IMG/VR virus record: IMGVR_UViG_3300031658_000003 | DNA length: 64,000 bases | Source of the DNA: an uncultured virus (IMG/VR IMGVR_UViG_3300031658_000003) | Lineage: Duplodnaviria; Heunggongvirae; Uroviricota; Caudoviricetes | Direction: 5' to 3' (one strand) | Shown here: positions 1 to 64,000 of the stretch, in pieces | Layout: each line of letters begins with the position of its first letter | Numbering within the stretch: the first letter of the stretch is position 1 | Notes under the pieces: model-generated | Told to the model about the DNA's origin: nothing | The model's input: only the letters and a program-made list of their open reading frames with translations | Database searches by the model: none | Translations under genes and position numbers: made by a program

Positions 1-1
1 C

Positions 2-3000
2 GCATCATTCACAGTCGAACTTGGGCAGATTGCTAAGCCAGATACATATCATAAGCCTAAAGTATATCCGGTTATAAAGAATCAGATACCAGAATTTATT
101 AGAGAAGAATATCCTACTCTGGCTACATTCGTTGAGAAATATTACGAGTTCAACGATCTAAACACCACTGCATATGGCATAGGTCCTACTAATATATTGC
201 ATACTATGCAAGATAGAATGGACCTTGGTTTTCAGAATTACGGAGAAGAAACTAAGACTGATTTCTTAGATACATTCTTTGAGCAGTACGGCAAAGATTT
301 CCCAGTGACGCTTGCCGCAGATAAAAATATACTACTAAAGAATATTAAAGACTTTTACACAGCTAAAGGTTCTGTAAAAGGAATTGAACTTCTATTCAGA
401 ATCATGTATAATGAGACTGTCGAAGTATTTGTGCCAAATCAATACACACTGCGCCCCTCTGCTAATGTATGGTCTAGGGAGTATGTGGTAAAAGTATATG
501 CCAATGCGTTTATTCCATTGTTTGGTGATTTTGATATTTATGATCCAACTGAATTCGATGGGAAAGCGGTATCAGTACATTACCAAGAGTCTATTGGATC
601 TGTTACTGCCCATAGAATAAAACCGGCTAATGTAACTCAGGTTAAAGAGATTGCATACACTTCTCCTACGGCATATGAACTTACACTAGACATTGATCCA
701 AGTTTTACTATACAGAGTAACGGTGCAGGATTTGAAGCTACCGCTGTTGTTGGTGGCAAGATAGCGACTATTGACACTATCTCGCAGGATGCATCACGCG
801 CTCATGGCACATACACAATTTCGCCTTCTGGTTCCACTTCATCTGTTACTGGTGCAGGTGCAACATTTAGTGTTGTTGTAAATAGTTCAGACGGGACTAC
901 TGTAACAGTCACGGGTGTTGGTGATAGTTACGCGCCACTAGAAACTATCACCATACTTGATAGTACCTTGGGTGGTGGCGGAGCGGCTTCACTTACATTT
1001 AGAGTTGCCACGATCACTGATGGTAAGGTAAATAGTGTAACTATAACATCGGCTGGTTCACAGTACGGACACAATCCTGATATAGCGGTAACGCCTGCAA
1101 GTGGCGATACGATAACAACTGCTGTACAGTTGGAAAGTAGAGTAACTGATGGTAAAGTTACTTCTATATTGTTTACTGATGATGTGCAGGGACTAGGATA
1201 CAATAACCCTCCTATAATTAGAACCCCAATATATCCAACTTCAAGTTACCTAAGTTTAGCATCAGAAGACGGCTCGGAACCACAACACAAGAAAGCAATA
1301 GTACAGAGAATTCTTACTGGTGCTGTATATAAATCAAATTCGGGCGCCGCAAATGGCGGATTCAAAGTCGGTGAAACATTCACAGTAAATGAAGGATCAT
1401 TGTTAGCCGAATATGCTACCGATTATTTTGCAGAGGACTACACTCTGCTCACTCTAGCCAACAATGCGTTTGTGCGAATTTCTAAAATTGATTCTGCTGG
1501 CTATCCTAAAATACTTGAAGTTATCTCTATCGGCATTGGATTTCAGACTTCTACTTTCGATTTTGCAATCGTTTCTAAAACTGGTGCTACTTCTACACTA
1601 ACAGCAACTACTGGATACAACGCTGTCTATCCTGGCGTATATCAAACAACTTCTGGATTTTTGTCTAACGTAAACAAATTACAAGACAATAAGATTTATC
1701 AAGCATTCTCATACCAAATTCGTTCTGACAGACCTAAATCAGATTGGGGCGAATACGTTAAGAGAGCCGCACATCCGGCTGGCATGATTGGATATGCTGA
1801 CTTACAAATTACTGGTTCAGTCGATGTGGGCAACACCATGTCGGTAGACACTGATTTGATCTTCTACGTTGTTACACCGGACATCGAAGTTGTTGTAACG
1901 CAAGAGGTTGTTACTAGAGACATAGAATCTAATGGACATGCAGATACATTCGCAACCGCAGAGCCAATATTCTTTACTGGACCAGGATTAGTAAAGAATG
2001 ATATTCCTGTTATGCAAGATGCCGCACCTATCTTTGATGTGGAATCTGTTCTTACTGAAGTATATCAGGTAGATGAATCAACCGCATTTGTCTTTGAGAA
2101 AAATGCGATAGTTGATACTTATGCCACGCAAGATGCTATTACAAGAGAATGGGTGGCATTGATAAGTAGGGCAGATACTGCGGACGCTGGCGATACTATC
2201 AACACCAAAGAAATTCGTCCTGTGTTGGAAAGTTCTATCCACACAGAAGATGAGCAATCAGTATATGCGATAGATTATTTCTTGGAAGATTATGTTGCTA
2301 ATAATAATCCAGAATTTGTAATTGAGATGAACGCAGTAACAGATTCTTCTGCGATACAAGACGCACCCGCACTTGATATAGTATTTGCGGCTAACAAAAT
2401 AACAGACTCAACCACGGTACAAGATAGTCCAGTAACTGTTCTTGGATTTCTCAGATACTTTGTGGGTGCAACCGGTGATGATGTGGTTATGAGTGATGTG
2501 GTAAACAACCTACATCCATTCTTGTTCAAGACTGAACAGCCCGTTATCGCAGACGTACCCAGCTTGCAATCTGGATTACCAAAAGCTGATTCATATGCCA
2601 CGCAAGATGCTATTACAAGAGAATGGGTAGCATCGTTAAGTAGGACAGATACTGCGGCGTTCACAGATACAGTTGGTTGCAATGATATGCAAGTGTTCAA
2701 GGGTGATGGTGCCGCGATGGCGGATGTCATTGCTAAGGTCATGGTGAATACACTTACTACAGAAACTTACACTGTGGGCGATATAGCAACCCGAGGGTTC
2801 AATAAGAATGGTATAAGTGATAGTGGAGCATTACAGGATGTATCAATCACTACTCCCGGTCTACATAAAGCGGAAGTAACGACTGCGACTACCACAAATG
2901 TCGTAACATTCCCAGACATAAATAGAACAGATACGCCTGTCACTACAGAAGGTGGAAGTATCACAATGCAAGATTTCATAGGATCTTCTGACTACTTCTT

Positions 3001-3040
3001 AGAAGATTATGTTGCAAGTGAAGTCAGAAGTATCGCATAA
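2..3040 (+). CDS. gp7: Baseplate wedge protein gp7-like, 5'-truncated by the window edge, with a long acidic C-terminal extension
   Basis: Frame is open from position 2 (..KNQIPEFIREEYPTLATFVEKYYEF..). Motifs LLKNIKDFYTAKGS..LFRIMYNE and LQDNKIYQAFSYQIRS..HPAG are typical of marine T4-like gp7. Lies upstream of gp8. Confidence 0.75.
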   Translation, partial: ASFTVELGQIAKPDTYHKPKVYPVIKNQIPEFIREEYPTLATFVEKYYEFNDLNTTAYGIGPTNILHTMQDRMDLGFQNYGEETKTDFLDTFFEQYGKDFPVTLAADKNILLKNIKDFYTAKGSVKGIELLFRIMYNETVEVFVPNQYTLRPSANVWSREYVVKVYANAFIPLFGDFDIYDPTEFDGKAVSVHYQESIGSVTAHRIKPANVTQVKEIAYTSPTAYELTLDIDPSFTIQSNGAGFEATAVVGGKIATIDTISQDASRAHGTYTISPSGSTSSVTGAGATFSVVVNSSDGTTVTVTGVGDSYAPLETITILDSTLGGGGAASLTFRVATITDGKVNSVTITSAGSQYGHNPDIAVTPASGDTITTAVQLESRVTDGKVTSILFTDDVQGLGYNNPPIIRTPIYPTSSYLSLASEDGSEPQHKKAIVQRILTGAVYKSNSGAANGGFKVGETFTVNEGSLLAEYATDYFAEDYTLLTLANNAFVRISKIDSAGYPKILEVISIGIGFQTSTFDFAIVSKTGATSTLTATTGYNAVYPGVYQTTSGFLSNVNKLQDNKIYQAFSYQIRSDRPKSDWGEYVKRAAHPAGMIGYADLQITGSVDVGNTMSVDTDLIFYVVTPDIEVVVTQEVVTRDIESNGHADTFATAEPIFFTGPGLVKNDIPVMQDAAPIFDVESVLTEVYQVDESTAFVFEKNAIVDTYATQDAITREWVALISRADTADAGDTINTKEIRPVLESSIHTEDEQSVYAIDYFLEDYVANNNPEFVIEMNAVTDSSAIQDAPALDIVFAANKITDSTTVQDSPVTVLGFLRYFVGATGDDVVMSDVVNNLHPFLFKTEQPVIADVPSLQSGLPKADSYATQDAITREWVASLSRTDTAAFTDTVGCNDMQVFKGDGAAMADVIAKVMVNTLTTETYTVGDIATRGFNKNGISDSGALQDVSITTPGLHKAEVTTATTTNVVTFPDINRTDTPVTTEGGSITMQDFIGSSDYFLEDYVASEVRSIA
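2120..2657 (+). repeat. Intragenic direct repeat, 64 bp, copies at 2120-2183 and 2594-2657
   Basis: First 35 bp identical, 4 mismatches in 64 bp, in-frame offset of 474 nt. Both copies encode YATQDAITREWVA. Confidence 0.9.
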
Positions 3041-3044
3041 CTCT

Positions 3045-3052
3045 TATAAATA
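3045..3052 (+). promoter_or_regulatory. T4-type late promoter
   Basis: Intergenic TATAAATA upstream of the 3112 ORF. Confidence 0.8.
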
Positions 3053-3111
3053 AAAGAGAATATATTATATATTACACATATCACATTACAAAAAAAACTA
3101 GGAGAAGTTAA

Positions 3112-3564
3112 ATGTTAAATAAAATAGCTAAAATGAGCGCCAAGGGCAAATTGCATGTCGCACTTTATGGACCAGATGGTGCCCTAAAAGAAGAGCGCCT
3201 TGTGACTAACGTAGTTGTAGACGATGGACTAGACTACATTGCATCACGGATTAAAGATGCATCTGCGACTGCTATGAGCCATATGGCTTGTGGTTCAAAC
3301 GCTACCGCCGCCGCGGCTGGCAACACCGCACTTGGTACAGAACTTGGTCGTGTTGCATTAACATCAACCACTGTAACAAACGCATCTGTTCAGTATATTG
3401 GCGATTTCCCTGCTGGTACTGGTACTGGCGCTGTTGTTGAAGCTGGTGTCTTGAATGCATCATCGGGTGGTACGCTCTTATGTCGTACAGTATTTGCTGT
3501 TGTCAACAAAGGCTCGGCTGATACTCTGAAAGTTACTTGGACCGTAACAGTTGCAGATTCATAA
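3112..3564 (+). CDS. Virion structural protein (baseplate/tail region)
   Basis: AGGAG RBS, late promoter, Ala/Thr/Gly-rich, NVVVDDGL..IASR..MSHMACG..LGTELGR pattern, lies between gp7 and gp8. Confidence 0.65.
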   Translation: MLNKIAKMSAKGKLHVALYGPDGALKEERLVTNVVVDDGLDYIASRIKDASATAMSHMACGSNATAAAAGNTALGTELGRVALTSTTVTNASVQYIGDFPAGTGTGAVVEAGVLNASSGGTLLCRTVFAVVNKGSADTLKVTWTVTVADS

Positions 3565-3596
3565 GAATCATTAAATTAACTGAAGAGGTTTAACTA

Positions 3597-5225
3597 GTGG
3601 CTCTATTATATACAGATCAGGGCAGACAACAGTCTGCCAGATCATTTTTTCGAGACATCCATAATGAGAATGACTACTTCTATTTTTATGCAAGTAGAGC
3701 ATTGCCTTGGGAAAATGATGCTGTGCCTGATACTCCAGAGGATGCTCAGAAGCAGTTAGCTGAATGTAGAAAACAGACTCTTTTTGTTAAAAAGGTTCAG
3801 GCGGCTGATGCATGTCTTCTAGCAAGACGCATAGACTGGATCAACGGCACTGTATATGATGAGCATGATGACGGATATGAAGCGGCATTGACAGCAACGG
3901 GTGGAGCCACTACACTCTCTACGTCAAATTTTTATGTTATGACATCTGATTTCAATGTCTATAAATGTATTGAAAACAATAATGGTGGAACAAGCATAAG
4001 AAAGCCAACTAGTACTGGCACAGAAACATTCACATTGAATGATGGATACAAATGGAAATTCATGTTTCAGGTAAGTGTTGCTGATCGCGGTAAGTTTCTC
4101 ACATTGGATTATATTCCCGTGAGAAAAGTATCTGGATCAGGGCAACCTACATTTGATGTCAATGGTGAAATAGATGCTATTGTTGTTACTGCGGCTGGCT
4201 CTTCGTATGAAACAGTTCCTGCTGTCACTATAGAAGGTGATGGCACCGGTGCATCTGGTACTGCTGTAATGTCCGGTGGTGCTGTTCAAAGTATCACAAT
4301 CGATACAGAAGGATATGGATATTCATTTGCTAGAATTAGATTTACTGGTGGTGGCGGATCCGGTGCAGCCGCAACTGTCACCTTAGGTTCTTCTGAAACT
4401 CCTTCTTTGCAATCTGCGGTTGAATCAACTGCCATTAAAGGAACGATTGATAAAATAAAAGTTCTTACTACTGGTACAGATTATGTTACTAATGATGCTA
4501 TTGTAGTTATTACTGGTGACGGTTCTGGTGCCTCGGCATCACCTGTCATTAATGTGCGAGGAGAGATCACAGGAATTACTGTAATAGCTCCTGGTACAGG
4601 CTATACGTTTGCTGATATTACAATCACGCAGACTTTAGGTAGTGGAACAGGTGCTACGTTTAGACCTGTTTTGTCGCCCAGATTTGGACACGGTGCTAAT
4701 CCACAGAAAGAATTGTTTGCGAAGAATGTTGCAGTCAATGTCTCATTTATAAATGACAATCAAGACATTGTAATTGGAGATGAACTTAGATCGAATCCTC
4801 CAGCCGGAAATGATTTCAGACAGATAGGCATAGTCAAGAACATTCAAAATTTTGCACAGACTGCCAATTTTACTGAGATAGTAGGTACGCCGTGTTATGT
4901 AATCACAGTTTCTAATCCAGCTGTCTACAACTTGGACGACATCATTACATCATCTGATGGCGGTAAATTTATTGTAATACAAAAAGTCGATACAAATAAC
5001 GACGGCACATATGATGTAGTTTATTTGCAAAGATTTTATGGAAACATTACTGCAAGTTCTACTCTCGCCAACGTGACATCTGGTGTTTCTGGACTGAGTA
5101 TAAATACTGTTACTGCACCAGAGATTGATGTATATTCTGGAGACATTATCTACATGGATAACAGACGTCCTATAATTAGGGATGTAGATCAAACAGAAAC
5201 CATTAAAGTCGTATTTAAATTTTAG
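3597..5225 (+). CDS. gp8: Baseplate wedge subunit gp8
   Basis: RRIDWINGTVYD, FYVMTSDFNVYKCIENN, DGYKWKFMF, DFRQIGIVKN, SGDIIYMDNRRPI; GTG start. Confidence 0.85.
   Translation: MALLYTDQGRQQSARSFFRDIHNENDYFYFYASRALPWENDAVPDTPEDAQKQLAECRKQTLFVKKVQAADACLLARRIDWINGTVYDEHDDGYEAALTATGGATTLSTSNFYVMTSDFNVYKCIENNNGGTSIRKPTSTGTETFTLNDGYKWKFMFQVSVADRGKFLTLDYIPVRKVSGSGQPTFDVNGEIDAIVVTAAGSSYETVPAVTIEGDGTGASGTAVMSGGAVQSITIDTEGYGYSFARIRFTGGGGSGAAATVTLGSSETPSLQSAVESTAIKGTIDKIKVLTTGTDYVTNDAIVVITGDGSGASASPVINVRGEITGITVIAPGTGYTFADITITQTLGSGTGATFRPVLSPRFGHGANPQKELFAKNVAVNVSFINDNQDIVIGDELRSNPPAGNDFRQIGIVKNIQNFAQTANFTEIVGTPCYVITVSNPAVYNLDDIITSSDGGKFIVIQKVDTNNDGTYDVVYLQRFYGNITASSTLANVTSGVSGLSINTVTAPEIDVYSGDIIYMDNRRPIIRDVDQTETIKVVFKF
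5099..5106 (+). promoter_or_regulatory. Possible late promoter inside the gp8 3' end
   Basis: TATAAATA about 130 nt upstream of the 5238 gene. Confidence 0.5.
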
Positions 5226-5237
5226 GAATAAAAGAAC

Positions 5238-8200
5238 ATGGCATTAGACTTAAACATTTCACCCTATTATGATGACTTTACGGCTAGTAAGCAGTACGAG
5301 AAGGTATTATTCAAACCGGGTGTAGCAGTTCAGGCTAGAGAACTGACGCAACTTCAATCCTACCTTACCGCAGCCATAGGTAATCATGCACAATTTAATT
5401 TGTCTGAGGGCGCGCGGGTAGATGGTGGAGAGTCTACCATACTACGAAAGCCTTTCATTAAAATTAATGATGTCGATGCCGCATCTACCACTATCGTAGA
5501 TTCCGAACTCACTAACTATACCGGTGATACAGTCACTGGCTCTATAACTGGAATTACTGCAAAGATTCTGTCTAGCGCAATTGGTAGCGACAGTCATGCA
5601 GTAGATAAAAAGACATTATATCTTGCTTATACTGGTGGTAATCCAACAGAAGCTGGAAGTGAAGCTAGTTCTATTCACTTCATTGCAGGCGAAACCCTTA
5701 CAGTCACAAGTACAGATTCTGGAAGAAATGCTGATACATTTGTTGTAGATAATAACATAAGCGCAACTGTAACTAATCAGAATTATTATGGATACGGTCT
5801 GTTCTTTGTAATCTCTGATGGTATTTTCTTCCTGAAGAATCAATTCGTAACTCACTTACGACAAGAAATTGTTGTAGACAAGTACAACCCAATTGCAAGT
5901 TCTTATATTGGACTAAAAGCCAAAGAGTCTATTGTAAATTCAGACACAGATACTAGCCTACTTGATCCAGCATCAGGTTCTTTCAACTACAACTCTCCCG
6001 GAGCAGATCGATATAAGATAGCAACAGAGATTGCTATCCTGGGAATAGATGTAGATGGTGATGCGGATTTCGTAGCCACCGATAAAATCGTTGACGGTGA
6101 ATACTATCAGAAACAGCCAGAAGGCGTTAGTATGCTTTCTATGCTTGGAAAGATTCTCGCAGAAAGAACTTCTGAAGAATCCGGTGACTATGTAACAAAA
6201 AAATTCGATATCAATATCGATGAGCATTTGGCTACTTCCAATAATCAAGGTAAATTTTCTGCCGCAGATGGTGGAGATGCATTAAAACTTGCTCTATCTA
6301 TTGGCGGCGGTACTGCATATGTTAATGGATACAGACATGCGTATGGTACGAGTACTGTACTTCCCGTAAACAAAGGCACCTCAACCCTAATACAAGAAGG
6401 TCAAACAGTATCTACAGCATACGGAAACTACTTCATAGTTGATGAGTATTGTGGGCTGTGGAACATTGAAGATGGCAATCTAGTCACTCTTTACTCAACC
6501 GCCAAAGACGCAGTAACGGCAGGTACACATGGATCGACAGCGGCTCCTAGTACTGCCCAAATTATTGGACAAGCTAGAGTTAAACATATCTCGTATGATC
6601 AGGGCACTCTCGGTACAGCCACATGTAAATATCGTATATATCTTTATGACATTAAGATTACAAAAGGCACCCTGTCTAGCGTTAGAGGAATTTATTACTC
6701 CGCTGGTACAGATAGTGGCTTTGCTGATGTTGTTCTAGAAAGTGGTGTTGCGGTACTAAAAGAACCTAATCAGAATAAATTAGTATTCCGAACTCCATAT
6801 AGAAGTGCTAAGACACTTGCTGCCGCCGGTGGCGGCTCATATGATACTGCATATTACCATCAAGAAGAGTTCATTGTAACCTTTGCCGCAAACGGCACAT
6901 CGACACTTGGTGCTACCGGATCAATGACTTTTCCGTATTCTTCAAGCATCACTCAAACATTAATTGATCAGAACTTTATCTGTGTTCTCACATCTGCCCA
7001 AACTATTAATAGTGTGGCAATGGTTGAAGGTCAAGTACTTCCATTAACCGCGGCTATGTTTACTGCTGTTAATGCGACATCAATTTCACTGGATGTTGGT
7101 AGCGCAAGTGGAACATTCAATGCTAAAATATTCGTGAATGTTAAGAATACAGACACTACTCCTGTTCCCAAGACATTAGTATCTAACGTATACGTCAAGA
7201 TTAATACTGCAACAAACTCAGGTGGACGATATGGACCATGGAACTTGGGTATTCCTGATGCATTTAAGATTCAGAATGTTTATGTTAATGGAACTGCTTT
7301 TTCTGAAACTGGACAAGATCAAAAGAATAAATTTACCCTAGACAGTGGACAAACTGACAATCTATATGAACATTCTAAATTGATTGCTAACCCAGATCAA
7401 TTAGATAATTTAAATAAGTTTATTGTTGTTAAGTTACAATGTTTTACTCCAAATTATACCTCCACTAATGGCACTTGGTTCTCAGTCGATTCATATCCTG
7501 TTAATGATACTGGTACTGCAAGTACTATTTTCACTTATGAGATACCCAATTTTAGGTCTAAGAAAGGTGGACTATATGCACTTAGGGATTGTATTGACTT
7601 TCGTCCATATGTTTTAGCTAGTGCTAACATCAGTGGTGTGCTGGCTGATGCAACAATAAATCCCGCTACTGGTACGACTTTACTTAAACCTGATGATGGA
7701 ATACATGTTCCTGGTCCCATAACCAACTTTTCAACTGACGTGGAATTTTATCTTCCTCGTATGGATAAAGTTGTAATATCCGAGCAGGGCGAATTTGTTG
7801 TCGCTGAGGGAATTCCTAGTGTTTCACCACGACCTCCTGTTACAGATTGGGGAATGACTATTGCGGAGCTTAATATTCCTCCGTATCCTTCTATCTCACC
7901 CTTTCTAGGAAAGGTACATCAGAAGCCACATATGACTGTCGGCAAACGCATTCAACAGACAAGACGTTATTCAATGAATGATATTGCTGCCATTGAAAAG
8001 AGAATTGGCAGACTAGAATATTACACGGCTCTATCCTTGATGGAAAGAGAAGCAGATAGTATGAAGATTCTAGATGCTAGTGGAAATGATCGATTCAAGA
8101 ATGGAATCTTTGTCAATGTATTTGACAGTCATTCGTTAAGTGCAGTTGGCGACCCAGGATTCAAGTCATCAATTAATCCTGTAACTAATTCTGTTGGACC

Positions 8201-11200
8201 AGCATACGTTGAAGACAATATTAACCTAGACTTCAATTCTTCTGCCTCCAGTAATATTACAAAAACAGGAAGTCTATTAACTCTTCCTTATAGTCCAGTA
8301 GTATTCAGTAATAATAGATTTAGTTCTAAGACTAGAAACTGTGTTGGTGAATTGTTGTTTGACTTTTATGGTGATCTTACTGTCTATCCAAGATCACAGA
8401 ATCACGTTGATACGTCACGGGCACCAGATTTAGAACTCATAGATAATTCATTGAGTTTATTTGCTGGTGCTCTAGCCAATAATCTAAACAATGCACAGAT
8501 CACCTCATCATATGAAGTTAGCTTTGCCGGTGTAGCAAATGAACCAACATCTGCATCCTTTTATGCTGAAGCAACCGATACAGCCGCATTCTCTGGCACT
8601 GCTGATTTCAACGCTACAGCCAGTGCTGGAGCAAGCGCGACCGATAGCACTGCACGTGGGCGAGTAACAGTACAATCTGATGTCACTGGTATAGTTGATA
8701 TTTCTGGTAGTGTTGGTATCGATGGAGAGATAGGTGTATCAGGATTCATCACTGGTGATGTTATCACATCGACACAGACTGTTACCCAGAGTGCCACCAG
8801 CAGAATGCTCACAGCAACTGCCGGTCCATATACAGAGAACACAATGCAACTGGGCAGCAAGTTAATTAATGTTGATATTAATCAGTTTATGAAGCCTGTA
8901 CTTCTGTGTGTTATTGGCAGACGTATGAAGCCAAATACAAAACTATATGCATTCTTTGATGGTGTTGCAGTTAGTACTTCCTGCACTCCAGTGAATCTTA
9001 CCTCAGCAACAGACATCGTTGCCAATCACGCAGAAGCAACTTGGTCATCTAAGTTTCAGAATAACTCAATAGGCGCCCTAGGATCTGCTATTACGACTGA
9101 TGCTCAAGGAAATTTTGCGGCAACCTTTAGAATACCCAGTGGAACATTCATCACGGGTGAAAGAATTCTAAGATTCTCTGATGACGCTAAAGATAGAAAA
9201 GCATTCGTCACTACCTCGAGTAACGCATCATACTCATCTTATGGACTATCTACAGTCTCACAAGAGACAGTGATTAGTACACAGGTTCCATCTGTTAACT
9301 TTGGACAGACTTCGCCTCGAACTACAATCATAGGTTCACAGACCAGTGTAACTGGTGTAGAGATGAAGAATGTGGTAATGGAGCTCGATGCAACTGCATC
9401 CGCAAAAGTCACGGCTCAAGCTGATGCCGACCTTCAACTTACACAACACATTCAAGTAACTGGCGGATTCGATCCTATCGCACAGACTTTTACTGTTCAG
9501 TCACCCACTGGAGTCTTCACTACTTCAATCAAAGTATTCTTTTCTAGTAAATCGGCAGATATGGGCATCACATGTCAACTACGAGAAGTTGTTAATGGAT
9601 ATCCAGCAAGATCAGTTCTTCCATATGGAGAAGCATATCTTACTCCAGCACAGGTCAAAGTCACCACTGAAGATTCTGATGGTGTTATAGGGTTTGGCGC
9701 CGGAGGCAATCTAGCAACAGAATTTACTTTTGAAGCACCTGTGTATCTTAAAGGTGCCACAGAGTATTGTTTCGTACTTCTGCCACAGGGCAACTCACCT
9801 GATTACAACATCTGGGTATCTAAGTTGGGTGATAACAAGATTAATACCACACAAAGAATCTTTGCTGAAGATACTAACATCGACGGTATTCTCTTTACAT
9901 CGGCAAACAACAGAACGTGGAACGCTCACCAAGCTGAAGATATTACCTATCAGATATTGAGAGCAAACTTTACATCTACTTCTGGTTCACTGCAAATAGA
10001 GAACTCGGATGTAGATTATCTTCAGCTTGCTGATTACACGGCTGGTAGACCAATAGTAGGAGAGATGATTCATGGATGGAAGACTTCTATTGCTAATTCT
10101 GGATCTGGATATGAAGCTGGTGATATTATAACACTGGCTAGTTCAGTCGATTCCGCCGGCAAGACACTAACTGGAGTTAAGATTCAAGTAACTGCACCCG
10201 CAGTTGGTGCACCCGGTGCGATACAAACATATGTTGTTACTGATCCCGGCAGCTTAGAAGCGACATGGGCAGAAGGCGAGAATCCAGGAAACACCGCACA
10301 AGCCAGTGTCGCTATTGGCAACTTAGGTGGGGGAGATTCAAACGGCAACGGAACTGGTGCAATTATCAACTTGACACTAGCCCGCGGCGTATGCAGTGAA
10401 ATGAATTCACTGAAAGAGTTTGGAGCGTTTCAAGTAATCGATGGTCACTTTAGAAATCAATCCTCTCCAGGAGCGATCATTACACCAGTTAGAAGCGGCG
10501 CAAGTATAATGACTGTGGCTGATATTATCGATAGGAAGTTCAACGAACTGAGAACACTTATTGGTAATATTGATTTTCCTCAGACTTCGTTGCAACATTC
10601 ATTTGCCGCAACGAATCCTTCTGGTGTTTCTACTGCTAATTCAACATACGAAGCTATTCCAGTTGACACACGCAAGGGTATTTCTGTTGAAAAAGCAGTC
10701 CGATCTTACTCAAATGAGGCATACTATCTCACCGGTACAAGTAAGAAGACAATCAATCACAAGATATTATTCGCCACTACTGATGCTAAATTATCTCCTG
10801 TTGTAGATGTTACCAGAATGTCAATGCTGGTTAAGAGTAATATTATTAATAATGTATCTACAAACGAGACAGGAAACAATGGTGGCGCATTATCTCGCTA
10901 TATCAACAAGCCAGTAATATTAGCAGACGGACAAGAAGCTGAAGATATTCTTGTGCAGGTTGCATTGAAGCAACCAGTAGGATCGTCAGTTAAGGTTTAC
11001 GGCAAGTTTATGTCTGCTGAAGATGATGCAAATTTCATCGATGATATCCCTTGGATTGAATTGGTGCTAAACGATGACTGGAGTCCTAAGACTCCTTCAC
11101 TATCGGAAACCTCGTTTATTGATTTTGGATATAAGATACCTACTGCAAATTTAAATTCATCTGACGCATTTGAGTACACAACAGATCGAGTAACCAATCT

Positions 11201-11666
11201 AGTTATAGGTACTGTTGGTACAGGATATACTTCTGCACCTGAACTTAAATTTAGTTCTGGCGTGGCTAGTGGATATTCTTTGCTAAGTGGTAGTGGAGTA
11301 GGAACAGTCACATTGACTAATCCAGGCAGAGATTACGGATCAACTCCTACAATTGAAGTTGGAACGCAGTGGATAACAAATACATCTTATGCTACCGGTC
11401 AACAAATATTTCATCTTGCAAACTTGTACACAGTAACTAGTGGTGGTAATGTAGGAACTAGTGCTCCGACTCATACATCTGGGTCGCAGACTATGGGAAC
11501 TGCAACTGTTGCATATGCAGGAGCAGCCGCGAAAATAACTGCTGTTGTAAGCACAGTAACATTTACTAAGTTTAAGAAGTTTTCGACTAAGCTAGTGTTC
11601 CTGTCATCCAACACTTCCAAGATACCTCAAGCTAAGGAACTACGATGCATAGCAATGCAAGCCTAG
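5238..11666 (+). CDS. Large virion structural protein, DUF4815/VrlC-like
   Basis: LNISPYYDDF..VLFKPG..VQARELTQLQS N-terminus, PGADRYKI, RIGRLEYYTALSLME, DRFKNGIFV, DPIAQTF. Confidence 0.85.
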   Translation: MALDLNISPYYDDFTASKQYEKVLFKPGVAVQARELTQLQSYLTAAIGNHAQFNLSEGARVDGGESTILRKPFIKINDVDAASTTIVDSELTNYTGDTVTGSITGITAKILSSAIGSDSHAVDKKTLYLAYTGGNPTEAGSEASSIHFIAGETLTVTSTDSGRNADTFVVDNNISATVTNQNYYGYGLFFVISDGIFFLKNQFVTHLRQEIVVDKYNPIASSYIGLKAKESIVNSDTDTSLLDPASGSFNYNSPGADRYKIATEIAILGIDVDGDADFVATDKIVDGEYYQKQPEGVSMLSMLGKILAERTSEESGDYVTKKFDINIDEHLATSNNQGKFSAADGGDALKLALSIGGGTAYVNGYRHAYGTSTVLPVNKGTSTLIQEGQTVSTAYGNYFIVDEYCGLWNIEDGNLVTLYSTAKDAVTAGTHGSTAAPSTAQIIGQARVKHISYDQGTLGTATCKYRIYLYDIKITKGTLSSVRGIYYSAGTDSGFADVVLESGVAVLKEPNQNKLVFRTPYRSAKTLAAAGGGSYDTAYYHQEEFIVTFAANGTSTLGATGSMTFPYSSSITQTLIDQNFICVLTSAQTINSVAMVEGQVLPLTAAMFTAVNATSISLDVGSASGTFNAKIFVNVKNTDTTPVPKTLVSNVYVKINTATNSGGRYGPWNLGIPDAFKIQNVYVNGTAFSETGQDQKNKFTLDSGQTDNLYEHSKLIANPDQLDNLNKFIVVKLQCFTPNYTSTNGTWFSVDSYPVNDTGTASTIFTYEIPNFRSKKGGLYALRDCIDFRPYVLASANISGVLADATINPATGTTLLKPDDGIHVPGPITNFSTDVEFYLPRMDKVVISEQGEFVVAEGIPSVSPRPPVTDWGMTIAELNIPPYPSISPFLGKVHQKPHMTVGKRIQQTRRYSMNDIAAIEKRIGRLEYYTALSLMEREADSMKILDASGNDRFKNGIFVNVFDSHSLSAVGDPGFKSSINPVTNSVGPAYVEDNINLDFNSSASSNITKTGSLLTLPYSPVVFSNNRFSSKTRNCVGELLFDFYGDLTVYPRSQNHVDTSRAPDLELIDNSLSLFAGALANNLNNAQITSSYEVSFAGVANEPTSASFYAEATDTAAFSGTADFNATASAGASATDSTARGRVTVQSDVTGIVDISGSVGIDGEIGVSGFITGDVITSTQTVTQSATSRMLTATAGPYTENTMQLGSKLINVDINQFMKPVLLCVIGRRMKPNTKLYAFFDGVAVSTSCTPVNLTSATDIVANHAEATWSSKFQNNSIGALGSAITTDAQGNFAATFRIPSGTFITGERILRFSDDAKDRKAFVTTSSNASYSSYGLSTVSQETVISTQVPSVNFGQTSPRTTIIGSQTSVTGVEMKNVVMELDATASAKVTAQADADLQLTQHIQVTGGFDPIAQTFTVQSPTGVFTTSIKVFFSSKSADMGITCQLREVVNGYPARSVLPYGEAYLTPAQVKVTTEDSDGVIGFGAGGNLATEFTFEAPVYLKGATEYCFVLLPQGNSPDYNIWVSKLGDNKINTTQRIFAEDTNIDGILFTSANNRTWNAHQAEDITYQILRANFTSTSGSLQIENSDVDYLQLADYTAGRPIVGEMIHGWKTSIANSGSGYEAGDIITLASSVDSAGKTLTGVKIQVTAPAVGAPGAIQTYVVTDPGSLEATWAEGENPGNTAQASVAIGNLGGGDSNGNGTGAIINLTLARGVCSEMNSLKEFGAFQVIDGHFRNQSSPGAIITPVRSGASIMTVADIIDRKFNELRTLIGNIDFPQTSLQHSFAATNPSGVSTANSTYEAIPVDTRKGISVEKAVRSYSNEAYYLTGTSKKTINHKILFATTDAKLSPVVDVTRMSMLVKSNIINNVSTNETGNNGGALSRYINKPVILADGQEAEDILVQVALKQPVGSSVKVYGKFMSAEDDANFIDDIPWIELVLNDDWSPKTPSLSETSFIDFGYKIPTANLNSSDAFEYTTDRVTNLVIGTVGTGYTSAPELKFSSGVASGYSLLSGSGVGTVTLTNPGRDYGSTPTIEVGTQWITNTSYATGQQIFHLANLYTVTSGGNVGTSAPTHTSGSQTMGTATVAYAGAAAKITAVVSTVTFTKFKKFSTKLVFLSSNTSKIPQAKELRCIAMQA

Positions 11667-11872
11667 AACAAAATTCTCGTGATAAATACACACGAGACAC
11701 CGCGACAGGCGCATTGTTATGCGTGGACAATAATGGACTAGCGGCTTATAGAAAACAGAAAGCTCGTTCACTTCAAATGGATAAGATGTGTGATGATATA
11801 AATAGTCTGAAAGAAGAACTTTTTGATATAAAAAATGTCCTTAAAACCATCATACAAAAATTCGAACCATAG
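11645..11872 (+). CDS. Small hypothetical protein with coiled-coil C-terminus
   Basis: Overlaps the DUF4815 stop; RDTATGALL..DINSLKEELFDIK. Confidence 0.6.
   Translation: MHSNASLEQNSRDKYTRDTATGALLCVDNNGLAAYRKQKARSLQMDKMCDDINSLKEELFDIKNVLKTIIQKFEP
11797..11804 (+). promoter_or_regulatory. Possible late promoter
   Basis: TATAAATA about 80 nt upstream of the 11882 gene. Confidence 0.55.
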
Positions 11873-11881
11873 GAAAAGGCA

Positions 11882-12721
11882 ATGGCAACTATTACACTGA
11901 GAGCGACTAAGGGTTCTCCCTTAACAAATACCGAAGTTGACAACAACTTCACCAACTTAAACAATGACAAGTACGAGTCGGGTGATAGTGTTGCCGTTGC
12001 CGCATTAACTGCAACGGGCAATTTAACACTCTCGACTGCGGCTACAGTAACCGCGGCAGGTACTACCCAAGGCGGCGGTACTGCTATAACAAAGACTTAC
12101 AACATTGTATCGACTGCAAATGCTAACCAAGGCGTAGTACTACCCGCGGCACTCATTGGTAAAGTCATTAATGTGTATAACATTTCTGGTAATACTATTA
12201 AAGTATATCCGGCTGGTGGAGAATCAATCGATGGTGGATCAGCTAATGCACCGGTCGAAATTGTTGATGATAACGGTAAAGAACTTGTAGGTACAGGAAC
12301 TGGCTCATGGAGAGCAGTTGGATCTGGCGGAAATAATGTACAAGACTTTATCATAAATGGAAGTGCATCATTACTTGGATCTTTGACATATGGTGTAGAG
12401 GCTATATCAGCCGCAGGATCTAATCAAGGTAATGCAACTAGTATAGCTGAGACTATCAGCATTGTAACTTCGGCTAGTGCGGCACAAGGTGTTAAATTAC
12501 CTACAGCGGCTGCCGGATTACACATCAGTGTTCAAAACACTACTTCCGCAGATATTATTCTATATCCAAATACATCCGATAAAATTGATGGCGGCACGGC
12601 TAACGCTGGAGTAGCACTCCCCGCAAATACAACTACCACTGTAACCTGTAAGGATGCAGTAGACTGGATCAGACATCGCGGTTTGGCAGTCTATAATTCT
12701 TCTGGTACATTGATTAACTAA
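11882..12721 (+). CDS. Tail-fibre-like structural protein with an internally duplicated domain
   Basis: N-terminal LRATKGSPLTNTEVDNNFTNL motif; two copies of AAGxxQG..QGVxLP..YP..IDGG.AN. Confidence 0.65.
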   Translation: MATITLRATKGSPLTNTEVDNNFTNLNNDKYESGDSVAVAALTATGNLTLSTAATVTAAGTTQGGGTAITKTYNIVSTANANQGVVLPAALIGKVINVYNISGNTIKVYPAGGESIDGGSANAPVEIVDDNGKELVGTGTGSWRAVGSGGNNVQDFIINGSASLLGSLTYGVEAISAAGSNQGNATSIAETISIVTSASAAQGVKLPTAAAGLHISVQNTTSADIILYPNTSDKIDGGTANAGVALPANTTTTVTCKDAVDWIRHRGLAVYNSSGTLIN

Positions 12722-12733
12722 GGGGATTAAAAG

Positions 12734-13753
12734 ATGGCTGGTCCATTAACACTAAAATCGAGTTCTGCACCTGCGACAGCGGCGAACCTCGAAGGGTTGA
12801 GGGAGCTTACTTCTTCTGAATTGCGAGATTATGTCTCGTATGCCATTTCGAGTCAGTTCGCTGGAGGCAGTATCGCTTCCGCCTTATTGACTGTTACTAC
12901 TGGAAGTTTGAGTGGAAGTTTCGATTCAATCGGAACATTTTCAAACAGAGAAAGAACCCAGGCAGTAGGAACTCACCCAGCAAGTGGCGCAGTAACTACG
13001 ACTACACATACTTTTGGACAGAACAACACAATTCCAGCCGGTGGTGCCATAAATCGTCCTATAAGATGGGACGGCAATGACACAATAGAGTCTACTGATG
13101 CTCAGATAAACACTGAAGTGCTAGACGAAGCAATCGCGGCAATGGTTGGCGAAGATGCTAATACTGTAGGTCAGTATAAGATAGGAACAAGTTCTCCTTC
13201 TGGCGGCACTTGGACTGCTCGTTTCACAATCGCTGAAACGCAAATAGATGGCACAGACGTTAGTTATAAACTGTGGCAGAAAACTGGTGTCACTACTACT
13301 CCCGCTACCAACACAAACGCTCTTATAAAATCGGCAGCTAATGGGCAGTTTAGTGAGATGACCATTGGTAATATACAAGCATTGACTCAAAGGTTTGCTA
13401 ATCGAATTCTAAGTAGTGGTATAGGAACGTATCGTCTTACAACTGGCGTACCAACAGATACTGGTTCATGGACTCAAGTCGGTTCTACAATGACAGACCA
13501 GTTGAAGACTATAACAAACGTAAATTACGTCGGTACCTATAGTGGTGCTTATACAGGCAACTATTCTGGTTCTTATACTGGTTCATATCAAAGGTTTTTT
13601 GCAGGATATTTGAACGGTGCTTATGATGGTTCTTATAGTGGCACATATACTGGTTATTTTACTGGTTATTATGATGGTACTTATGCTGGTGCCACCGTAC
13701 AATCTGCAAGCTCTACACAAGAAACAAAAGCATTGTTCATAAGAACTGCTTAA
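12734..13753 (+). CDS. Virion/fibre-associated protein with a C-terminal (Y/F)-x-G-x tetrapeptide repeat
   Basis: Thr/Ser/Gly-rich; about 14 tetrads YVGT-YSGA-YTGN-YSGS-... at 13526-13693. Confidence 0.6.
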   Translation: MAGPLTLKSSSAPATAANLEGLRELTSSELRDYVSYAISSQFAGGSIASALLTVTTGSLSGSFDSIGTFSNRERTQAVGTHPASGAVTTTTHTFGQNNTIPAGGAINRPIRWDGNDTIESTDAQINTEVLDEAIAAMVGEDANTVGQYKIGTSSPSGGTWTARFTIAETQIDGTDVSYKLWQKTGVTTTPATNTNALIKSAANGQFSEMTIGNIQALTQRFANRILSSGIGTYRLTTGVPTDTGSWTQVGSTMTDQLKTITNVNYVGTYSGAYTGNYSGSYTGSYQRFFAGYLNGAYDGSYSGTYTGYFTGYYDGTYAGATVQSASSTQETKALFIRTA

Positions 13754-13760
13754 TAAGTGA

Positions 13761-13768
13761 TATAAATA
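13761..13768 (+). promoter_or_regulatory. Late promoter overlapping an 11-bp inverted repeat
   Basis: TATAAATA; inverted-repeat arms at 13763-13773 and 13794-13804. Confidence 0.75.
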
Positions 13769-13820
13769 TACGGTGAAGCATATAAAGTGCGACCCGTATA
13801 TTTAATTTATAGGATATATT

Positions 13821-14276
13821 ATGAAAGATTCAACCTCCGATGACCTTATACCTAAGTATAGACATCCTTACTTCCTAGACAAATCCGTTCGCTCCATGAA
13901 AGCAGAAATTCTGGTTGCGGGTGAATATCAAGAATGCATTATCAATGCAGGTGCACCAGAAACTGGTTATGTCAATGCTGACTATGACGCAATCATGGAG
14001 GAGTATGGTGAAGAAGAACTTGATAGATTAACTGCACTAGTAAATGATATTGAATCAGAAAAACTAGAGAGGCATGAAGAGCAGAAGACAATCCGCCTTA
14101 ACAGAATGAAGCAAGAGACTTTATTCAACATTAAATTGGAAGCATTTGAAATTGAAATTGTTAAGAATTCAAAAAATAAAGAATTAAAAAAGCTAATACG
14201 AAAAGCAAAAACTCCAATTGAAGTACAAGCATACGCAACTATTCTTATACAGAGAGAAATGGATACTCATGAGTAG
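13821..14276 (+). CDS. Hypothetical protein (charged, helical; possible fibre chaperone)
   Basis: AGGA RBS, late promoter upstream, 151 aa ORF. Confidence 0.6.
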   Translation: MKDSTSDDLIPKYRHPYFLDKSVRSMKAEILVAGEYQECIINAGAPETGYVNADYDAIMEEYGEEELDRLTALVNDIESEKLERHEEQKTIRLNRMKQETLFNIKLEAFEIEIVKNSKNKELKKLIRKAKTPIEVQAYATILIQREMDTHE

Positions 14277-14958
14277 GGGCTATATATATGTGGCTTCCTT
14301 CAGGAAAGAATACTACAATGCTGCCAAAATTTCTGCTGAATCTTTATTAGAATTTTATCCTGATGCTCAAATAACTCTGGTCACACAGGCAGAATGGGTA
14401 GAACCCACCGACATTGAACTGTTCAGTACGATCATAACAGAAGATGTACCAACAGATAATAGAGCCAAGCTATGGGCGTTATCACGCACCCCATATGATG
14501 TTACAATGTACATCGATGCGGACACCTATATTCAAAGCGAGGATATAGAACATGTGTTTGATTTTATTGGTGATAATGATATCATCTTTACTAGAAACAG
14601 ACCTTACAACTCCAAAATAACCAAGTTGAATGACACTGAAGAGATGATCTATCACTGTGGTATTTTTGTTTATCGCAAGAATGACACGATGAAATATCTA
14701 ACAGATGATTGGTATAAGCAATACTTAATACAAATTACACCAGAGTATGATGTCAGTCCTTATCCAGAAAAAGTAAAACCATGGGACACATTTACTATGT
14801 GGTGGCTACTGAATAAGACAGCACATAAATATTCGGTTAAAGTTGGAGAGTTTCCTGCGCCGGATGCAAGGTGGAATTTTTGTATGGGTCAGAAGCCAGA
14901 AGAACTTGATGGTCAAGAAATAGTAATTACACACTATAGAATGAAGCACCAACACTAG
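14269..14958 (+). CDS. GT-A fold glycosyltransferase (GT8/nucleotide-diphospho-sugar transferase-like)
   Basis: RAKLWALSRTPYDVTMYIDADT (DxD), HCGIFVY, DTFTMW, ARWNF, ITHY. Start moved to ATG 14269. Confidence 0.7.
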   Translation: MSRGYIYVASFRKEYYNAAKISAESLLEFYPDAQITLVTQAEWVEPTDIELFSTIITEDVPTDNRAKLWALSRTPYDVTMYIDADTYIQSEDIEHVFDFIGDNDIIFTRNRPYNSKITKLNDTEEMIYHCGIFVYRKNDTMKYLTDDWYKQYLIQITPEYDVSPYPEKVKPWDTFTMWWLLNKTAHKYSVKVGEFPAPDARWNFCMGQKPEELDGQEIVITHYRMKHQH

Positions 14959-15593
14959 CCTTCTATGTCTTCTATCATCATCTCCCACATATCTTTATGT
15001 GGAATAACAAATCCCAGAGTCTGTCTAGGAGAGTCTGAGCCTGCACAATGCCAGTAGTGTAAGTCCTCAGACTCTTTTTTGCCACCATAATAACCTACTT
15101 TACAAGACCATCCTATTGTGTCTTTCATGGTTATAATTTCTTTCGTCACCGAGTCACGATACCGGAAGAATCCTTTTCCATCTGGGCTGTGACTTATTAG
15201 AATATTATATCCCGGACAGTCCCAGTTGTTATGCCATCCCATGAATCCACCAGTTGGATAATAAACATGTACTGCATTGAACTTAGCACCAAGAAACTCC
15301 AGAAGTTCGTCACATAGTTCAGCCGATTTGTTTCTAAACTTAACTGGCACGAGTGGAGTATATTGAAAATCTGTCACTAGTGCGACTTCTGGAATTCCAC
15401 CGTGTGAGTCTTTCATCACTGATTCTAGATACTCAGTTGATGTCGCGCTTGCTAAAGTATGTCCCTCTATTCTTTTTTCATCGATTGGCAGTTTTAATCT
15501 TCCGTGACCGAAGTTCACAGCTTGGTCAAACCATTTTGTATATTCATCTAGTATGACAAGCAGTTCGGGAGACATTTTCTTTAATAGTCTCAT
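14955..15593 (-). CDS. 2OG-Fe(II) oxygenase-like (DSBH) protein
   Basis: YYPTGGFMGWHNN ... YWHCA..SPRQTLGF (His...His...Arg spacing of the DSBH family). Confidence 0.6.
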   Translation of the reverse strand: MRLLKKMSPELLVILDEYTKWFDQAVNFGHGRLKLPIDEKRIEGHTLASATSTEYLESVMKDSHGGIPEVALVTDFQYTPLVPVKFRNKSAELCDELLEFLGAKFNAVHVYYPTGGFMGWHNNWDCPGYNILISHSPDGKGFFRYRDSVTKEIITMKDTIGWSCKVGYYGGKKESEDLHYWHCAGSDSPRQTLGFVIPHKDMWEMMIEDIEG

Positions 15594-16288
15594 TAGAAGA
15601 ATCCTTCTCGTTGACCTATAATCATAAATCGGTCATATTCTTTCTTGCCATCCCACGAGTAGTATGTCTGTTTCTTTGTTCCTTCAAACCCAACTTCATC
15701 AATTCCGACTTGTTCTTTGAGATCATCTAGACTACTCACGCAGTTAATACCGTACATCTCTTCAACCACGTTTGAATTCTGCACGGCTAGTATTGCCTGT
15801 GGATTCTTAGTGGTTAGTTCTTTCAATGGATACATCTGCTCCGTACATATACAGATAACTAAGTCAACATCAATTTTATTCAGATTATCAAACTCAAATG
15901 GAACATCTAGATTCCAGTGACGTATGTTGATGAACTTTTCCTGTGCGTAGTGTTTGTGAAAAATCTTTGATAGTTCAATTGACTCTTCATCAATGTCTAC
16001 TAGATGCAATTGTGCAACATCAAGATTCTCGCATAGTAGTGGTACGAGTGGAATACCTAACCAAGAGTTGAGTATCAACACACGCAATGATCCAGTCTTG
16101 GCGTAATACTCTTCAATATACTTTTGCACTTCCTCTACTAGCCAAGTAGATGCTTCCATATTGTTGGCGTCAAGAGATTGTCTGAAATCAGTTAACTTAT
16201 GTGGCATCTTTGCTTCAATCACGGAGAGACCTTCTCCCCAGTTCTTGAAGTTATTCAGAAAATTGTAGTTTAAATTAGAACTTGACAT
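15593..16288 (-). CDS. Class I SAM-methyltransferase-like protein (possibly degenerate)
   Basis: LRVLILNSWLG (motif I-like), LHLVDID (motif II), DLVICICTEQM, C-terminal YDRFMIIG. Start moved to ATG 16288. Confidence 0.55.
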   Translation of the reverse strand: MSSSNLNYNFLNNFKNWGEGLSVIEAKMPHKLTDFRQSLDANNMEASTWLVEEVQKYIEEYYAKTGSLRVLILNSWLGIPLVPLLCENLDVAQLHLVDIDEESIELSKIFHKHYAQEKFINIRHWNLDVPFEFDNLNKIDVDLVICICTEQMYPLKELTTKNPQAILAVQNSNVVEEMYGINCVSSLDDLKEQVGIDEVGFEGTKKQTYYSWDGKKEYDRFMIIGQREGFF

Positions 16289-16952
16289 CTTCACTTTTCC
16301 CCATTGAGTCAAAAATACATATGTAAGGCAGATCACGATACACATGCTTCTCTGTGTCGTGTGGATAAATATATCCCTGATTGAAGCTGTAGACCCAACC
16401 TATGGGAAACAGTTTCATCTTTACTATTCTGCGGTTGTAAAAGAAGTTATCTAGACCACGATAATACCATAATATTTGTGACTTGTACTTATTAAAATAA
16501 TCGAATATCTCACTACTATTTAGACTGTCATTCCATCTAAGAACAGATGAGTTTAAGTCTGTATATTTGTGTTTGATATGTCGGGTGTCTTTGAATTGTG
16601 TTTCTAGGTCGTGCCAGAATGTCTTCACGAAGCACAGACTGTCATCACATGGATAGTTCACAATATCATCAATGTTCTTCTGTAGAATAACGTCCAGGTC
16701 AAAGAACAACTTTTCACCTTTCTGTGTCACAATGTCCTCATCAAAAAGATACATTTTATTCCACCACTTTACTAGTTTGTTGCCAGCAGGGAACGCAAGA
16801 ATTTTTATATCTTCATGTATGTCTTTTGCATCTTCTGTTAGACAGTGTAATACAAAATCGCAACTTATGTGTTGCTTGCACGTTTCATATAGCTGATTCA
16901 CATGAGAAGCAACATACTTGTTGCCCCATTTAACTGTATAGATATTCAACAT
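16275..16952 (-). CDS. Glycosyltransferase-like protein (KWGxKY/DLD family)
   Basis: VKWGNKY, CLTED, WWNKMYLF, LFFDLDV, NSSVLRW, WVYSF. Confidence 0.7.
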   Translation of the reverse strand: MLNIYTVKWGNKYVASHVNQLYETCKQHISCDFVLHCLTEDAKDIHEDIKILAFPAGNKLVKWWNKMYLFDEDIVTQKGEKLFFDLDVILQKNIDDIVNYPCDDSLCFVKTFWHDLETQFKDTRHIKHKYTDLNSSVLRWNDSLNSSEIFDYFNKYKSQILWYYRGLDNFFYNRRIVKMKLFPIGWVYSFNQGYIYPHDTEKHVYRDLPYICIFDSMGKSEDVKF

Positions 16953-16953
16953 A

Positions 16954-17766
16954 TTATCGCCAGTGTGCCAATAGTTCTGGATTTACTAAGTCATCTTGTT
17001 TAGTGCTTCCGCGACTTGCATCTTCAAACGGTAGAAGATCAATGTTGAAAACACATACGATGCAATTAGGTCTGTACTTCTCAATAGTTAAATCATCTTC
17101 ATCCCAAGATCGACCTCTATTCCAAGAGTATGCCATCCAAGATGGAAAGTGATCCCATAGATTCTCACCATATCTACCCCACTTCCAAGAGTGATAGTTG
17201 TCAGTGCCATCTGTGTATGTGAACCATATCTTTTCTTGATTTTCTAGTACGTCTTCCCATATACATTCACACTGATCATCTGACCACACTTTACATGAGC
17301 CATTTGTATATGCTCCATGTGATAGTTTGAATCTTCTTGTTTTCATTGGTCTTGGATCTTGCCAATGGGATTGCATCTTTGTAGGTCTTTCCATATTATA
17401 TGTAATTATAGGAGTTAGATCGCCTTGAATAATTACGTCCAAATCGAAAAATATGAAGCGACCGCTAGGTTTGTCAGGAGCAAAATTATGACTATTAAAC
17501 ACAAAAGTTTTTGCTCTGTCCCAACACCTTGCCATTCCGTACTTAAAATCTTCCGCACCAAACCAATACTTAGGATGAATATTAGGAATATCAGGAAAAT
17601 CGATAATAGTAACATCGTCATCTATACCTTCTGCGTCATCAGTATAGCAATAGAAATGAAAGTCAAATTGACTTGGTATATTTCTTTTTGCCATCTCTTT
17701 TAATTTGTTTACAAAGTGAGGACCATATTTAGTTCCCCACTTAGCGCATACCACATTAACTCTCAT
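16954..17766 (-). CDS. Glycosyltransferase-like protein (KWGxKY/DLD family)
   Basis: CAKWGTKY, CYTDD, HPKYWFG..CWDRAK, IFFDLDV, NGSCKVW. Confidence 0.7.
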   Translation of the reverse strand: MRVNVVCAKWGTKYGPHFVNKLKEMAKRNIPSQFDFHFYCYTDDAEGIDDDVTIIDFPDIPNIHPKYWFGAEDFKYGMARCWDRAKTFVFNSHNFAPDKPSGRFIFFDLDVIIQGDLTPIITYNMERPTKMQSHWQDPRPMKTRRFKLSHGAYTNGSCKVWSDDQCECIWEDVLENQEKIWFTYTDGTDNYHSWKWGRYGENLWDHFPSWMAYSWNRGRSWDEDDLTIEKYRPNCIVCVFNIDLLPFEDASRGSTKQDDLVNPELLAHWR

Positions 17767-20261
17767 TTACATTTTCCACAGTTCTGTACGCATACATTCA
17801 GAGGTCTTCTTTTAAGTTGTTCGCTCACATTTTGAAAGTCACTGTTATCTAACACCTCGCCCACAGTGAAGTTAGCAAGACTATTATAACGCATATTGAA
17901 TGGATAGTCAATAGGATGATAAGGTAAAAATTTATTCTCCATAACATCTCTCGCAATAAATGCACACGGAGATGCCACACTGTTGCTACTCACATAAAAA
18001 TATCCACTCTTTCTTGCATCACACCACACAGGATCTTTCTCTTTCATCTTGGGCTTCACTGTTCTGATTTCATCGGTATGTCTAAATGATTTCAGTGTAT
18101 TGAAGTCTACTGGTATGTCTTTGTGTATGATAGTCTGTATCTTTTCTTCTGTCTCTGTCTGTTGTTTAGGTGCCACGACTTCAATTGTGTCCACATAATC
18201 GTATGTACCGGACGCAAAGGTCTGTAGATGTACAGTCACCTTTTTCTCCTTGAAGTATTTGCATATAGCCTCAAACTGCATACAGTTGACAGGATCAGTT
18301 ATCTCGCACATGAATGTTACCCACGATACATTATAGCTGTCAAATATGTTTCTGATAGTCTTTAAGGTATGCTCATACCCGTCTACAAATATATCATTGA
18401 ACTCAATGCCGCTATCGTTCTGCCTAGTTGATAGCTGAATCAATGCACCATTTGGCGCGCCATCTTCATATAGACCCCTGTAGAGATCACTGTACTGCTC
18501 ACCATGCATCGAGAAGTATTTTATGAGTGTGTTACTATCATCATCTTTCTGATTAAGTATGGTTAATAGTTCTTCTTTGGGCATGATGTTATATAGACGT
18601 TCAAAGACTTGTTCATAGTCTTCTTTATAGAACAGTTCTTTTAGATAATCCATATAATATTTCTTATACAGACTTTGAATCTCTGACTCAGATGAGTCCC
18701 AAAATATTCTCTGTATGCCAAACTTGGAGATATTGTCCATGTAGTCTTTCTTTATCGCGGGAAGGGTGTTCTTATTCCAGAGTCTACGATATAGGGCAAG
18801 ACATTGTAACCTGCTTATGTTCCAGAAATATCTCACAATACCATGTTCTTTTGCTTCATCAGCTACTACGTCATGCATTTTGACAATGTATCTACTTTTG
18901 TATATACCGTATATTTCTTCAGCGGTCTTATTCCAGTATAGTGATTGATCACCTTTCTGTATGTGATCATCATCTGGAAAGTCAGAACAGAATTTGAGAT
19001 GCATCGAAAGCATATCACCAGACTCATATAGTTCTTGTATCTGTGGTCGGTGATGTTTCTGAATCTGTTTTATAAATTTAATATCGGATATTTCACGCTC
19101 AAGTTCTGGAATATCTTTCTTGATGGTTGTGACTGTGCCTAGTAGTTGTGACTGTAACTCTGGAAAGTCTCCCATAAACTTATCAGCAAGAGATGCTAGG
19201 TCATTTTCGCTCAGTAGTTTCTCAATGTCTGCAATCACCTCAGAATTCATGTAGTTCTTTTCTAGATCAGAATCGTCAAGTGATGAGAATCCAAGCCACT
19301 CTTTCAGTGTGGCGAATTTGGTTGAGTATTGCAGCCAGTCATTATGTAGACTTGGCAAGTCTTTCTGAAATTTAGCTTGCAGAGTATCGTAGTCCGAATT
19401 GCGGAGAAGTGCTTTCACCTTTTCAGTGTGTTTATTGTGTGTGAAAAAGTTAGATGGAAACTTAGGCAGCCATAGATTCTCAAACTCATCTTTGCCATGC
19501 CAATGAATTAGCAGATTGTAGTTCTTTAATTCATGTGGCTTTACACCAATGGTATTCTTGCCCCTCACATCGACATTGAACAAGGCAAACTTAGCCTTCT
19601 CTCTGTACAATTTCTCTGTTAAGTCTTCTGGATACTGCTGTCCTCTATTATAAGAGTACACCCAATCAGCGGGCAAGAAGCTCCAGTAGTTATCTCCAAC
19701 TACATCGTGTTCTCTGTAAGGATAATAATTGTCGGTGCCTTTGAAGAAGGTTTGGAATACAGTATCTTTATGTTTCAGCACATCATTATAAATCTTTTCA
19801 CCTTGGTCGGTGCACCATAACATGACGCTAGAGTTGTATAGTGATCCCCGGACATCCGTGAAACGTCTGTCTCGCAACACTTCAGGATTCTCCCAATTAG
19901 AATAAATCATGTGGGGAGATTTGGCTAGCTCGTCTATTTCATCGATGTTGTTTTGGATGATAATGTCGAGGTCTAAATAGCAGAATGGACCTTTTGTCTT
20001 TAGCCATATATGAGAGTTGAGTACTAGAAACTTGGCTCTGTCCCAACAGTGATTCTCTCTACCGAACCAGTATTTTGGATGTAGGGGGTTTACGTCTGGT
20101 ATAGATCGTACTGTGATGTGTTTATTAAGCCCAGCGGGCTCATCCGTATAGCATACGAATTTGAAACGCTTTGAATAATTGCGTTTGATCATTCCATGAA
20201 GGTTGTTTACATAATCAGGGGAGTACTTGTTGCCCCATTTCATGCAGATAAAGTGCATCAT
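17763..20261 (-). CDS. Multidomain protein: glycosyltransferase, helical repeats, degenerate radical-SAM core, SPASM/twitch-like Cys domain
   Basis: N-terminal CMKWGNKY, CYTDE, YLDLDI, NSSVMLW; C-terminal WCDARK..YVSSNSVASPCAF..CVQNCGKC. Confidence 0.65.
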   Translation of the reverse strand: MMHFICMKWGNKYSPDYVNNLHGMIKRNYSKRFKFVCYTDEPAGLNKHITVRSIPDVNPLHPKYWFGRENHCWDRAKFLVLNSHIWLKTKGPFCYLDLDIIIQNNIDEIDELAKSPHMIYSNWENPEVLRDRRFTDVRGSLYNSSVMLWCTDQGEKIYNDVLKHKDTVFQTFFKGTDNYYPYREHDVVGDNYWSFLPADWVYSYNRGQQYPEDLTEKLYREKAKFALFNVDVRGKNTIGVKPHELKNYNLLIHWHGKDEFENLWLPKFPSNFFTHNKHTEKVKALLRNSDYDTLQAKFQKDLPSLHNDWLQYSTKFATLKEWLGFSSLDDSDLEKNYMNSEVIADIEKLLSENDLASLADKFMGDFPELQSQLLGTVTTIKKDIPELEREISDIKFIKQIQKHHRPQIQELYESGDMLSMHLKFCSDFPDDDHIQKGDQSLYWNKTAEEIYGIYKSRYIVKMHDVVADEAKEHGIVRYFWNISRLQCLALYRRLWNKNTLPAIKKDYMDNISKFGIQRIFWDSSESEIQSLYKKYYMDYLKELFYKEDYEQVFERLYNIMPKEELLTILNQKDDDSNTLIKYFSMHGEQYSDLYRGLYEDGAPNGALIQLSTRQNDSGIEFNDIFVDGYEHTLKTIRNIFDSYNVSWVTFMCEITDPVNCMQFEAICKYFKEKKVTVHLQTFASGTYDYVDTIEVVAPKQQTETEEKIQTIIHKDIPVDFNTLKSFRHTDEIRTVKPKMKEKDPVWCDARKSGYFYVSSNSVASPCAFIARDVMENKFLPYHPIDYPFNMRYNSLANFTVGEVLDNSDFQNVSEQLKRRPLNVCVQNCGKCK

Positions 20262-20889
20262 ATTTTTGTCTCAGATTCTCTTCAATTTCACTCTGCCCGT
20301 TTAACAATACTATAGGATAATCTGATTTCATTTGATACGCTCTGGGTGGGGTATCAGTCTGAACATCTACTCCGCATAGAAACGAGTAGATCAACCCCCT
20401 AGGAAACACAGCTTGGATCAAGTGTTCATTATATAAGAACCAATCATCATTATCAAGATATTTCGTGATGTAATAATCATCATTTTCTAAGAAGTATTTA
20501 TACACATGCTGGGCACTATCATTCTCCCATGCCATCACACTTGAATTATACTCAGTAGGAAACTCATCTTTGTTCTTCCAATATGTTTTGCAGATTGTTG
20601 GTGTTGAGCAATATTCAAACAGTGGTTCGATGTCTCCCTGAATAACAGTATCTAAATCTATATAAATAACTTTACCAAGATCTGGTATATTGAATAGTTC
20701 CAACTTCCTCCAATGGGATTCAAGAGACTCATCTAGCAAGACAGTCTTTATTCGGGGATCTATGTGCATTTGATTTTGGCGATCTGTTAAGCAGACGTAA
20801 TTATATTTACCTTTTGTAGCCTTATAAATATAATCGACATCACTTGAACTATATTTATCACCATAAAGGAGTGTTAAAATAGTCTTCAT
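20215..20889 (-). CDS. Glycosyltransferase-like protein
   Basis: YGDKY, CLTD, WRKLELF, IYIDLDT, YNSSVMAW, IYSF. Start moved to ATG 20889. Confidence 0.7.
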   Translation of the reverse strand: MKTILTLLYGDKYSSSDVDYIYKATKGKYNYVCLTDRQNQMHIDPRIKTVLLDESLESHWRKLELFNIPDLGKVIYIDLDTVIQGDIEPLFEYCSTPTICKTYWKNKDEFPTEYNSSVMAWENDSAQHVYKYFLENDDYYITKYLDNDDWFLYNEHLIQAVFPRGLIYSFLCGVDVQTDTPPRAYQMKSDYPIVLLNGQSEIEENLRQKYDALYLHEMGQQVLP

Positions 20890-20937
20890 ATTATAGCTAA
20901 ACTCCCACAATGATAAATACATATAAAGGAAACTTGA

Positions 20938-21267
20938 ATGGCAACCATAGCAAATCTCACTATCGACCAAGGCACAACCGTAAGTATTGTTGTGCCTGTG
21001 AAGAACACCGATGGTACTGTGAAAGACCTAACTGGATATACAGCCTATTCGCAGTTTCGCAAAAGTTATTACTCTACTACTTATACGACCTTCACCGCGA
21101 CTCACGATGACGCAGGAGGCAATATAACACTTGCATTGTCTGCAATTCAATCTAGTGCTGTAAAAGCAGGTAGATACGTCTATGATGTAGAGACACTAAC
21201 AGGAACAACAGTAGCCAGGGTGCAAGAAGGCATTATCACAGTGAATCCAGAAGTCACGAAGGTTTAA
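20938..21267 (+). CDS. Small virion structural protein preceding gp13
   Basis: ANLTIDQGT..DLTGYT..QFRKSY..GRYVYDVE..RVQEGIITVNPEVT; AAGGA RBS. Confidence 0.7.
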   Translation: MATIANLTIDQGTTVSIVVPVKNTDGTVKDLTGYTAYSQFRKSYYSTTYTTFTATHDDAGGNITLALSAIQSSAVKAGRYVYDVETLTGTTVARVQEGIITVNPEVTKV

Positions 21268-21277
21268 GGAGAAAATA

Positions 21278-22249
21278 ATGGCTAATGCATCAAGACAAGA
21301 TTTAATCGACTACTGTATGAGGAGACTCGGGTTTCCTGTCATAGAGATAAATGTCGATGAAGATCAGGTCAGCGATAGAGTAGATGACGCACTACAATTC
21401 TTCAATGAATATCATTTTGATGGCGTTGAGAAGACATATGTAAAGCATCAGGTTACTGGATCGACAATAAACATAACTAGTTCTGTAGACGCTTTCAATG
21501 CCACTGAGACAATAACCGGCTCCACTAGTGGCGCAACTGCTGAAATAGATACGTCTACCGTAGCGGGAGGCACAGCATTCATAGTTCGTAGAGTAACAGG
21601 CACATTCACTGCTAGTGAAACTATCACTGGATCTGAATCTGGTGTTACTGCAACCACTATCTCATCCAATCCTCACATTGCAGGCGATCTAGAGAATCAA
21701 TATATTCCTATTTCAACTTCTGTATTAACTATAATTAAGTTATTCCCATTTGGTGGAACTCAGGGTTCAACGTCAACTAATAATTTATTCAATCTTAATT
21801 ATCAGTTTAGAATGAACGACATGCATAATTTGCTTGCGGCTGACATGACCTATTATAGCATGATGAAGTCTCATCTGTCAACACTTGATCAGATATTTGT
21901 CAATCAACGACAGATACGTTGGAACAGAAAAACAAATAGACTCTACGTTGACACTGATTGGAATTTAACTTTTAGACCAGGCGACTATTTGATTGCACAG
22001 GCATACTCTATTATAGATCCATCGGCATACACAGAAGTGTATGATGATATGTTCTTGAAGAAATACACCACTGCTCTTATAAAAAGACAATGGGGTGAGA
22101 ACATGAAGAAGTTTGGTGGAATTCAATTGCCAGGTGGCGTAACGCTAAATGGTCCAGAGTTATTTCAAGAAGCTATGGCGGAGATCGATAAGATAGAGGA
22201 AGAGATGCAAATGAAATATGAACTGCCTCCAGCCTTTATGATAGGATAA
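21278..22249 (+). CDS. gp13: Neck protein gp13
   Basis: LIDYCMRRLGFPVIEINVDEDQ, LKKYTTALIKRQWGENMKKF. Confidence 0.9.
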   Translation: MANASRQDLIDYCMRRLGFPVIEINVDEDQVSDRVDDALQFFNEYHFDGVEKTYVKHQVTGSTINITSSVDAFNATETITGSTSGATAEIDTSTVAGGTAFIVRRVTGTFTASETITGSESGVTATTISSNPHIAGDLENQYIPISTSVLTIIKLFPFGGTQGSTSTNNLFNLNYQFRMNDMHNLLAADMTYYSMMKSHLSTLDQIFVNQRQIRWNRKTNRLYVDTDWNLTFRPGDYLIAQAYSIIDPSAYTEVYDDMFLKKYTTALIKRQWGENMKKFGGIQLPGGVTLNGPELFQEAMAEIDKIEEEMQMKYELPPAFMIG

Positions 22250-22256
22250 ATAGACA

Positions 22257-22991
22257 ATGGCTACTAATTTTTACTTTCAAAATGGTGACACTTCAGGCAC
22301 GACAGGCGAACAACGTCTAGTCGAGTCTTTGGTCATCGAAAGTTTGAAAATTTATGGACATGACATCGCATATATTCCTCGAACCATTGTAAATCGAGAT
22401 ACAATATTTGATGAAGATTCGTTATCCAAATACACCCAGCAATATCCTCTTGAAATGTATCTTGAGAATGTTGACGGCTTTGAAGGAGAAGGTGAACTAT
22501 TCGCTAAGTTTGGATTAGAGATACGAGATCAAGCAACCTTTGTCTTATCTAAAAGACGATGGGAACAAATGGTAGCGACATCAGGCGGCACGTTTCAATT
22601 AACTGCGAGACCAGCAGAGGGAGATTTACTCTACTTTTCCAAGACTGGATCAATGTTTGAAATTAAAATGGTGCAGTTTCAGAATCCATTTTATCAGTTA
22701 GGCAAGATATATGTATTTAAATTAGTTTGTGAATTGTTTGAGTACAGTTCTGAGAAGATTGATACTGGAATTGCTGACATAGATAATATCGAAGACATTA
22801 ATTCAGCAAATACATTAGAGTATGAGTTGAAGACTGAAGATGGTAACATACTTGTGACGGAGCGCAGTAATACAATTATACTAGAAGAGTTTGCGACACA
22901 GAAATCTCTCGCCAACACGGACAATGCTGACTTCCAATCGTTCACTGATATTCTAGATTTTTCTGAAGGCAACCCATTCGGTGACTTATAA
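22257..22991 (+). CDS. gp14: Neck protein gp14
   Basis: EQRLVESLVIESLKIYG, KFGLEIRD, RPAEGDLLY, FYQLGK. Confidence 0.9.
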   Translation: MATNFYFQNGDTSGTTGEQRLVESLVIESLKIYGHDIAYIPRTIVNRDTIFDEDSLSKYTQQYPLEMYLENVDGFEGEGELFAKFGLEIRDQATFVLSKRRWEQMVATSGGTFQLTARPAEGDLLYFSKTGSMFEIKMVQFQNPFYQLGKIYVFKLVCELFEYSSEKIDTGIADIDNIEDINSANTLEYELKTEDGNILVTERSNTIILEEFATQKSLANTDNADFQSFTDILDFSEGNPFGDL

Positions 22992-23986
22992 TGTTTAAGA
23001 ATAGACAATTTTACCACTCGACCACGAAGAGAGCAATCGTGGCGTTTGGTACTATCTTTAATAATATTCAAATATCTAGGAAAGATTCAGCGGGTGTTGA
23101 AGTTCAGTCTTTGAGAGTGCCGCTGGCTTACTCTCAAAAAGACAAGTTCCTCTCCAGAATTAATGCAGTTCCAGATGCCGACTCTCGTGGTGAAGTAGCT
23201 ATTACTTTACCTAGAATGGGATTTGAGATTACTGGTTTTCAATACGACACAACGAGAAAGATATCTCCAATTAGAAAAAATGTTTCGATGTCTTCTACTG
23301 ATTCAATCAATGCAAACACATCATTCGTTTCTACTCCATATGATATTGGCATGTCACTATATGTATTCGCAAAGAATCAAGAAGATGCGTTGCAGATAGC
23401 AGAACAGATAATGCCCACGTTTAATCCAGACTTCAATATTACGGTTAATGATTTACCAGAGATGGGAATTAAAAGAGACCTTAAGATTATTCTGGAAGGC
23501 ATATCATACGAAGATAATTATGAAGGTCAATACGATACGAGACAAAGTATCATATGGACATTTAATTTCGTGATGAAAGTAAACTATTATGGATTTGTAG
23601 ACACCCAAGGTCTGATACGCAAAGCAGTTGCAACCACTTGGCAGAATCCTGACTTAGCGGGGGAATATTATAGGCAAAGTTTTGAGGTTGGTAATACCAG
23701 AGCGACAGCCCTTGCAACTATTACCGGTGGTGCTGTGACCGATCTTCAAATGCAGTATGCGGGAGACGGCTATACATTCACTCCAAACGTAAGCATTGAA
23801 GGCACGGCAACCGCGGTCGCAGTGCTAGAAGGACCTAAAATTAAGAAACTCGTAATAACTAATGCCGGCTCCGGTTACAGTGAAGCACCAACTGTTGTAA
23901 TAGAAGAGCCTAATAGATTCAAAGAAATCCCTGGACCCTCTGATGCATATCAGTTTGTTGAAGACTTTGAGCAAGATTATGGATAA
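22991..23986 (+). CDS. gp15: Tail terminator/sheath stabiliser gp15 with an extra C-terminal GSGY module
   Basis: FYHSTTKRAIVAFGTIFNNI, VPLAY, TLPRMGFE, DALQIAEQIMP. Confidence 0.9.
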   Translation: MFKNRQFYHSTTKRAIVAFGTIFNNIQISRKDSAGVEVQSLRVPLAYSQKDKFLSRINAVPDADSRGEVAITLPRMGFEITGFQYDTTRKISPIRKNVSMSSTDSINANTSFVSTPYDIGMSLYVFAKNQEDALQIAEQIMPTFNPDFNITVNDLPEMGIKRDLKIILEGISYEDNYEGQYDTRQSIIWTFNFVMKVNYYGFVDTQGLIRKAVATTWQNPDLAGEYYRQSFEVGNTRATALATITGGAVTDLQMQYAGDGYTFTPNVSIEGTATAVAVLEGPKIKKLVITNAGSGYSEAPTVVIEEPNRFKEIPGPSDAYQFVEDFEQDYG

Positions 23987-23992
23987 CAAATT

Positions 23993-24430
23993 ATGGTTAA
24001 TAAAGTGTTCGATGCACTAGACGCTACTTTTGAAACGAAGAAGACCGATCTAGAGCAACTAAAATCTCCAAAACTTCCTGCAGAAGTCGTTACTGATGAT
24101 AAAGTTCAGGACGATTTTGAGGAAGCACGTATGGCAATGAAAAGGTCTATGGCATATAATGAATCGGCTATCCAGGGCATATTGGGTATCGCACAGAACA
24201 GCGACAATCCTCGGGCATTTGAGGTAGCAGGTCAATTGATTAAATCTATGGCAGAAGGTGCTAAAGATATCATGGAGATTCAAGAGAAGAAAATGAAAAT
24301 AGATAAACTTGATAATAAACAAGCCAGTACAGGTGGAACTACCAATAACCTTTTTGTGGGAAGCACTTCAGAATTGTTGAAGATGATCAACAAGGAACAA
24401 GAGAAGACAATAAATCATGAGTCAGATTGA
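23993..24430 (+). CDS. gp16: Terminase small subunit gp16
   Basis: PRAFEVAGQLIK, NNLFVGSTSELLK. Confidence 0.9.
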   Translation: MVNKVFDALDATFETKKTDLEQLKSPKLPAEVVTDDKVQDDFEEARMAMKRSMAYNESAIQGILGIAQNSDNPRAFEVAGQLIKSMAEGAKDIMEIQEKKMKIDKLDNKQASTGGTTNNLFVGSTSELLKMINKEQEKTINHESD

Positions 24431-26045
24431 AACTAGTTATCACGGTAATCCAAATCTAAAACCAGTTGGTTATGCACATAAATTTGAGCCAGATCAGATT
24501 GCTGAATATCTGAAGTGTAAAGGCGACATAATTTATTTCATTGAGACATACTGCAAGATTGTTACACTCGACCGTGGCTTACAACCTTTTATATTATACG
24601 ACTGCCAGAAAGAAAAAGTCGCATTTATTATGAGTGAGCGTAAAGCTATTTTAATGGAAGGCAGACAGCAAGGCAAAACAATTACCGCTGCCGCATGTAT
24701 TCTCCATTACTCCATATTCAATGACAGTAAAACTGTTGCCATTATGGCGAACAAGACAGCCGCGGCGCGCGAAGTGCTAAGTCGATATCAGATAATGTAT
24801 GAGAATCTTCCTATCTGGATGCAACAAGGTGTTAAGACTTGGAACAAAGGTAACGTAGACTTAGAGAATGGATCAGTCGTGTTTACGGCTGCAACAACTG
24901 CCTCTGGTATTCGTGGTAAGTCTGTTAACTGGCTATACATTGACGAAGCCGCTATCATTCCCAACAACGTGGCAGATGACTTCTTTACATCAGTATATCC
25001 TACAATCTCTGCTGGTGAAACAACTAAAATTCTACTTACCTCTACTCCTCTTGGATACAATCACTTCTGGAAATTCTGGAACGAAGCTGAGAAAGGAAAG
25101 AACGGCTTCAAGAATATGTTCATTCATTATTCTAGAATTCCAGGTAGAGATGAGAAATGGGCACAAGAACAACTTAATCTATTGGGTGAATTGAAGTTCA
25201 ACCAAGAAGTCTTATGTGAATTTTTAGGATCATCTAACACTCTTATTAATGGTAAGTCACTTGGTAGAATGAGTTCATATGAGCCAATATACGAGAAAGA
25301 TGGTCTTCAGTTATATGAAGAACCTAAAAAGGATAAATATTATGTATCAGTAGTTGACACATCTAGAGGCATAGGAGGAGACTTCAGTGCATTTATCATA
25401 GTTGATATTACTGAGATGCCGTTCAGGTTAGTAGGTAAGTACAAGAACAATAAAATATCTCCTTTACTATATCCTAATGTCATTCACAAAGTAGCTAAAG
25501 ATTACAATGAGGCTTTTGTTCTCGTTGAAACTAATGACATAGGACAACAGGTGGTAGATATACTTCATCAAGAGTTGGAGTATGAAAATATTTTTAGTGT
25601 GGTACAAGAGAACAATAAGCAATATGTATCTCCTGGCTTCGGTAAGAAATCAAGTCTCGGAGTAAGAACCTCTAAGGCTGTTAAGAGACAGGGATGCTTT
25701 GGACTTAAAGCGTTGATAGAAGAACAGAAGCTATTGATATTCGATGCTGATTGTATCTCTGAGTTGTCTACTTTTATTGAAAGGAATGGTACTTTTGTTG
25801 CAGACGAAGGTTATAATGACGACCTTGCTATGTGTCTGGTGTTATTTTCTTGGTTAACGACTAATACGTTCTTCAAAGATTTAACTAGTGTAGATATGAG
25901 GGACAATCTGTATAATTCGCAGATGGGTATGATTGCCTCAGACCTAACACCATTTGGGCTTATTGATGATGGTCAGAAAGAAGAAGTTTTTGTGGAAGCA
26001 GGTGATGTGTGGATGTGGGCAGACGAACAGCCCAAATGGCATTGA
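24417..26045 (+). CDS. gp17: Terminase large subunit gp17
   Basis: YHGNPNLK, RQQGKT (Walker A), YIDEAA (Walker B), STPLG, DDLAM. Confidence 0.95.
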   Translation: MSQIETSYHGNPNLKPVGYAHKFEPDQIAEYLKCKGDIIYFIETYCKIVTLDRGLQPFILYDCQKEKVAFIMSERKAILMEGRQQGKTITAAACILHYSIFNDSKTVAIMANKTAAAREVLSRYQIMYENLPIWMQQGVKTWNKGNVDLENGSVVFTAATTASGIRGKSVNWLYIDEAAIIPNNVADDFFTSVYPTISAGETTKILLTSTPLGYNHFWKFWNEAEKGKNGFKNMFIHYSRIPGRDEKWAQEQLNLLGELKFNQEVLCEFLGSSNTLINGKSLGRMSSYEPIYEKDGLQLYEEPKKDKYYVSVVDTSRGIGGDFSAFIIVDITEMPFRLVGKYKNNKISPLLYPNVIHKVAKDYNEAFVLVETNDIGQQVVDILHQELEYENIFSVVQENNKQYVSPGFGKKSSLGVRTSKAVKRQGCFGLKALIEEQKLLIFDADCISELSTFIERNGTFVADEGYNDDLAMCLVLFSWLTTNTFFKDLTSVDMRDNLYNSQMGMIASDLTPFGLIDDGQKEEVFVEAGDVWMWADEQPKWH

Positions 26046-26067
26046 ACTAGAGAGAAAACGCAGAACT

Positions 26068-26075
26068 TATAAATA
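26068..26075 (+). promoter_or_regulatory. Late promoter
   Basis: Intergenic TATAAATA before gp18. Confidence 0.85.
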
Positions 26076-26123
26076 ATAACAGGAATATATGATAATAACC
26101 GTAATTCAAACGAGGAGAATAAC

Positions 26124-28043
26124 ATGGCTTTTCAGCTATCACCCGGAGTTCTGACAAGAGAACAAGACCTCACCAATGTCGTGCCTGCGGTCGCTACCAC
26201 TATCGGTGGCATCGTAGGTGATTACAACTGGGGTCCTGCAAATCAAATACAAAGTATAGATTCAGAAAACAATTTAGTAGCAGTGTTTGGGAAGCCAACC
26301 ACAGCGAACTTCTTAGATTTTATGACAACTTCATCTTTCTTAGCATATGGCAGTAACTGTCTTGTGATTCGAGAAGTTGGCGATGCCGCAAGAAACGCAG
26401 TTTCTTCTGGTACTGCTATTGTAATTAAAAACTCAGAACAATTTCAAGAGTCGTATTCAGCAGGTGAAGGATCTGTTGGTCCGTTCGCGGCAAAGTATGC
26501 AGGTTCTAAAGGAAACTCTTTGAAAGTTTCTATCGCAGACTTTGGTTCATACACTAATACTTCATTAAAGTCGTTGACTATTACCGCTGCTGGATCAGGA
26601 TACTCTGATACTCCCACGGTAACAATATCTGCGCCTGACGTTGGCACGGCTACTGCAACTGCAGCCGCAACAGTCGTTGGTGGTGCAATTACTGCAATTG
26701 CTGTTGTCTTCCCGGGAGCAGGATACACAGGTGTACCTACTGCTACTATTACAGACGGCACTGGAAGCGGAGCAACTGCGACCACAGTGTTGACCGATGC
26801 TTGGCCGTATGCGAGTCAGTTTGATTCTGTCCCAAGTACTACAACGTACGGTCTTTCGGCAGGTACTACACTAGACGAAATGCATGCTGTTGTTATAGAT
26901 GAAGATGGAGAATTTACCGGTGTTGCTGGTACTGTTATTGAAAAATTTGCAGGTATCTCTAAAGCATCCGATGCTAAAGACGATGTAAATCAAAGCAATT
27001 ACTACAAGAATGTAATCAATCAGCGTTCAAAGTACATCTGGTCTATGGATCACTTGGCTATAGGAACTGATTGGGGCAATCTTGCAACTGCCGAAGCTAC
27101 TTACGCCTGTATTCAACAAGTCTCCGCAGATCATACAGTATCTTTAACTCTTGGGGTTGACGCGGCTCCTGCCTCTGCCGACTTACAATCGGGTTACTTG
27201 CTACTTTCCAACGATGAATTAGTTGACGTAGCATTAATAATGACTTCTGGTCACTCGATGGCTATTGCTGATTACGCAATTGATAACGTAGCAGAGATTC
27301 GCAAAGACTGTATGGTATTCGTATCGCCACTAAGAGCATCATGTGTAAACAATGTTGGTTCGGAAGTAACGGCTGTTAAGGCGGATCTCTCGGCTCTTAC
27401 GCGCAGTTCTTATGCTACTATGGATAGCGGCTGGAAATACATGTATGATCGTTACAATGACCGCTATGTTTACGTCCCATTGAATGGTGATATTGCTGGT
27501 ACTTGTGTTGTTGCAGACGTATCAAATGATCCATGGTTCTCTCCTGCTGGTTATAATCGCGGTGTGATCAAGAATGCTGTTAAGTTAGCATGGTCACCTA
27601 AGAAGTCAGAGCGAGATACACTTTACTCTGCTGGCATTAATCCAGTTGTTGGATTTCCTGGCAACGGCATAGTTCTTTTCGGAGACAAGACTCTTCTTGC
27701 TAAGCCTTCAGCATTCAACCGAATCAATGTACGCCGGTTGTTTATTGTACTGGAGAAAGCTGTTGCGACTGCTGCCAAGTTTCAGTTGTTTGAGTTTAAC
27801 GATGCATTTACACGAGCGCAGTTCAGATCACTGGTCGAACCGTTCTTACGAGATGTACAAGGTAGACGCGGGATTTATGACTTCCGAGTGGTGTGTAATG
27901 AAACAAACAACACTGCTGAAATCATAGATCAAAATGAGTTCAGGGCAGATATATTCGTCAAGCCTGCAAAGTCAATTAACTTTATTACATTGACATTTGT
28001 TGCTACACGAACTGGTATCTCTTTTGAAGAACTTGGTGCCTAA
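26124..28043 (+). CDS. gp18: Tail sheath protein gp18
   Basis: MAFQLSPGV, PWFSPAGYNRG, FNRINVRRLF, KPAKSINFI. Confidence 0.95.
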   Translation: MAFQLSPGVLTREQDLTNVVPAVATTIGGIVGDYNWGPANQIQSIDSENNLVAVFGKPTTANFLDFMTTSSFLAYGSNCLVIREVGDAARNAVSSGTAIVIKNSEQFQESYSAGEGSVGPFAAKYAGSKGNSLKVSIADFGSYTNTSLKSLTITAAGSGYSDTPTVTISAPDVGTATATAAATVVGGAITAIAVVFPGAGYTGVPTATITDGTGSGATATTVLTDAWPYASQFDSVPSTTTYGLSAGTTLDEMHAVVIDEDGEFTGVAGTVIEKFAGISKASDAKDDVNQSNYYKNVINQRSKYIWSMDHLAIGTDWGNLATAEATYACIQQVSADHTVSLTLGVDAAPASADLQSGYLLLSNDELVDVALIMTSGHSMAIADYAIDNVAEIRKDCMVFVSPLRASCVNNVGSEVTAVKADLSALTRSSYATMDSGWKYMYDRYNDRYVYVPLNGDIAGTCVVADVSNDPWFSPAGYNRGVIKNAVKLAWSPKKSERDTLYSAGINPVVGFPGNGIVLFGDKTLLAKPSAFNRINVRRLFIVLEKAVATAAKFQLFEFNDAFTRAQFRSLVEPFLRDVQGRRGIYDFRVVCNETNNTAEIIDQNEFRADIFVKPAKSINFITLTFVATRTGISFEELGA

Positions 28044-28049
28044 AGCCAG

Positions 28050-28057
28050 TATAAATA
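28050..28057 (+). promoter_or_regulatory. Late promoter
   Basis: Intergenic TATAAATA before gp19. Confidence 0.85.
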
Positions 28058-28081
28058 GAAGTATTCAGACAGGAGAAAAAA

Positions 28082-28597
28082 ATGAATATTGAAGAATTTA
28101 AGGCGAGACTAGGTGCTGGTGGAGCTAGACCAAATCAGTTCCGCGTTCGCTTAGCCTTTCCATCATATGTGGTAGGTGTTGATCCATCGTACAGTCTTCT
28201 CGTGACGGGAGCGGCATTGCCAGCTTCCAACGTGAATCCTGCAATCATTCAGTACCGTGGTCGTGAGATCAAAATGGCTGGAGAAAGAATTTTTGATCCT
28301 TGGACAATTACTATCGTCAATGATTCTAACTTTACATTACGCCGTCCCATGGAAGAGTGGATGAACGGAATGAATGATAGAACAACTAACGAAGGTGTAT
28401 TAACTCCTAGAGACTATCAAGCTGATTTAATTGTTGAACATCTTGACCGCAATGATGAAGTTTTGCCAGGTGGAACTTATACACTTAAAAATAGTTTTCC
28501 AATCAACATGTCAGAAATCGCACTGCAATACGCGCAGAATGATATCTTTGAAGAATTTACAGTGACCTTCCAGTACACTCATTACGATGTAGCTTAG
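28082..28597 (+). CDS. gp19: Tail tube protein gp19
   Basis: GGARPNQF, YRGREIKMAGER.FDPWTITI, EEFTVTF. Confidence 0.95.
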   Translation: MNIEEFKARLGAGGARPNQFRVRLAFPSYVVGVDPSYSLLVTGAALPASNVNPAIIQYRGREIKMAGERIFDPWTITIVNDSNFTLRRPMEEWMNGMNDRTTNEGVLTPRDYQADLIVEHLDRNDEVLPGGTYTLKNSFPINMSEIALQYAQNDIFEEFTVTFQYTHYDVA

Positions 28598-28616
28598 GCT
28601 GGAATAGGATAATATT

Positions 28617-30191
28617 ATGGAATTATTTGGATATGAAATTAATCGGAAGAAGGCGCCTACAACTGAGAAATCTTTTGTAGCGCCTGACTCTGATGGTGCA
28701 GTTGAAAGTATAAACGCGGGTGGTCACTACGGCACCTACATGGACCTTGACGGTCAAGCTAATTCAGAAGCTGAAAGTATAAAGAGATATCGTGACATCT
28801 CTATGATGGCAGATGTTGACTCAGCAATAGAAGATATTATCAACGACAGCATTTCAAACATAGACGATGAGAAACCTGTCAAGCTAGACCTCGATGCAGT
28901 TGAACAATCTGCTACTGTCAAGAAAGCTATTCAGACAGAATTTGATAATGTAATCCGAATGATGAATTTCAACGATAGAGCGCAAGATTACTTTAGACGT
29001 TGGTATATTGATGGTAGAGTTTACTTTCATAAAGTAATTGATACTGCTAAGCCTAGAGATGGCATCAAAGACATTCGCTATATTGATCCCAGAAAGATCC
29101 ACAAAGTGCGTAATGTCAAGAAAGCTAAAGATGAAAAAGGCGTTAGCTTTATAAAAGAAATTAACGAATACTTCATATATAACGATAAAGGCATATCGGC
29201 AAAAGCTGGGCAGATCAGTACACCATCAACCCAAGATCAGGCTATAAAAATAACCAAAGATGCAATTACATATTGCACTTCTGGATTAGTAGACCAAGAC
29301 AAAAATATGCCATTGTCTTATCTACACAAAGCTATTCGTCCTGCTAACCAGTTAAGAATGATGGAAAATGCCGTAGTGATATATCGTATCACACGAGCAC
29401 CAGAAAGACGCATCTTCTATATAGATGTGGGCAATCTTCCAACGGGTCGTGCTGAACAATACTTAAAAGATATTATGGACAGATATCGCAATAAACTCGT
29501 ATACGATGCAAGTACTGGTGAGATACGAGATGATAAAAAGTTTATGTCAATGCTTGAAGACTTTTGGCTCCCACGAAAAGAAGGTGGTAGAGGAACTGAG
29601 ATTCAAACATTGCCTGGTGGTCAGAGTCTAGGTCAGATTGAAGACGTAGATTACTTCCAACGCAAGCTATATCAGTCATTGAATGTACCAATGTCAAGGC
29701 TAGAAGCCCAAAGTGGATTAAACTTTGGACGTACTGCTGAGATTACACGAGATGAGTTGAAGTTTACTAAGTTCATTGCCAAATTGCGTAGACGTTTTTC
29801 TACTATCTTTGATGATGTACTGAAGACTCAGTTGGTGTTGAAGGGTATCATAACTGAAGCAGACTGGGAAAATATCAGAGAACAATTGCAATATACTTTT
29901 GCTTCTGATGTTTACTATACTGAATCAAAAGAGCAAGAGATTCTTAGAAGCCGAGTTGAAGTTCTTAATGGTGTTGCGCCTTATATGGGCACACTATATA
30001 GTAAGTCATACGTTCAAAAGAATATCTTGAAACTCACTGACAAAGAAATTTCAGACATAGCTAATGAAATTGCAGACGTGCCTGAAGAAGAACATATGGT
30101 GGGAGACTCATTAGAGGCTCACCGCGAAAGGGAGCACCAGAAAGATATGTCTGGAGAACCCGATGAAGAACAAACAAGTGAAGGAGAATAA
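28617..30191 (+). CDS. gp20: Portal protein gp20
   Basis: WYIDGR, YRITRAPERRIFYIDVGNLP, MLEDFWLPRKEGGRGTEI. Confidence 0.97.
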   Translation: MELFGYEINRKKAPTTEKSFVAPDSDGAVESINAGGHYGTYMDLDGQANSEAESIKRYRDISMMADVDSAIEDIINDSISNIDDEKPVKLDLDAVEQSATVKKAIQTEFDNVIRMMNFNDRAQDYFRRWYIDGRVYFHKVIDTAKPRDGIKDIRYIDPRKIHKVRNVKKAKDEKGVSFIKEINEYFIYNDKGISAKAGQISTPSTQDQAIKITKDAITYCTSGLVDQDKNMPLSYLHKAIRPANQLRMMENAVVIYRITRAPERRIFYIDVGNLPTGRAEQYLKDIMDRYRNKLVYDASTGEIRDDKKFMSMLEDFWLPRKEGGRGTEIQTLPGGQSLGQIEDVDYFQRKLYQSLNVPMSRLEAQSGLNFGRTAEITRDELKFTKFIAKLRRRFSTIFDDVLKTQLVLKGIITEADWENIREQLQYTFASDVYYTESKEQEILRSRVEVLNGVAPYMGTLYSKSYVQKNILKLTDKEISDIANEIADVPEEEHMVGDSLEAHREREHQKDMSGEPDEEQTSEGE

Positions 30192-30193
30192 TT

Positions 30194-30463
30194 ATGTCTG
30201 AAGTAGAGAATGAAATTGAAGTTGAAGTTAATGATGGTATATCATCACAAGAAAATATAAATCAGATGATGGATAAGATGGCTGATGGAGATGTAACGGG
30301 TGCCGAAGATGCATTCAATGCTATTATGGGCGTCAAAGCTGATGAACTAGTAGCTGCCCGTAAAGGAGAAGTCACCAACACCATGTTTAACGGTCCCGAT
30401 GCGGCAGAGATGCAAAAGATGGGACTAGCTCCAGCACCTGAAGAATCAGACTCAACCGACTAA
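30194..30463 (+). CDS. Acidic prohead core protein (gp67 position)
   Basis: Small acidic ORF directly after the portal gene; GGAG RBS. Confidence 0.55.
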   Translation: MSEVENEIEVEVNDGISSQENINQMMDKMADGDVTGAEDAFNAIMGVKADELVAARKGEVTNTMFNGPDAAEMQKMGLAPAPEESDSTD

Positions 30464-30482
30464 GGAATAAAGGGGCAATTTA

Positions 30483-30893
30483 ATGGCGACTACAGTCACA
30501 AATCTCAAGTTAACACAGGTACAGGGTGTAACCGCCATTACCGAAAACGGTTCAACTCAAGCCGCTGGCACTATTGATATATCAAGTACGTTGAAGAAAT
30601 CAACAGAGACTATTTCAGGTGACCAAGTAGTAAACATTAGTTCATTGTACTGGTCGCTCGGCAGTGGTGTTACTGCAACTGTAACTCGTAACAGCGTTGT
30701 ACTACACACTTTACATATGTCAGGTAAATTAGAGTTCTATGGCTTCTCAGAGAATCGACATAATACCCATGACATAGTTGTAGGCATCACTGATTCTGGT
30801 GGAACAGGCACCGGCACAGTCATAGTCCAAACTGCTAAGGTTTCTGGCTATGGTTCATATCAGCATCAAGACGCAGATGGGAGTCTAGGTTAA
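30483..30893 (+). CDS. Hypothetical virion protein between gp20 and gp21
   Basis: Thr/Gly-rich, beta-strand-like; TAATG overlap with gp21. Confidence 0.6.
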   Translation: MATTVTNLKLTQVQGVTAITENGSTQAAGTIDISSTLKKSTETISGDQVVNISSLYWSLGSGVTATVTRNSVVLHTLHMSGKLEFYGFSENRHNTHDIVVGITDSGGTGTGTVIVQTAKVSGYGSYQHQDADGSLG

Positions 30894-31546
30894 TGAAACT
30901 AATTAGAGAAATGGTAGAAGATGTACAGTACATCGTTGAAGAGAAAGACGGAAAAAAGTCTCTCTACATCGAAGGTGTATTTCTTCAGTCTAACTTACAA
31001 AATCGCAACGGTCGTGTATATCCTAAAGAGATTATGCAGAAAGAGATTGCGCGTTATACCAAAGAAAGTATTGATACAAAAAGAGCGATGGGCGAACTTG
31101 GACATCCAGACGGACCCACTGTTAATCTAGACCGAGTATCTCATATGATTACCTCACTGAGAGAAGATGGAGACAACTGGATTGGTAAAGCCAAAATTCT
31201 AGATACTCCTATGGGCAACATTGCTCGTAATCTTATCGAAGAGGGCGCTCAACTAGGAGTAAGTTCTCGTGGACTGGGTTCACTCAAAGAAAAAAATGGT
31301 ATCAACGAAGTTCAAGATGATTTCATGCTATCAACCGCTGCCGACATCGTATCAGATCCATCTGCACCAGATGCTTTTGTGCGAGGGATTATGGAAAACA
31401 AAGAGTGGGTCATAGTCAATGGAGTATGGCAAGAACGAGAAATTGACATGGCTAAAGCAATCATTACTAAGGCTTCGTCCCGTGAACTGGATGAAGCGAA
31501 GTTACATGTCTTCAGTTCTTTCATGGACAGACTGTCGAAAATTTAA
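30893..31546 (+). CDS. gp21: Prohead protease gp21
   Basis: NRNGRVYP, GELGHP, GVSSRGLGS, DIVSDPSAPDAFV. Confidence 0.95.
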   Translation: MKLIREMVEDVQYIVEEKDGKKSLYIEGVFLQSNLQNRNGRVYPKEIMQKEIARYTKESIDTKRAMGELGHPDGPTVNLDRVSHMITSLREDGDNWIGKAKILDTPMGNIARNLIEEGAQLGVSSRGLGSLKEKNGINEVQDDFMLSTAADIVSDPSAPDAFVRGIMENKEWVIVNGVWQEREIDMAKAIITKASSRELDEAKLHVFSSFMDRLSKI

Positions 31547-31551
31547 GATTG

Positions 31552-31559
31552 TATAAATA
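31552..31559 (+). promoter_or_regulatory. Late promoter
   Basis: TATAAATA before gp22. Confidence 0.85.
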
Positions 31560-31594
31560 TTATCAGAAACATAATCCTCAAAAGGAGAAAAACA

Positions 31595-32740
31595 ATGAAT
31601 GTTGAAAGTAAAATCAGAGATTTTCTAGCTAAGGACAAAGCAACACCTGTCCTCAGCGAAGAGACTATCGAACTGGACGAGAAAGCAGGTTTGCCTAACT
31701 CTAAAGATGTTGGCGACAAGACTGCCCCATCTCAGGGTGACTCAGCCGCTGCCCCAAGTGAAGACATGAGTGGATCAGATCCCACTGGTGGCTTGACTTC
31801 TGTTAATAAGGCAGCCGCAAAAGCTAAGAAAGATGGCACTTTACCTAAAGGTGCTGGAGCAGGCGATGCAATTAACTACGAAGATAAAGTAGATCCAAAG
31901 ACTGTTGTTGCACAAGCATCATCTGCTGGCGTTAGAGAAGAAGCTGAGTCTGAAGAAGAAGTAATCGTAGAAGACGAAGTGGCTGAAGACGCAGAAGTAA
32001 TTGCAGAAGCCGATGAGGCTTTGTTCGCAAGTGATGTTGACGCATTATTCGCAGACGAAGAAAATCTAACAGAAGAATTCAAAGTCAAGGCTGCCGGTAT
32101 CTTTGAAGCAGTCGTAACGGCTCGTATCGCTAACGAAATGGAAGCGATTGAAGCAGAATTACAAGAAGAAGTTCAGCTCCAGCAAGAAACATTTAAGTCT
32201 GAGTTAGTTGAGAAGGTTGACTCTTTCCTTAACTACGTTGCTGAAAACTGGATGAAAGAGAATGAACTTGCCATTGAGCGAGGTCTCAGGACTGAAATCA
32301 CTGAAGACTTTATATCTGGAATGAAGACTTTATTCGCCGAACACTACATCGAAGTTCCACAAGACAAGTATGATGTACTGGGCGAAATGCAGGACAAAAT
32401 TGACTCTTTGGAAACAAAGTTAAATGAGTCCGTTGAAGAGAAGATTACTCTTACTACCGAGAAGACATCTTTCCAACGCAAAGCAATAGTAACTGAAGCA
32501 TGTGAAGATTTAACTCTTACTGAATCAGAAAAATTTGCAAAGCTAGTAGAAGATATTGACTTTGGTAGTGAAGTTATTTTCGCTGAAAAAATTGCTGTTG
32601 TCAAGGAAAATTATTTCCCCAAGCAAACAGTCGTTTCCGAAGAAAAACTGGATGATACTGTAGACGGTGAATACCTTGCTGAAAGTAATTCCGGTATGAA
32701 TAAATACGCTCAGGCAATCTCTAAATCAGTTCTTAAATAA
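31595..32740 (+). CDS. gp22: Prohead scaffold protein gp22
   Basis: LTEEFKVKAAGIFEA, YVAENWMKENELAIERGLRTEI. Confidence 0.9.
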   Translation: MNVESKIRDFLAKDKATPVLSEETIELDEKAGLPNSKDVGDKTAPSQGDSAAAPSEDMSGSDPTGGLTSVNKAAAKAKKDGTLPKGAGAGDAINYEDKVDPKTVVAQASSAGVREEAESEEEVIVEDEVAEDAEVIAEADEALFASDVDALFADEENLTEEFKVKAAGIFEAVVTARIANEMEAIEAELQEEVQLQQETFKSELVEKVDSFLNYVAENWMKENELAIERGLRTEITEDFISGMKTLFAEHYIEVPQDKYDVLGEMQDKIDSLETKLNESVEEKITLTTEKTSFQRKAIVTEACEDLTLTESEKFAKLVEDIDFGSEVIFAEKIAVVKENYFPKQTVVSEEKLDDTVDGEYLAESNSGMNKYAQAISKSVLK

Positions 32741-32748
32741 CTCAACTG

Positions 32749-32756
32749 TATAAATA
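32749..32756 (+). promoter_or_regulatory. Late promoter
   Basis: TATAAATA before gp23. Confidence 0.85.
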
Positions 32757-32786
32757 ATAAGACTACACTCAAATAGGAGAAACACA

Positions 32787-34055
32787 ATGTATCTTTCTGA
32801 ACAACTTCAAGAGAAATGGGCTCCAGTTCTGGACCATGATAATCTTGGCAAAATTACTGACCCTTACCGTAAGGCAGTTACTGCTGTCGTATTGGAAAAC
32901 CAAGAAAAAGCGTTGCGCGAAGAGCGTAACATTACAGAAGCAACCCACGTTAACGCTACTGGCGCAAACGTAGATAACTACGATCCTATCTTGATCTCAC
33001 TGGTTCGTCGGTCACTTCCTAACTTAATGGCATATGACGTTGCTGGTGTTCAGCCAATGACTGGTCCTACTGGTTTGATCTTCGCTATGAAGTCACACTA
33101 CACTAATCAGACTGGTGCTGAAGCACTCTTCAACGAAGCTGACACTGACTTTGCTGGTGGCGGAACTCACGCTGGATCTAATCCCGTAGATGGAACTTAC
33201 ACTACTGGTGCTGGTATTGCTACAGCTACTGCTGAAGATTGGGGCGGAGCTACTACTATGAACGAGATGGCTTTCTCTATTGAGAAGACCACTGTTACTG
33301 CTAAGTCTCGTGCATTGAAAGCTGAGTACACTGTTGAATTAGCACAGGATCTTAAGGCTATCCACGGTTTGGATGCTGAAGGCGAACTGTCTAACATTCT
33401 TTCTCAAGAAATTCTTGCTGAAATTAACCGTGAAGTAATTCGTACTATCTACAAAGTTGCTAAAACTGGTGCCGCATCTACTGCTACCGCCGGTACTTTC
33501 GACTTAGACGTTGATTCAAATGGTCGTTGGAGCGTTGAGCGTTTCAAAGGTCTTCTGTTCAACATTGAACGTGATGCTAACGTAATTGCTCAAGATACTC
33601 GTCGCGGTAAAGGTAACTTCATCATCACATCTGCTGATGTTGCGGCTGCTCTTTCTATGGCTGGTGTTCTTGACACTGGTTCTGCTATCAACGGTAACGG
33701 AACTCTGAGCGTAGATGATACTGGTAACACTTTTGCTGGTATTCTTAACGGTCGTTACAAAGTGTATGTTGATCCCTACTCCTCTAACACTGGTTCTGCT
33801 AGTCAGTTCTATGTTGTTGGCTATAAAGGTTCTTCTGCATACGATGCTGGTTTATTCTACTGCCCATATGTGCCTTTACAGATGGTTCGAGCAATCGATC
33901 CTGATACCTTCCAGCCAAAAATTGGCTTTAAGACTCGCTACGGTATGATTGCTAACCCATTCGTAACGCAGAGCAACGGTACAACTGACGGTGATACTTT
34001 CACTGCCGCTCGTAACCAGTACTACCGCAAAGTTAAGGTCGCTAACTTGATGTAA
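32787..34055 (+). CDS. gp23: Major capsid protein gp23
   Basis: GVQPMTGPTGLIFA, KSRALKAEYT.ELAQDLKAIHG, FQPKIGFKTRYG. Confidence 0.97.
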   Translation: MYLSEQLQEKWAPVLDHDNLGKITDPYRKAVTAVVLENQEKALREERNITEATHVNATGANVDNYDPILISLVRRSLPNLMAYDVAGVQPMTGPTGLIFAMKSHYTNQTGAEALFNEADTDFAGGGTHAGSNPVDGTYTTGAGIATATAEDWGGATTMNEMAFSIEKTTVTAKSRALKAEYTVELAQDLKAIHGLDAEGELSNILSQEILAEINREVIRTIYKVAKTGAASTATAGTFDLDVDSNGRWSVERFKGLLFNIERDANVIAQDTRRGKGNFIITSADVAAALSMAGVLDTGSAINGNGTLSVDDTGNTFAGILNGRYKVYVDPYSSNTGSASQFYVVGYKGSSAYDAGLFYCPYVPLQMVRAIDPDTFQPKIGFKTRYGMIANPFVTQSNGTTDGDTFTAARNQYYRKVKVANLM

Positions 34056-34095
34056 GCGATTCGCTTATAACAATAAGAAACCTGTAGTAAAATTT

Positions 34096-34127
34096 AAACC
34101 CCGGTCTTTATGACTGGGGTTTTTTTT
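34096..34127 (+). terminator. Rho-independent terminator after gp23
   Basis: AAACCCCGGTC-loop-GACTGGGGTTT followed by a T-run. Confidence 0.85.
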
Positions 34128-34131
34128 GTTT

Positions 34132-34139
34132 TATAAATA
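34132..34139 (+). promoter_or_regulatory. Late promoter
   Basis: TATAAATA directly after the terminator. Confidence 0.75.
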
Positions 34140-34173
34140 ATGATTAAATAGTAGTTAACAGTGAGACTTTGTT

Positions 34174-34926
34174 ATGTTATTAATTGCGGGCGACAGTTAT
34201 GCGTCAGTTGGAGAATCATACTTTTGGTACGATAATGGTTCTAGCAAAAAAGTCCAGTATCAAAGTGTACACAATAAACATTGGTGCGAACAAATTGCTT
34301 CCGCGAGTAATATGAAATATGACTGTACCGCTATTCCCGGTGGAGATATACAACACACAGTAACAGTAGCTATTGATGAAATGCAGAGAAAGAAGTACAC
34401 TCATTGCATATTTCATCTGACATCGTTTGATAGAATCATGGTGACTGGTAGAGACAATGGTGATTCCAGCCGACTATCATATCTTGAAGTCCTAAGTGAC
34501 CCCAGTGGTTACAGTTTTAAAGATTCTGGCTGCACCACTTCTTCTCTGTTAGACAAAGGAGATACAACATCAGATGGCAAAATTGTATATGATCCTTCTG
34601 ATTTTCTAAATTATGAAAAGGATCATTTCTTACCTCTGTCCATAAACAGATTTAGGATGGCAGATCAAATGTTGAGGCTCGGCGCACTTATTGCATTTTG
34701 TAATACAAATAACATTAAGTTGTGTATAAAATCTATATTTGATGTTCCAGATCTGACTCAGCTAGAGAATCTCTTTGGAAATTTCGATCACTTTAGCATG
34801 GTTGACTGTAGTTTAGAACATAGCATGGTTGTTGCACACTACGATGTATCACAGCACAATTTTATAACAAAAATGTTTAATGAACAGCTACCAGATTTCT
34901 TGCGTATAAATAACAGTATAGTTTAA
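34174..34926 (+). CDS. Hypothetical protein, SGNH/GDSL-hydrolase-like
   Basis: N-terminal LIAGDSY, AIPGG, C-terminal His (AHYD). Confidence 0.45.
   Translation: MLLIAGDSYASVGESYFWYDNGSSKKVQYQSVHNKHWCEQIASASNMKYDCTAIPGGDIQHTVTVAIDEMQRKKYTHCIFHLTSFDRIMVTGRDNGDSSRLSYLEVLSDPSGYSFKDSGCTTSSLLDKGDTTSDGKIVYDPSDFLNYEKDHFLPLSINRFRMADQMLRLGALIAFCNTNNIKLCIKSIFDVPDLTQLENLFGNFDHFSMVDCSLEHSMVVAHYDVSQHNFITKMFNEQLPDFLRINNSIV
34905..34912 (+). promoter_or_regulatory. Late promoter
   Basis: TATAAATA before gp3. Confidence 0.75.
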
Positions 34927-34944
34927 GAGTAAGGAGATAACAAA

Positions 34945-35532
34945 GTGGCGTTCAATCCAATTGCAACAGTAGCAGAAGGCACATTTGCGGCTAGTAACCC
35001 CAGTGAACTGGACTACTTGCGCCCAAATGGGTTTACGTTTCAGGTACACAACATGCCCAACGTATCTTTCTTCTGTCAAGCTGCCAACATTCCTGAAATA
35101 TCTATGGGCTATCCTACTCAAGTTACTCCGCTAGTAGATATTGCTTATCCGGGAGACAAGCTCCAGTTCGGTGAGTTGATGATTAGATTCCTTATACAGG
35201 AAGACATGACTAACTATAATGAACTATATGACTGGCTGCGTGGTCTCGGCTTTCCAGACAAGCACAGTGAGTTCACAGACTACATCAAGAGCCAAACCTA
35301 TCGCACGGCAAGTGCCAACGCCAGCTCAAGGGAAGGCATAGCACAAGTATCTGATGCAACTTTATTTGTGCTAGACTCAAATAACAATCCTAACGTGAAG
35401 ATCACATTCAAAGATGCATTTCCAATCTCACTGTCTGGCTTAGACTTTGACATTGTCAACGGTACTGGCGATTACTTCATTGGTATCGCGGCATTCAAGT
35501 ATAGGATATTTGAAATAGAAAAGGTAGCTTAA
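34945..35532 (+). CDS. gp3: Tail completion protein gp3
   Basis: LRPNGFTF..PNVSFFCQAANIP, PGDKLQFG, EDMTNY.ELYDW, FKDAFPISLSGL; position between gp23 and uvsY. Confidence 0.85.
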   Translation: MAFNPIATVAEGTFAASNPSELDYLRPNGFTFQVHNMPNVSFFCQAANIPEISMGYPTQVTPLVDIAYPGDKLQFGELMIRFLIQEDMTNYNELYDWLRGLGFPDKHSEFTDYIKSQTYRTASANASSREGIAQVSDATLFVLDSNNNPNVKITFKDAFPISLSGLDFDIVNGTGDYFIGIAAFKYRIFEIEKVA

Positions 35533-35563
35533 TTGAGAAATCTATATAGAGTAAAATAGGTCG

Positions 35564-35571
35564 TATAAATA
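35564..35571 (+). promoter_or_regulatory. Late promoter
   Basis: TATAAATA before uvsY. Confidence 0.8.
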
Positions 35572-35599
35572 GTAGTAAGAATTATATTATGAAGGATGT

Positions 35600-36046
35600 G
35601 TGATGATATCATTGAAAGAACTCCAAGAAACGTGGGCTGAAGACTGTAAGATTGATGAACTAAATCTAGGTCGAGTCGCCACACAAGTGCCAGTACTGCA
35701 CTCTAAGTACCTTAACCACCTATCAACAGCAAAACTTCAATTGAGGAAAGCGGAGGCGGCTCTTTACAAACTCAAGCGAATCAAATCACAGTACTTTAGA
35801 GGTGAACTCTCCAAGTTTGAACTTGAATCTTTAGGATGGGACCAGTATCTAGGCAACAAACCATTAAAACAGGACATGAATGACTATCTTGAATCCGATG
35901 AAGACATCATTCAGCAAACAGATAAAGTTGAATACATCCGCACAGTTACAGATTTTCTTGAAAGAGTGTTGCGATCTGTTGGCAGTAGAGGTTGGGATAT
36001 CAAGAACAGCATTGAATGGTCCAAGTTCACGAACGGTCTTATGTAA
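35600..36046 (+). CDS. uvsY: Recombination mediator UvsY
   Basis: WAEDCKID, PVLHSKYL, RGWDIKNSIEW. Confidence 0.9.
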   Translation: MMISLKELQETWAEDCKIDELNLGRVATQVPVLHSKYLNHLSTAKLQLRKAEAALYKLKRIKSQYFRGELSKFELESLGWDQYLGNKPLKQDMNDYLESDEDIIQQTDKVEYIRTVTDFLERVLRSVGSRGWDIKNSIEWSKFTNGLM

Positions 36047-37528
36047 ATGATTACGATAACAAAGAAGGACGAAGTCCATCTAATAATAGATACAGATCCT
36101 TCGACAGCAAAAGAGATTGTGGATTTCTTTACGTTTGACATACCAGGTGCTAAGTTCATGCCCGCGTATCGTAACCGTATGTGGGATGGTAAAGCAAGAC
36201 TCTTTAATATGTACACCCGAGAACTGTACATCGGTCTACTGGATTATCTATTAGAATTTGCTGAACAACTAGAGTACAAAGTAAAGTTAGAGATGGAAGA
36301 CATTGGTGAAGACAGTACTATAGAGGCTGTTGTTAAGTTTGCAAAGCATCTCAACTTGCATAGCCAAAACAAACCAATTGAGGCAAGAGAGTATCAGCTA
36401 GAAGCAGTAAATCATGCAATCACAAAAGGCAGAAGTCTGTTGTTATCGCCAACTGCTAGTGGCAAATCTCTTATGATTTACATGTTGATTCGCTACCATC
36501 AACTTCACGGCAGAAAGCAATTACTTATTGTACCCACCACTTCATTGGTAGAGCAGATGTATGGAGACTTTGGTGATTACGCATCCGCCAATAGTTGGAA
36601 TGTAGAAGATAACTGCCATAGAATATATGGTGGTAAAGAGAAATCAAACGAGAAAGATATTATCATCTCTACATGGCAGTCAATCTATAAGTTTCCTAGT
36701 CTTTGGTTTGCACAGTTTGATGTTATCTATGGTGACGAAGCACACAATTTTAAAGCTAAGTCACTTACTACCCTAATGGACAAATGCACAACAGCACCAT
36801 ATAGAGTGGGTACAACTGGTACATTAGACGGCACAAAGACTCATAGATTAGTACTTGAGGGTGTGTTCGGTAGAGTCAATCAAGTCACATCCACGAAGAA
36901 GCTGATGGATGACAAGCAACTTGCCGAATTGAAGATCGTGTGTATGCTCCTGGGATACACTGATGCACAGAGAAAATTAGTATCTAAGATGCCGTATCAG
37001 GAAGAGATTGATTGGATCGTTACTAACCCATTAAGGAACAAGGTAATCACTAACCTTACGGTGGCACAGAAAGGTAATACCCTAGTTCTGTATCAATATG
37101 TGGAAAAACATGGTGCTGTACTATATGACATGATCTCTAAAGTAGTCAAGAAAGACAGAAAAGTCTTCTATGTACACGGAGGCACTGACACAGAGCATAG
37201 GGAAGAGATACGCCGCTTGACAGAGGAAGAAAATGATGCTATAATAGTTGCTTCATATGGTACTTTTTCTACTGGTATTAATATAAGGAACTTACATAAT
37301 GTCGTATTTGCTTCACCTAGTAAGAGCCGTATCAGAAATCTACAGTCAATTGGTAGAGGTCTTAGGAAAGGTGGACAGAAGACAGTGTGTAACTTGTTCG
37401 ATTTGGGAGATGACTTATCTTGGAAATCAAAGAAGAACTTTACTCTTAATCATATGATGGAAAGAATTAAAATCTATAACGAAGAATCGTTTAACTACAA
37501 AATAGTGAAGATGCAAATTGATGATTGA
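36047..37528 (+). CDS. uvsW: SF2 DNA helicase UvsW
   Basis: SPTASGKS, DEAH, GTTGT, STGINI, QSIGRGLR. Confidence 0.95.
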   Translation: MITITKKDEVHLIIDTDPSTAKEIVDFFTFDIPGAKFMPAYRNRMWDGKARLFNMYTRELYIGLLDYLLEFAEQLEYKVKLEMEDIGEDSTIEAVVKFAKHLNLHSQNKPIEAREYQLEAVNHAITKGRSLLLSPTASGKSLMIYMLIRYHQLHGRKQLLIVPTTSLVEQMYGDFGDYASANSWNVEDNCHRIYGGKEKSNEKDIIISTWQSIYKFPSLWFAQFDVIYGDEAHNFKAKSLTTLMDKCTTAPYRVGTTGTLDGTKTHRLVLEGVFGRVNQVTSTKKLMDDKQLAELKIVCMLLGYTDAQRKLVSKMPYQEEIDWIVTNPLRNKVITNLTVAQKGNTLVLYQYVEKHGAVLYDMISKVVKKDRKVFYVHGGTDTEHREEIRRLTEEENDAIIVASYGTFSTGINIRNLHNVVFASPSKSRIRNLQSIGRGLRKGGQKTVCNLFDLGDDLSWKSKKNFTLNHMMERIKIYNEESFNYKIVKMQIDD

Positions 37529-37922
37529 ATATAACGTACCATGTGTAATAACTTTTAATGACTCACTTCAGCTAGTGGCTGTGGTAGAACAGAATCTCGA
37601 TGAAGATCATTATCTTTTGATTACTCCTCTTAGGGTAGACAGAGATTATTCTGCTACAGAGAATGGCGTGGTGGAATCTTTTTCTTTAGTTCCTTGGATT
37701 CCATTCTCAGACGAAGTTGCATTTCCCGTAGAACAACATCACATTTTAAATATCAGTATTCTTGGCGATGCGTATGTTGAGGATTATCATTCTATAGTTA
37801 GCAAGGTATTTTATCCTGATCGCCCCAGTACTGCTAACGCCAAGAAGAGTTCATATGGTGATGATATGCTTGACACAATCTTAGAATACAAGCAAGCTAT
37901 AGATGACAACAAAGTTAATTAA
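37518..37922 (+). CDS. Hypothetical protein in the conserved slot between uvsW and gp55
   Basis: LVPWIPFSD motif; overlaps the uvsW stop. Confidence 0.6.
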   Translation: MMIEYNVPCVITFNDSLQLVAVVEQNLDEDHYLLITPLRVDRDYSATENGVVESFSLVPWIPFSDEVAFPVEQHHILNISILGDAYVEDYHSIVSKVFYPDRPSTANAKKSSYGDDMLDTILEYKQAIDDNKVN

Positions 37923-37949
37923 TGTTTTATCTTTAAAGGGACACACCCT

Positions 37950-37977
37950 ATTATACAGTGTTCCACGAAAATGTCAA
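37950..37977 (-). promoter_or_regulatory. Antisense sigma70-type promoter
   Basis: Minus strand TTGACA-16 nt-TATAAT. Confidence 0.65.
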
Positions 37978-38005
37978 TACCTTTTTTAAATAATGGAGAA
38001 ATAAA

Positions 38006-38605
38006 GTGAAAAAAGCAGAAGCCAGCACCAATAGGCATTACGTTAACAATAAGGAATTCTTGGCGAAGATATCTGCCCACCGCGAACTTGTTATCGAAGC
38101 GAAAGAGAACGATCTTCCAAAGCCAAGGTGTCCCAATTACATCGGAGAATGTTTTGTTAAGATTGCAAATCATCTGGCGTACAAAGCCAACTTTGTTAAC
38201 TACACTTTTCGTGATGAGATGATACTTGATGGTATTGAAAACTGCATCACTTATATGGGTAACTTTGATCCTGCTAAATCTTCCAACCCTTTCGCATACT
38301 TTACTCAGATCACTTACTATGCTTTCATTCGTAGGATTCAGAAAGAGAAGAAGTATCAAAGTACCAAGATGCGATACATCCAGAATATGCAATTCTCTGA
38401 AGTGTTCACACAAGACCATGATGGAGATGCTCATGCAACAGAGTTTCTTGATTATATGCGTAAACAAATTGACCAGGCAAACAAGCATGAAGAAGAGTTT
38501 GCTAATGAGAAGACTAAGGTTCCTAAACGCAGACCTAAGTATCTTGACGATAAAGAAGCGTTGAAGTTGGCTAAAGAGAAGATAGAAGCCTTAAAAGATA
38601 TCTAA
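38006..38605 (+). CDS. gp55: Late-transcription sigma factor gp55
   Basis: HYVNNKEFL, YIGECFVKIA, NFVNYTFRDEMILDGIENC, NPFAYFTQI. Confidence 0.95.
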   Translation: MKKAEASTNRHYVNNKEFLAKISAHRELVIEAKENDLPKPRCPNYIGECFVKIANHLAYKANFVNYTFRDEMILDGIENCITYMGNFDPAKSSNPFAYFTQITYYAFIRRIQKEKKYQSTKMRYIQNMQFSEVFTQDHDGDAHATEFLDYMRKQIDQANKHEEEFANEKTKVPKRRPKYLDDKEALKLAKEKIEALKDI

Positions 38606-38612
38606 ATATCAC

Positions 38613-38641
38613 TTGACTTCCCCAGATATCCATGATATCAT
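38613..38641 (+). promoter_or_regulatory. Sigma70-type early promoter
   Basis: TTGACT-17-TATCAT with a TG upstream of the -10. Confidence 0.7.
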
Positions 38642-38665
38642 TGTCTTAATAAATGGAGAACTACT

Positions 38666-38863
38666 ATGAACAGTATATATACCAATTTCCCTGATGCTGT
38701 CCAACCGGTCAGCGTTCCAGCACCATATAAGATAACTAGTGGCACTGCTACTTATACCTTCAGTGACGACCTAACAGTAACTGTCCCTATTCCTGATGCT
38801 TCAGATAACTGGGAATATTTCATTGATTTTAGTCCGGCAACAATCACATTGGAAGATGCATGA
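38666..38863 (+). CDS. Small hypothetical protein
   Basis: GGAG RBS; ATGA overlap with the next gene. Confidence 0.55.
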   Translation: MNSIYTNFPDAVQPVSVPAPYKITSGTATYTFSDDLTVTVPIPDASDNWEYFIDFSPATITLEDA

Positions 38864-39390
38864 ATCCTAAACAAACCCATATCATGATTGACCTTGAGAC
38901 TCTATCTACTAGAGCCCACGCCACTATACTTTCTATTGGTGCTGTTAAGTTCAACATACAAGACGGTATATTTGAAGAGTTCTATATCAATGTAGATGCT
39001 AAGACTTGCAAAGAAGCTGGTTTGCACATTGACAAGAATACAATTGCATGGTGGCAGAAACAGAAGCCCGAAGCACTGCAAGCACTGATGGTCGATCCGG
39101 TGCCGGTGACAGAAGCACTTCAGAAGTTCTGTTCTTGGATTGGCAATGAGCGGGTACAACCATGGGGAAACGGAGCATCTTTTGATATCACTATTCTTGA
39201 AGAAGCTATGGTACGCACTGGTGTGAATACACCCTGGAAGCATTGGGACGTTATGTGCTTTCGTACAGTGATGAATCTTATGGGTATTAGTAACGCCCAG
39301 ATCAGAGCGCAGGAAACTGACATAAGCCATCATGCACTTGATGATGCTAAGAGTCAAGCTAAGACACTGCTAAAGGTACTGCAAAATTAA
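38860..39390 (+). CDS. DEDDh 3'-5' exonuclease (DexA/ExoVIII-like)
   Basis: IMIDLETL, WGNGASFD, HHALDDA. Confidence 0.85.
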   Translation: MNPKQTHIMIDLETLSTRAHATILSIGAVKFNIQDGIFEEFYINVDAKTCKEAGLHIDKNTIAWWQKQKPEALQALMVDPVPVTEALQKFCSWIGNERVQPWGNGASFDITILEEAMVRTGVNTPWKHWDVMCFRTVMNLMGISNAQIRAQETDISHHALDDAKSQAKTLLKVLQN

Positions 39391-40450
39391 AATAGCCACG
39401 ATAAACGATACTCACTTCGGAGCGCGAGGTGATTCTATACAGTTTGATGCCTTCTTCAAGAAGTTTTATGATGAATTCTTTTTCCCTGCTCTGGTAGAAA
39501 AAGAAATTAAAACTATACTGCACCTGGGTGATGTATTCGACCGAAGAAAGTTTATCAACTATAACACCTTGCAGAGTTGCAAAGAATACTTCTTTGACAA
39601 GGCACGGGATCTGGGCATCGACATTCACATGATACCAGGTAACCATGATACATACTTTAAGAACACTAATAAGGTAAACTCACCTGAGTTGTTGCTTGGG
39701 GAGTATGATAACATAAAAATATACCCTGAGGTTACGGAGCTAACTTTTGATGAACGTAAGATATTATTTGTCCCTTGGATTTGTAGTGAAAATTATACTC
39801 ACACTATGGATGTCATTAAGAATACTGAAGCGAAGGCTGTCTTTGGTCACTTTGAGTTCAGTGGGTTCCAGATGTACAAGGGTGCTATTGTATCTCATGG
39901 ATCGGATACTAGCCCTTACAGTCATTTTGATCTGGTGTGTAGTGGGCATTATCATCACCGTAGTCGGACTAACAATATACTTTACCTTGGAAATCCCTAT
40001 GAAATTACTTGGTCAGATTATGAAGATCCCAGAGGCTTTAACATCTATGACACATATGACAACTCAGTCGAATTTTTACAAAACCCATTTACTATATTCC
40101 ATAAGTTTTATTTCGATGATACCTCAGATGATTTTAGAAGTCTCATTGCTGATTATGATTATGATTCTATTGCCAATAGTTGTGTAAAGGTAGTAGTTGT
40201 AAAGAAAAGCGACTTTGCATATTTCGATGCATTCATTGACAACCTTTACCAATGTAATCTCATCGAATTAAAAATTATCGAAGACTTTTCAGAGTTTGAA
40301 GATGACGCAGTTGGTGAAGTAGAAGTAAATCTAGAAGACACCATGACATTGTTGAATGATTATGTAGACAATGTAACAACAGACTTGGATCGTGATAAAT
40401 TAAAATCGGTTCTAAGGACTCTATATGTAGAAGCGCAATCGGAGAAGTAG
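39386..40450 (+). CDS. gp47: Recombination endonuclease gp47 (Mre11/SbcD-like), probable ATT start
   Basis: Frame extends upstream of the called ORF through KIATINDTHFGAR and LGDVFDRRK; GNHD, GHFE, SGHYH; in-frame stop at 39371. Confidence 0.9.
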   Translation: MKIATINDTHFGARGDSIQFDAFFKKFYDEFFFPALVEKEIKTILHLGDVFDRRKFINYNTLQSCKEYFFDKARDLGIDIHMIPGNHDTYFKNTNKVNSPELLLGEYDNIKIYPEVTELTFDERKILFVPWICSENYTHTMDVIKNTEAKAVFGHFEFSGFQMYKGAIVSHGSDTSPYSHFDLVCSGHYHHRSRTNNILYLGNPYEITWSDYEDPRGFNIYDTYDNSVEFLQNPFTIFHKFYFDDTSDDFRSLIADYDYDSIANSCVKVVVVKKSDFAYFDAFIDNLYQCNLIELKIIEDFSEFEDDAVGEVEVNLEDTMTLLNDYVDNVTTDLDRDKLKSVLRTLYVEAQSEK

Positions 40451-41311
40451 ATGAAATATTTAGTTGCATCTGGATGCTCATTTACGGATGAATCCGCAAA
40501 CCATGCTTCTCAGTCAGGACCAAATTGTTATCGTTCAATGTTTGTGGGCGACATTGACGCTCCACTTTATGCCGAGCATGAGAAATGGGTGTCATCACTA
40601 GCAAAAATTCTCGGCGCAAATATATACAATTACGGTAGGAATTCATCTGGCAATTCTCTTATAAGTCGCCAAGCAATATTCGGTGTTAGTCAACTTCTCA
40701 AAAGAGGCGTAGATCCTAAAGATATAGTTTGTGGCGTTGAGTGGTCAGGACCAGACAGACATGATTTTATGCTTGAGTCTCAGAAAGATATTAACGATAG
40801 ACTATTTCTTATGGATGCTCCTCCTATTCCTGTGGACTCTCTCGATAGGGCTAAACAAATCAAGTTCGCCCCAGGCAAGGCTACGTGGCTGATACTGAAT
40901 GCATCGTGGTCAGAAGCTGATCCATTCGCTGACCTATATTACAATAATTTCTTCAGTGCTGTCGGCGGAAAAACAAACACCTTCGAAAAGATTTTAGCAA
41001 CTCAACATTATCTAGAAAGTGTTGGAGTTAAATACTTCTTCACTGTAATGAGCGAAGATACTTTGCTCCTAGAAAATCACTACAAAGAAGATGTTCAGTA
41101 TCTATATGACTTAATAGACTTCACAAAATTCTTGCCTATCAAAGGCATGTATGAATGGTGCAGAGATGTATGTTTGCCACAAGGAATGGAATGGCTTGAA
41201 CACGAAAGACGCCATCAAAATCAAATAAAACATCCAACTGCTGAAATGAATAGGATGTTCACAACAGAGGTTATCGTTCCTTACTTAAAGACAAAAGGTT
41301 ATATCGATTGA
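40451..41311 (+). CDS. Hypothetical protein, SGNH-like, inserted between gp47 and gp46
   Basis: LVASGCSFT, NYGRNSSGN, EWSGPDR, C-terminal HPT. Confidence 0.5.
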   Translation: MKYLVASGCSFTDESANHASQSGPNCYRSMFVGDIDAPLYAEHEKWVSSLAKILGANIYNYGRNSSGNSLISRQAIFGVSQLLKRGVDPKDIVCGVEWSGPDRHDFMLESQKDINDRLFLMDAPPIPVDSLDRAKQIKFAPGKATWLILNASWSEADPFADLYYNNFFSAVGGKTNTFEKILATQHYLESVGVKYFFTVMSEDTLLLENHYKEDVQYLYDLIDFTKFLPIKGMYEWCRDVCLPQGMEWLEHERRHQNQIKHPTAEMNRMFTTEVIVPYLKTKGYID

Positions 41312-42978
41312 TTACTTTTAAAACATTAAAGTGGAAGAATTTTCTCTCTACTGGTAATGCGTTTACAGAGATTGATTTTACTCGCAGTACTAGTACATTG
41401 ATTGTTGGTGAGAATGGCAGTGGCAAATCTACTATGCTAGATGCCCTATGTTTTGTTTTGTTTAATAAACCATTCAGAGCAATTAATAAGCCTCAGTTAG
41501 TTAATGCTGTTAACGACAAAGCACTGGAAGTAGAAATTGAGTTTGCTGTCGGTACTAATGAGTACAAAATTAGACGAGGTATTAAGCCCAACTATTTTGA
41601 GATTTATTGTAATGCCAAAATGATAGATCAAGATGCCGCACTCAGAGATATGCAAAAGTATCTTGAGGAAGCTATTCTAAAATTGAACTACAAATCATTT
41701 ACTCAGATTGTTATATTAGGCAGTGCTTCATTTACACCGTTCATGCAGTTGCCTCTAGGTAGTAGAAGAGAAATCATAGAAGATATTCTTGATATTCAAA
41801 TATTCACTGTGATGAATGTTGTACTAAAAGAAAAGATAAATAAGTTGAAGGATACTATACGGGACATAGAATCCGAAGTTGAGATCAGTAAGTCCAAAGC
41901 TATTCTCCAACAGAAGTATCTTTCTACTCTGGAGAATGATAAACAAATCAAAATAGCAGACATGCAAGGACAGATTAATGCAATCGAGGACTCGATTAAG
42001 AAATTCGAGGAACAAGCAACAACAACAGTCACAGCGAAGGATCTTCTGGGAAATCCTAAAGAGAGAATCAAAAAACTCAGAAACTTTAGAGATCAATTCA
42101 CAACCCAAATCACAAAAGTAAAAAGAGAGTTAGATTTTTATGAAAAGCACGATGACTGTCCGACCTGCAAGCAAGGTATTTCGCATGACTTCAAAGCAGA
42201 GATTAAAATTGAACGACACAGAAAAATTGGTGAGTTACAAGAAGCAAATAAGAAAATTGAAAATGAATTCACGCAACTAAATGATGCACTAGAAAAGTTT
42301 GTCGATTTGTCAGACCAGTTGGTAGATATAAACAATGAGATTATTACCAATCAAAAGTTTCTGACAAAGCTGAATGCTGAGATATCACATGCAAAAGTTA
42401 ATGTTGCAGATATCACAGAAGAAAAAGACAAGCTGAAAACCCTTGCGAAAGTTGTTGTGGAAAAAGAGCATGATAAGTCTATCAAGAATGAAGAGGGTCA
42501 CTACTTAAAACTAGCCGCTTCACTATTGAAAGACACTGGCATAAAGACTAGAATCATTCGCCAGTATTTGCCTGCTATAAATGCATTAGTCAATAAGTAC
42601 TTAGCCTCGATGGACTTCTTTGTTCAATTTGATTTGGATGAGAAGTTCAACGAGACTATTAAGTCCAGACACAGAGACAAATTTAGTTATGCATCATTCA
42701 GTGAAGGTGAGAAGCAAAGAATTGATTTGGCATTACTGTTTACATGGCGTACCATTGCTAAGATGAAGAACAGTGCCGCAACAAATTTGTTAATACTAGA
42801 TGAAGTTTTTGATAGTTCTTTGGACAATAATGGTACTGACTACGTTATGTCCTTACTAAATACTATAGGTGAAGATGCGAATGTATTTGTAATCTCACAC
42901 AAAGGAGACATCCTGTTTGATAAATTCAGGAGTGTTATTAAATTTGAAAAGAAATATAACTATTCAGTAATTTCATAG
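41308..42978 (+). CDS. gp46: Recombination ATPase gp46 (Rad50/SbcC-like)
   Basis: GENGSGKS, CPTC zinc hook, FSEGEK, LILDEVFD. Confidence 0.95.
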   Translation: MITFKTLKWKNFLSTGNAFTEIDFTRSTSTLIVGENGSGKSTMLDALCFVLFNKPFRAINKPQLVNAVNDKALEVEIEFAVGTNEYKIRRGIKPNYFEIYCNAKMIDQDAALRDMQKYLEEAILKLNYKSFTQIVILGSASFTPFMQLPLGSRREIIEDILDIQIFTVMNVVLKEKINKLKDTIRDIESEVEISKSKAILQQKYLSTLENDKQIKIADMQGQINAIEDSIKKFEEQATTTVTAKDLLGNPKERIKKLRNFRDQFTTQITKVKRELDFYEKHDDCPTCKQGISHDFKAEIKIERHRKIGELQEANKKIENEFTQLNDALEKFVDLSDQLVDINNEIITNQKFLTKLNAEISHAKVNVADITEEKDKLKTLAKVVVEKEHDKSIKNEEGHYLKLAASLLKDTGIKTRIIRQYLPAINALVNKYLASMDFFVQFDLDEKFNETIKSRHRDKFSYASFSEGEKQRIDLALLFTWRTIAKMKNSAATNLLILDEVFDSSLDNNGTDYVMSLLNTIGEDANVFVISHKGDILFDKFRSVIKFEKKYNYSVIS

Positions 42979-42991
42979 AGGCTAACATAAG

Positions 42992-43723
42992 ATGCCTCCT
43001 CAGTTTACTATTGCATATACCTACTACAACGAACCCGAACTTTTAAAAGAGCAAATTAAACTCTGGGAGGACTATCCTCCTGGGGTTGAAATCATGGTTA
43101 TTGATGATGGCTCTAAAGAACATCCTGCATATGATATACTGAAAGATGTTTACTTCACAGATGGAGTGAACTTTCAACTTTGGAAGGTTACCCGTGATTT
43201 GGGATTCAACAGTCACGGTTGCAGAAACTTGGCAGCGAAGTATTCACCCACAGATCAAATATTTTTCTTGGACATGGATATAAGAATCAATCCAGGAGAC
43301 GTGGGACACCTCAGAGGGCTAGTGATGAATCCTGAGACGATCTACAGGTTCAATATGTACTCTATTCCCAGCAAAAAGTGGTACCCTTATCCTGGGCACA
43401 TTAACTGTTTTATCGTCAATAAGAACAAGTTCTGGGAAGCCGGTGGGTATGATGAAAGCTACACCGGGCACCACTACGGGGATCGTCCCTTTCACAAAGA
43501 GTTAGATAAACTAGCAAAACAAGGCAGGATACGGCTCACTCTGAGCGACTACAGAACCGGTAGAGAGATCGTTTCCGACTACAATCTACCCGCCGATACG
43601 ATAATGCCGGTGTACGATGATGTCGAAATGAAGATCAGATATCCAGGGGAAATCCCTGATATCAAAGCCATGGCTAACACGGTGAAAAGCAAGTTAAATT
43701 TTCCTTTCATTCGTCTGATGTAG
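42992..43723 (+). CDS. Family 2-like glycosyltransferase
   Basis: YYNEP, VIDDGS, RNLA, FLDMD, GGYDESY..YGD. Confidence 0.75.
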   Translation: MPPQFTIAYTYYNEPELLKEQIKLWEDYPPGVEIMVIDDGSKEHPAYDILKDVYFTDGVNFQLWKVTRDLGFNSHGCRNLAAKYSPTDQIFFLDMDIRINPGDVGHLRGLVMNPETIYRFNMYSIPSKKWYPYPGHINCFIVNKNKFWEAGGYDESYTGHHYGDRPFHKELDKLAKQGRIRLTLSDYRTGREIVSDYNLPADTIMPVYDDVEMKIRYPGEIPDIKAMANTVKSKLNFPFIRLM

Positions 43724-43735
43724 GCTGGGTTTCCT

Positions 43736-43743
43736 TATAAATA
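43736..43743 (+). promoter_or_regulatory. Late promoter
   Basis: TATAAATA before def. Confidence 0.75.
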
Positions 43744-43777
43744 TATAAAATAATTCAAAGAGTTGGTAAAATATATT

Positions 43778-44314
43778 ATGAAATACTTGAGTGATGAATT
43801 AAATTTAGTTTCCATTGTCGATCCTATATTGAAGATCGCGCCAAAGAAGTTTGATTTTGAGGAAAATGATGGCAAAGAAATCGCATCTAAACTCAGATTA
43901 AAAATGACTGAACTTGGTGGTGTTGGCTTATCTGCTAACCAAGTGGGATTAGATATGTCAGTTATGGTACTTGGTGTACGCAACCCAAAAAATGATGAGC
44001 AGTTTGAAAGAGTATGTTTCAACCCAGTTATGATCGGGGCAAGTCATGAGCAGATAATGATGCAAGAAGGCTGCCTGAGTATTCCTGGTCTACGTCTAAA
44101 TATAAAGAGACCCGCTGAGTGTACGATAACATATTTCGATGCAGATCAGGAAGAACATACCGAAAAATTTCTTGGTCTAGCCGCGAGAATTGCATTACAT
44201 GAATACGATCATATGTTAGGATTTAACTTCATGTCTCGTGTGTCTAAGTTTAAACTCGATAGAGCGATGAAATCATTAAATAAGCGTGTAAAGGCATTTA
44301 ATAGGAGACACTAG
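43778..44314 (+). CDS. def: Peptide deformylase
   Basis: GVGLSANQVG, EGCLS, HEYDH. Confidence 0.92.
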   Translation: MKYLSDELNLVSIVDPILKIAPKKFDFEENDGKEIASKLRLKMTELGGVGLSANQVGLDMSVMVLGVRNPKNDEQFERVCFNPVMIGASHEQIMMQEGCLSIPGLRLNIKRPAECTITYFDADQEEHTEKFLGLAARIALHEYDHMLGFNFMSRVSKFKLDRAMKSLNKRVKAFNRRH

Positions 44315-44695
44315 ATGGCATATAGCGAAGCCGTATTAGATCATTATGAGAACCCGCGTAATGTGGGTAAGTTGGATGATAGTAAAGCAAACATTGGAAC
44401 TGGCATGGTTGGAGCTCCAGCATGTGGTGATGTTATGCGTTTACAGATACAGGTTGAGAATGACATTATTGTTGATGCGAAGTTCAAGACCTATGGATGC
44501 GGAAGTGCAATTGCTTCATCTAGCCTATTGACAGAATGGGTAAAAGGTGCTACACTGGATGAGGCGTCGGAGATAAAAAACACTCAGTTGGCAACCGAAC
44601 TTGCCCTACCGCCAGTAAAGATACACTGCTCGGTATTAGCAGAAGATGCTATCAAAGCCGCAGTACAGAACTACAGGGAAAAGAACAATGTCTGA
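44315..44695 (+). CDS. iscU: Fe-S cluster scaffold IscU
   Basis: DHYENPRNVG, GAPACGD, GCGSAIASSS, LPPVK, HCS. Confidence 0.95.
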   Translation: MAYSEAVLDHYENPRNVGKLDDSKANIGTGMVGAPACGDVMRLQIQVENDIIVDAKFKTYGCGSAIASSSLLTEWVKGATLDEASEIKNTQLATELALPPVKIHCSVLAEDAIKAAVQNYREKNNV

Positions 44696-45056
44696 TGATT
44701 TTGATTTCGGATTTACCGCAGTAGATGAAGCCCCGCAGTCTCAACAGCCTACGCCTGCCTCAACTACTGCATCACTTCCAGATGATGCTCTCGATGGAGT
44801 AATGAAAAAACTTTACGAAATTGAGAACAGAATTCTGGATATGGATAACGCTGGTGTTTTGACAGAACACCGGACATTACTAGAAGGAGATATAGCTGGC
44901 AAGCTAAGAGATTTGGAAGACTTAATTCTTCCTCTGCTTACAAACTTAAAGAAAAATCCCGACAAAGAATACATTCACTGGCCGAACCGTTCAGCCATTA
45001 TTGATAAACAAATTGAAAAGATACAGGCGGTTACCAGATATTATGAGCGAGTTTAA
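44688..45056 (+). CDS. Conserved hypothetical phage protein
   Basis: MSDDFDFGFTAVDE..ILPLLTNLKKNPDKEYIHWPNR. Start moved to ATG 44688. Confidence 0.65.
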   Translation: MSDDFDFGFTAVDEAPQSQQPTPASTTASLPDDALDGVMKKLYEIENRILDMDNAGVLTEHRTLLEGDIAGKLRDLEDLILPLLTNLKKNPDKEYIHWPNRSAIIDKQIEKIQAVTRYYERV

Positions 45057-45666
45057 ATTAGATGCACTAACCAGTAATAAAATTTTTGAACGTACAATGT
45101 CTAGAACATATGATCTCTATCTACATGATGAGATCGAAGGACCAGATGAGTATATAGAATGGAATCAATTGTTCAGGTCAGCCACCGCTGAAGACGTAAT
45201 TTATGTTCACATCAATTCCTACGGTGGACAGATCAATACAGCAATTCAAATGATAAGAGCCATGCGGGAGACTCCTGCTACTATTGTCACATCCATAGAG
45301 GGTGCTTGCATGTCTGCCGCTACGATGATCTTCCTACAGGGAGATGTATGTGAGATATCAGATCATAGTCAGTTTATGGTACATACTTACTCCGGTGCCG
45401 CATGGGGCAAAGGAAATGAAATGGCATCTCAAGTGCTACATGATTCCGATTGGATATCTGACCTAATGCACGATGTGTACCAGCATTTCCTTGATGAAGA
45501 TGAGATCAATGCGGTGATTGAAGGCAAGGATGTATGGTTTAGCCCGGCAGAAGTGTTTGTCAGACTGAAGAAAAAGACCACTTTGATCGAAAAAGAGAAC
45601 AAAGAAGCCGAAAAAGCGGCAGCGGCTGAAAATAAAAAGAAAATAAAAAAGAAAGTCGTTAAATAA
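45043..45666 (+). CDS. clpP: ClpP-like serine protease
   Basis: HINSYGG, GACMSAAT (catalytic Ser), FMVH. Confidence 0.75.
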   Translation: MSEFKLDALTSNKIFERTMSRTYDLYLHDEIEGPDEYIEWNQLFRSATAEDVIYVHINSYGGQINTAIQMIRAMRETPATIVTSIEGACMSAATMIFLQGDVCEISDHSQFMVHTYSGAAWGKGNEMASQVLHDSDWISDLMHDVYQHFLDEDEINAVIEGKDVWFSPAEVFVRLKKKTTLIEKENKEAEKAAAAENKKKIKKKVVK

Positions 45667-45702
45667 CAACGACTTACGATTGAAAATAAATTGATTATCC
45701 TC

Positions 45703-45731
45703 TTGACTTTTACCAAAATACCTGTCATAAT
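45703..45731 (+). promoter_or_regulatory. Sigma70-type early promoter
   Basis: TTGACT-17-CATAAT, TGn extended -10, AT-rich upstream element. Confidence 0.75.
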
Positions 45732-45760
45732 GTACTTTGAGAATGAGAGAGGGTATACCA

Positions 45761-48049
45761 ATGGAAGTAAAAAGCAAAAGCATGTTAGCCAAACTACTGG
45801 CTACAGAGGATATCAGTGTTGAGCATCAGAATGTTCCCACCGCACTGTTCGACCTTAAGAATCGCAAGATCATCCTTCCCCGCTGGAAGGAAATGTCAGT
45901 ACATCTATATGATCTGTTTGTCGGTCATGAAATTAGCCACGGCTTAGAAACTCCTGCAGAAGGTTGGCACGATGCTGTATGTGACTCCGGTCAGGGCTTC
46001 AAGTCTTTCCTAAATGTGATAGAAGATTGTCGCATTGAGAAAAAAGTCAAAGCACGTTACCCTGGTCTAGTCAAGTCTATGGCTCTTGGTTATAAAGAGT
46101 TGATGGAGATGGACTTCTTTGGACTCAAGGGTCGTGACACGGATACTCTTCCACTGATCGATAAGATCAATCTAAAATTCAAGTGTGGTGCCATGCTCGG
46201 CATCAACTTCTTAGAAGAAGAATTGCCTTTCGTTACTGCTACTGAAAATGTTGACACTTGGGAAGATACTGTCAGAGTAGCCAACGAACTTTATGAGTAC
46301 AGCAAAACTGAACAAGCCATGCAAGATGCTTTAGAGCCTCAAGCGGATGAGTTCAATGATGACTGGGATGAAGACATAGATTCTGAACCCACCGACGAGT
46401 ATTCAGACGCGCCTCAAGAAAGTGAAGAAGAAAGTGACCAAGCTGAAGAAGAGACTGAAGAAACCGGCAGTGCATCCAAAGATGAAGATGAAAAGCCTTC
46501 CGAATTAGAAGAAGAGTCTGAGTCTACCGATGTCAAGCAAGTCGGAAATGATATCATGGAAGGAACTCCTGATCCAGAATCAATGACTGATAAAGCCTTT
46601 CGTAATGCAGAAGAAATGCTTGTCGAAATGTCCGACAAAGATATTATGACTGTTAACTTTCCAAAGATAAAGTCTGATGTATTTGTTATGCAATCTTCTG
46701 AAGTATGGGACTGGACACCAGAGTATAAAAAAGGTACTTACTATAGCCCACAAGAAAATATGACTGACAATGTTGAAGTTGAGAACAAGCTGTTCAATGA
46801 TTTTCAAACTCGCAATAAGTCTGCGATCAACCTTCTAGTCCAACAGTTTGAGATGCGCCGCAAAGCTACCTCATTAAAGAAAGCCCGTGAGAATAAGACT
46901 GGTATGCTTAATGATAAAAAGTTGTGGGCATACAAGCTAACGGATGATCTCTTTCTATCAACTACTACTACTCCAAATGGTCAGAACCACGGCATGTTTA
47001 TGTTTGTTGATATGTCTGGTAGTATGTTTCTAGAAATGGCTAATGTTGTCGAGCAGTTATTGATTCAAGTATCCTTCTGCAAAAAAGTCGGCATTCCGTT
47101 TGATGTTTACGGATTCAGTAATGCAGGTAGAAATGCCGCTGAGTACAATGAACGGCGCAAAATTGTGCAAAAAGCCCAGAGCAAAAAGCCTGGTGATATG
47201 TTCATCGATGATGAAAACTTCCAGTTACTACAATTAATTTCCTCTGAGTTATCATCTCCTATGTATACCAAAGCATTCAAAGGGCTTCTGGGATGGGCAA
47301 CTACTTACATGAGCAAAAACACCCGTCTAGATGAAGAGAGAGTATGGCAAGATAGATACAACCAACCGCGTCATATGTATTTGTCAACCACGCCTCTGGC
47401 TTCTGCGATGTTAGCTGGTCGTGATCTTGCTAATGAATTCAAACAGCGTAATCGCCTTGAAGTTCTGAACACAATTATTCTGACCGATGGATACAATACT
47501 GATAAAATGTTTGTGGTTGAAGATTGTATGGAACTAGAAAATACTGACTATGAGCAAGTGACATTTCGCCACAGCCCAAACGTAGTTGGTGAAGTTTACA
47601 TTAAAGAAGGTGCAATATCAACCAAGCATGTCATCTCAGGAATTTATGGCAGAGCAAGCCGTCAGGTAGGATATCAAGATTACTTCTTGGCACTACTGAA
47701 GCACTACCAAGCAACCACTAATTCGCGTATGATATCATTCAACATTGTAGGTGCAAAAGCATCCTCTGTCAGAGATGCATACTTTGCCGCAATTGGCAAG
47801 TATGATTACGAAGGATTTCAAACTAAGTACAAGACCTTCCGTTCTGAGCGATTCATGGAAGTTCCTAATGCTGTCGGATACGATAGTATGTTTATGCTTA
47901 TGGGTGGCAAAGGGTTAGAAGTAGACACCTCCGACATGGAAGTTAAGTCCAACTCCAAAGGTGATCTGAAGCGTGGATTCATGAAGTTCGCCAAGGGACG
48001 CAGTGCCAGCCGAGTGTTTTTGAATCGATTCATCGATAAAGTTGCATAA
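45761..48049 (+). CDS. CobT-like protein: HExxH metallopeptidase-like N-terminus, acidic linker, vWA domain
   Basis: LAKLLATEDI, GHEISH, NVIEDCRIE, DMSGSM (MIDAS), TPL, LTDG; adjacent to a MoxR AAA gene. Confidence 0.75.
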   Translation: MEVKSKSMLAKLLATEDISVEHQNVPTALFDLKNRKIILPRWKEMSVHLYDLFVGHEISHGLETPAEGWHDAVCDSGQGFKSFLNVIEDCRIEKKVKARYPGLVKSMALGYKELMEMDFFGLKGRDTDTLPLIDKINLKFKCGAMLGINFLEEELPFVTATENVDTWEDTVRVANELYEYSKTEQAMQDALEPQADEFNDDWDEDIDSEPTDEYSDAPQESEEESDQAEEETEETGSASKDEDEKPSELEEESESTDVKQVGNDIMEGTPDPESMTDKAFRNAEEMLVEMSDKDIMTVNFPKIKSDVFVMQSSEVWDWTPEYKKGTYYSPQENMTDNVEVENKLFNDFQTRNKSAINLLVQQFEMRRKATSLKKARENKTGMLNDKKLWAYKLTDDLFLSTTTTPNGQNHGMFMFVDMSGSMFLEMANVVEQLLIQVSFCKKVGIPFDVYGFSNAGRNAAEYNERRKIVQKAQSKKPGDMFIDDENFQLLQLISSELSSPMYTKAFKGLLGWATTYMSKNTRLDEERVWQDRYNQPRHMYLSTTPLASAMLAGRDLANEFKQRNRLEVLNTIILTDGYNTDKMFVVEDCMELENTDYEQVTFRHSPNVVGEVYIKEGAISTKHVISGIYGRASRQVGYQDYFLALLKHYQATTNSRMISFNIVGAKASSVRDAYFAAIGKYDYEGFQTKYKTFRSERFMEVPNAVGYDSMFMLMGGKGLEVDTSDMEVKSNSKGDLKRGFMKFAKGRSASRVFLNRFIDKVA

Positions 48050-48074
48050 AAGATGAAAATAATTGAGAAAACAC

Positions 48075-48102
48075 TTGACTTTCCCATAAAACCTGCTATA
48101 AT
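48075..48102 (+). promoter_or_regulatory. Sigma70-type early promoter
   Basis: TTGACT-16-TATAAT, TGn extended -10; similar to the 45703 promoter. Confidence 0.75.
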
Positions 48103-48163
48103 GGTATAGTAAAGTCGAGTTAAAGAAGTTAAATTGAATAATCCTTTTGAGAGAGGTCAGATT

Positions 48164-49363
48164 ATGAGTGAGTTAAATAGTGAATTGTTGAACGCTCTAC
48201 AGGCAATAGATACTGCCGGTGGTACGCTTAACCGAAAGCAAATTTCAGATGTGGCAGTGAGTCTCGGACTCGCCAAACAGGGTTCCGCAGTCGGCTATAT
48301 AGTTGGCAATTATGCGGTTGCTCGTGGCGTCTATGACGTTTCATTGCCCGCAAATTCTGTACCTGCACAAGCCCCAAAGCCTATTGCAGTCATACAGTCC
48401 AAATCACCTACCCAAGACCTGCCACAAGAAGCGGCAAGAGTCCTAACTCAGGCTAAATTATCGGTGACTATCGAGAACTTAATTCCTCCCACAGACAGTA
48501 CTTATGTTCCGTTTGGATTCTTTAAAGACCTGACTAGAATTGTCAAGTCTGGAATGTTTTATCCTACGTTTATCTCTGGTCTATCCGGTAACGGTAAGAC
48601 TATGATGGTCGAACAAGTTTGTGCAAAACTAGGGCGAGAAGCCTTGCGAGTCAATATCTCCATTGAGACTGATGAAGATGATTTGATTGGTGGCAATACA
48701 CTTGTCGATGGTAACGTAGTTTACCGAGAGGGTCCTGTTCTCACTGCAATGAAACGTGGTGCAGTACTAGTTCTGGATGAGATCGACCGTGGCTCTAACA
48801 AGCTAATGTGCTTACAAGCTATCATGGAAGGCAAGCCCTACTACAATAAGAAGACTGGTGAGATTGTCTCTCCTGAACCTGGCTTCAATATCATTGCTAC
48901 TGCGAATACTAAAGGTCGTGGATCAGATGATGGTAAGTTTATGGGTGCTCAGATATTAGATGAGGCATTCCTTGAGCGTTTTGCAATCACTGTCGAGCAA
49001 GAATATCCATCGGCTGTCCAAGAGAAGAAAATTGTTCTTGGTAAGATGCGAGTTGCCGACTGCATTGATGATACCTTTGCTACCAATTTGGTGACATGGG
49101 CTGAAGTGATCCGAAAGACTTTCTATGAGGGTGCAATCGATGAATTGATTTCTACTCGCCGACTGGAACACATTGTCAAAGCATTCTCAGTGTTTGGTGA
49201 TAAGATGAAAGCCATCGAGTTATGTGTAAACAGGTTCGATACCGACACCAAGCAAGCCTTCTTAGACCTTTACACTAAGGTTGATGATGAAGTATCAATG
49301 CCAGAGACAGAAAATGAGACATCCGAAACTGTCGAAGTCCAAAATACAGAGGTAAACTTCTAA
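48164..49363 (+). CDS. cobS: CobS-like MoxR AAA+ ATPase
   Basis: GLSGNGKT, LVLDEID, ATANTKGRG, EAFLERF, ISTRRL. Start moved to ATG 48164. Confidence 0.85.
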   Translation: MSELNSELLNALQAIDTAGGTLNRKQISDVAVSLGLAKQGSAVGYIVGNYAVARGVYDVSLPANSVPAQAPKPIAVIQSKSPTQDLPQEAARVLTQAKLSVTIENLIPPTDSTYVPFGFFKDLTRIVKSGMFYPTFISGLSGNGKTMMVEQVCAKLGREALRVNISIETDEDDLIGGNTLVDGNVVYREGPVLTAMKRGAVLVLDEIDRGSNKLMCLQAIMEGKPYYNKKTGEIVSPEPGFNIIATANTKGRGSDDGKFMGAQILDEAFLERFAITVEQEYPSAVQEKKIVLGKMRVADCIDDTFATNLVTWAEVIRKTFYEGAIDELISTRRLEHIVKAFSVFGDKMKAIELCVNRFDTDTKQAFLDLYTKVDDEVSMPETENETSETVEVQNTEVNF

Positions 49364-49596
49364 TGGCTATTATTGAACGCAAAGAGTATCATCAAATGAT
49401 ATGCTATTTCACCTATGACATTCCCGATGAGGATATCATTGAAAAATGGGGTAGCGTGAGTACCCTAGAGGATCTACTGGCAGAGTATGATGATGATGCC
49501 GTTGATTGGATGGCAGATTTTGGATTTGACCGCTATGATGATCTGTGGACAGATCGGAAAGGTGGTTATGAAATTGATTGGGAAATAAAAGTCTAA
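49363..49596 (+). CDS. Small acidic hypothetical protein
   Basis: TAATG coupling at both ends. Confidence 0.65.
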   Translation: MAIIERKEYHQMICYFTYDIPDEDIIEKWGSVSTLEDLLAEYDDDAVDWMADFGFDRYDDLWTDRKGGYEIDWEIKV

Positions 49597-49925
49597 TGGC
49601 TATTGAATATAGATTTAAAGAAGACAAGTTAATAGCGGAGTTTGTAAAGTACATTGATTCGACTTATGATGGTCACTATGGTCAAGGTGGACTACAGTCA
49701 TCTGAGATTATCGTAGACCGAGGACACGGACAAGGTTTCTTTCATGGAAACATCGACAAGTATAACGGTCGATACGGCAAAAAGGGTGACAGTCCTGCCG
49801 AATGGCGTAAAGACATTATCAAGATTATCCATTATGGATTTCTCGCCCTCTATGAACATGATAGAATCACCGCAGAAGAAGTACAAGAAAAAATCGATAC
49901 TGATACTTTCGGGGTTAAGAGTTAG
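49596..49925 (+). CDS. Conserved phage protein (DUF3310-like)
   Basis: YIDSTYDGHY, FFHGNIDKYNGRYGKK, DIIKIIHY. Confidence 0.6.
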   Translation: MAIEYRFKEDKLIAEFVKYIDSTYDGHYGQGGLQSSEIIVDRGHGQGFFHGNIDKYNGRYGKKGDSPAEWRKDIIKIIHYGFLALYEHDRITAEEVQEKIDTDTFGVKS

Positions 49926-49941
49926 GCTGTAGATCACCAGA

Positions 49942-50018
49942 ATCCGCAAGGATACCTCGGTAGTTATGTGTGTGACCTCTCTCTCAATTGCAAAGGCACA
50001 TAGCTATCGAGGTTTTTT
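49942..50018 (+). ncRNA. Candidate structured small RNA/terminator with an anti-Shine-Dalgarno loop
   Basis: ATCC-GCAA-GGAT tetraloop hairpin; 17-bp stem 49954-49970/49997-50013 (2 G-U pairs) plus a T-run; loop contains TGACCTCTCTCTCAA. Confidence 0.6.
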
Positions 50019-50022
50019 CTGT

Positions 50023-50030
50023 TATAAATA
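50023..50030 (+). promoter_or_regulatory. Late promoter
   Basis: TATAAATA after the hairpin. Confidence 0.75.
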
Positions 50031-50063
50031 GACTTAGACCTTAGCCCATTATGGAGAAAGAAT

Positions 50064-50426
50064 ATGGCATATGCCGCCAGAGTAGAACAAACAAGAACCA
50101 ATACTGACCAACACTGGTTTATATTTGATACTGATGTGGTTTCCAACTCGGCTACGGAAGCCAGAGGTGCCGCCTTGAAAGAATTTTTAGATTCTAAAGT
50201 AGCTGACAATACCATGGTAACCACACTAGAATTCTCAGATGATCACCTTTCTTGGACTTGGATAAATACCTTTCCGGACGAGGCAGCATTCAATGCCTTT
50301 GATGTAGACTGGCAGGCTTTCAAAGCATCTAGTCTAGATGGAATTGAGCCGTTTGAAGAGACGGTGTTTACGGACTGGCTGACTGCTACTGGTTCTACTG
50401 TGACAACAACATTTGTTACTACTTAA
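50064..50426 (+). CDS. Hypothetical late protein
   Basis: GGAG RBS, own late promoter, 120 aa. Confidence 0.6.
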   Translation: MAYAARVEQTRTNTDQHWFIFDTDVVSNSATEARGAALKEFLDSKVADNTMVTTLEFSDDHLSWTWINTFPDEAAFNAFDVDWQAFKASSLDGIEPFEETVFTDWLTATGSTVTTTFVTT

Positions 50427-50430
50427 ACTA

Positions 50431-50459
50431 TTGACATACCCCCAAATTTATTATATAAT
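50431..50459 (+). promoter_or_regulatory. Consensus sigma70 promoter
   Basis: TTGACA-17-TATAAT before gp45. Confidence 0.85.
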
Positions 50460-50491
50460 GATTGTAATGTTTATAACTGTGAGGAAGACCT

Positions 50492-51145
50492 GTGAAGATA
50501 TCAAAAGCAACGATGGAAGTTCTGAAGAATTTTGCTTCAATCAACAGCAATATTCTTGTCCGTAAGGGCAATGTTCTATCAACCATATCAACTGGCGTTA
50601 ACATATTCTGTCGTGCAGAGGTAACAGAAACCTTTGACCGAGAGTTCGCCATCTATGACTTGAATAGTCTACTAGCTTTACTGACCATGATGGAAGATAC
50701 TGATGTCGATTTCGGTGAAGACTGTATCACTATCAGTAAAGACACCAGTGAATTCAAATATTACTATGCTGATAAGACCATCATTGTGGCAGCCCCGGAT
50801 AAGACAATCGAGGTAGACAATCACTATGAATTCAATCTTACTGCTAAGATGATTGAAACCATGAAGCGAGCCGCATCTGTTATCTCTGCTCCTATGTTGA
50901 GTGTTGTGGCTAAGAATGGCAAGGTAGTGATGAGCGTTGGTGATCCTTCAACTCCTCGAAGTAATACATACACTCAAGAGATTGGTGAGTTTGATGGTGA
51001 TTTTGATTGCCGCATACCAATCGAGAACTTTAAAGTTATGAGTGGTGATTATGTCACTGTTCTAAGCAAGAAGAAGTTTATGTACTTGCACAATGACTCC
51101 GCACAATATTGGTTAGCACTTGATCCCAATTCACAGATAGGATAA
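50492..51145 (+). CDS. gp45: Sliding clamp gp45
   Basis: VLKNFASINSNI, FAIYDLN, YWLALD. Confidence 0.9.
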   Translation: MKISKATMEVLKNFASINSNILVRKGNVLSTISTGVNIFCRAEVTETFDREFAIYDLNSLLALLTMMEDTDVDFGEDCITISKDTSEFKYYYADKTIIVAAPDKTIEVDNHYEFNLTAKMIETMKRAASVISAPMLSVVAKNGKVVMSVGDPSTPRSNTYTQEIGEFDGDFDCRIPIENFKVMSGDYVTVLSKKKFMYLHNDSAQYWLALDPNSQIG

Positions 51146-51148
51146 AAG

Positions 51149-51757
51149 ATGAATATTGCAGTTGGAAATAGAATGCCCCTGGTGAAATGGAATACTAGGG
51201 TTCGTGATGAGACAGTAGAAGGTGATAACCCATATCGATGGGAGCACCTAACGACAGCGGATGTCTTCAAAGATAAAAGAGTGGTGCTGTTTTCATTGCC
51301 TGGAGCATTTACTCCTACCTGCACCACAAAGCAACTGCCTGGATTTGAATCACTGTACGATGATTTTATTGAATCTGGTGTGGATGAAATCTACTGCATG
51401 TCAGTGAATGATTCTTTTGTGATGAATGCTTGGTCTAGGTGGGCTAACATAAAGAATGTAAAAGTGATTCCTGATGGTTCTGGTGAATTTACTAGTGCTA
51501 TTAGTATGCTAGTCGATAAGGGTAATCTAACATTCGGTCAGCGATCTTGGAGATTTGCTATTCTGTGCAATGATGGTGTTATCGAGCAATCGTGGATAGA
51601 ACCTGGAATGTGTGACAATGCTCAAGATGATCCGTATGGAGAAACTGCACCCGAAAAGATATTAGAATATATACAACTAGAATCTCCTCTTGCTAAAGGC
51701 AGAGAACTGCAATTAACTTTGTTTGAAGGTCTTGACTCCAAAGATAAAATGAGTTAA
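51149..51757 (+). CDS. Peroxiredoxin (Prx5 type)
   Basis: FSLPGAFTPTC, SVNDSFVMNAW, PDGSGEF, RSWRFA. Confidence 0.9.
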   Translation: MNIAVGNRMPLVKWNTRVRDETVEGDNPYRWEHLTTADVFKDKRVVLFSLPGAFTPTCTTKQLPGFESLYDDFIESGVDEIYCMSVNDSFVMNAWSRWANIKNVKVIPDGSGEFTSAISMLVDKGNLTFGQRSWRFAILCNDGVIEQSWIEPGMCDNAQDDPYGETAPEKILEYIQLESPLAKGRELQLTLFEGLDSKDKMS

Positions 51758-51787
51758 ACTATTACTATATTATGAATTGGAGTTAGA

Positions 51788-52723
51788 ATGGAAAACAAAG
51801 AATTTTTATTCGTTGAGCGATATCGTCCACGGACACTAGATGAATGCATCTTGCCCGACTCTCTACTTGCAGTCTTCAAGAAGTTTGTTGCCGCCGGAGA
51901 GATCCCAAATATGTTGTTGTGTGGTACTGCTGGTACTGGTAAGACTACAGTAGCCCGCGCACTATGCACTGAATTGGGGTGTGACTATATTGTAGTCAAC
52001 GGCTCGGAAGAGTCTGGTATCGATGTCCTGCGTACCAAGATCAAGAATTTCGCAAGTACCATGTCGTTTGAAAACAAACCCAAGGTTGTCATTCTAGATG
52101 AAGCAGATTATCTAAATCCCAACTCTACTCAGCCAGCCCTGCGTGGGTTCATTGAAGAGTTCTCAAAGAACTGTAGGTTCATATTCACTTGCAACTTTAA
52201 GAATCGCATCATTGAGCCACTGCATAGCCGAACTACCGTAGTTGATTTCAAGCTGGACAAGTCAGAACGACCAGAAATGGCTGGAAGATTTCACAAGCGT
52301 ATGAAGTTCATCCTCGATGAAGAGGGCGTAAAGTATTCCGATAAGATACTAGCTGAACTGCTCAAGAAATATTTTCCAGATTATCGTAGGGTACTGAATG
52401 AACTTCAGCGGTACTCTGTTGGCGGCACAATCGATGAAGGTATTCTAAGTAATCTCGCGGAGATAAATACTAAGGGTTTAATCGATAGTCTTAAAGATAA
52501 AGACTTCAAGAAAATGCGTCAATGGGTTGCCAACAATGTTGATAGTGATCCACAAGGCATCTATCGTAAAGTTTATGACGCATTGATTGACAAAGTAAAG
52601 CAAGTACCACATTTGGTACTGTTGATTGCTGACTACCAATACAAAGCGGCATTCGTGGCTGATCAAGAAATCAATCTAACTGCATGTCTCGTAGACATTA
52701 TGGCAAGCGTGGATATGAATTGA
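51788..52723 (+). CDS. gp44: Clamp loader large subunit gp44
   Basis: ERYRP, GTAGTGKT, ILDEAD, PLHSR, FPDYRR. Confidence 0.95.
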   Translation: MENKEFLFVERYRPRTLDECILPDSLLAVFKKFVAAGEIPNMLLCGTAGTGKTTVARALCTELGCDYIVVNGSEESGIDVLRTKIKNFASTMSFENKPKVVILDEADYLNPNSTQPALRGFIEEFSKNCRFIFTCNFKNRIIEPLHSRTTVVDFKLDKSERPEMAGRFHKRMKFILDEEGVKYSDKILAELLKKYFPDYRRVLNELQRYSVGGTIDEGILSNLAEINTKGLIDSLKDKDFKKMRQWVANNVDSDPQGIYRKVYDALIDKVKQVPHLVLLIADYQYKAAFVADQEINLTACLVDIMASVDMN

Positions 52724-53487
52724 GTAGGTCAGAGCGTCTAGTATCAGTTGATCTTGAGATATCTAGCACCTGTCAGGCACGATGTAAGGTCTGTCAAAGG
52801 CAAGATGAATTTGGTAAATTAAATGATTTTGTGCAGACCACTAAGACTCTCGCTGAAGTTATATATATACTGGGCGATCTAGTAAAGCAACTTAAAAAGA
52901 TACATTTCTGTGGAAACTACGGTGACCCTATGGCATGTGAAGAAGTTGCTGATATATGTGAATGGTTAGTAGATCAGAATCCTGATATTAGAATTCACAT
53001 TGCTACTAATGGTGCGCTAGGCAAGCCAAAGACTTATGCTAGATTGGGAAAACTTGGAGTCAACATCACTTTTGGTTTAGATGGATCAACACAGAAATCA
53101 AATGAATTGTATCGGGTAAATGTTAAGTGGTCTGATGCAATGAAAAATTTGAAAGCATATTCAGAGACTAGCACAGCCAAAGATTCGGGCTGGCAATTCT
53201 TGTTATTTGAACAGAACAAAGAACATTTAGAGCCAGCAATTAAATTGGCTATAGAGTATGGATTATGTCAGATGTATATCAATGCGATGCCCAATCCATT
53301 TAGTTCTGGTATTATACCACTTATAAACAGTAATGCTATTATTGCAAATGATTCACCAATTCAGAAGCTGGACATGTATGACATCTCAGGTACCAAAATA
53401 TTATATCAATTAACACCAGCATTTGGAATGTCAGAAAAAATAAAACAATTGAAGGATAAATATGCCACAGACATGTTTTTCGTATAA
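52720..53487 (+). CDS. Radical SAM enzyme (core only)
   Basis: CQARCKVC (CxxxCxxC), FCGNYGDP, ATNG, FGLDG; probable TTG start overlapping the gp44 stop. Confidence 0.85.
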   Translation: MSRSERLVSVDLEISSTCQARCKVCQRQDEFGKLNDFVQTTKTLAEVIYILGDLVKQLKKIHFCGNYGDPMACEEVADICEWLVDQNPDIRIHIATNGALGKPKTYARLGKLGVNITFGLDGSTQKSNELYRVNVKWSDAMKNLKAYSETSTAKDSGWQFLLFEQNKEHLEPAIKLAIEYGLCQMYINAMPNPFSSGIIPLINSNAIIANDSPIQKLDMYDISGTKILYQLTPAFGMSEKIKQLKDKYATDMFFV

Positions 53488-53713
53488 CCATGACGATCCC
53501 ACCGATTTTTCTCAGAAAAATCTTCATGTGTTTATCTCATATGATAATCAGGTTTATCCGTGTTGCATGACTGGCGGCAACAGACTTGACGGAACACCAA
53601 TGGGAGAGAATACATTGCGAAGTGTGCTTGATGATGGATTGCTTGAAGCCAAGTACCATGATCGAATTGAGTCAGGTAATCCCAGCCAGTATTGTATAGA
53701 TACCTGCTCGTGA
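53462..53713 (+). CDS. Stand-alone SPASM/twitch-like Fe-S domain
   Basis: TC...VFISYDNQVYPCC...CIDTC; own AAGGA RBS. Confidence 0.7.
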   Translation: MPQTCFSYNHDDPTDFSQKNLHVFISYDNQVYPCCMTGGNRLDGTPMGENTLRSVLDDGLLEAKYHDRIESGNPSQYCIDTCS

Positions 53714-54519
53714 AAATATTCAAAACTGACATGAACATAACCAACGCTGATGAAAATATTGCACATGCTATAGCCGAACTGGTATGTGGCGGTACCTTTG
53801 TTGTATTACGCAATCAATCATTAACACTTGAACAACAATTCCAATTCTGCAATAAGATTGGTGTATGTCAGGAGTATACGGAGCAAGAAAGAACAAAGCA
53901 TATTGCATGTCATCCAAATATTCTTCGGGTTACTGGTGAGAAGAATGAACATGGCGAAGAAGGTCTATTTGGACATACCAGTGCATTAGATTGGCATGCC
54001 AACCAAGCGAGTAATCCTGACAGAGCACCATTGATTTGGTTACGTGCCGCCAAGGGCAGTCAAGGAAGTCAGACCAGTTGGATTAATATGATAGACGCAT
54101 ATGATGATCTGTCAGAAACTTGGAAGGAAAGACTGCATGAATGTACGATTACACTTGGTTATAAAAATGGCAACTATAGTGATAGTACTTTCTTTGTTGA
54201 TCATCATTCTACTGATAAACCTTTTAGGTTGGTGCATACGAATAGTTTTGGAAAGACTGGTCTCTACTTTCCTTTTCTTCAAATCTTTGGCATGCCCGGT
54301 AAATCGGATGAAGAATTTCGAGAAATAATGGAATATCTTACACAGCATGTTACACAGGAGAAGTATCAATATCACCATTTTTGGCAAGATGGTGATGTGG
54401 TAATATCAGAACAATGGTTAAGCATACATAAGAGATGGGAGTTTTCTGCAATGGAACAGCGGGTACTTCATCGAATCGCATTTGATTACTCAAGAGTTCC
54501 AAGCTTATGTCAGAAATAG
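53710..54519 (+). CDS. TauD/TfdA-family 2OG-dependent dioxygenase
   Basis: VVLRNQSLT, LDWHAN, TSWINMIDAY, WQDGDVVI, IHKR, RVLHR; probable GTG start (GTGA overlap). Confidence 0.8.
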   Translation: MKIFKTDMNITNADENIAHAIAELVCGGTFVVLRNQSLTLEQQFQFCNKIGVCQEYTEQERTKHIACHPNILRVTGEKNEHGEEGLFGHTSALDWHANQASNPDRAPLIWLRAAKGSQGSQTSWINMIDAYDDLSETWKERLHECTITLGYKNGNYSDSTFFVDHHSTDKPFRLVHTNSFGKTGLYFPFLQIFGMPGKSDEEFREIMEYLTQHVTQEKYQYHHFWQDGDVVISEQWLSIHKRWEFSAMEQRVLHRIAFDYSRVPSLCQK

Positions 54520-54674
54520 AAAAGACACCCGAACATAGAATCCTGCATTGCATCCAATGTGGACACAGAGCCCACGATTTGGGAATGCAAAAATTTTGGA
54601 TTGATCTTGCAAAAAGTATTGCATTAGATTATGATTTAGACTATAATGTACTAGTACAAAGAGTGACACACTGA
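54507..54674 (+). CDS. 55-aa hypothetical protein (not in the ORF track)
   Basis: MSEIEKTPEHRILHCIQCGHRAH...; TGATG overlap with the next ORF. Confidence 0.5.
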   Translation: MSEIEKTPEHRILHCIQCGHRAHDLGMQKFWIDLAKSIALDYDLDYNVLVQRVTH

Positions 54675-54823
54675 TGTGGAGATTGTGGGCTAAAGCTATC
54701 GGTGAGAAAGAAGGTACCACAGACGCAGAAGCAGATAAGATTGCAATAATACGCACAATTATTGTGTTAGTAAACTTCGGTACATGCTTCGTTATCATAG
54801 CAGGCAATATACATAACTGGTAA
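54674..54823 (+). CDS. 49-aa small membrane protein (not in the ORF track)
   Basis: MWRLWAKAIGEKEGTTDAEADKIAIIRTIIVLVNFGTCFVIIAGNIHNW; one hydrophobic segment. Confidence 0.65.
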   Translation: MWRLWAKAIGEKEGTTDAEADKIAIIRTIIVLVNFGTCFVIIAGNIHNW

Positions 54824-54830
54824 AATCTTC

Positions 54831-54859
54831 TTGACATCCTAGTCGAGATATTATATAAT
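54831..54859 (+). promoter_or_regulatory. Consensus sigma70 promoter
   Basis: TTGACA-17-TATAAT. Confidence 0.85.
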
Positions 54860-54884
54860 AGTGTTTTAACCTACAGGAAATTTA

Positions 54885-55262
54885 ATGAAAATTCAAGATG
54901 ACGTAGAAGATTTTATGATGGCAGCCAATCAAGTGGTTGAGAATGTTTTGCCCGCGTATGGAGTGGCACCGGCACAAGAAGACCTATATATGGATCTAAT
55001 CACGGAAGAATATGAAGAACTTGTTGAAGCATTTCAAAACAAAGATGTAATTGAAACTGCTGATGCAATTTGTGATATCATGTGGGTACTCAATGGTCTA
55101 GCCAGCACCCTTGGCATACCAGTCGAAGCATGTTGGAACGAAGTGCGCGACTCAAATCGCAGTAAGGTAGTTGAAGGCAGACTCATTAAGAATCACGATG
55201 GTAAAGTAATGAAGCCAGAAGGTTACTTCAAGCCTGATCTCCATAAAGTATTATTCACATGA
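54885..55262 (+). CDS. All-alpha NTP pyrophosphohydrolase (MazG/PRA-PH-like)
   Basis: LITEEYEEL, ETADAICD, EVRDSNRSK, DGKVMKP. Confidence 0.8.
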   Translation: MKIQDDVEDFMMAANQVVENVLPAYGVAPAQEDLYMDLITEEYEELVEAFQNKDVIETADAICDIMWVLNGLASTLGIPVEACWNEVRDSNRSKVVEGRLIKNHDGKVMKPEGYFKPDLHKVLFT

Positions 55263-55714
55263 GCCTGGAGAATCTTCTCGGTGTCAAAGCCCAAGTGGCT
55301 ATCGATTCAGAGACTTACAAGGTAAAGAAGAAAGCAATCAGCCCGTTTGATTTTGCGAACAGTATCAATTATACCAAAGAGAATCTGATTGTCGATGACT
55401 GGTCAGAGAAACAGTATAGTGCATTCATTGTCAATAAGGCAATGTCTTACTCAAAAGATACTGTGAAACTGGCTAATGAGATGAACTCTAGACCTCACAT
55501 CGATGCTAAATTGCAGTATGATTTCCTTAAAGGTATCGTGCGTAAAGCAAAGCGATACAACAAGTGGTTGAAGCCAGAGAAAGAAGAAAGACTCCAACTG
55601 ATTAAAGATTACTTTGGATACAATAATACCAAAGCGCAAGAGGCAATGAGAATCCTCACTAAAGATGACCTTATGAGAATCGAAAAACTTATGTCAAGGG
55701 GTGGTAAAGTCTAA
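55259..55714 (+). CDS. gp62: Clamp loader small subunit gp62
   Basis: PFDFANSIN, FIVNKAMS..DTV..ANEMN, LQYDFL, YFGYNNTKA. Confidence 0.9.
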   Translation: MSLENLLGVKAQVAIDSETYKVKKKAISPFDFANSINYTKENLIVDDWSEKQYSAFIVNKAMSYSKDTVKLANEMNSRPHIDAKLQYDFLKGIVRKAKRYNKWLKPEKEERLQLIKDYFGYNNTKAQEAMRILTKDDLMRIEKLMSRGGKV

Positions 55715-55718
55715 TTTG

Positions 55719-55726
55719 TATAAATA
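55719..55726 (+). promoter_or_regulatory. Late promoter before regA
   Basis: Intergenic TATAAATA. Confidence 0.7.
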
Positions 55727-55785
55727 CAAATGAAGATAAAAACTAACCTATAACATGACGTAAGTTTTCATAAGGCAGATTCATA

Positions 55786-56205
55786 ATGAGTGAGGATTTC
55801 TTTGATATTGATTTTCCTGGATATAGTCCACTGGAGATCAATCTAAAGAATGCAGATGATTTTTTAAAAGTCCGTGAAACACTATCCCGAATCGGGGTAG
55901 CTTCTAAGAAAGATAAAGTCCTGTATCAAAGTTGCCATATCTTGCACAAGCAAGGTAGATACTTCATCACGCATTTTAAAGAGTTGTTTGCCTTAGATGG
56001 TAAGGGTGCAGACTTCACTGAGAATGATATCCAGCGTAGAAATACAATTGCTAAGTTGCTGTCCGATTGGGGCTTGGTAGTTGTCATTAATTCTGAAGTA
56101 TTCTTTGAAGACATTGCACCACTGAGTCAGATAAAAGTATTAGCATTCAAAGAGAAAGATGATTGGTCTCTCGTTGCTAAGTATAATATAGGAAAGAAAC
56201 GGTAA
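55786..56205 (+). CDS. regA: Translational repressor RegA
   Basis: DDFLKVRETLSRIG, LYQSCHILHKQGRY, HFKELFALDG. Confidence 0.95.
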   Translation: MSEDFFDIDFPGYSPLEINLKNADDFLKVRETLSRIGVASKKDKVLYQSCHILHKQGRYFITHFKELFALDGKGADFTENDIQRRNTIAKLLSDWGLVVVINSEVFFEDIAPLSQIKVLAFKEKDDWSLVAKYNIGKKR

Positions 56206-56254
56206 AATACCGTTATGATTTTTTTGCATAAAGATTATCACCAGCATAGTCTTG

Positions 56255-56347
56255 TATAAATAAATCGTCAGAGACAAGAAATTGTTCTGACAAACCCGAG
56301 TTGCCGTAAGGAACTCATAACAACAACTCGCTGAAAAGGAGAGTAAT
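56255..56347 (+). promoter_or_regulatory. Late promoter plus structured 5' leader of hsp20
   Basis: TATAAATA at 56255-56262 followed by three GNRA-capped hairpins, the last pairing with the AGGAG RBS. Confidence 0.65.
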
Positions 56348-56827
56348 ATGGTACGCAAGTACAATGCAATGGATATAGGTAAAATTTTTGAAGATTGGAA
56401 GAGCCATTCAATAGGGTTCGACCGAATGTTTGACAACATGGCGACAGGAAGTTCTCCCGCGCCTTACCCACCCTACAACATAGTAAAAATCGATGAGAAT
56501 AGTTTTTCTATTCAAATCGCCGCCGCAGGCTTTCGTGAGGACGAGTTTAATGTCCATGTAGTTCCCGAAGGCAATCAGTTAATAGTGCAGGGTGTACAAG
56601 ACCGAGATGAGGACGAGCAAGAATACTACTTTAAAGGAATTGCCGCGAGGAACTTTACTCGCCACTTCACACTAGCAGATGGTGTTGAGGTCAAAGAAGC
56701 AGAATTCGTTGATGGTATGTTAAATCTCTTGCTCAATCGAAACTTGCCAGAAGAACAGAAACCCATTACAATTAAAGTAAACAAATCAATCGCATCTAAA
56801 AAGGAGCTGTTACAAGAAAGCCAATGA
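56348..56827 (+). CDS. Small heat-shock protein (Hsp20/IbpA-like)
   Basis: IGFDRMF, YPPYNIVK, AAAGF, KGIAARNFTRHF, DGMLNL. Confidence 0.92.
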   Translation: MVRKYNAMDIGKIFEDWKSHSIGFDRMFDNMATGSSPAPYPPYNIVKIDENSFSIQIAAAGFREDEFNVHVVPEGNQLIVQGVQDRDEDEQEYYFKGIAARNFTRHFTLADGVEVKEAEFVDGMLNLLLNRNLPEEQKPITIKVNKSIASKKELLQESQ

Positions 56828-56949
56828 AAAAGAAAATGAGAATCGCCTTAAGTGTAGCAAGACAAATGGATATAGAATCTGCCGGACATGTATTAATGTT
56901 CTCAACATGTTTATCAATAATATTCGTGTCCCTTAGTCAATTAAGTTAG
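56824..56949 (+). CDS. 41-aa possible membrane peptide (not in the ORF track)
   Basis: ATGA overlap with the hsp20 stop; hydrophobic C-terminus. Confidence 0.4.
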   Translation: MKKKMRIALSVARQMDIESAGHVLMFSTCLSIIFVSLSQLS

Positions 56950-56984
56950 ATAAAACCTTATATTATGATTAGGAGTAGCCCGTT

Positions 56985-57368
56985 ATGAGCAAGAAGACCA
57001 ACCCGCAAGACGCAACTGAAGAAAAAAACAAGCCCCATATTTGTGGAGTAAGATTAGTTTCTGGAGAAGACATTGTATGTATCCTTACACTTGAGAAGGA
57101 ACATAATCGTTACATGATGCAGAATCCAGCCATGATATTCTTGAAAGAAATGGAAGATGCAGGCAAGTTCCAGATAGCGTTTAGCCCATACTGTCCCGCG
57201 GCTCATGACGGGCAAATTTCAATTGTCACTGACAAGCTAGTAGGTATGTACGCACCAACCGCAGAGATTGTGGAACAGTACAGAAGTTACTATCGTCACC
57301 CCAATGTCTCCGTCCCCGCAGAAGAACCAGTAAAACCAGCAAATAATACCCCCAAATTCGAAGGATAA
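56985..57368 (+). CDS. Hypothetical protein (Sm-like fold candidate) before gp43
   Basis: VRLVSGEDIV..NPA..FSPY; AGGAG RBS. Confidence 0.6.
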   Translation: MSKKTNPQDATEEKNKPHICGVRLVSGEDIVCILTLEKEHNRYMMQNPAMIFLKEMEDAGKFQIAFSPYCPAAHDGQISIVTDKLVGMYAPTAEIVEQYRSYYRHPNVSVPAEEPVKPANNTPKFEG

Positions 57369-57371
57369 TAC

Positions 57372-57401
57372 TTGACAGGAGTGCCACTTTCATGTTATAA
57401 T
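57372..57401 (+). promoter_or_regulatory. Sigma70 promoter for gp43
   Basis: TTGACA-18-TATAAT with TGn. Confidence 0.8.
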
Positions 57402-57425
57402 GTGTATTCAAATTGAGGGTATTAA

Positions 57426-59933
57426 ATGTCAAGTTTCTATTCATTCGCATGGCAGTACGGCAACAACATCTTAACTCGTGGATTACGCGACGGTAAGAAG
57501 TTTGTCGAGCGCAAGCCATTTCAACCAACATTATATGTCCGCGGTAAAGAAGGTTCTAACCGCGGACTATATGGTGAAATCCTCAAGTCAGTTGACTTTC
57601 CAGATAATAACAGCTGCCGAGAGTTTGTCAAGAAGTACAACGATATTGACAATTATCCTATCTATGGTCAGACAGACCTAACATATCAGTATATCACCCG
57701 AGAGTATCCCGAAGTAGTTGAATTCGACCTCAGCCTCTTGAACATTCAAGCAATTGATATAGAGACTACCGTAGACCATGGCTTTCCCAATGTAGACAAT
57801 CCTCTGGAAGAGATTCTTCTTATCTCCTCTGTCGATAAGAACACCAAGAAAGTTATGACCTGGGGTTCTGGTGAGTGGGACTATGAAGCCCGCAGTGCTG
57901 AAGTCCATGACATTGATGTTGAGTATATCACTTGTGTCGATGAGTATGAACTGCTAGAAAAGTTTATGTCTTGGTGGGTTGCTGAGTATCCAGATATTAT
58001 TACTGGCTGGAATTCTAAGTTCTTTGACGTACCATATCTGGTCAACCGTATTGAGCGCATCTTTGGTAATGACGCTAAGAATGCATTAAGCCCATTCAAT
58101 ATGACCCGAAAGCGCACCATTACTGTTCACCAGCAAGAGAGAACTACCTACGATATCAAAGGTGTTACTCACTTAGATTATCTCGACCTCTATCAGAAGT
58201 TCACATACAATGCACGAGAGTCTTACAAGTTGGACTATATTGCAGAACAAGAACTTGGTAAGAAAAAGCTAGAGAATCCACACGAAACCTTTAAAGAATT
58301 CTATGAGAAAGATTGGAATAAGTTCATCGATTATAACATCATTGATGCCAAGATTGTGGATGAACTTGATGACAAGATGAAGCTGATTGAATTGATCGCC
58401 ACAATGGCGTATGACTCCAAGTGTAACTTTGAAGATATATTTTCATCTGTACGGACTTGGGATTGCTTGCTGTACAATCACCTCCTTGAAAAGAACATAA
58501 TGATTCCTCAGAAGAAATCAGCCGAGCAGACTGGCATCAAAGGTGGTTATGTTCAAGAGCCAGTTCCTGGTAAATACAAATGGGTTGTGTCTGTTGATGC
58601 TACCTCTCTGTATCCATCAATCATTATGCAACACAATCTATCGCCTGAGAAGTTCGTAGATGTCAAACCACTAGATTGCACAGTCGATTCCCTACTGGAA
58701 CGGCGCCATGATACCTCCATGTTGAAAGAAAAGAATCTTTCTATGGCTGCCAATGGCTTTTGTTTCTCTCGTGAATCACAGGGCTTGTTTCCAGAGATCA
58801 CACAGAAGTTTTTCGATGACAGGCAGAAGTATAAAAAGCTGATGAAAGATGCCGAGGTGGAATACGAGAAGACAAAGAATCCTAAGTTGCTGAATGATAT
58901 CTCTAAGTACAACAACTTCCAGATGGCGAGAAAGATTCAGTTGAACTCTCTGTTTGGTGCTATGGGCAATAAGTACTTCAGATATTTCGATGAGCGTATT
59001 GCCGAGGGTATTACCTTGACTGGTCAGTTTATCATCCGAGAGACTGCAAAAGCCCTTGACGTATATCTCAATAAGTTTGTCGGCACTGAAGGTGTTAACT
59101 ACTCTTTCTATTCTGACACTGACTCTTGTTATATCACACTTGATCCTCTGGTAGAAAAGCATATGAAGCATATGTCCAAAGACCAGATAATTAATGCGAT
59201 TGACAAGCTGACCACAGAAAAGCTAGAACCTGCAATCAACAAAGCAATGGCTGACATCTGTAGCTATATGAATGCATATGATGAGAAGATATTCTTTAAG
59301 CGAGAAGTAATCGCTGACACGGGTATCTGGATAGCCAAGAAGCGGTATGCATTGAATGTGTACGACAACGAAGGTGTGCGATACAAAGAACCAAAGTTAA
59401 AGGTTATGGGTTTAGAGATTGTTCGTTCATCTACACCTGCACCAGTTCGCAAGTCTCTCAAAGAAGCCGTCAGGCTGTGTCTTGTGTCTGATGAGAATGA
59501 CTTGCAAGATTTTGTCGAGAAGACATGGCAAGAATTCAAAGGGATGACTCCTGAAGAGATTGCCTTCCCTCGTGGCTGTAACAATCTTTCCAAGTACTCA
59601 TCTTCATCTAATATATATTCTAAAGGTACTCCAATGCATGTTCGTGGCGCATTGATGTTCAATCACCAATTACGTGGTGCTAAATTGACTGGTAAGTACC
59701 AAGAGATTCGTGAGGGTGACAAGATTAAATTCATATATCTCAAAGAGCCAAACATCATCTTTGAGAATGTCATTGGATTCAATGGTAAATTACCTCCTGA
59801 ATTTGACTTGCATCGATACGTGGATTATGATATGATGTTTACTAAAGCATTCATTGAACCAATGAACACAATCACGAGTGGTCTTAATTGGAATGTTCGT
59901 CCAGTCGCATCACTCGCCGGTTTATTTTCTTAA
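57426..59933 (+). CDS. gp43: Family B DNA polymerase gp43
   Basis: DIET, GWNSKFFD, DATSLYPSII, KIQLNSLFG, YSDTDS, KKRYAL. Confidence 0.97.
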   Translation: MSSFYSFAWQYGNNILTRGLRDGKKFVERKPFQPTLYVRGKEGSNRGLYGEILKSVDFPDNNSCREFVKKYNDIDNYPIYGQTDLTYQYITREYPEVVEFDLSLLNIQAIDIETTVDHGFPNVDNPLEEILLISSVDKNTKKVMTWGSGEWDYEARSAEVHDIDVEYITCVDEYELLEKFMSWWVAEYPDIITGWNSKFFDVPYLVNRIERIFGNDAKNALSPFNMTRKRTITVHQQERTTYDIKGVTHLDYLDLYQKFTYNARESYKLDYIAEQELGKKKLENPHETFKEFYEKDWNKFIDYNIIDAKIVDELDDKMKLIELIATMAYDSKCNFEDIFSSVRTWDCLLYNHLLEKNIMIPQKKSAEQTGIKGGYVQEPVPGKYKWVVSVDATSLYPSIIMQHNLSPEKFVDVKPLDCTVDSLLERRHDTSMLKEKNLSMAANGFCFSRESQGLFPEITQKFFDDRQKYKKLMKDAEVEYEKTKNPKLLNDISKYNNFQMARKIQLNSLFGAMGNKYFRYFDERIAEGITLTGQFIIRETAKALDVYLNKFVGTEGVNYSFYSDTDSCYITLDPLVEKHMKHMSKDQIINAIDKLTTEKLEPAINKAMADICSYMNAYDEKIFFKREVIADTGIWIAKKRYALNVYDNEGVRYKEPKLKVMGLEIVRSSTPAPVRKSLKEAVRLCLVSDENDLQDFVEKTWQEFKGMTPEEIAFPRGCNNLSKYSSSSNIYSKGTPMHVRGALMFNHQLRGAKLTGKYQEIREGDKIKFIYLKEPNIIFENVIGFNGKLPPEFDLHRYVDYDMMFTKAFIEPMNTITSGLNWNVRPVASLAGLFS

Positions 59934-59940
59934 AAATAAC

Positions 59941-59969
59941 TTGACAAACCGTTTGATATTAGTTATAAT
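59941..59969 (+). promoter_or_regulatory. Consensus sigma70 promoter
   Basis: TTGACA-17-TATAAT. Confidence 0.85.
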
Positions 59970-59987
59970 GTTCGACAGGAGAATATA

Positions 59988-60428
59988 ATGGAAAAGAAAA
60001 TTCGTAGATTCAGAGTAGAACCTATGTATAAAAAGTCTGTAGTTGAATCAGAGTTTTATACACATTCAGAAGAGAAAGGTGTTATTGAAGTCACTATAGT
60101 ATGGCGAGGTGGCGAATACTGGATTAATATTGAAGATGATAATATCGATGAACTTACTGATATTGATCTAGCAATGAAAAGTCCAGAAGAAGAAGCATTT
60201 GAAGTATCATCGTTTGAAAATTGGGAACTAGATTCTACTTGGGATGGATGTTCGGAAGACCTTTATTTCCACGGGACAGAAGTTGATGAAGAAACATTTA
60301 CAGAAGCCTATGGTGAAAGAGGATGGGATTATCTTGTTGAAGACCAAGGTTGGCAGCCAGATGACTGCGAAATCTGGATTCAGAATGGCGTGAAAATAAC
60401 AGAGGAAGAAACAAATGAGTTTAATTGA
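59988..60428 (+). CDS. Highly acidic hypothetical protein
   Basis: AGGAG RBS, own promoter, Asp/Glu/Trp-rich. Confidence 0.65.
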   Translation: MEKKIRRFRVEPMYKKSVVESEFYTHSEEKGVIEVTIVWRGGEYWINIEDDNIDELTDIDLAMKSPEEEAFEVSSFENWELDSTWDGCSEDLYFHGTEVDEETFTEAYGERGWDYLVEDQGWQPDDCEIWIQNGVKITEEETNEFN

Positions 60429-61476
60429 AAAACTGAAAAACAATTCAACTATCAAAGAGAGTTCCGTACTGACAAAATCCAAATTCTTTGGAGTAAAAGA
60501 TTTAATTCAAACTTCAGTTCCGGCATTGAATGTGGCTCTCAGTGGTAAACTAGATGGTGGATTGACTCCCGGGCTGACAGTATTTGCTGGTCCATCAAAG
60601 CATTTTAAGACAGCATTCGCAATGCTATTAGCTAAGTCTTATCTAGACAAGTATGATGATGGTGTGATTTTGTTTTACGATTCTGAGTTTGGTGCACCAC
60701 AGGGGTACTTCACCAGTTTTGGCATTGACACTGACAGAGTTGTTCATACACCCATTACTGACATTGAACAACTAAAGCATGATGTAATGTCTCAGATGAA
60801 TGGATTCGTTCGAGGTGATCATGTGATGATTATCGTAGACTCTGTTGGTAACTTAGCATCAAAGAAAGAAGTTGATGATGCACTTGATGGTAAGTCTGTT
60901 GCTGATATGACACGAGCCAAACAGATGAAATCTCTGTTCAGAATGATTACACCACATTTGACTATCAAAGATATTCCTGCCATCGTGGTCAATCATACTT
61001 ACATGGAAATTGGTATGTTCCCAAAAGCAGTTGTCTCTGGCGGAACTGGAATTTATTATTCCGCTGACAACATCTTTATCATTGGTCGCCAACAAGAGAA
61101 AACTGGTTCTGATGTTGTTGGTTATAATTTCATCATCAACGTAGAGAAATCAAGATTCGTCCGAGAGAAGTCTAAGATTCCACTTGAAGTTACGTTTGAA
61201 GGTGGAATCAGTAAGTGGTCAGGATTGATAGATATGGCAATTGAATCTGGTCATGTTATCAAACCTTCCAATGGTTGGTATCAGATTGCTAGTGAAGGTG
61301 TTGACGGTAAGAAGTATCGTAGAAAAGAAACTGACTCTAAAGGCTTTTGGATTCCAATTCTCTCTGATAAATCTTTCAATGACTGGATCGAAAAACGGTA
61401 TGTAATCTCAAGTGAAAGCATTATGCATGAAGAAGTGACATCGGATGATGTGGCAGCGGCATATACTGATGAGTAA
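60415..61476 (+). CDS. uvsX: RecA-like recombinase UvsX
   Basis: AGPSKHFKT, FYDSEFG, DSVGNLAS, DMTRAK. Confidence 0.95.
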   Translation: MSLIEKLKNNSTIKESSVLTKSKFFGVKDLIQTSVPALNVALSGKLDGGLTPGLTVFAGPSKHFKTAFAMLLAKSYLDKYDDGVILFYDSEFGAPQGYFTSFGIDTDRVVHTPITDIEQLKHDVMSQMNGFVRGDHVMIIVDSVGNLASKKEVDDALDGKSVADMTRAKQMKSLFRMITPHLTIKDIPAIVVNHTYMEIGMFPKAVVSGGTGIYYSADNIFIIGRQQEKTGSDVVGYNFIINVEKSRFVREKSKIPLEVTFEGGISKWSGLIDMAIESGHVIKPSNGWYQIASEGVDGKKYRRKETDSKGFWIPILSDKSFNDWIEKRYVISSESIMHEEVTSDDVAAAYTDE

Positions 61477-61645
61477 TGGAGGTGTCACCAACAATACATA
61501 TGAATGTGATAAATGTTTGGGTACTATTGTTGACATGCAAGCGGCTTTATGTTTTAATAGTCTAGATAAAGATTTATATCTATGTGAACCCTGCATAGAA
61601 CTAATACGAAAAGAATTTATAGAGGCTGAAAAAGTAAATGGATAA
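61469..61645 (+). CDS. Small zinc-finger-like protein
   Basis: CDKC...CEPC; overlaps both uvsX and gp41. Confidence 0.55.
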   Translation: MSNGGVTNNTYECDKCLGTIVDMQAALCFNSLDKDLYLCEPCIELIRKEFIEAEKVNG

Positions 61646-63047
61646 TATTGAGCAGATTATAATTGCAAACCTTTGCCATGACGAAGAGTATATACGGAAA
61701 GTAATTCCATTTATGAAAGAAGAGTACTTTGGCGAGCCACAAACTCGCCAGGTATTCAATGCTGTCAGTGGGTTTGTAGAAAAATATAATTCTGTTCCAT
61801 CTAAATCTGCATTACTTATTGCACTACAAGATAACCGTGCGGTCACGGAAGACCTATACGGAGAATGTGAGACTCTTATCAATGCGATGCAACCTGAAGC
61901 TGGCATGGAGAAAGCATGGCTATTGGACGAGACAGAGAAATTCTGTAAAGACAAAGCACTATATAATGCCATTATGAAATCTATTCAGATCATTGATGGA
62001 GCCGATAAGAAGTTTGACAAGGGTGCATTGCCAAGTATTCTATCTGAAGCACTTGGTGTGGGTTTTGATAATAATGTGGGTCACGATTATCTAGGAGACA
62101 CTGATAGTCGATACGATTTTTATCACCGCGTAGAAGAAATGATTCCATTCGATCTTGACTACTTCAATCGTATCACGGATGGTGGTCTGAGAAATAAGAC
62201 TCTCAATGTCGCACTGGCTGGAACCGGTGTTGGTAAGTCACTTTTCATGTGTCATATGGCAGCCGCATGTATCGCACAAGGTAAGAATGTGTTGTACATT
62301 ACATGTGAGATGGCAGAAGAACGCATTGCTGAACGAATAGATGCCAACATGATGAACGTAGCTATCGGTGATTTGAAATCTCTTTCCAAGAAGATGTTTG
62401 ATGATAGAGTACAGAAGATAAAAGATAAAGTTGATGGTAGATTAATCATCAAAGAGTATCCAACTGCATCGGCTCATGCTGGTCACTTCAAAGCATTACT
62501 TGATGAGATGAAGCTGAAGCAGAACATGACTCCTGATATTATCTTCATCGATTATCTGAACATCTGTCTGAGCAGTCGATTCGGTGGTAGTTCTAATGCA
62601 AATTCATACACTATCATTAAGAGTATTGCAGAAGAGTTACGTGGTCTTGCTGTTGAGATGAACGTACCAATAGTCACAGCAACCCAGACTACCCGTGGTG
62701 GCTATAACAATAGTGATGTTGAACTGACTGATACATCAGAGTCTTTTGGCTTACCTGCAACCGCTGACCTAATGTTCGCTCTGATATCAACAGAAGAATT
62801 AGAAGCCCAAGGTCACATCATGGTAAAACAGTTGAAGAATCGATATAATAATGCCAATGAGAACAAGAGATTTATGATTGGTGTTGATCGTTCTAAGATG
62901 AGACTGTATGACCTAGAAGAATCATTTCAGCAGAACATCACCGACTCTGGTAACACGGCTGATAAGAATGATAACGGCTACAATGATTCTATTCCAGTCT
63001 TTGACAGAACCTCAAGTGCCGCCGGTTTGGATAAGATAAATTTTTGA
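61638..63047 (+). CDS. gp41: Replicative helicase gp41
   Basis: AGTGVGKS, IIKEYPT, IDYLNI, TATQTTR, SESFGLPATAD, QLKNRY. Confidence 0.95.
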   Translation: MDNIEQIIIANLCHDEEYIRKVIPFMKEEYFGEPQTRQVFNAVSGFVEKYNSVPSKSALLIALQDNRAVTEDLYGECETLINAMQPEAGMEKAWLLDETEKFCKDKALYNAIMKSIQIIDGADKKFDKGALPSILSEALGVGFDNNVGHDYLGDTDSRYDFYHRVEEMIPFDLDYFNRITDGGLRNKTLNVALAGTGVGKSLFMCHMAAACIAQGKNVLYITCEMAEERIAERIDANMMNVAIGDLKSLSKKMFDDRVQKIKDKVDGRLIIKEYPTASAHAGHFKALLDEMKLKQNMTPDIIFIDYLNICLSSRFGGSSNANSYTIIKSIAEELRGLAVEMNVPIVTATQTTRGGYNNSDVELTDTSESFGLPATADLMFALISTEELEAQGHIMVKQLKNRYNNANENKRFMIGVDRSKMRLYDLEESFQQNITDSGNTADKNDNGYNDSIPVFDRTSSAAGLDKINF

Positions 63048-63050
63048 TAG

Positions 63051-63058
63051 TATAAATA
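63051..63058 (+). promoter_or_regulatory. Late promoter
   Basis: TATAAATA before the spanin pair. Confidence 0.8.
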
Positions 63059-63077
63059 CGCTATAGAGGAGACTATT

Positions 63078-63461
63078 ATGAATGGAATTTTTATTGGTAT
63101 AATTGTTGCGATGGGAGTAGGTGGATTTTTCTACTGGGACACTACATCAAAGCAATTGACTGAGTACCAGTCCCAAGTCTTGGCGTATGAAATGAAGTTT
63201 GCTGTCCAAGAAGAGACTATAAATACAATGATAACTCAACATGAAACGCAGACAGAGGCATTGGTTGAAATGCAAACAGCCAATCAAGAGATCATAGCCG
63301 AACGAGACCGGTATCTGGACGTATTTCGTAGACATGACTTAGCAAAACTGGCAAGTGCAAAGCCTGGATTGCTTGAACCCAGAGTGAATAGAGGAACTAA
63401 AGATGTATTCGACAGCCTTGAACAAGATAGTAGTTTCGACTTTAGTCCTGGTACTCCTTAG
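63078..63461 (+). CDS. Inner-membrane spanin (Rz-like)
   Basis: N-terminal TM segment followed by a coiled coil; AKPGLLE..VN. Confidence 0.65.
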   Translation: MNGIFIGIIVAMGVGGFFYWDTTSKQLTEYQSQVLAYEMKFAVQEETINTMITQHETQTEALVEMQTANQEIIAERDRYLDVFRRHDLAKLASAKPGLLEPRVNRGTKDVFDSLEQDSSFDFSPGTP

Positions 63462-63819
63462 TGGATGCTCTTTTCTAAGAGCGCCACCCAGAGAAGTAGA
63501 AATTACAACAGTACAGATACGAACCCCAATTCGACAGCCAGTTTTACCTCGCGCCATCGATATGAAAGATCCAGAATGGTATGTAGTATCCAACGCCAAT
63601 ATTGACGAATTCTTAGAGCGAATAGAGAAAGAAACGGGAGGAGTATTCTTTGCGATGACTCCTGGTGACTACGAACTAATGTCCTATAATCTACAAGAAA
63701 TTAAACGATTTATTAAAGAAGTGAAACAGGTGATTGTATACTACCGCGCTGTAACCCTAGATGATGAAAATGAAACCACAACTACATCAGAAGGGGAAAC
63801 ACAGGATGACAGAGAATAA
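63403..63819 (+). CDS. Outer-membrane lipoprotein spanin (Rz1-like)
   Basis: Signal peptide with lipobox LSGC, Pro-rich region, overlaps the i-spanin. Confidence 0.7.
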   Translation: MYSTALNKIVVSTLVLVLLSGCSFLRAPPREVEITTVQIRTPIRQPVLPRAIDMKDPEWYVVSNANIDEFLERIEKETGGVFFAMTPGDYELMSYNLQEIKRFIKEVKQVIVYYRAVTLDDENETTTTSEGETQDDRE

Positions 63820-64000
63820 CGCAGAAGTAAGCATGACTCGTAAAGAGTATGATGCATTGAAAGCAGAAGCGGCAGGCGATGCTCCTGCAGGTGACGGATC
63901 AGCATATGATACCCGAGGTTTTAAAACAGTTGAGGGTATGGAAGATGCAGATATAAATGACGATGGTCATATATCTATAATGGAAAATAAAATGCACTTA
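63806..64000 (+). CDS. Partial ORF running off the window, EF-hand-like motif
   Basis: MTENNAEVSMTRKEYDALK...DADINDDGHIS; no stop before the window end. Confidence 0.5.
   Translation, partial: MTENNAEVSMTRKEYDALKAEAAGDAPAGDGSAYDTRGFKTVEGMEDADINDDGHISIMENKMHL

Follow-up and report, generated by a model that had tools for sequence, protein, structure and literature searches.

The window analysed here, a stretch of 64,000 nucleotides, belongs to a marine, uncultured myovirus of the T4-like type, and the features around the hairpin element described below are collected in Table 1. A megablast search with positions 48000–51000 produced no match in GenBank phages, and the nearest isolates are far removed, with 53% identity for the cobS-like protein (to CobS of Pelagibacter phage HTVC008M) and at most 41% for gp45. 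The cobT-like protein gave an additional weak match to a cobalamin-biosynthesis phrog, and a Pfam search assigned it no family. The order of cobT, cobS, small genes, hairpin element, late promoter, small gene and gp45 is kept in 4/4 records compared. The phage has a T4-type late-promoter layout alongside host sigma-70-like early promoters; TATAAATA occurs 20 times in the window (19 on the + strand, 1 on the −), mostly 20–60 nt 5′ of a GGAGA-type ribosome-binding site (RBS).

Table 1 Features of the cobT-cobS-gp45 region, in positions of the window.
Feature	Position	Strand	Details
Early promoter of the cobT-like gene	45703..45731	+	sigma-70-type, TTGACT-17-CATAAT; 10/12 matches, TG extended −10
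cobT-like leader	45738..45760	+	RBS GAGAGAGG at 45745-45752; predicted loop partner
cobT-like gene	45761..48049	+	762 aa; PHROG phrog_459 ('peptidase'), E 7.8e-175
Early promoter of the cobS-like gene	48075..48102	+	sigma-70-type, TTGACT-16-TATAAT; 11/12 matches
cobS-like leader	48109..48163	+	loop complement of 11 nt at 48149-48159; transcription start inferred from the −10 box
cobS-like AAA+ ATPase gene	48164..49363	+	399 aa; Pfam AAA_5 (1.5e-18) and CbbQ_C
Two small genes at the operon end	49363..49925	+	77 aa; DUF3310-like, 109-115 aa
Mini-hairpin	49942..49953	+	4 bp, GNRA tetraloop
Long stem, 5′ arm	49955..49971	+	folding and covariation
Loop GTGACCTCTCTCTCAATTGCAAAG	49972..49995	+	CU tract 49976-49985; anti-leader 11-mer 49973-49983
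Long stem, 3′ arm	49996..50012	+	
T6 run	50013..50018	+	intrinsic-terminator tail
Late promoter TATAAATA	50023..50030	+	T4-type, directly 3′ of the hairpin element; same layout in relatives
Small gene between hairpin element and gp45	50064..50426	+	120 aa, no family
gp45 sliding clamp	50492..51145	+	own early-type promoter at 50431-50459
gp44-like clamp loader	at 51788		

The element opens with a mini-hairpin that reads ATCC-GCAA-GGAT, a GCAA-tetraloop hairpin at the place given in an earlier preliminary description of this DNA; relatives carry GTAA or GAAA in place of the GCAA tetraloop. Direct reading of the window gives a long stem of 17 contiguous pairs, three of them G.U; the length agrees with the preliminary description, whose coordinates were one base off and which had counted two G.U pairs. 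The loop, previously noted as oversized at about 25 nt, measures 24 nt. RNA folding, which had been named as a check, gave −33.6 kcal/mol with a z-score of −4.78 for positions 49930–50025, far more stable than shuffled sequences (folding as well in 0/200 cases). Neither a sigma-70-type nor a TATAAATA site, which would give the element a promoter of its own, was found in the interval from the upstream stop codon (49925) to the hairpin.

We queried IMG/VR with the upstream DUF3310-like protein and three gp45 proteins and retrieved many syntenic loci. A large-loop hairpin lies at the same place in at least 12 sequence variants (A, A2, F, B1, B3, C, D, E1, E3, H, I1 and I2), 3′ of the cobT-cobS-small-gene block and just 5′ of the late promoter, the small gene and gp45; many related phages have the same operon and no such hairpin. 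The stem sequences are unrelated between lineages (e.g. CCTCGGTAGTTATGTG, CTCAGACTGTCACTT, GGGGCGGCGGTGT, GAGGCGCAGCGGC and GACCCTCGGGACC), and GTGACCTCTCTCTC in the loop is conserved in lineages A, A2 and F despite their differing stems. At closer range, L003 and L004 show two compensatory stem changes together with a tetraloop change from GCAA to GTAA. In L085–L087 (~3820–3990), the small gene before gp45 has been lost and TATAAATA has decayed to TTATAAAAAATA; hairpin, loop and T-run are intact. An exact 14-mer scan of IMG/VR added no new lineage, the matches listed being mostly chance matches in unrelated, G+C-rich contigs. A CU-loop hairpin candidate in L065 was rejected, as it lies inside an apparent coding sequence and gives no covariance-model match. 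As a separate observation, the late promoter of lineages C and D (L024:3352-3385, L070:3368-3400) is enclosed in the loop of another small palindrome (CTTCTCTT-ATAAAT-AAGAGAAG), in which one difference between the two lineages is preserved as a G.U pair.

A covariance model was built from 10 sequences, the resulting alignment comprising 11 distinct sequences. It found 18 matches in 66 sources (767 kb), one copy per genome, and 0 matches in the 27 hairpin-free loci of related lineages. Both-sided, compensatory changes were present in 12/13 modelled pairs, which answers the stem-covariation check named in the preliminary description; paired cells made up 86.9% of the alignment versus 31–61% in controls with the partners slid, and the covariation score was reached by 0/500 shuffles. 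GU or UG pair types occur in 6/13 modelled pairs and, together with the three G.U pairs in the window, indicate an RNA from the + strand and not its complement. The element is almost certainly a real structured RNA.

The element was also compared with intrinsic terminators. In the window and in a complete relative (G004), the two genomes scanned, this element is the longest hairpin with a T-run after it, and its stem of 17–19 bp, at the folding energy given above, has the stability of a terminator hairpin. A terminator consensus scan that allows loops of 3–8 nt did not list it, the 24-nt loop falling outside that small-loop range. The tails vary, from T6 in the window and T7 in L085 to only ATTTTAT in lineage F, and are C-interrupted or poor in B3, C and D, so that termination is doubtful in those three lineages. 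The sole match in an RNA library came from metatranscriptome run X1 (contigs only, share 0.06), in which one 282-nt contig, from an L003-like relative, covers the hairpin and continues past it; this contig is certain proof of neither transcription nor a 3′ end. Elsewhere in the window, positions 15031–15080 hold another terminator-like structure with an oversized loop, a 9-bp stem (GAGTCTGAG/CTCAGACTC) with a 26-nt loop that is not CU-rich, followed by T6.

We then examined the loop. As the preliminary description had reported, loop positions 49973-49983, TGACCTCTCTC, form a perfect reverse complement to GAGAGAGGTCA at 48149-48159, a site that stops 4 nt short of the cobS-like ATG at 48164. 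The shorter GAGAGAGG is found three times in the window, at the cobT-like RBS (45745), at the cobS-like RBS (48149) and, as antisense, in the loop; in the window, no genes but these two carry the motif, as had been noticed. Shuffled sequences contained at least 3 copies of the 8-mer in 24/100 cases and at least 2 copies of the 11-mer at no more than 1 mismatch in 33/100. These bare motif counts are within chance for a 64-kb window, and the case rests on the position of the match and on the relatives.

After a rough gene call on the window and on contigs of five relatives, all start regions were ranked by predicted duplex with the loop of the same contig. The cobS and cobT leaders ranked 1 and 2 among 71 start regions in the window, 1 and 3 among 124 in G005, 6 and 1 among 60 in G007, 1 and 11 among 111 in G008, 4 and 13 among 208 in G004, and 4 and 26 among 52 in G009. 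In the window, the predicted duplexes reach −21.4 kcal/mol for the cobS leader and −20.6 kcal/mol for the cobT leader, and the cobT leader is the best non-self match of the loop when the whole window is scanned on both strands. Equally strong Shine-Dalgarno sequences (SDs) of other genes reach only about −10 to −11 kcal/mol, so the loop does not simply reproduce the ribosomal anti-SD. Dinucleotide-shuffled loops reached the observed energy in 8, 0, 5, 5, 8 and 13 of 300 trials in the six contigs, and shuffled CU-rich loops reached the observed rank in 14–48 of 300; CU-rich composition accounts for part of the loop-leader signal. A further candidate pairing, between the 3′ part of the loop (CAAAGG) and a CCTTT 5′ of the RBS, does not persist in L003, L085 and L088 and was rejected. 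Co-folding of leader and element with RNAcofold returned nested alternatives only, a loop-to-leader helix being beyond its representation.

In each variant, the loop holds a stretch of 7–13 nt that exactly complements the cobS or cobT leader of the same phage, the longest complements to the own cobS leader in 11 variants being 11, 11, 10, 8, 9, 8, 7, 11, 12, 13 and 10 nt; for the most repetitive loops, shuffles often equal the exact-match length, as they do in 20–22% of trials with B3 (cobS), D and I. Summed over 7 lineage classes, the cognate matches amount to 71 nt, a total that 0/1,854 derangements reach (mean 47.8, maximum 64), with the reservation that the lineages share ancestry, which limits the independence of such counts. 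The hypothesis had already been fixed when lineages E, H and I were retrieved, and these therefore serve as an out-of-sample test; their four variants show matches of 11, 12, 13 and 10 nt to their own cobS. Loops and cobS/cobT leaders thus differ together across lineages, the co-change that the preliminary description had named as a check.

The matched sequences themselves are lineage-specific. In A/F the matched leader sequence is GAGAGAGGTCA, in B1 ATAGTGAGGAG in the cobT leader, in B3 GAGAGGAGT, in H the 13-nt ACTTGTGAGGAGA, and in E and I TATAGTTAGGAA and GAGAGAGTGA; in C/D there are two blocks, GGAGAGA at the SD and GGAAAATC over cobS codons 1–3, the second being opposed by GATTTTCC or ATTTTCC in the loop. 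The pairing takes in bases that do not belong to an SD, namely GGTCA in A/F, ATAGTG of the cobT leader in B1, ACTTGT in H, TATAGTTAGGAA in E and GAGAGAGTGA in I. The cobS match of lineage E occupies the leader's 5′ end, ~20 nt upstream of the SD, and the loop is accordingly not always an anti-SD. Matrices of predicted energy on cobS are clearly diagonal for A/F, C/D and H, weakly so for B1 and B3, and not for E and I; for lineages E, A, H (cobT) and I, the own leader is not the top-scoring one.

Upstream of the leaders, the cobT and cobS promoters had been described as alike, and they do share a common design (TTGACTTT...ACCTG-YATAAT); this design is the general early-promoter pattern of the clade. 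The 16-nt cobS RBS block CCTTTTGAGAGAGGTC is invariant in four lineages (A, A2 and F among them), and the promoter and the remaining leader have diverged. A consensus early promoter with an immediate AGGGTGTGTCCCTTTAAAGA-like start, which forms a small hairpin (AGGG...CCCT), occurs at 37977 (−) in the window, at 35457 (+) and 134894 (−) in G004 and at 91650 (−) in G005; these starts run opposite to the neighbouring genes and may represent a conserved short transcript or regulatory leader.

The complete relative G004 (165 kb; L115–L123) shows a further leader pattern. Eight of its early genes, at 29698, 31318, 35620, 36025, 40581, 141514, 143968 and 162673, have the leader motif W-W-W-T-GAGAGAG(G/A) 12–45 nt 3′ of a TTGAC...CCTGCTATAAT-type promoter; set against the GGAGA(A) of late genes, these GAGAGAG leaders indicate that RBS type differs by temporal class in this phage. 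The same genome has ~370 nt without an ORF after TATAAATA (L117:2520-2900, G004 ~42520-42900), which include a second hairpin (a ACCTCTCTCAAAACACC loop on an 8-bp stem, two of whose pairs are G.U), a GACTCC-TGAGTAAGAGT motif that is repeated, and one more hairpin at the end. This region, which gave no match in Rfam, may represent a small RNA that is expressed late and displays a related CU loop.

The reading that we favour starts from the operon. Between the cobT/cobS promoters and the element there is no other strong hairpin with a T-run, and the genes are tightly packed on the same strand; early transcripts from both promoters would run to the terminal hairpin, and the cobT-cobS operon through the hairpin is probably a single transcript. 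The element would then form the 3′ end of the early operon mRNA as a structured, conserved RNA made up of an optional 5′ mini-hairpin, the long stable hairpin, an unpaired CU-rich loop of 19–32 nt and a U-rich tail. Most likely the hairpin would terminate or insulate early transcription just 5′ of the late promoter, with the RNA presumably ending at the T-run in a nuclease-resistant 3′ end. The loop is predicted to pair with the leaders of the first genes of its own operon (cobS and/or cobT), usually over the SD and in C/D over the start codon as well, either in cis, joining the 5′ and 3′ ends of one transcript, or in trans, through a stable 3′ fragment acting on other transcripts. The likeliest effect of such pairing in the cell would be that 30S binding is blocked and translation of both proteins is capped; its direction, repression or stabilisation, we infer by analogy. 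We assign a probability of roughly 0.55 to this reading, in which a 3′-end anti-leader or anti-SD loop pairs with its own operon's leaders, in cis or in trans, and limits their translation. Functional pairing of the loop with the cobS/cobT leaders stands, like that reading, slightly above even odds, and that one or another of the pairing-based variants holds, all counted together, we regard as quite likely.

A tentative extension, less likely than not, would make the operon time itself. The cobT-cobS transcript would be translatable only during its own synthesis, and the finished loop or a released 3′ fragment would close both leaders; in some lineages the accumulated fragment might also close other early genes with GA leaders. 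If this were true, marine T4-like phages would possess an RNA-only early shut-off whose specificity is reset by co-mutation of loop and leader.

Wider still is the proposal that a trans-acting, 3′-derived sRNA shuts off a whole class of early mRNAs marked by GA-repeat leaders, as an RNA counterpart of the protein-based shut-off of T4. We consider this unlikely. It draws on G004, in which 5/5 plus-strand GAGAGAGG sites are RBSs just 3′ of sigma-70-type promoters, early leaders hold 8/12 plus-strand GAGAGAG runs (16 runs on both strands) and three more start regions are among the best-ranked targets of the loop, and on an architecture of 5′ mini-hairpin and terminator that resembles stable sRNAs as the cited portions of PMC2790875 present them. 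In the window, however, only cobS and cobT carry the motif, and the element has no promoter of its own; predicted pairing does not differ significantly between early and late start regions (p = 0.39 and 0.66, with imperfect start calls that include cobT and two G004 genes). A strong gp44-like match in G004 is lost in G005, a close relative whose loop is identical, and in lineages B, C and D the GA-repeat does not mark early leaders. The preliminary description had named a class of early mRNAs as the targets, a claim not supported in that form, as it is the own operon's two leaders that are conserved as partners from lineage to lineage and the GA-repeat is general in G004 only; a class-level role in lineage F is possible.

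Alternatively, the element could be an ordinary insulating terminator or 3′ stabiliser, with a loop that binds a protein (e.g. S1 or a phage RNA-binding protein) or is idle, and the leader match could be a by-product of composition. The hairpin's rank as the longest with a T-run in both genomes scanned, its constant position just 5′ of a late promoter and the CU-rich shuffles that often still place cobS and cobT high all suit such a terminator, but composition leaves unexplained the cognate matches of 10–13 nt with non-purine flanks, the cognate sum is reached by 0/1,854 non-cognate assignments, and the loop sequence is kept where stems are rewritten, all of which makes this account distinctly unlikely.

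The same pairing might also have the opposite effect, in that a tie between loop and leader joins the mRNA ends, protects against 5′-end-dependent decay and stabilises the transcript. We judge this improbable: the complement does reach the predicted first transcript bases (TATAG...) in the B, E and cobT leaders and the lineage E cobS match leaves the SD free, but the transcription start is deduced from the −10 box only, and the match of most lineages covers the SD, in C/D together with the start codon, which should block initiation.

In T4, the RBSs of lysozyme and I-TevI are masked in early read-through RNA and late transcripts escape. A comparable masking of the RBS of the next gene (50064) by the loop, with late transcripts from TATAAATA escaping, fits the layout of an anti-SD-like tract, a late promoter and then an RBS (GAGAGG in L003, TGAGGA in L024) but is highly improbable, given a complement of only 4–6 nt that is inconsistent across lineages, a predicted energy in the window of −10.5 kcal/mol vs −21 for cobS, and the retention of hairpin and loop in L085–87 despite the loss of the downstream gene and its late promoter.

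If the favoured reading of an own-operon anti-leader loop is true, RNA-only post-transcriptional feedback is added to phage early gene control, and a need to dose the CobS-like AAA+ protein and its CobT-like partner tightly and together is indicated. The at least 12 natural matched loop-leader pairs directly enable compensatory-mutation experiments and intermolecular covariation statistics.

Searching the whole window against Rfam 15 gave 0 matches at the gathering threshold; the best local match, MIR2629 (25.2 bits vs a threshold of 60), is a chance hairpin match and was discarded. Full-text searches covering the main texts of open-access articles found no published description of the hairpin family, in keeping with the earlier remark that it was not recognised as a described element. 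A phage parallel is the post-transcriptional shut-off of early genes in T4, where RegB cleaves at GGAG in early SDs and RegA represses. Common to both is a phage-encoded translational shut-off via the ribosome-binding sites of early mRNAs; the agents in T4 are proteins, whereas the present system would rely on RNA alone, and it is two leaders, and not a whole class, that are conserved as its partners.

The nearest mechanism, as far as the sections of the source used here describe it, is the 3′UTR/SD pairing of icaR mRNA in Staphylococcus aureus, in which an anti-SD (UCCCCUG) in the 3′UTR pairs with the SD of the mRNA's own leader, blocking initiation and leading to RNase III cleavage (PMC3868564). 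In both cases the 3′ untranslated end of an mRNA is complementary to the SD region on the same transcript (here a probable single transcript, with 11 nt for cobS in the window), and action in cis or in trans is left both ways in that account (PMC3868564) as it is here. By the same account, icaR has a long 3′UTR on a bacterial monocistronic mRNA, whereas here the complement lies in the terminal-hairpin loop of a phage operon of 1.9–4.3 kb; in place of UCCCCUG there is a CU-repeat or lineage-specific tract that matches two leaders.

C-rich (UCCC) loop sRNAs of Firmicutes (RNAIII, RsaA-K and RsaE/RoxS) bind target SDs through unpaired loop motifs and prevent initiation, according to the cited portions of PMC2790875. 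They resemble the element in displaying a pyrimidine-rich motif in a loop and in combining a 5′ hairpin with a 3′ terminator, a probable one in the element; as characterised in those portions, they differ in that each is a stand-alone gene, has its own promoter, carries a short fixed UCCC and acts on many targets, whereas the element is promoterless, sits at an operon end and has a loop that tracks the leaders of one operon. The window loop carries CCUCUCUCUC without UCCC, and among the loops of the 12 variants UCCCC occurs in lineage D only. The Cuckoo/CcsR RNAs of Alphaproteobacteria, in the excerpts drawn on here, consist of 2–4 adjacent hairpins with CCUCCUCCC in each loop (PMC4615179, PMC8034643). 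On that description they share with the element highly variable stems, a conserved anti-SD-like loop and a 3′UTR origin, and the element departs from them in its single large-loop hairpin with a GNRA mini-hairpin, the absence of CCUCCUCCC, its phage origin and the lack of an Rfam match. Since it lacks the family-defining motif, hairpin number or own promoter, we do not class the element as a member of the icaR-type, UCCC-sRNA or Cuckoo/CcsR families. Anti-SD loops and 3′UTR-5′UTR pairing are already known from a few bacteria; the present case adds a conserved, covarying candidate family in abundant marine T4-like phages, one without an Rfam entry.
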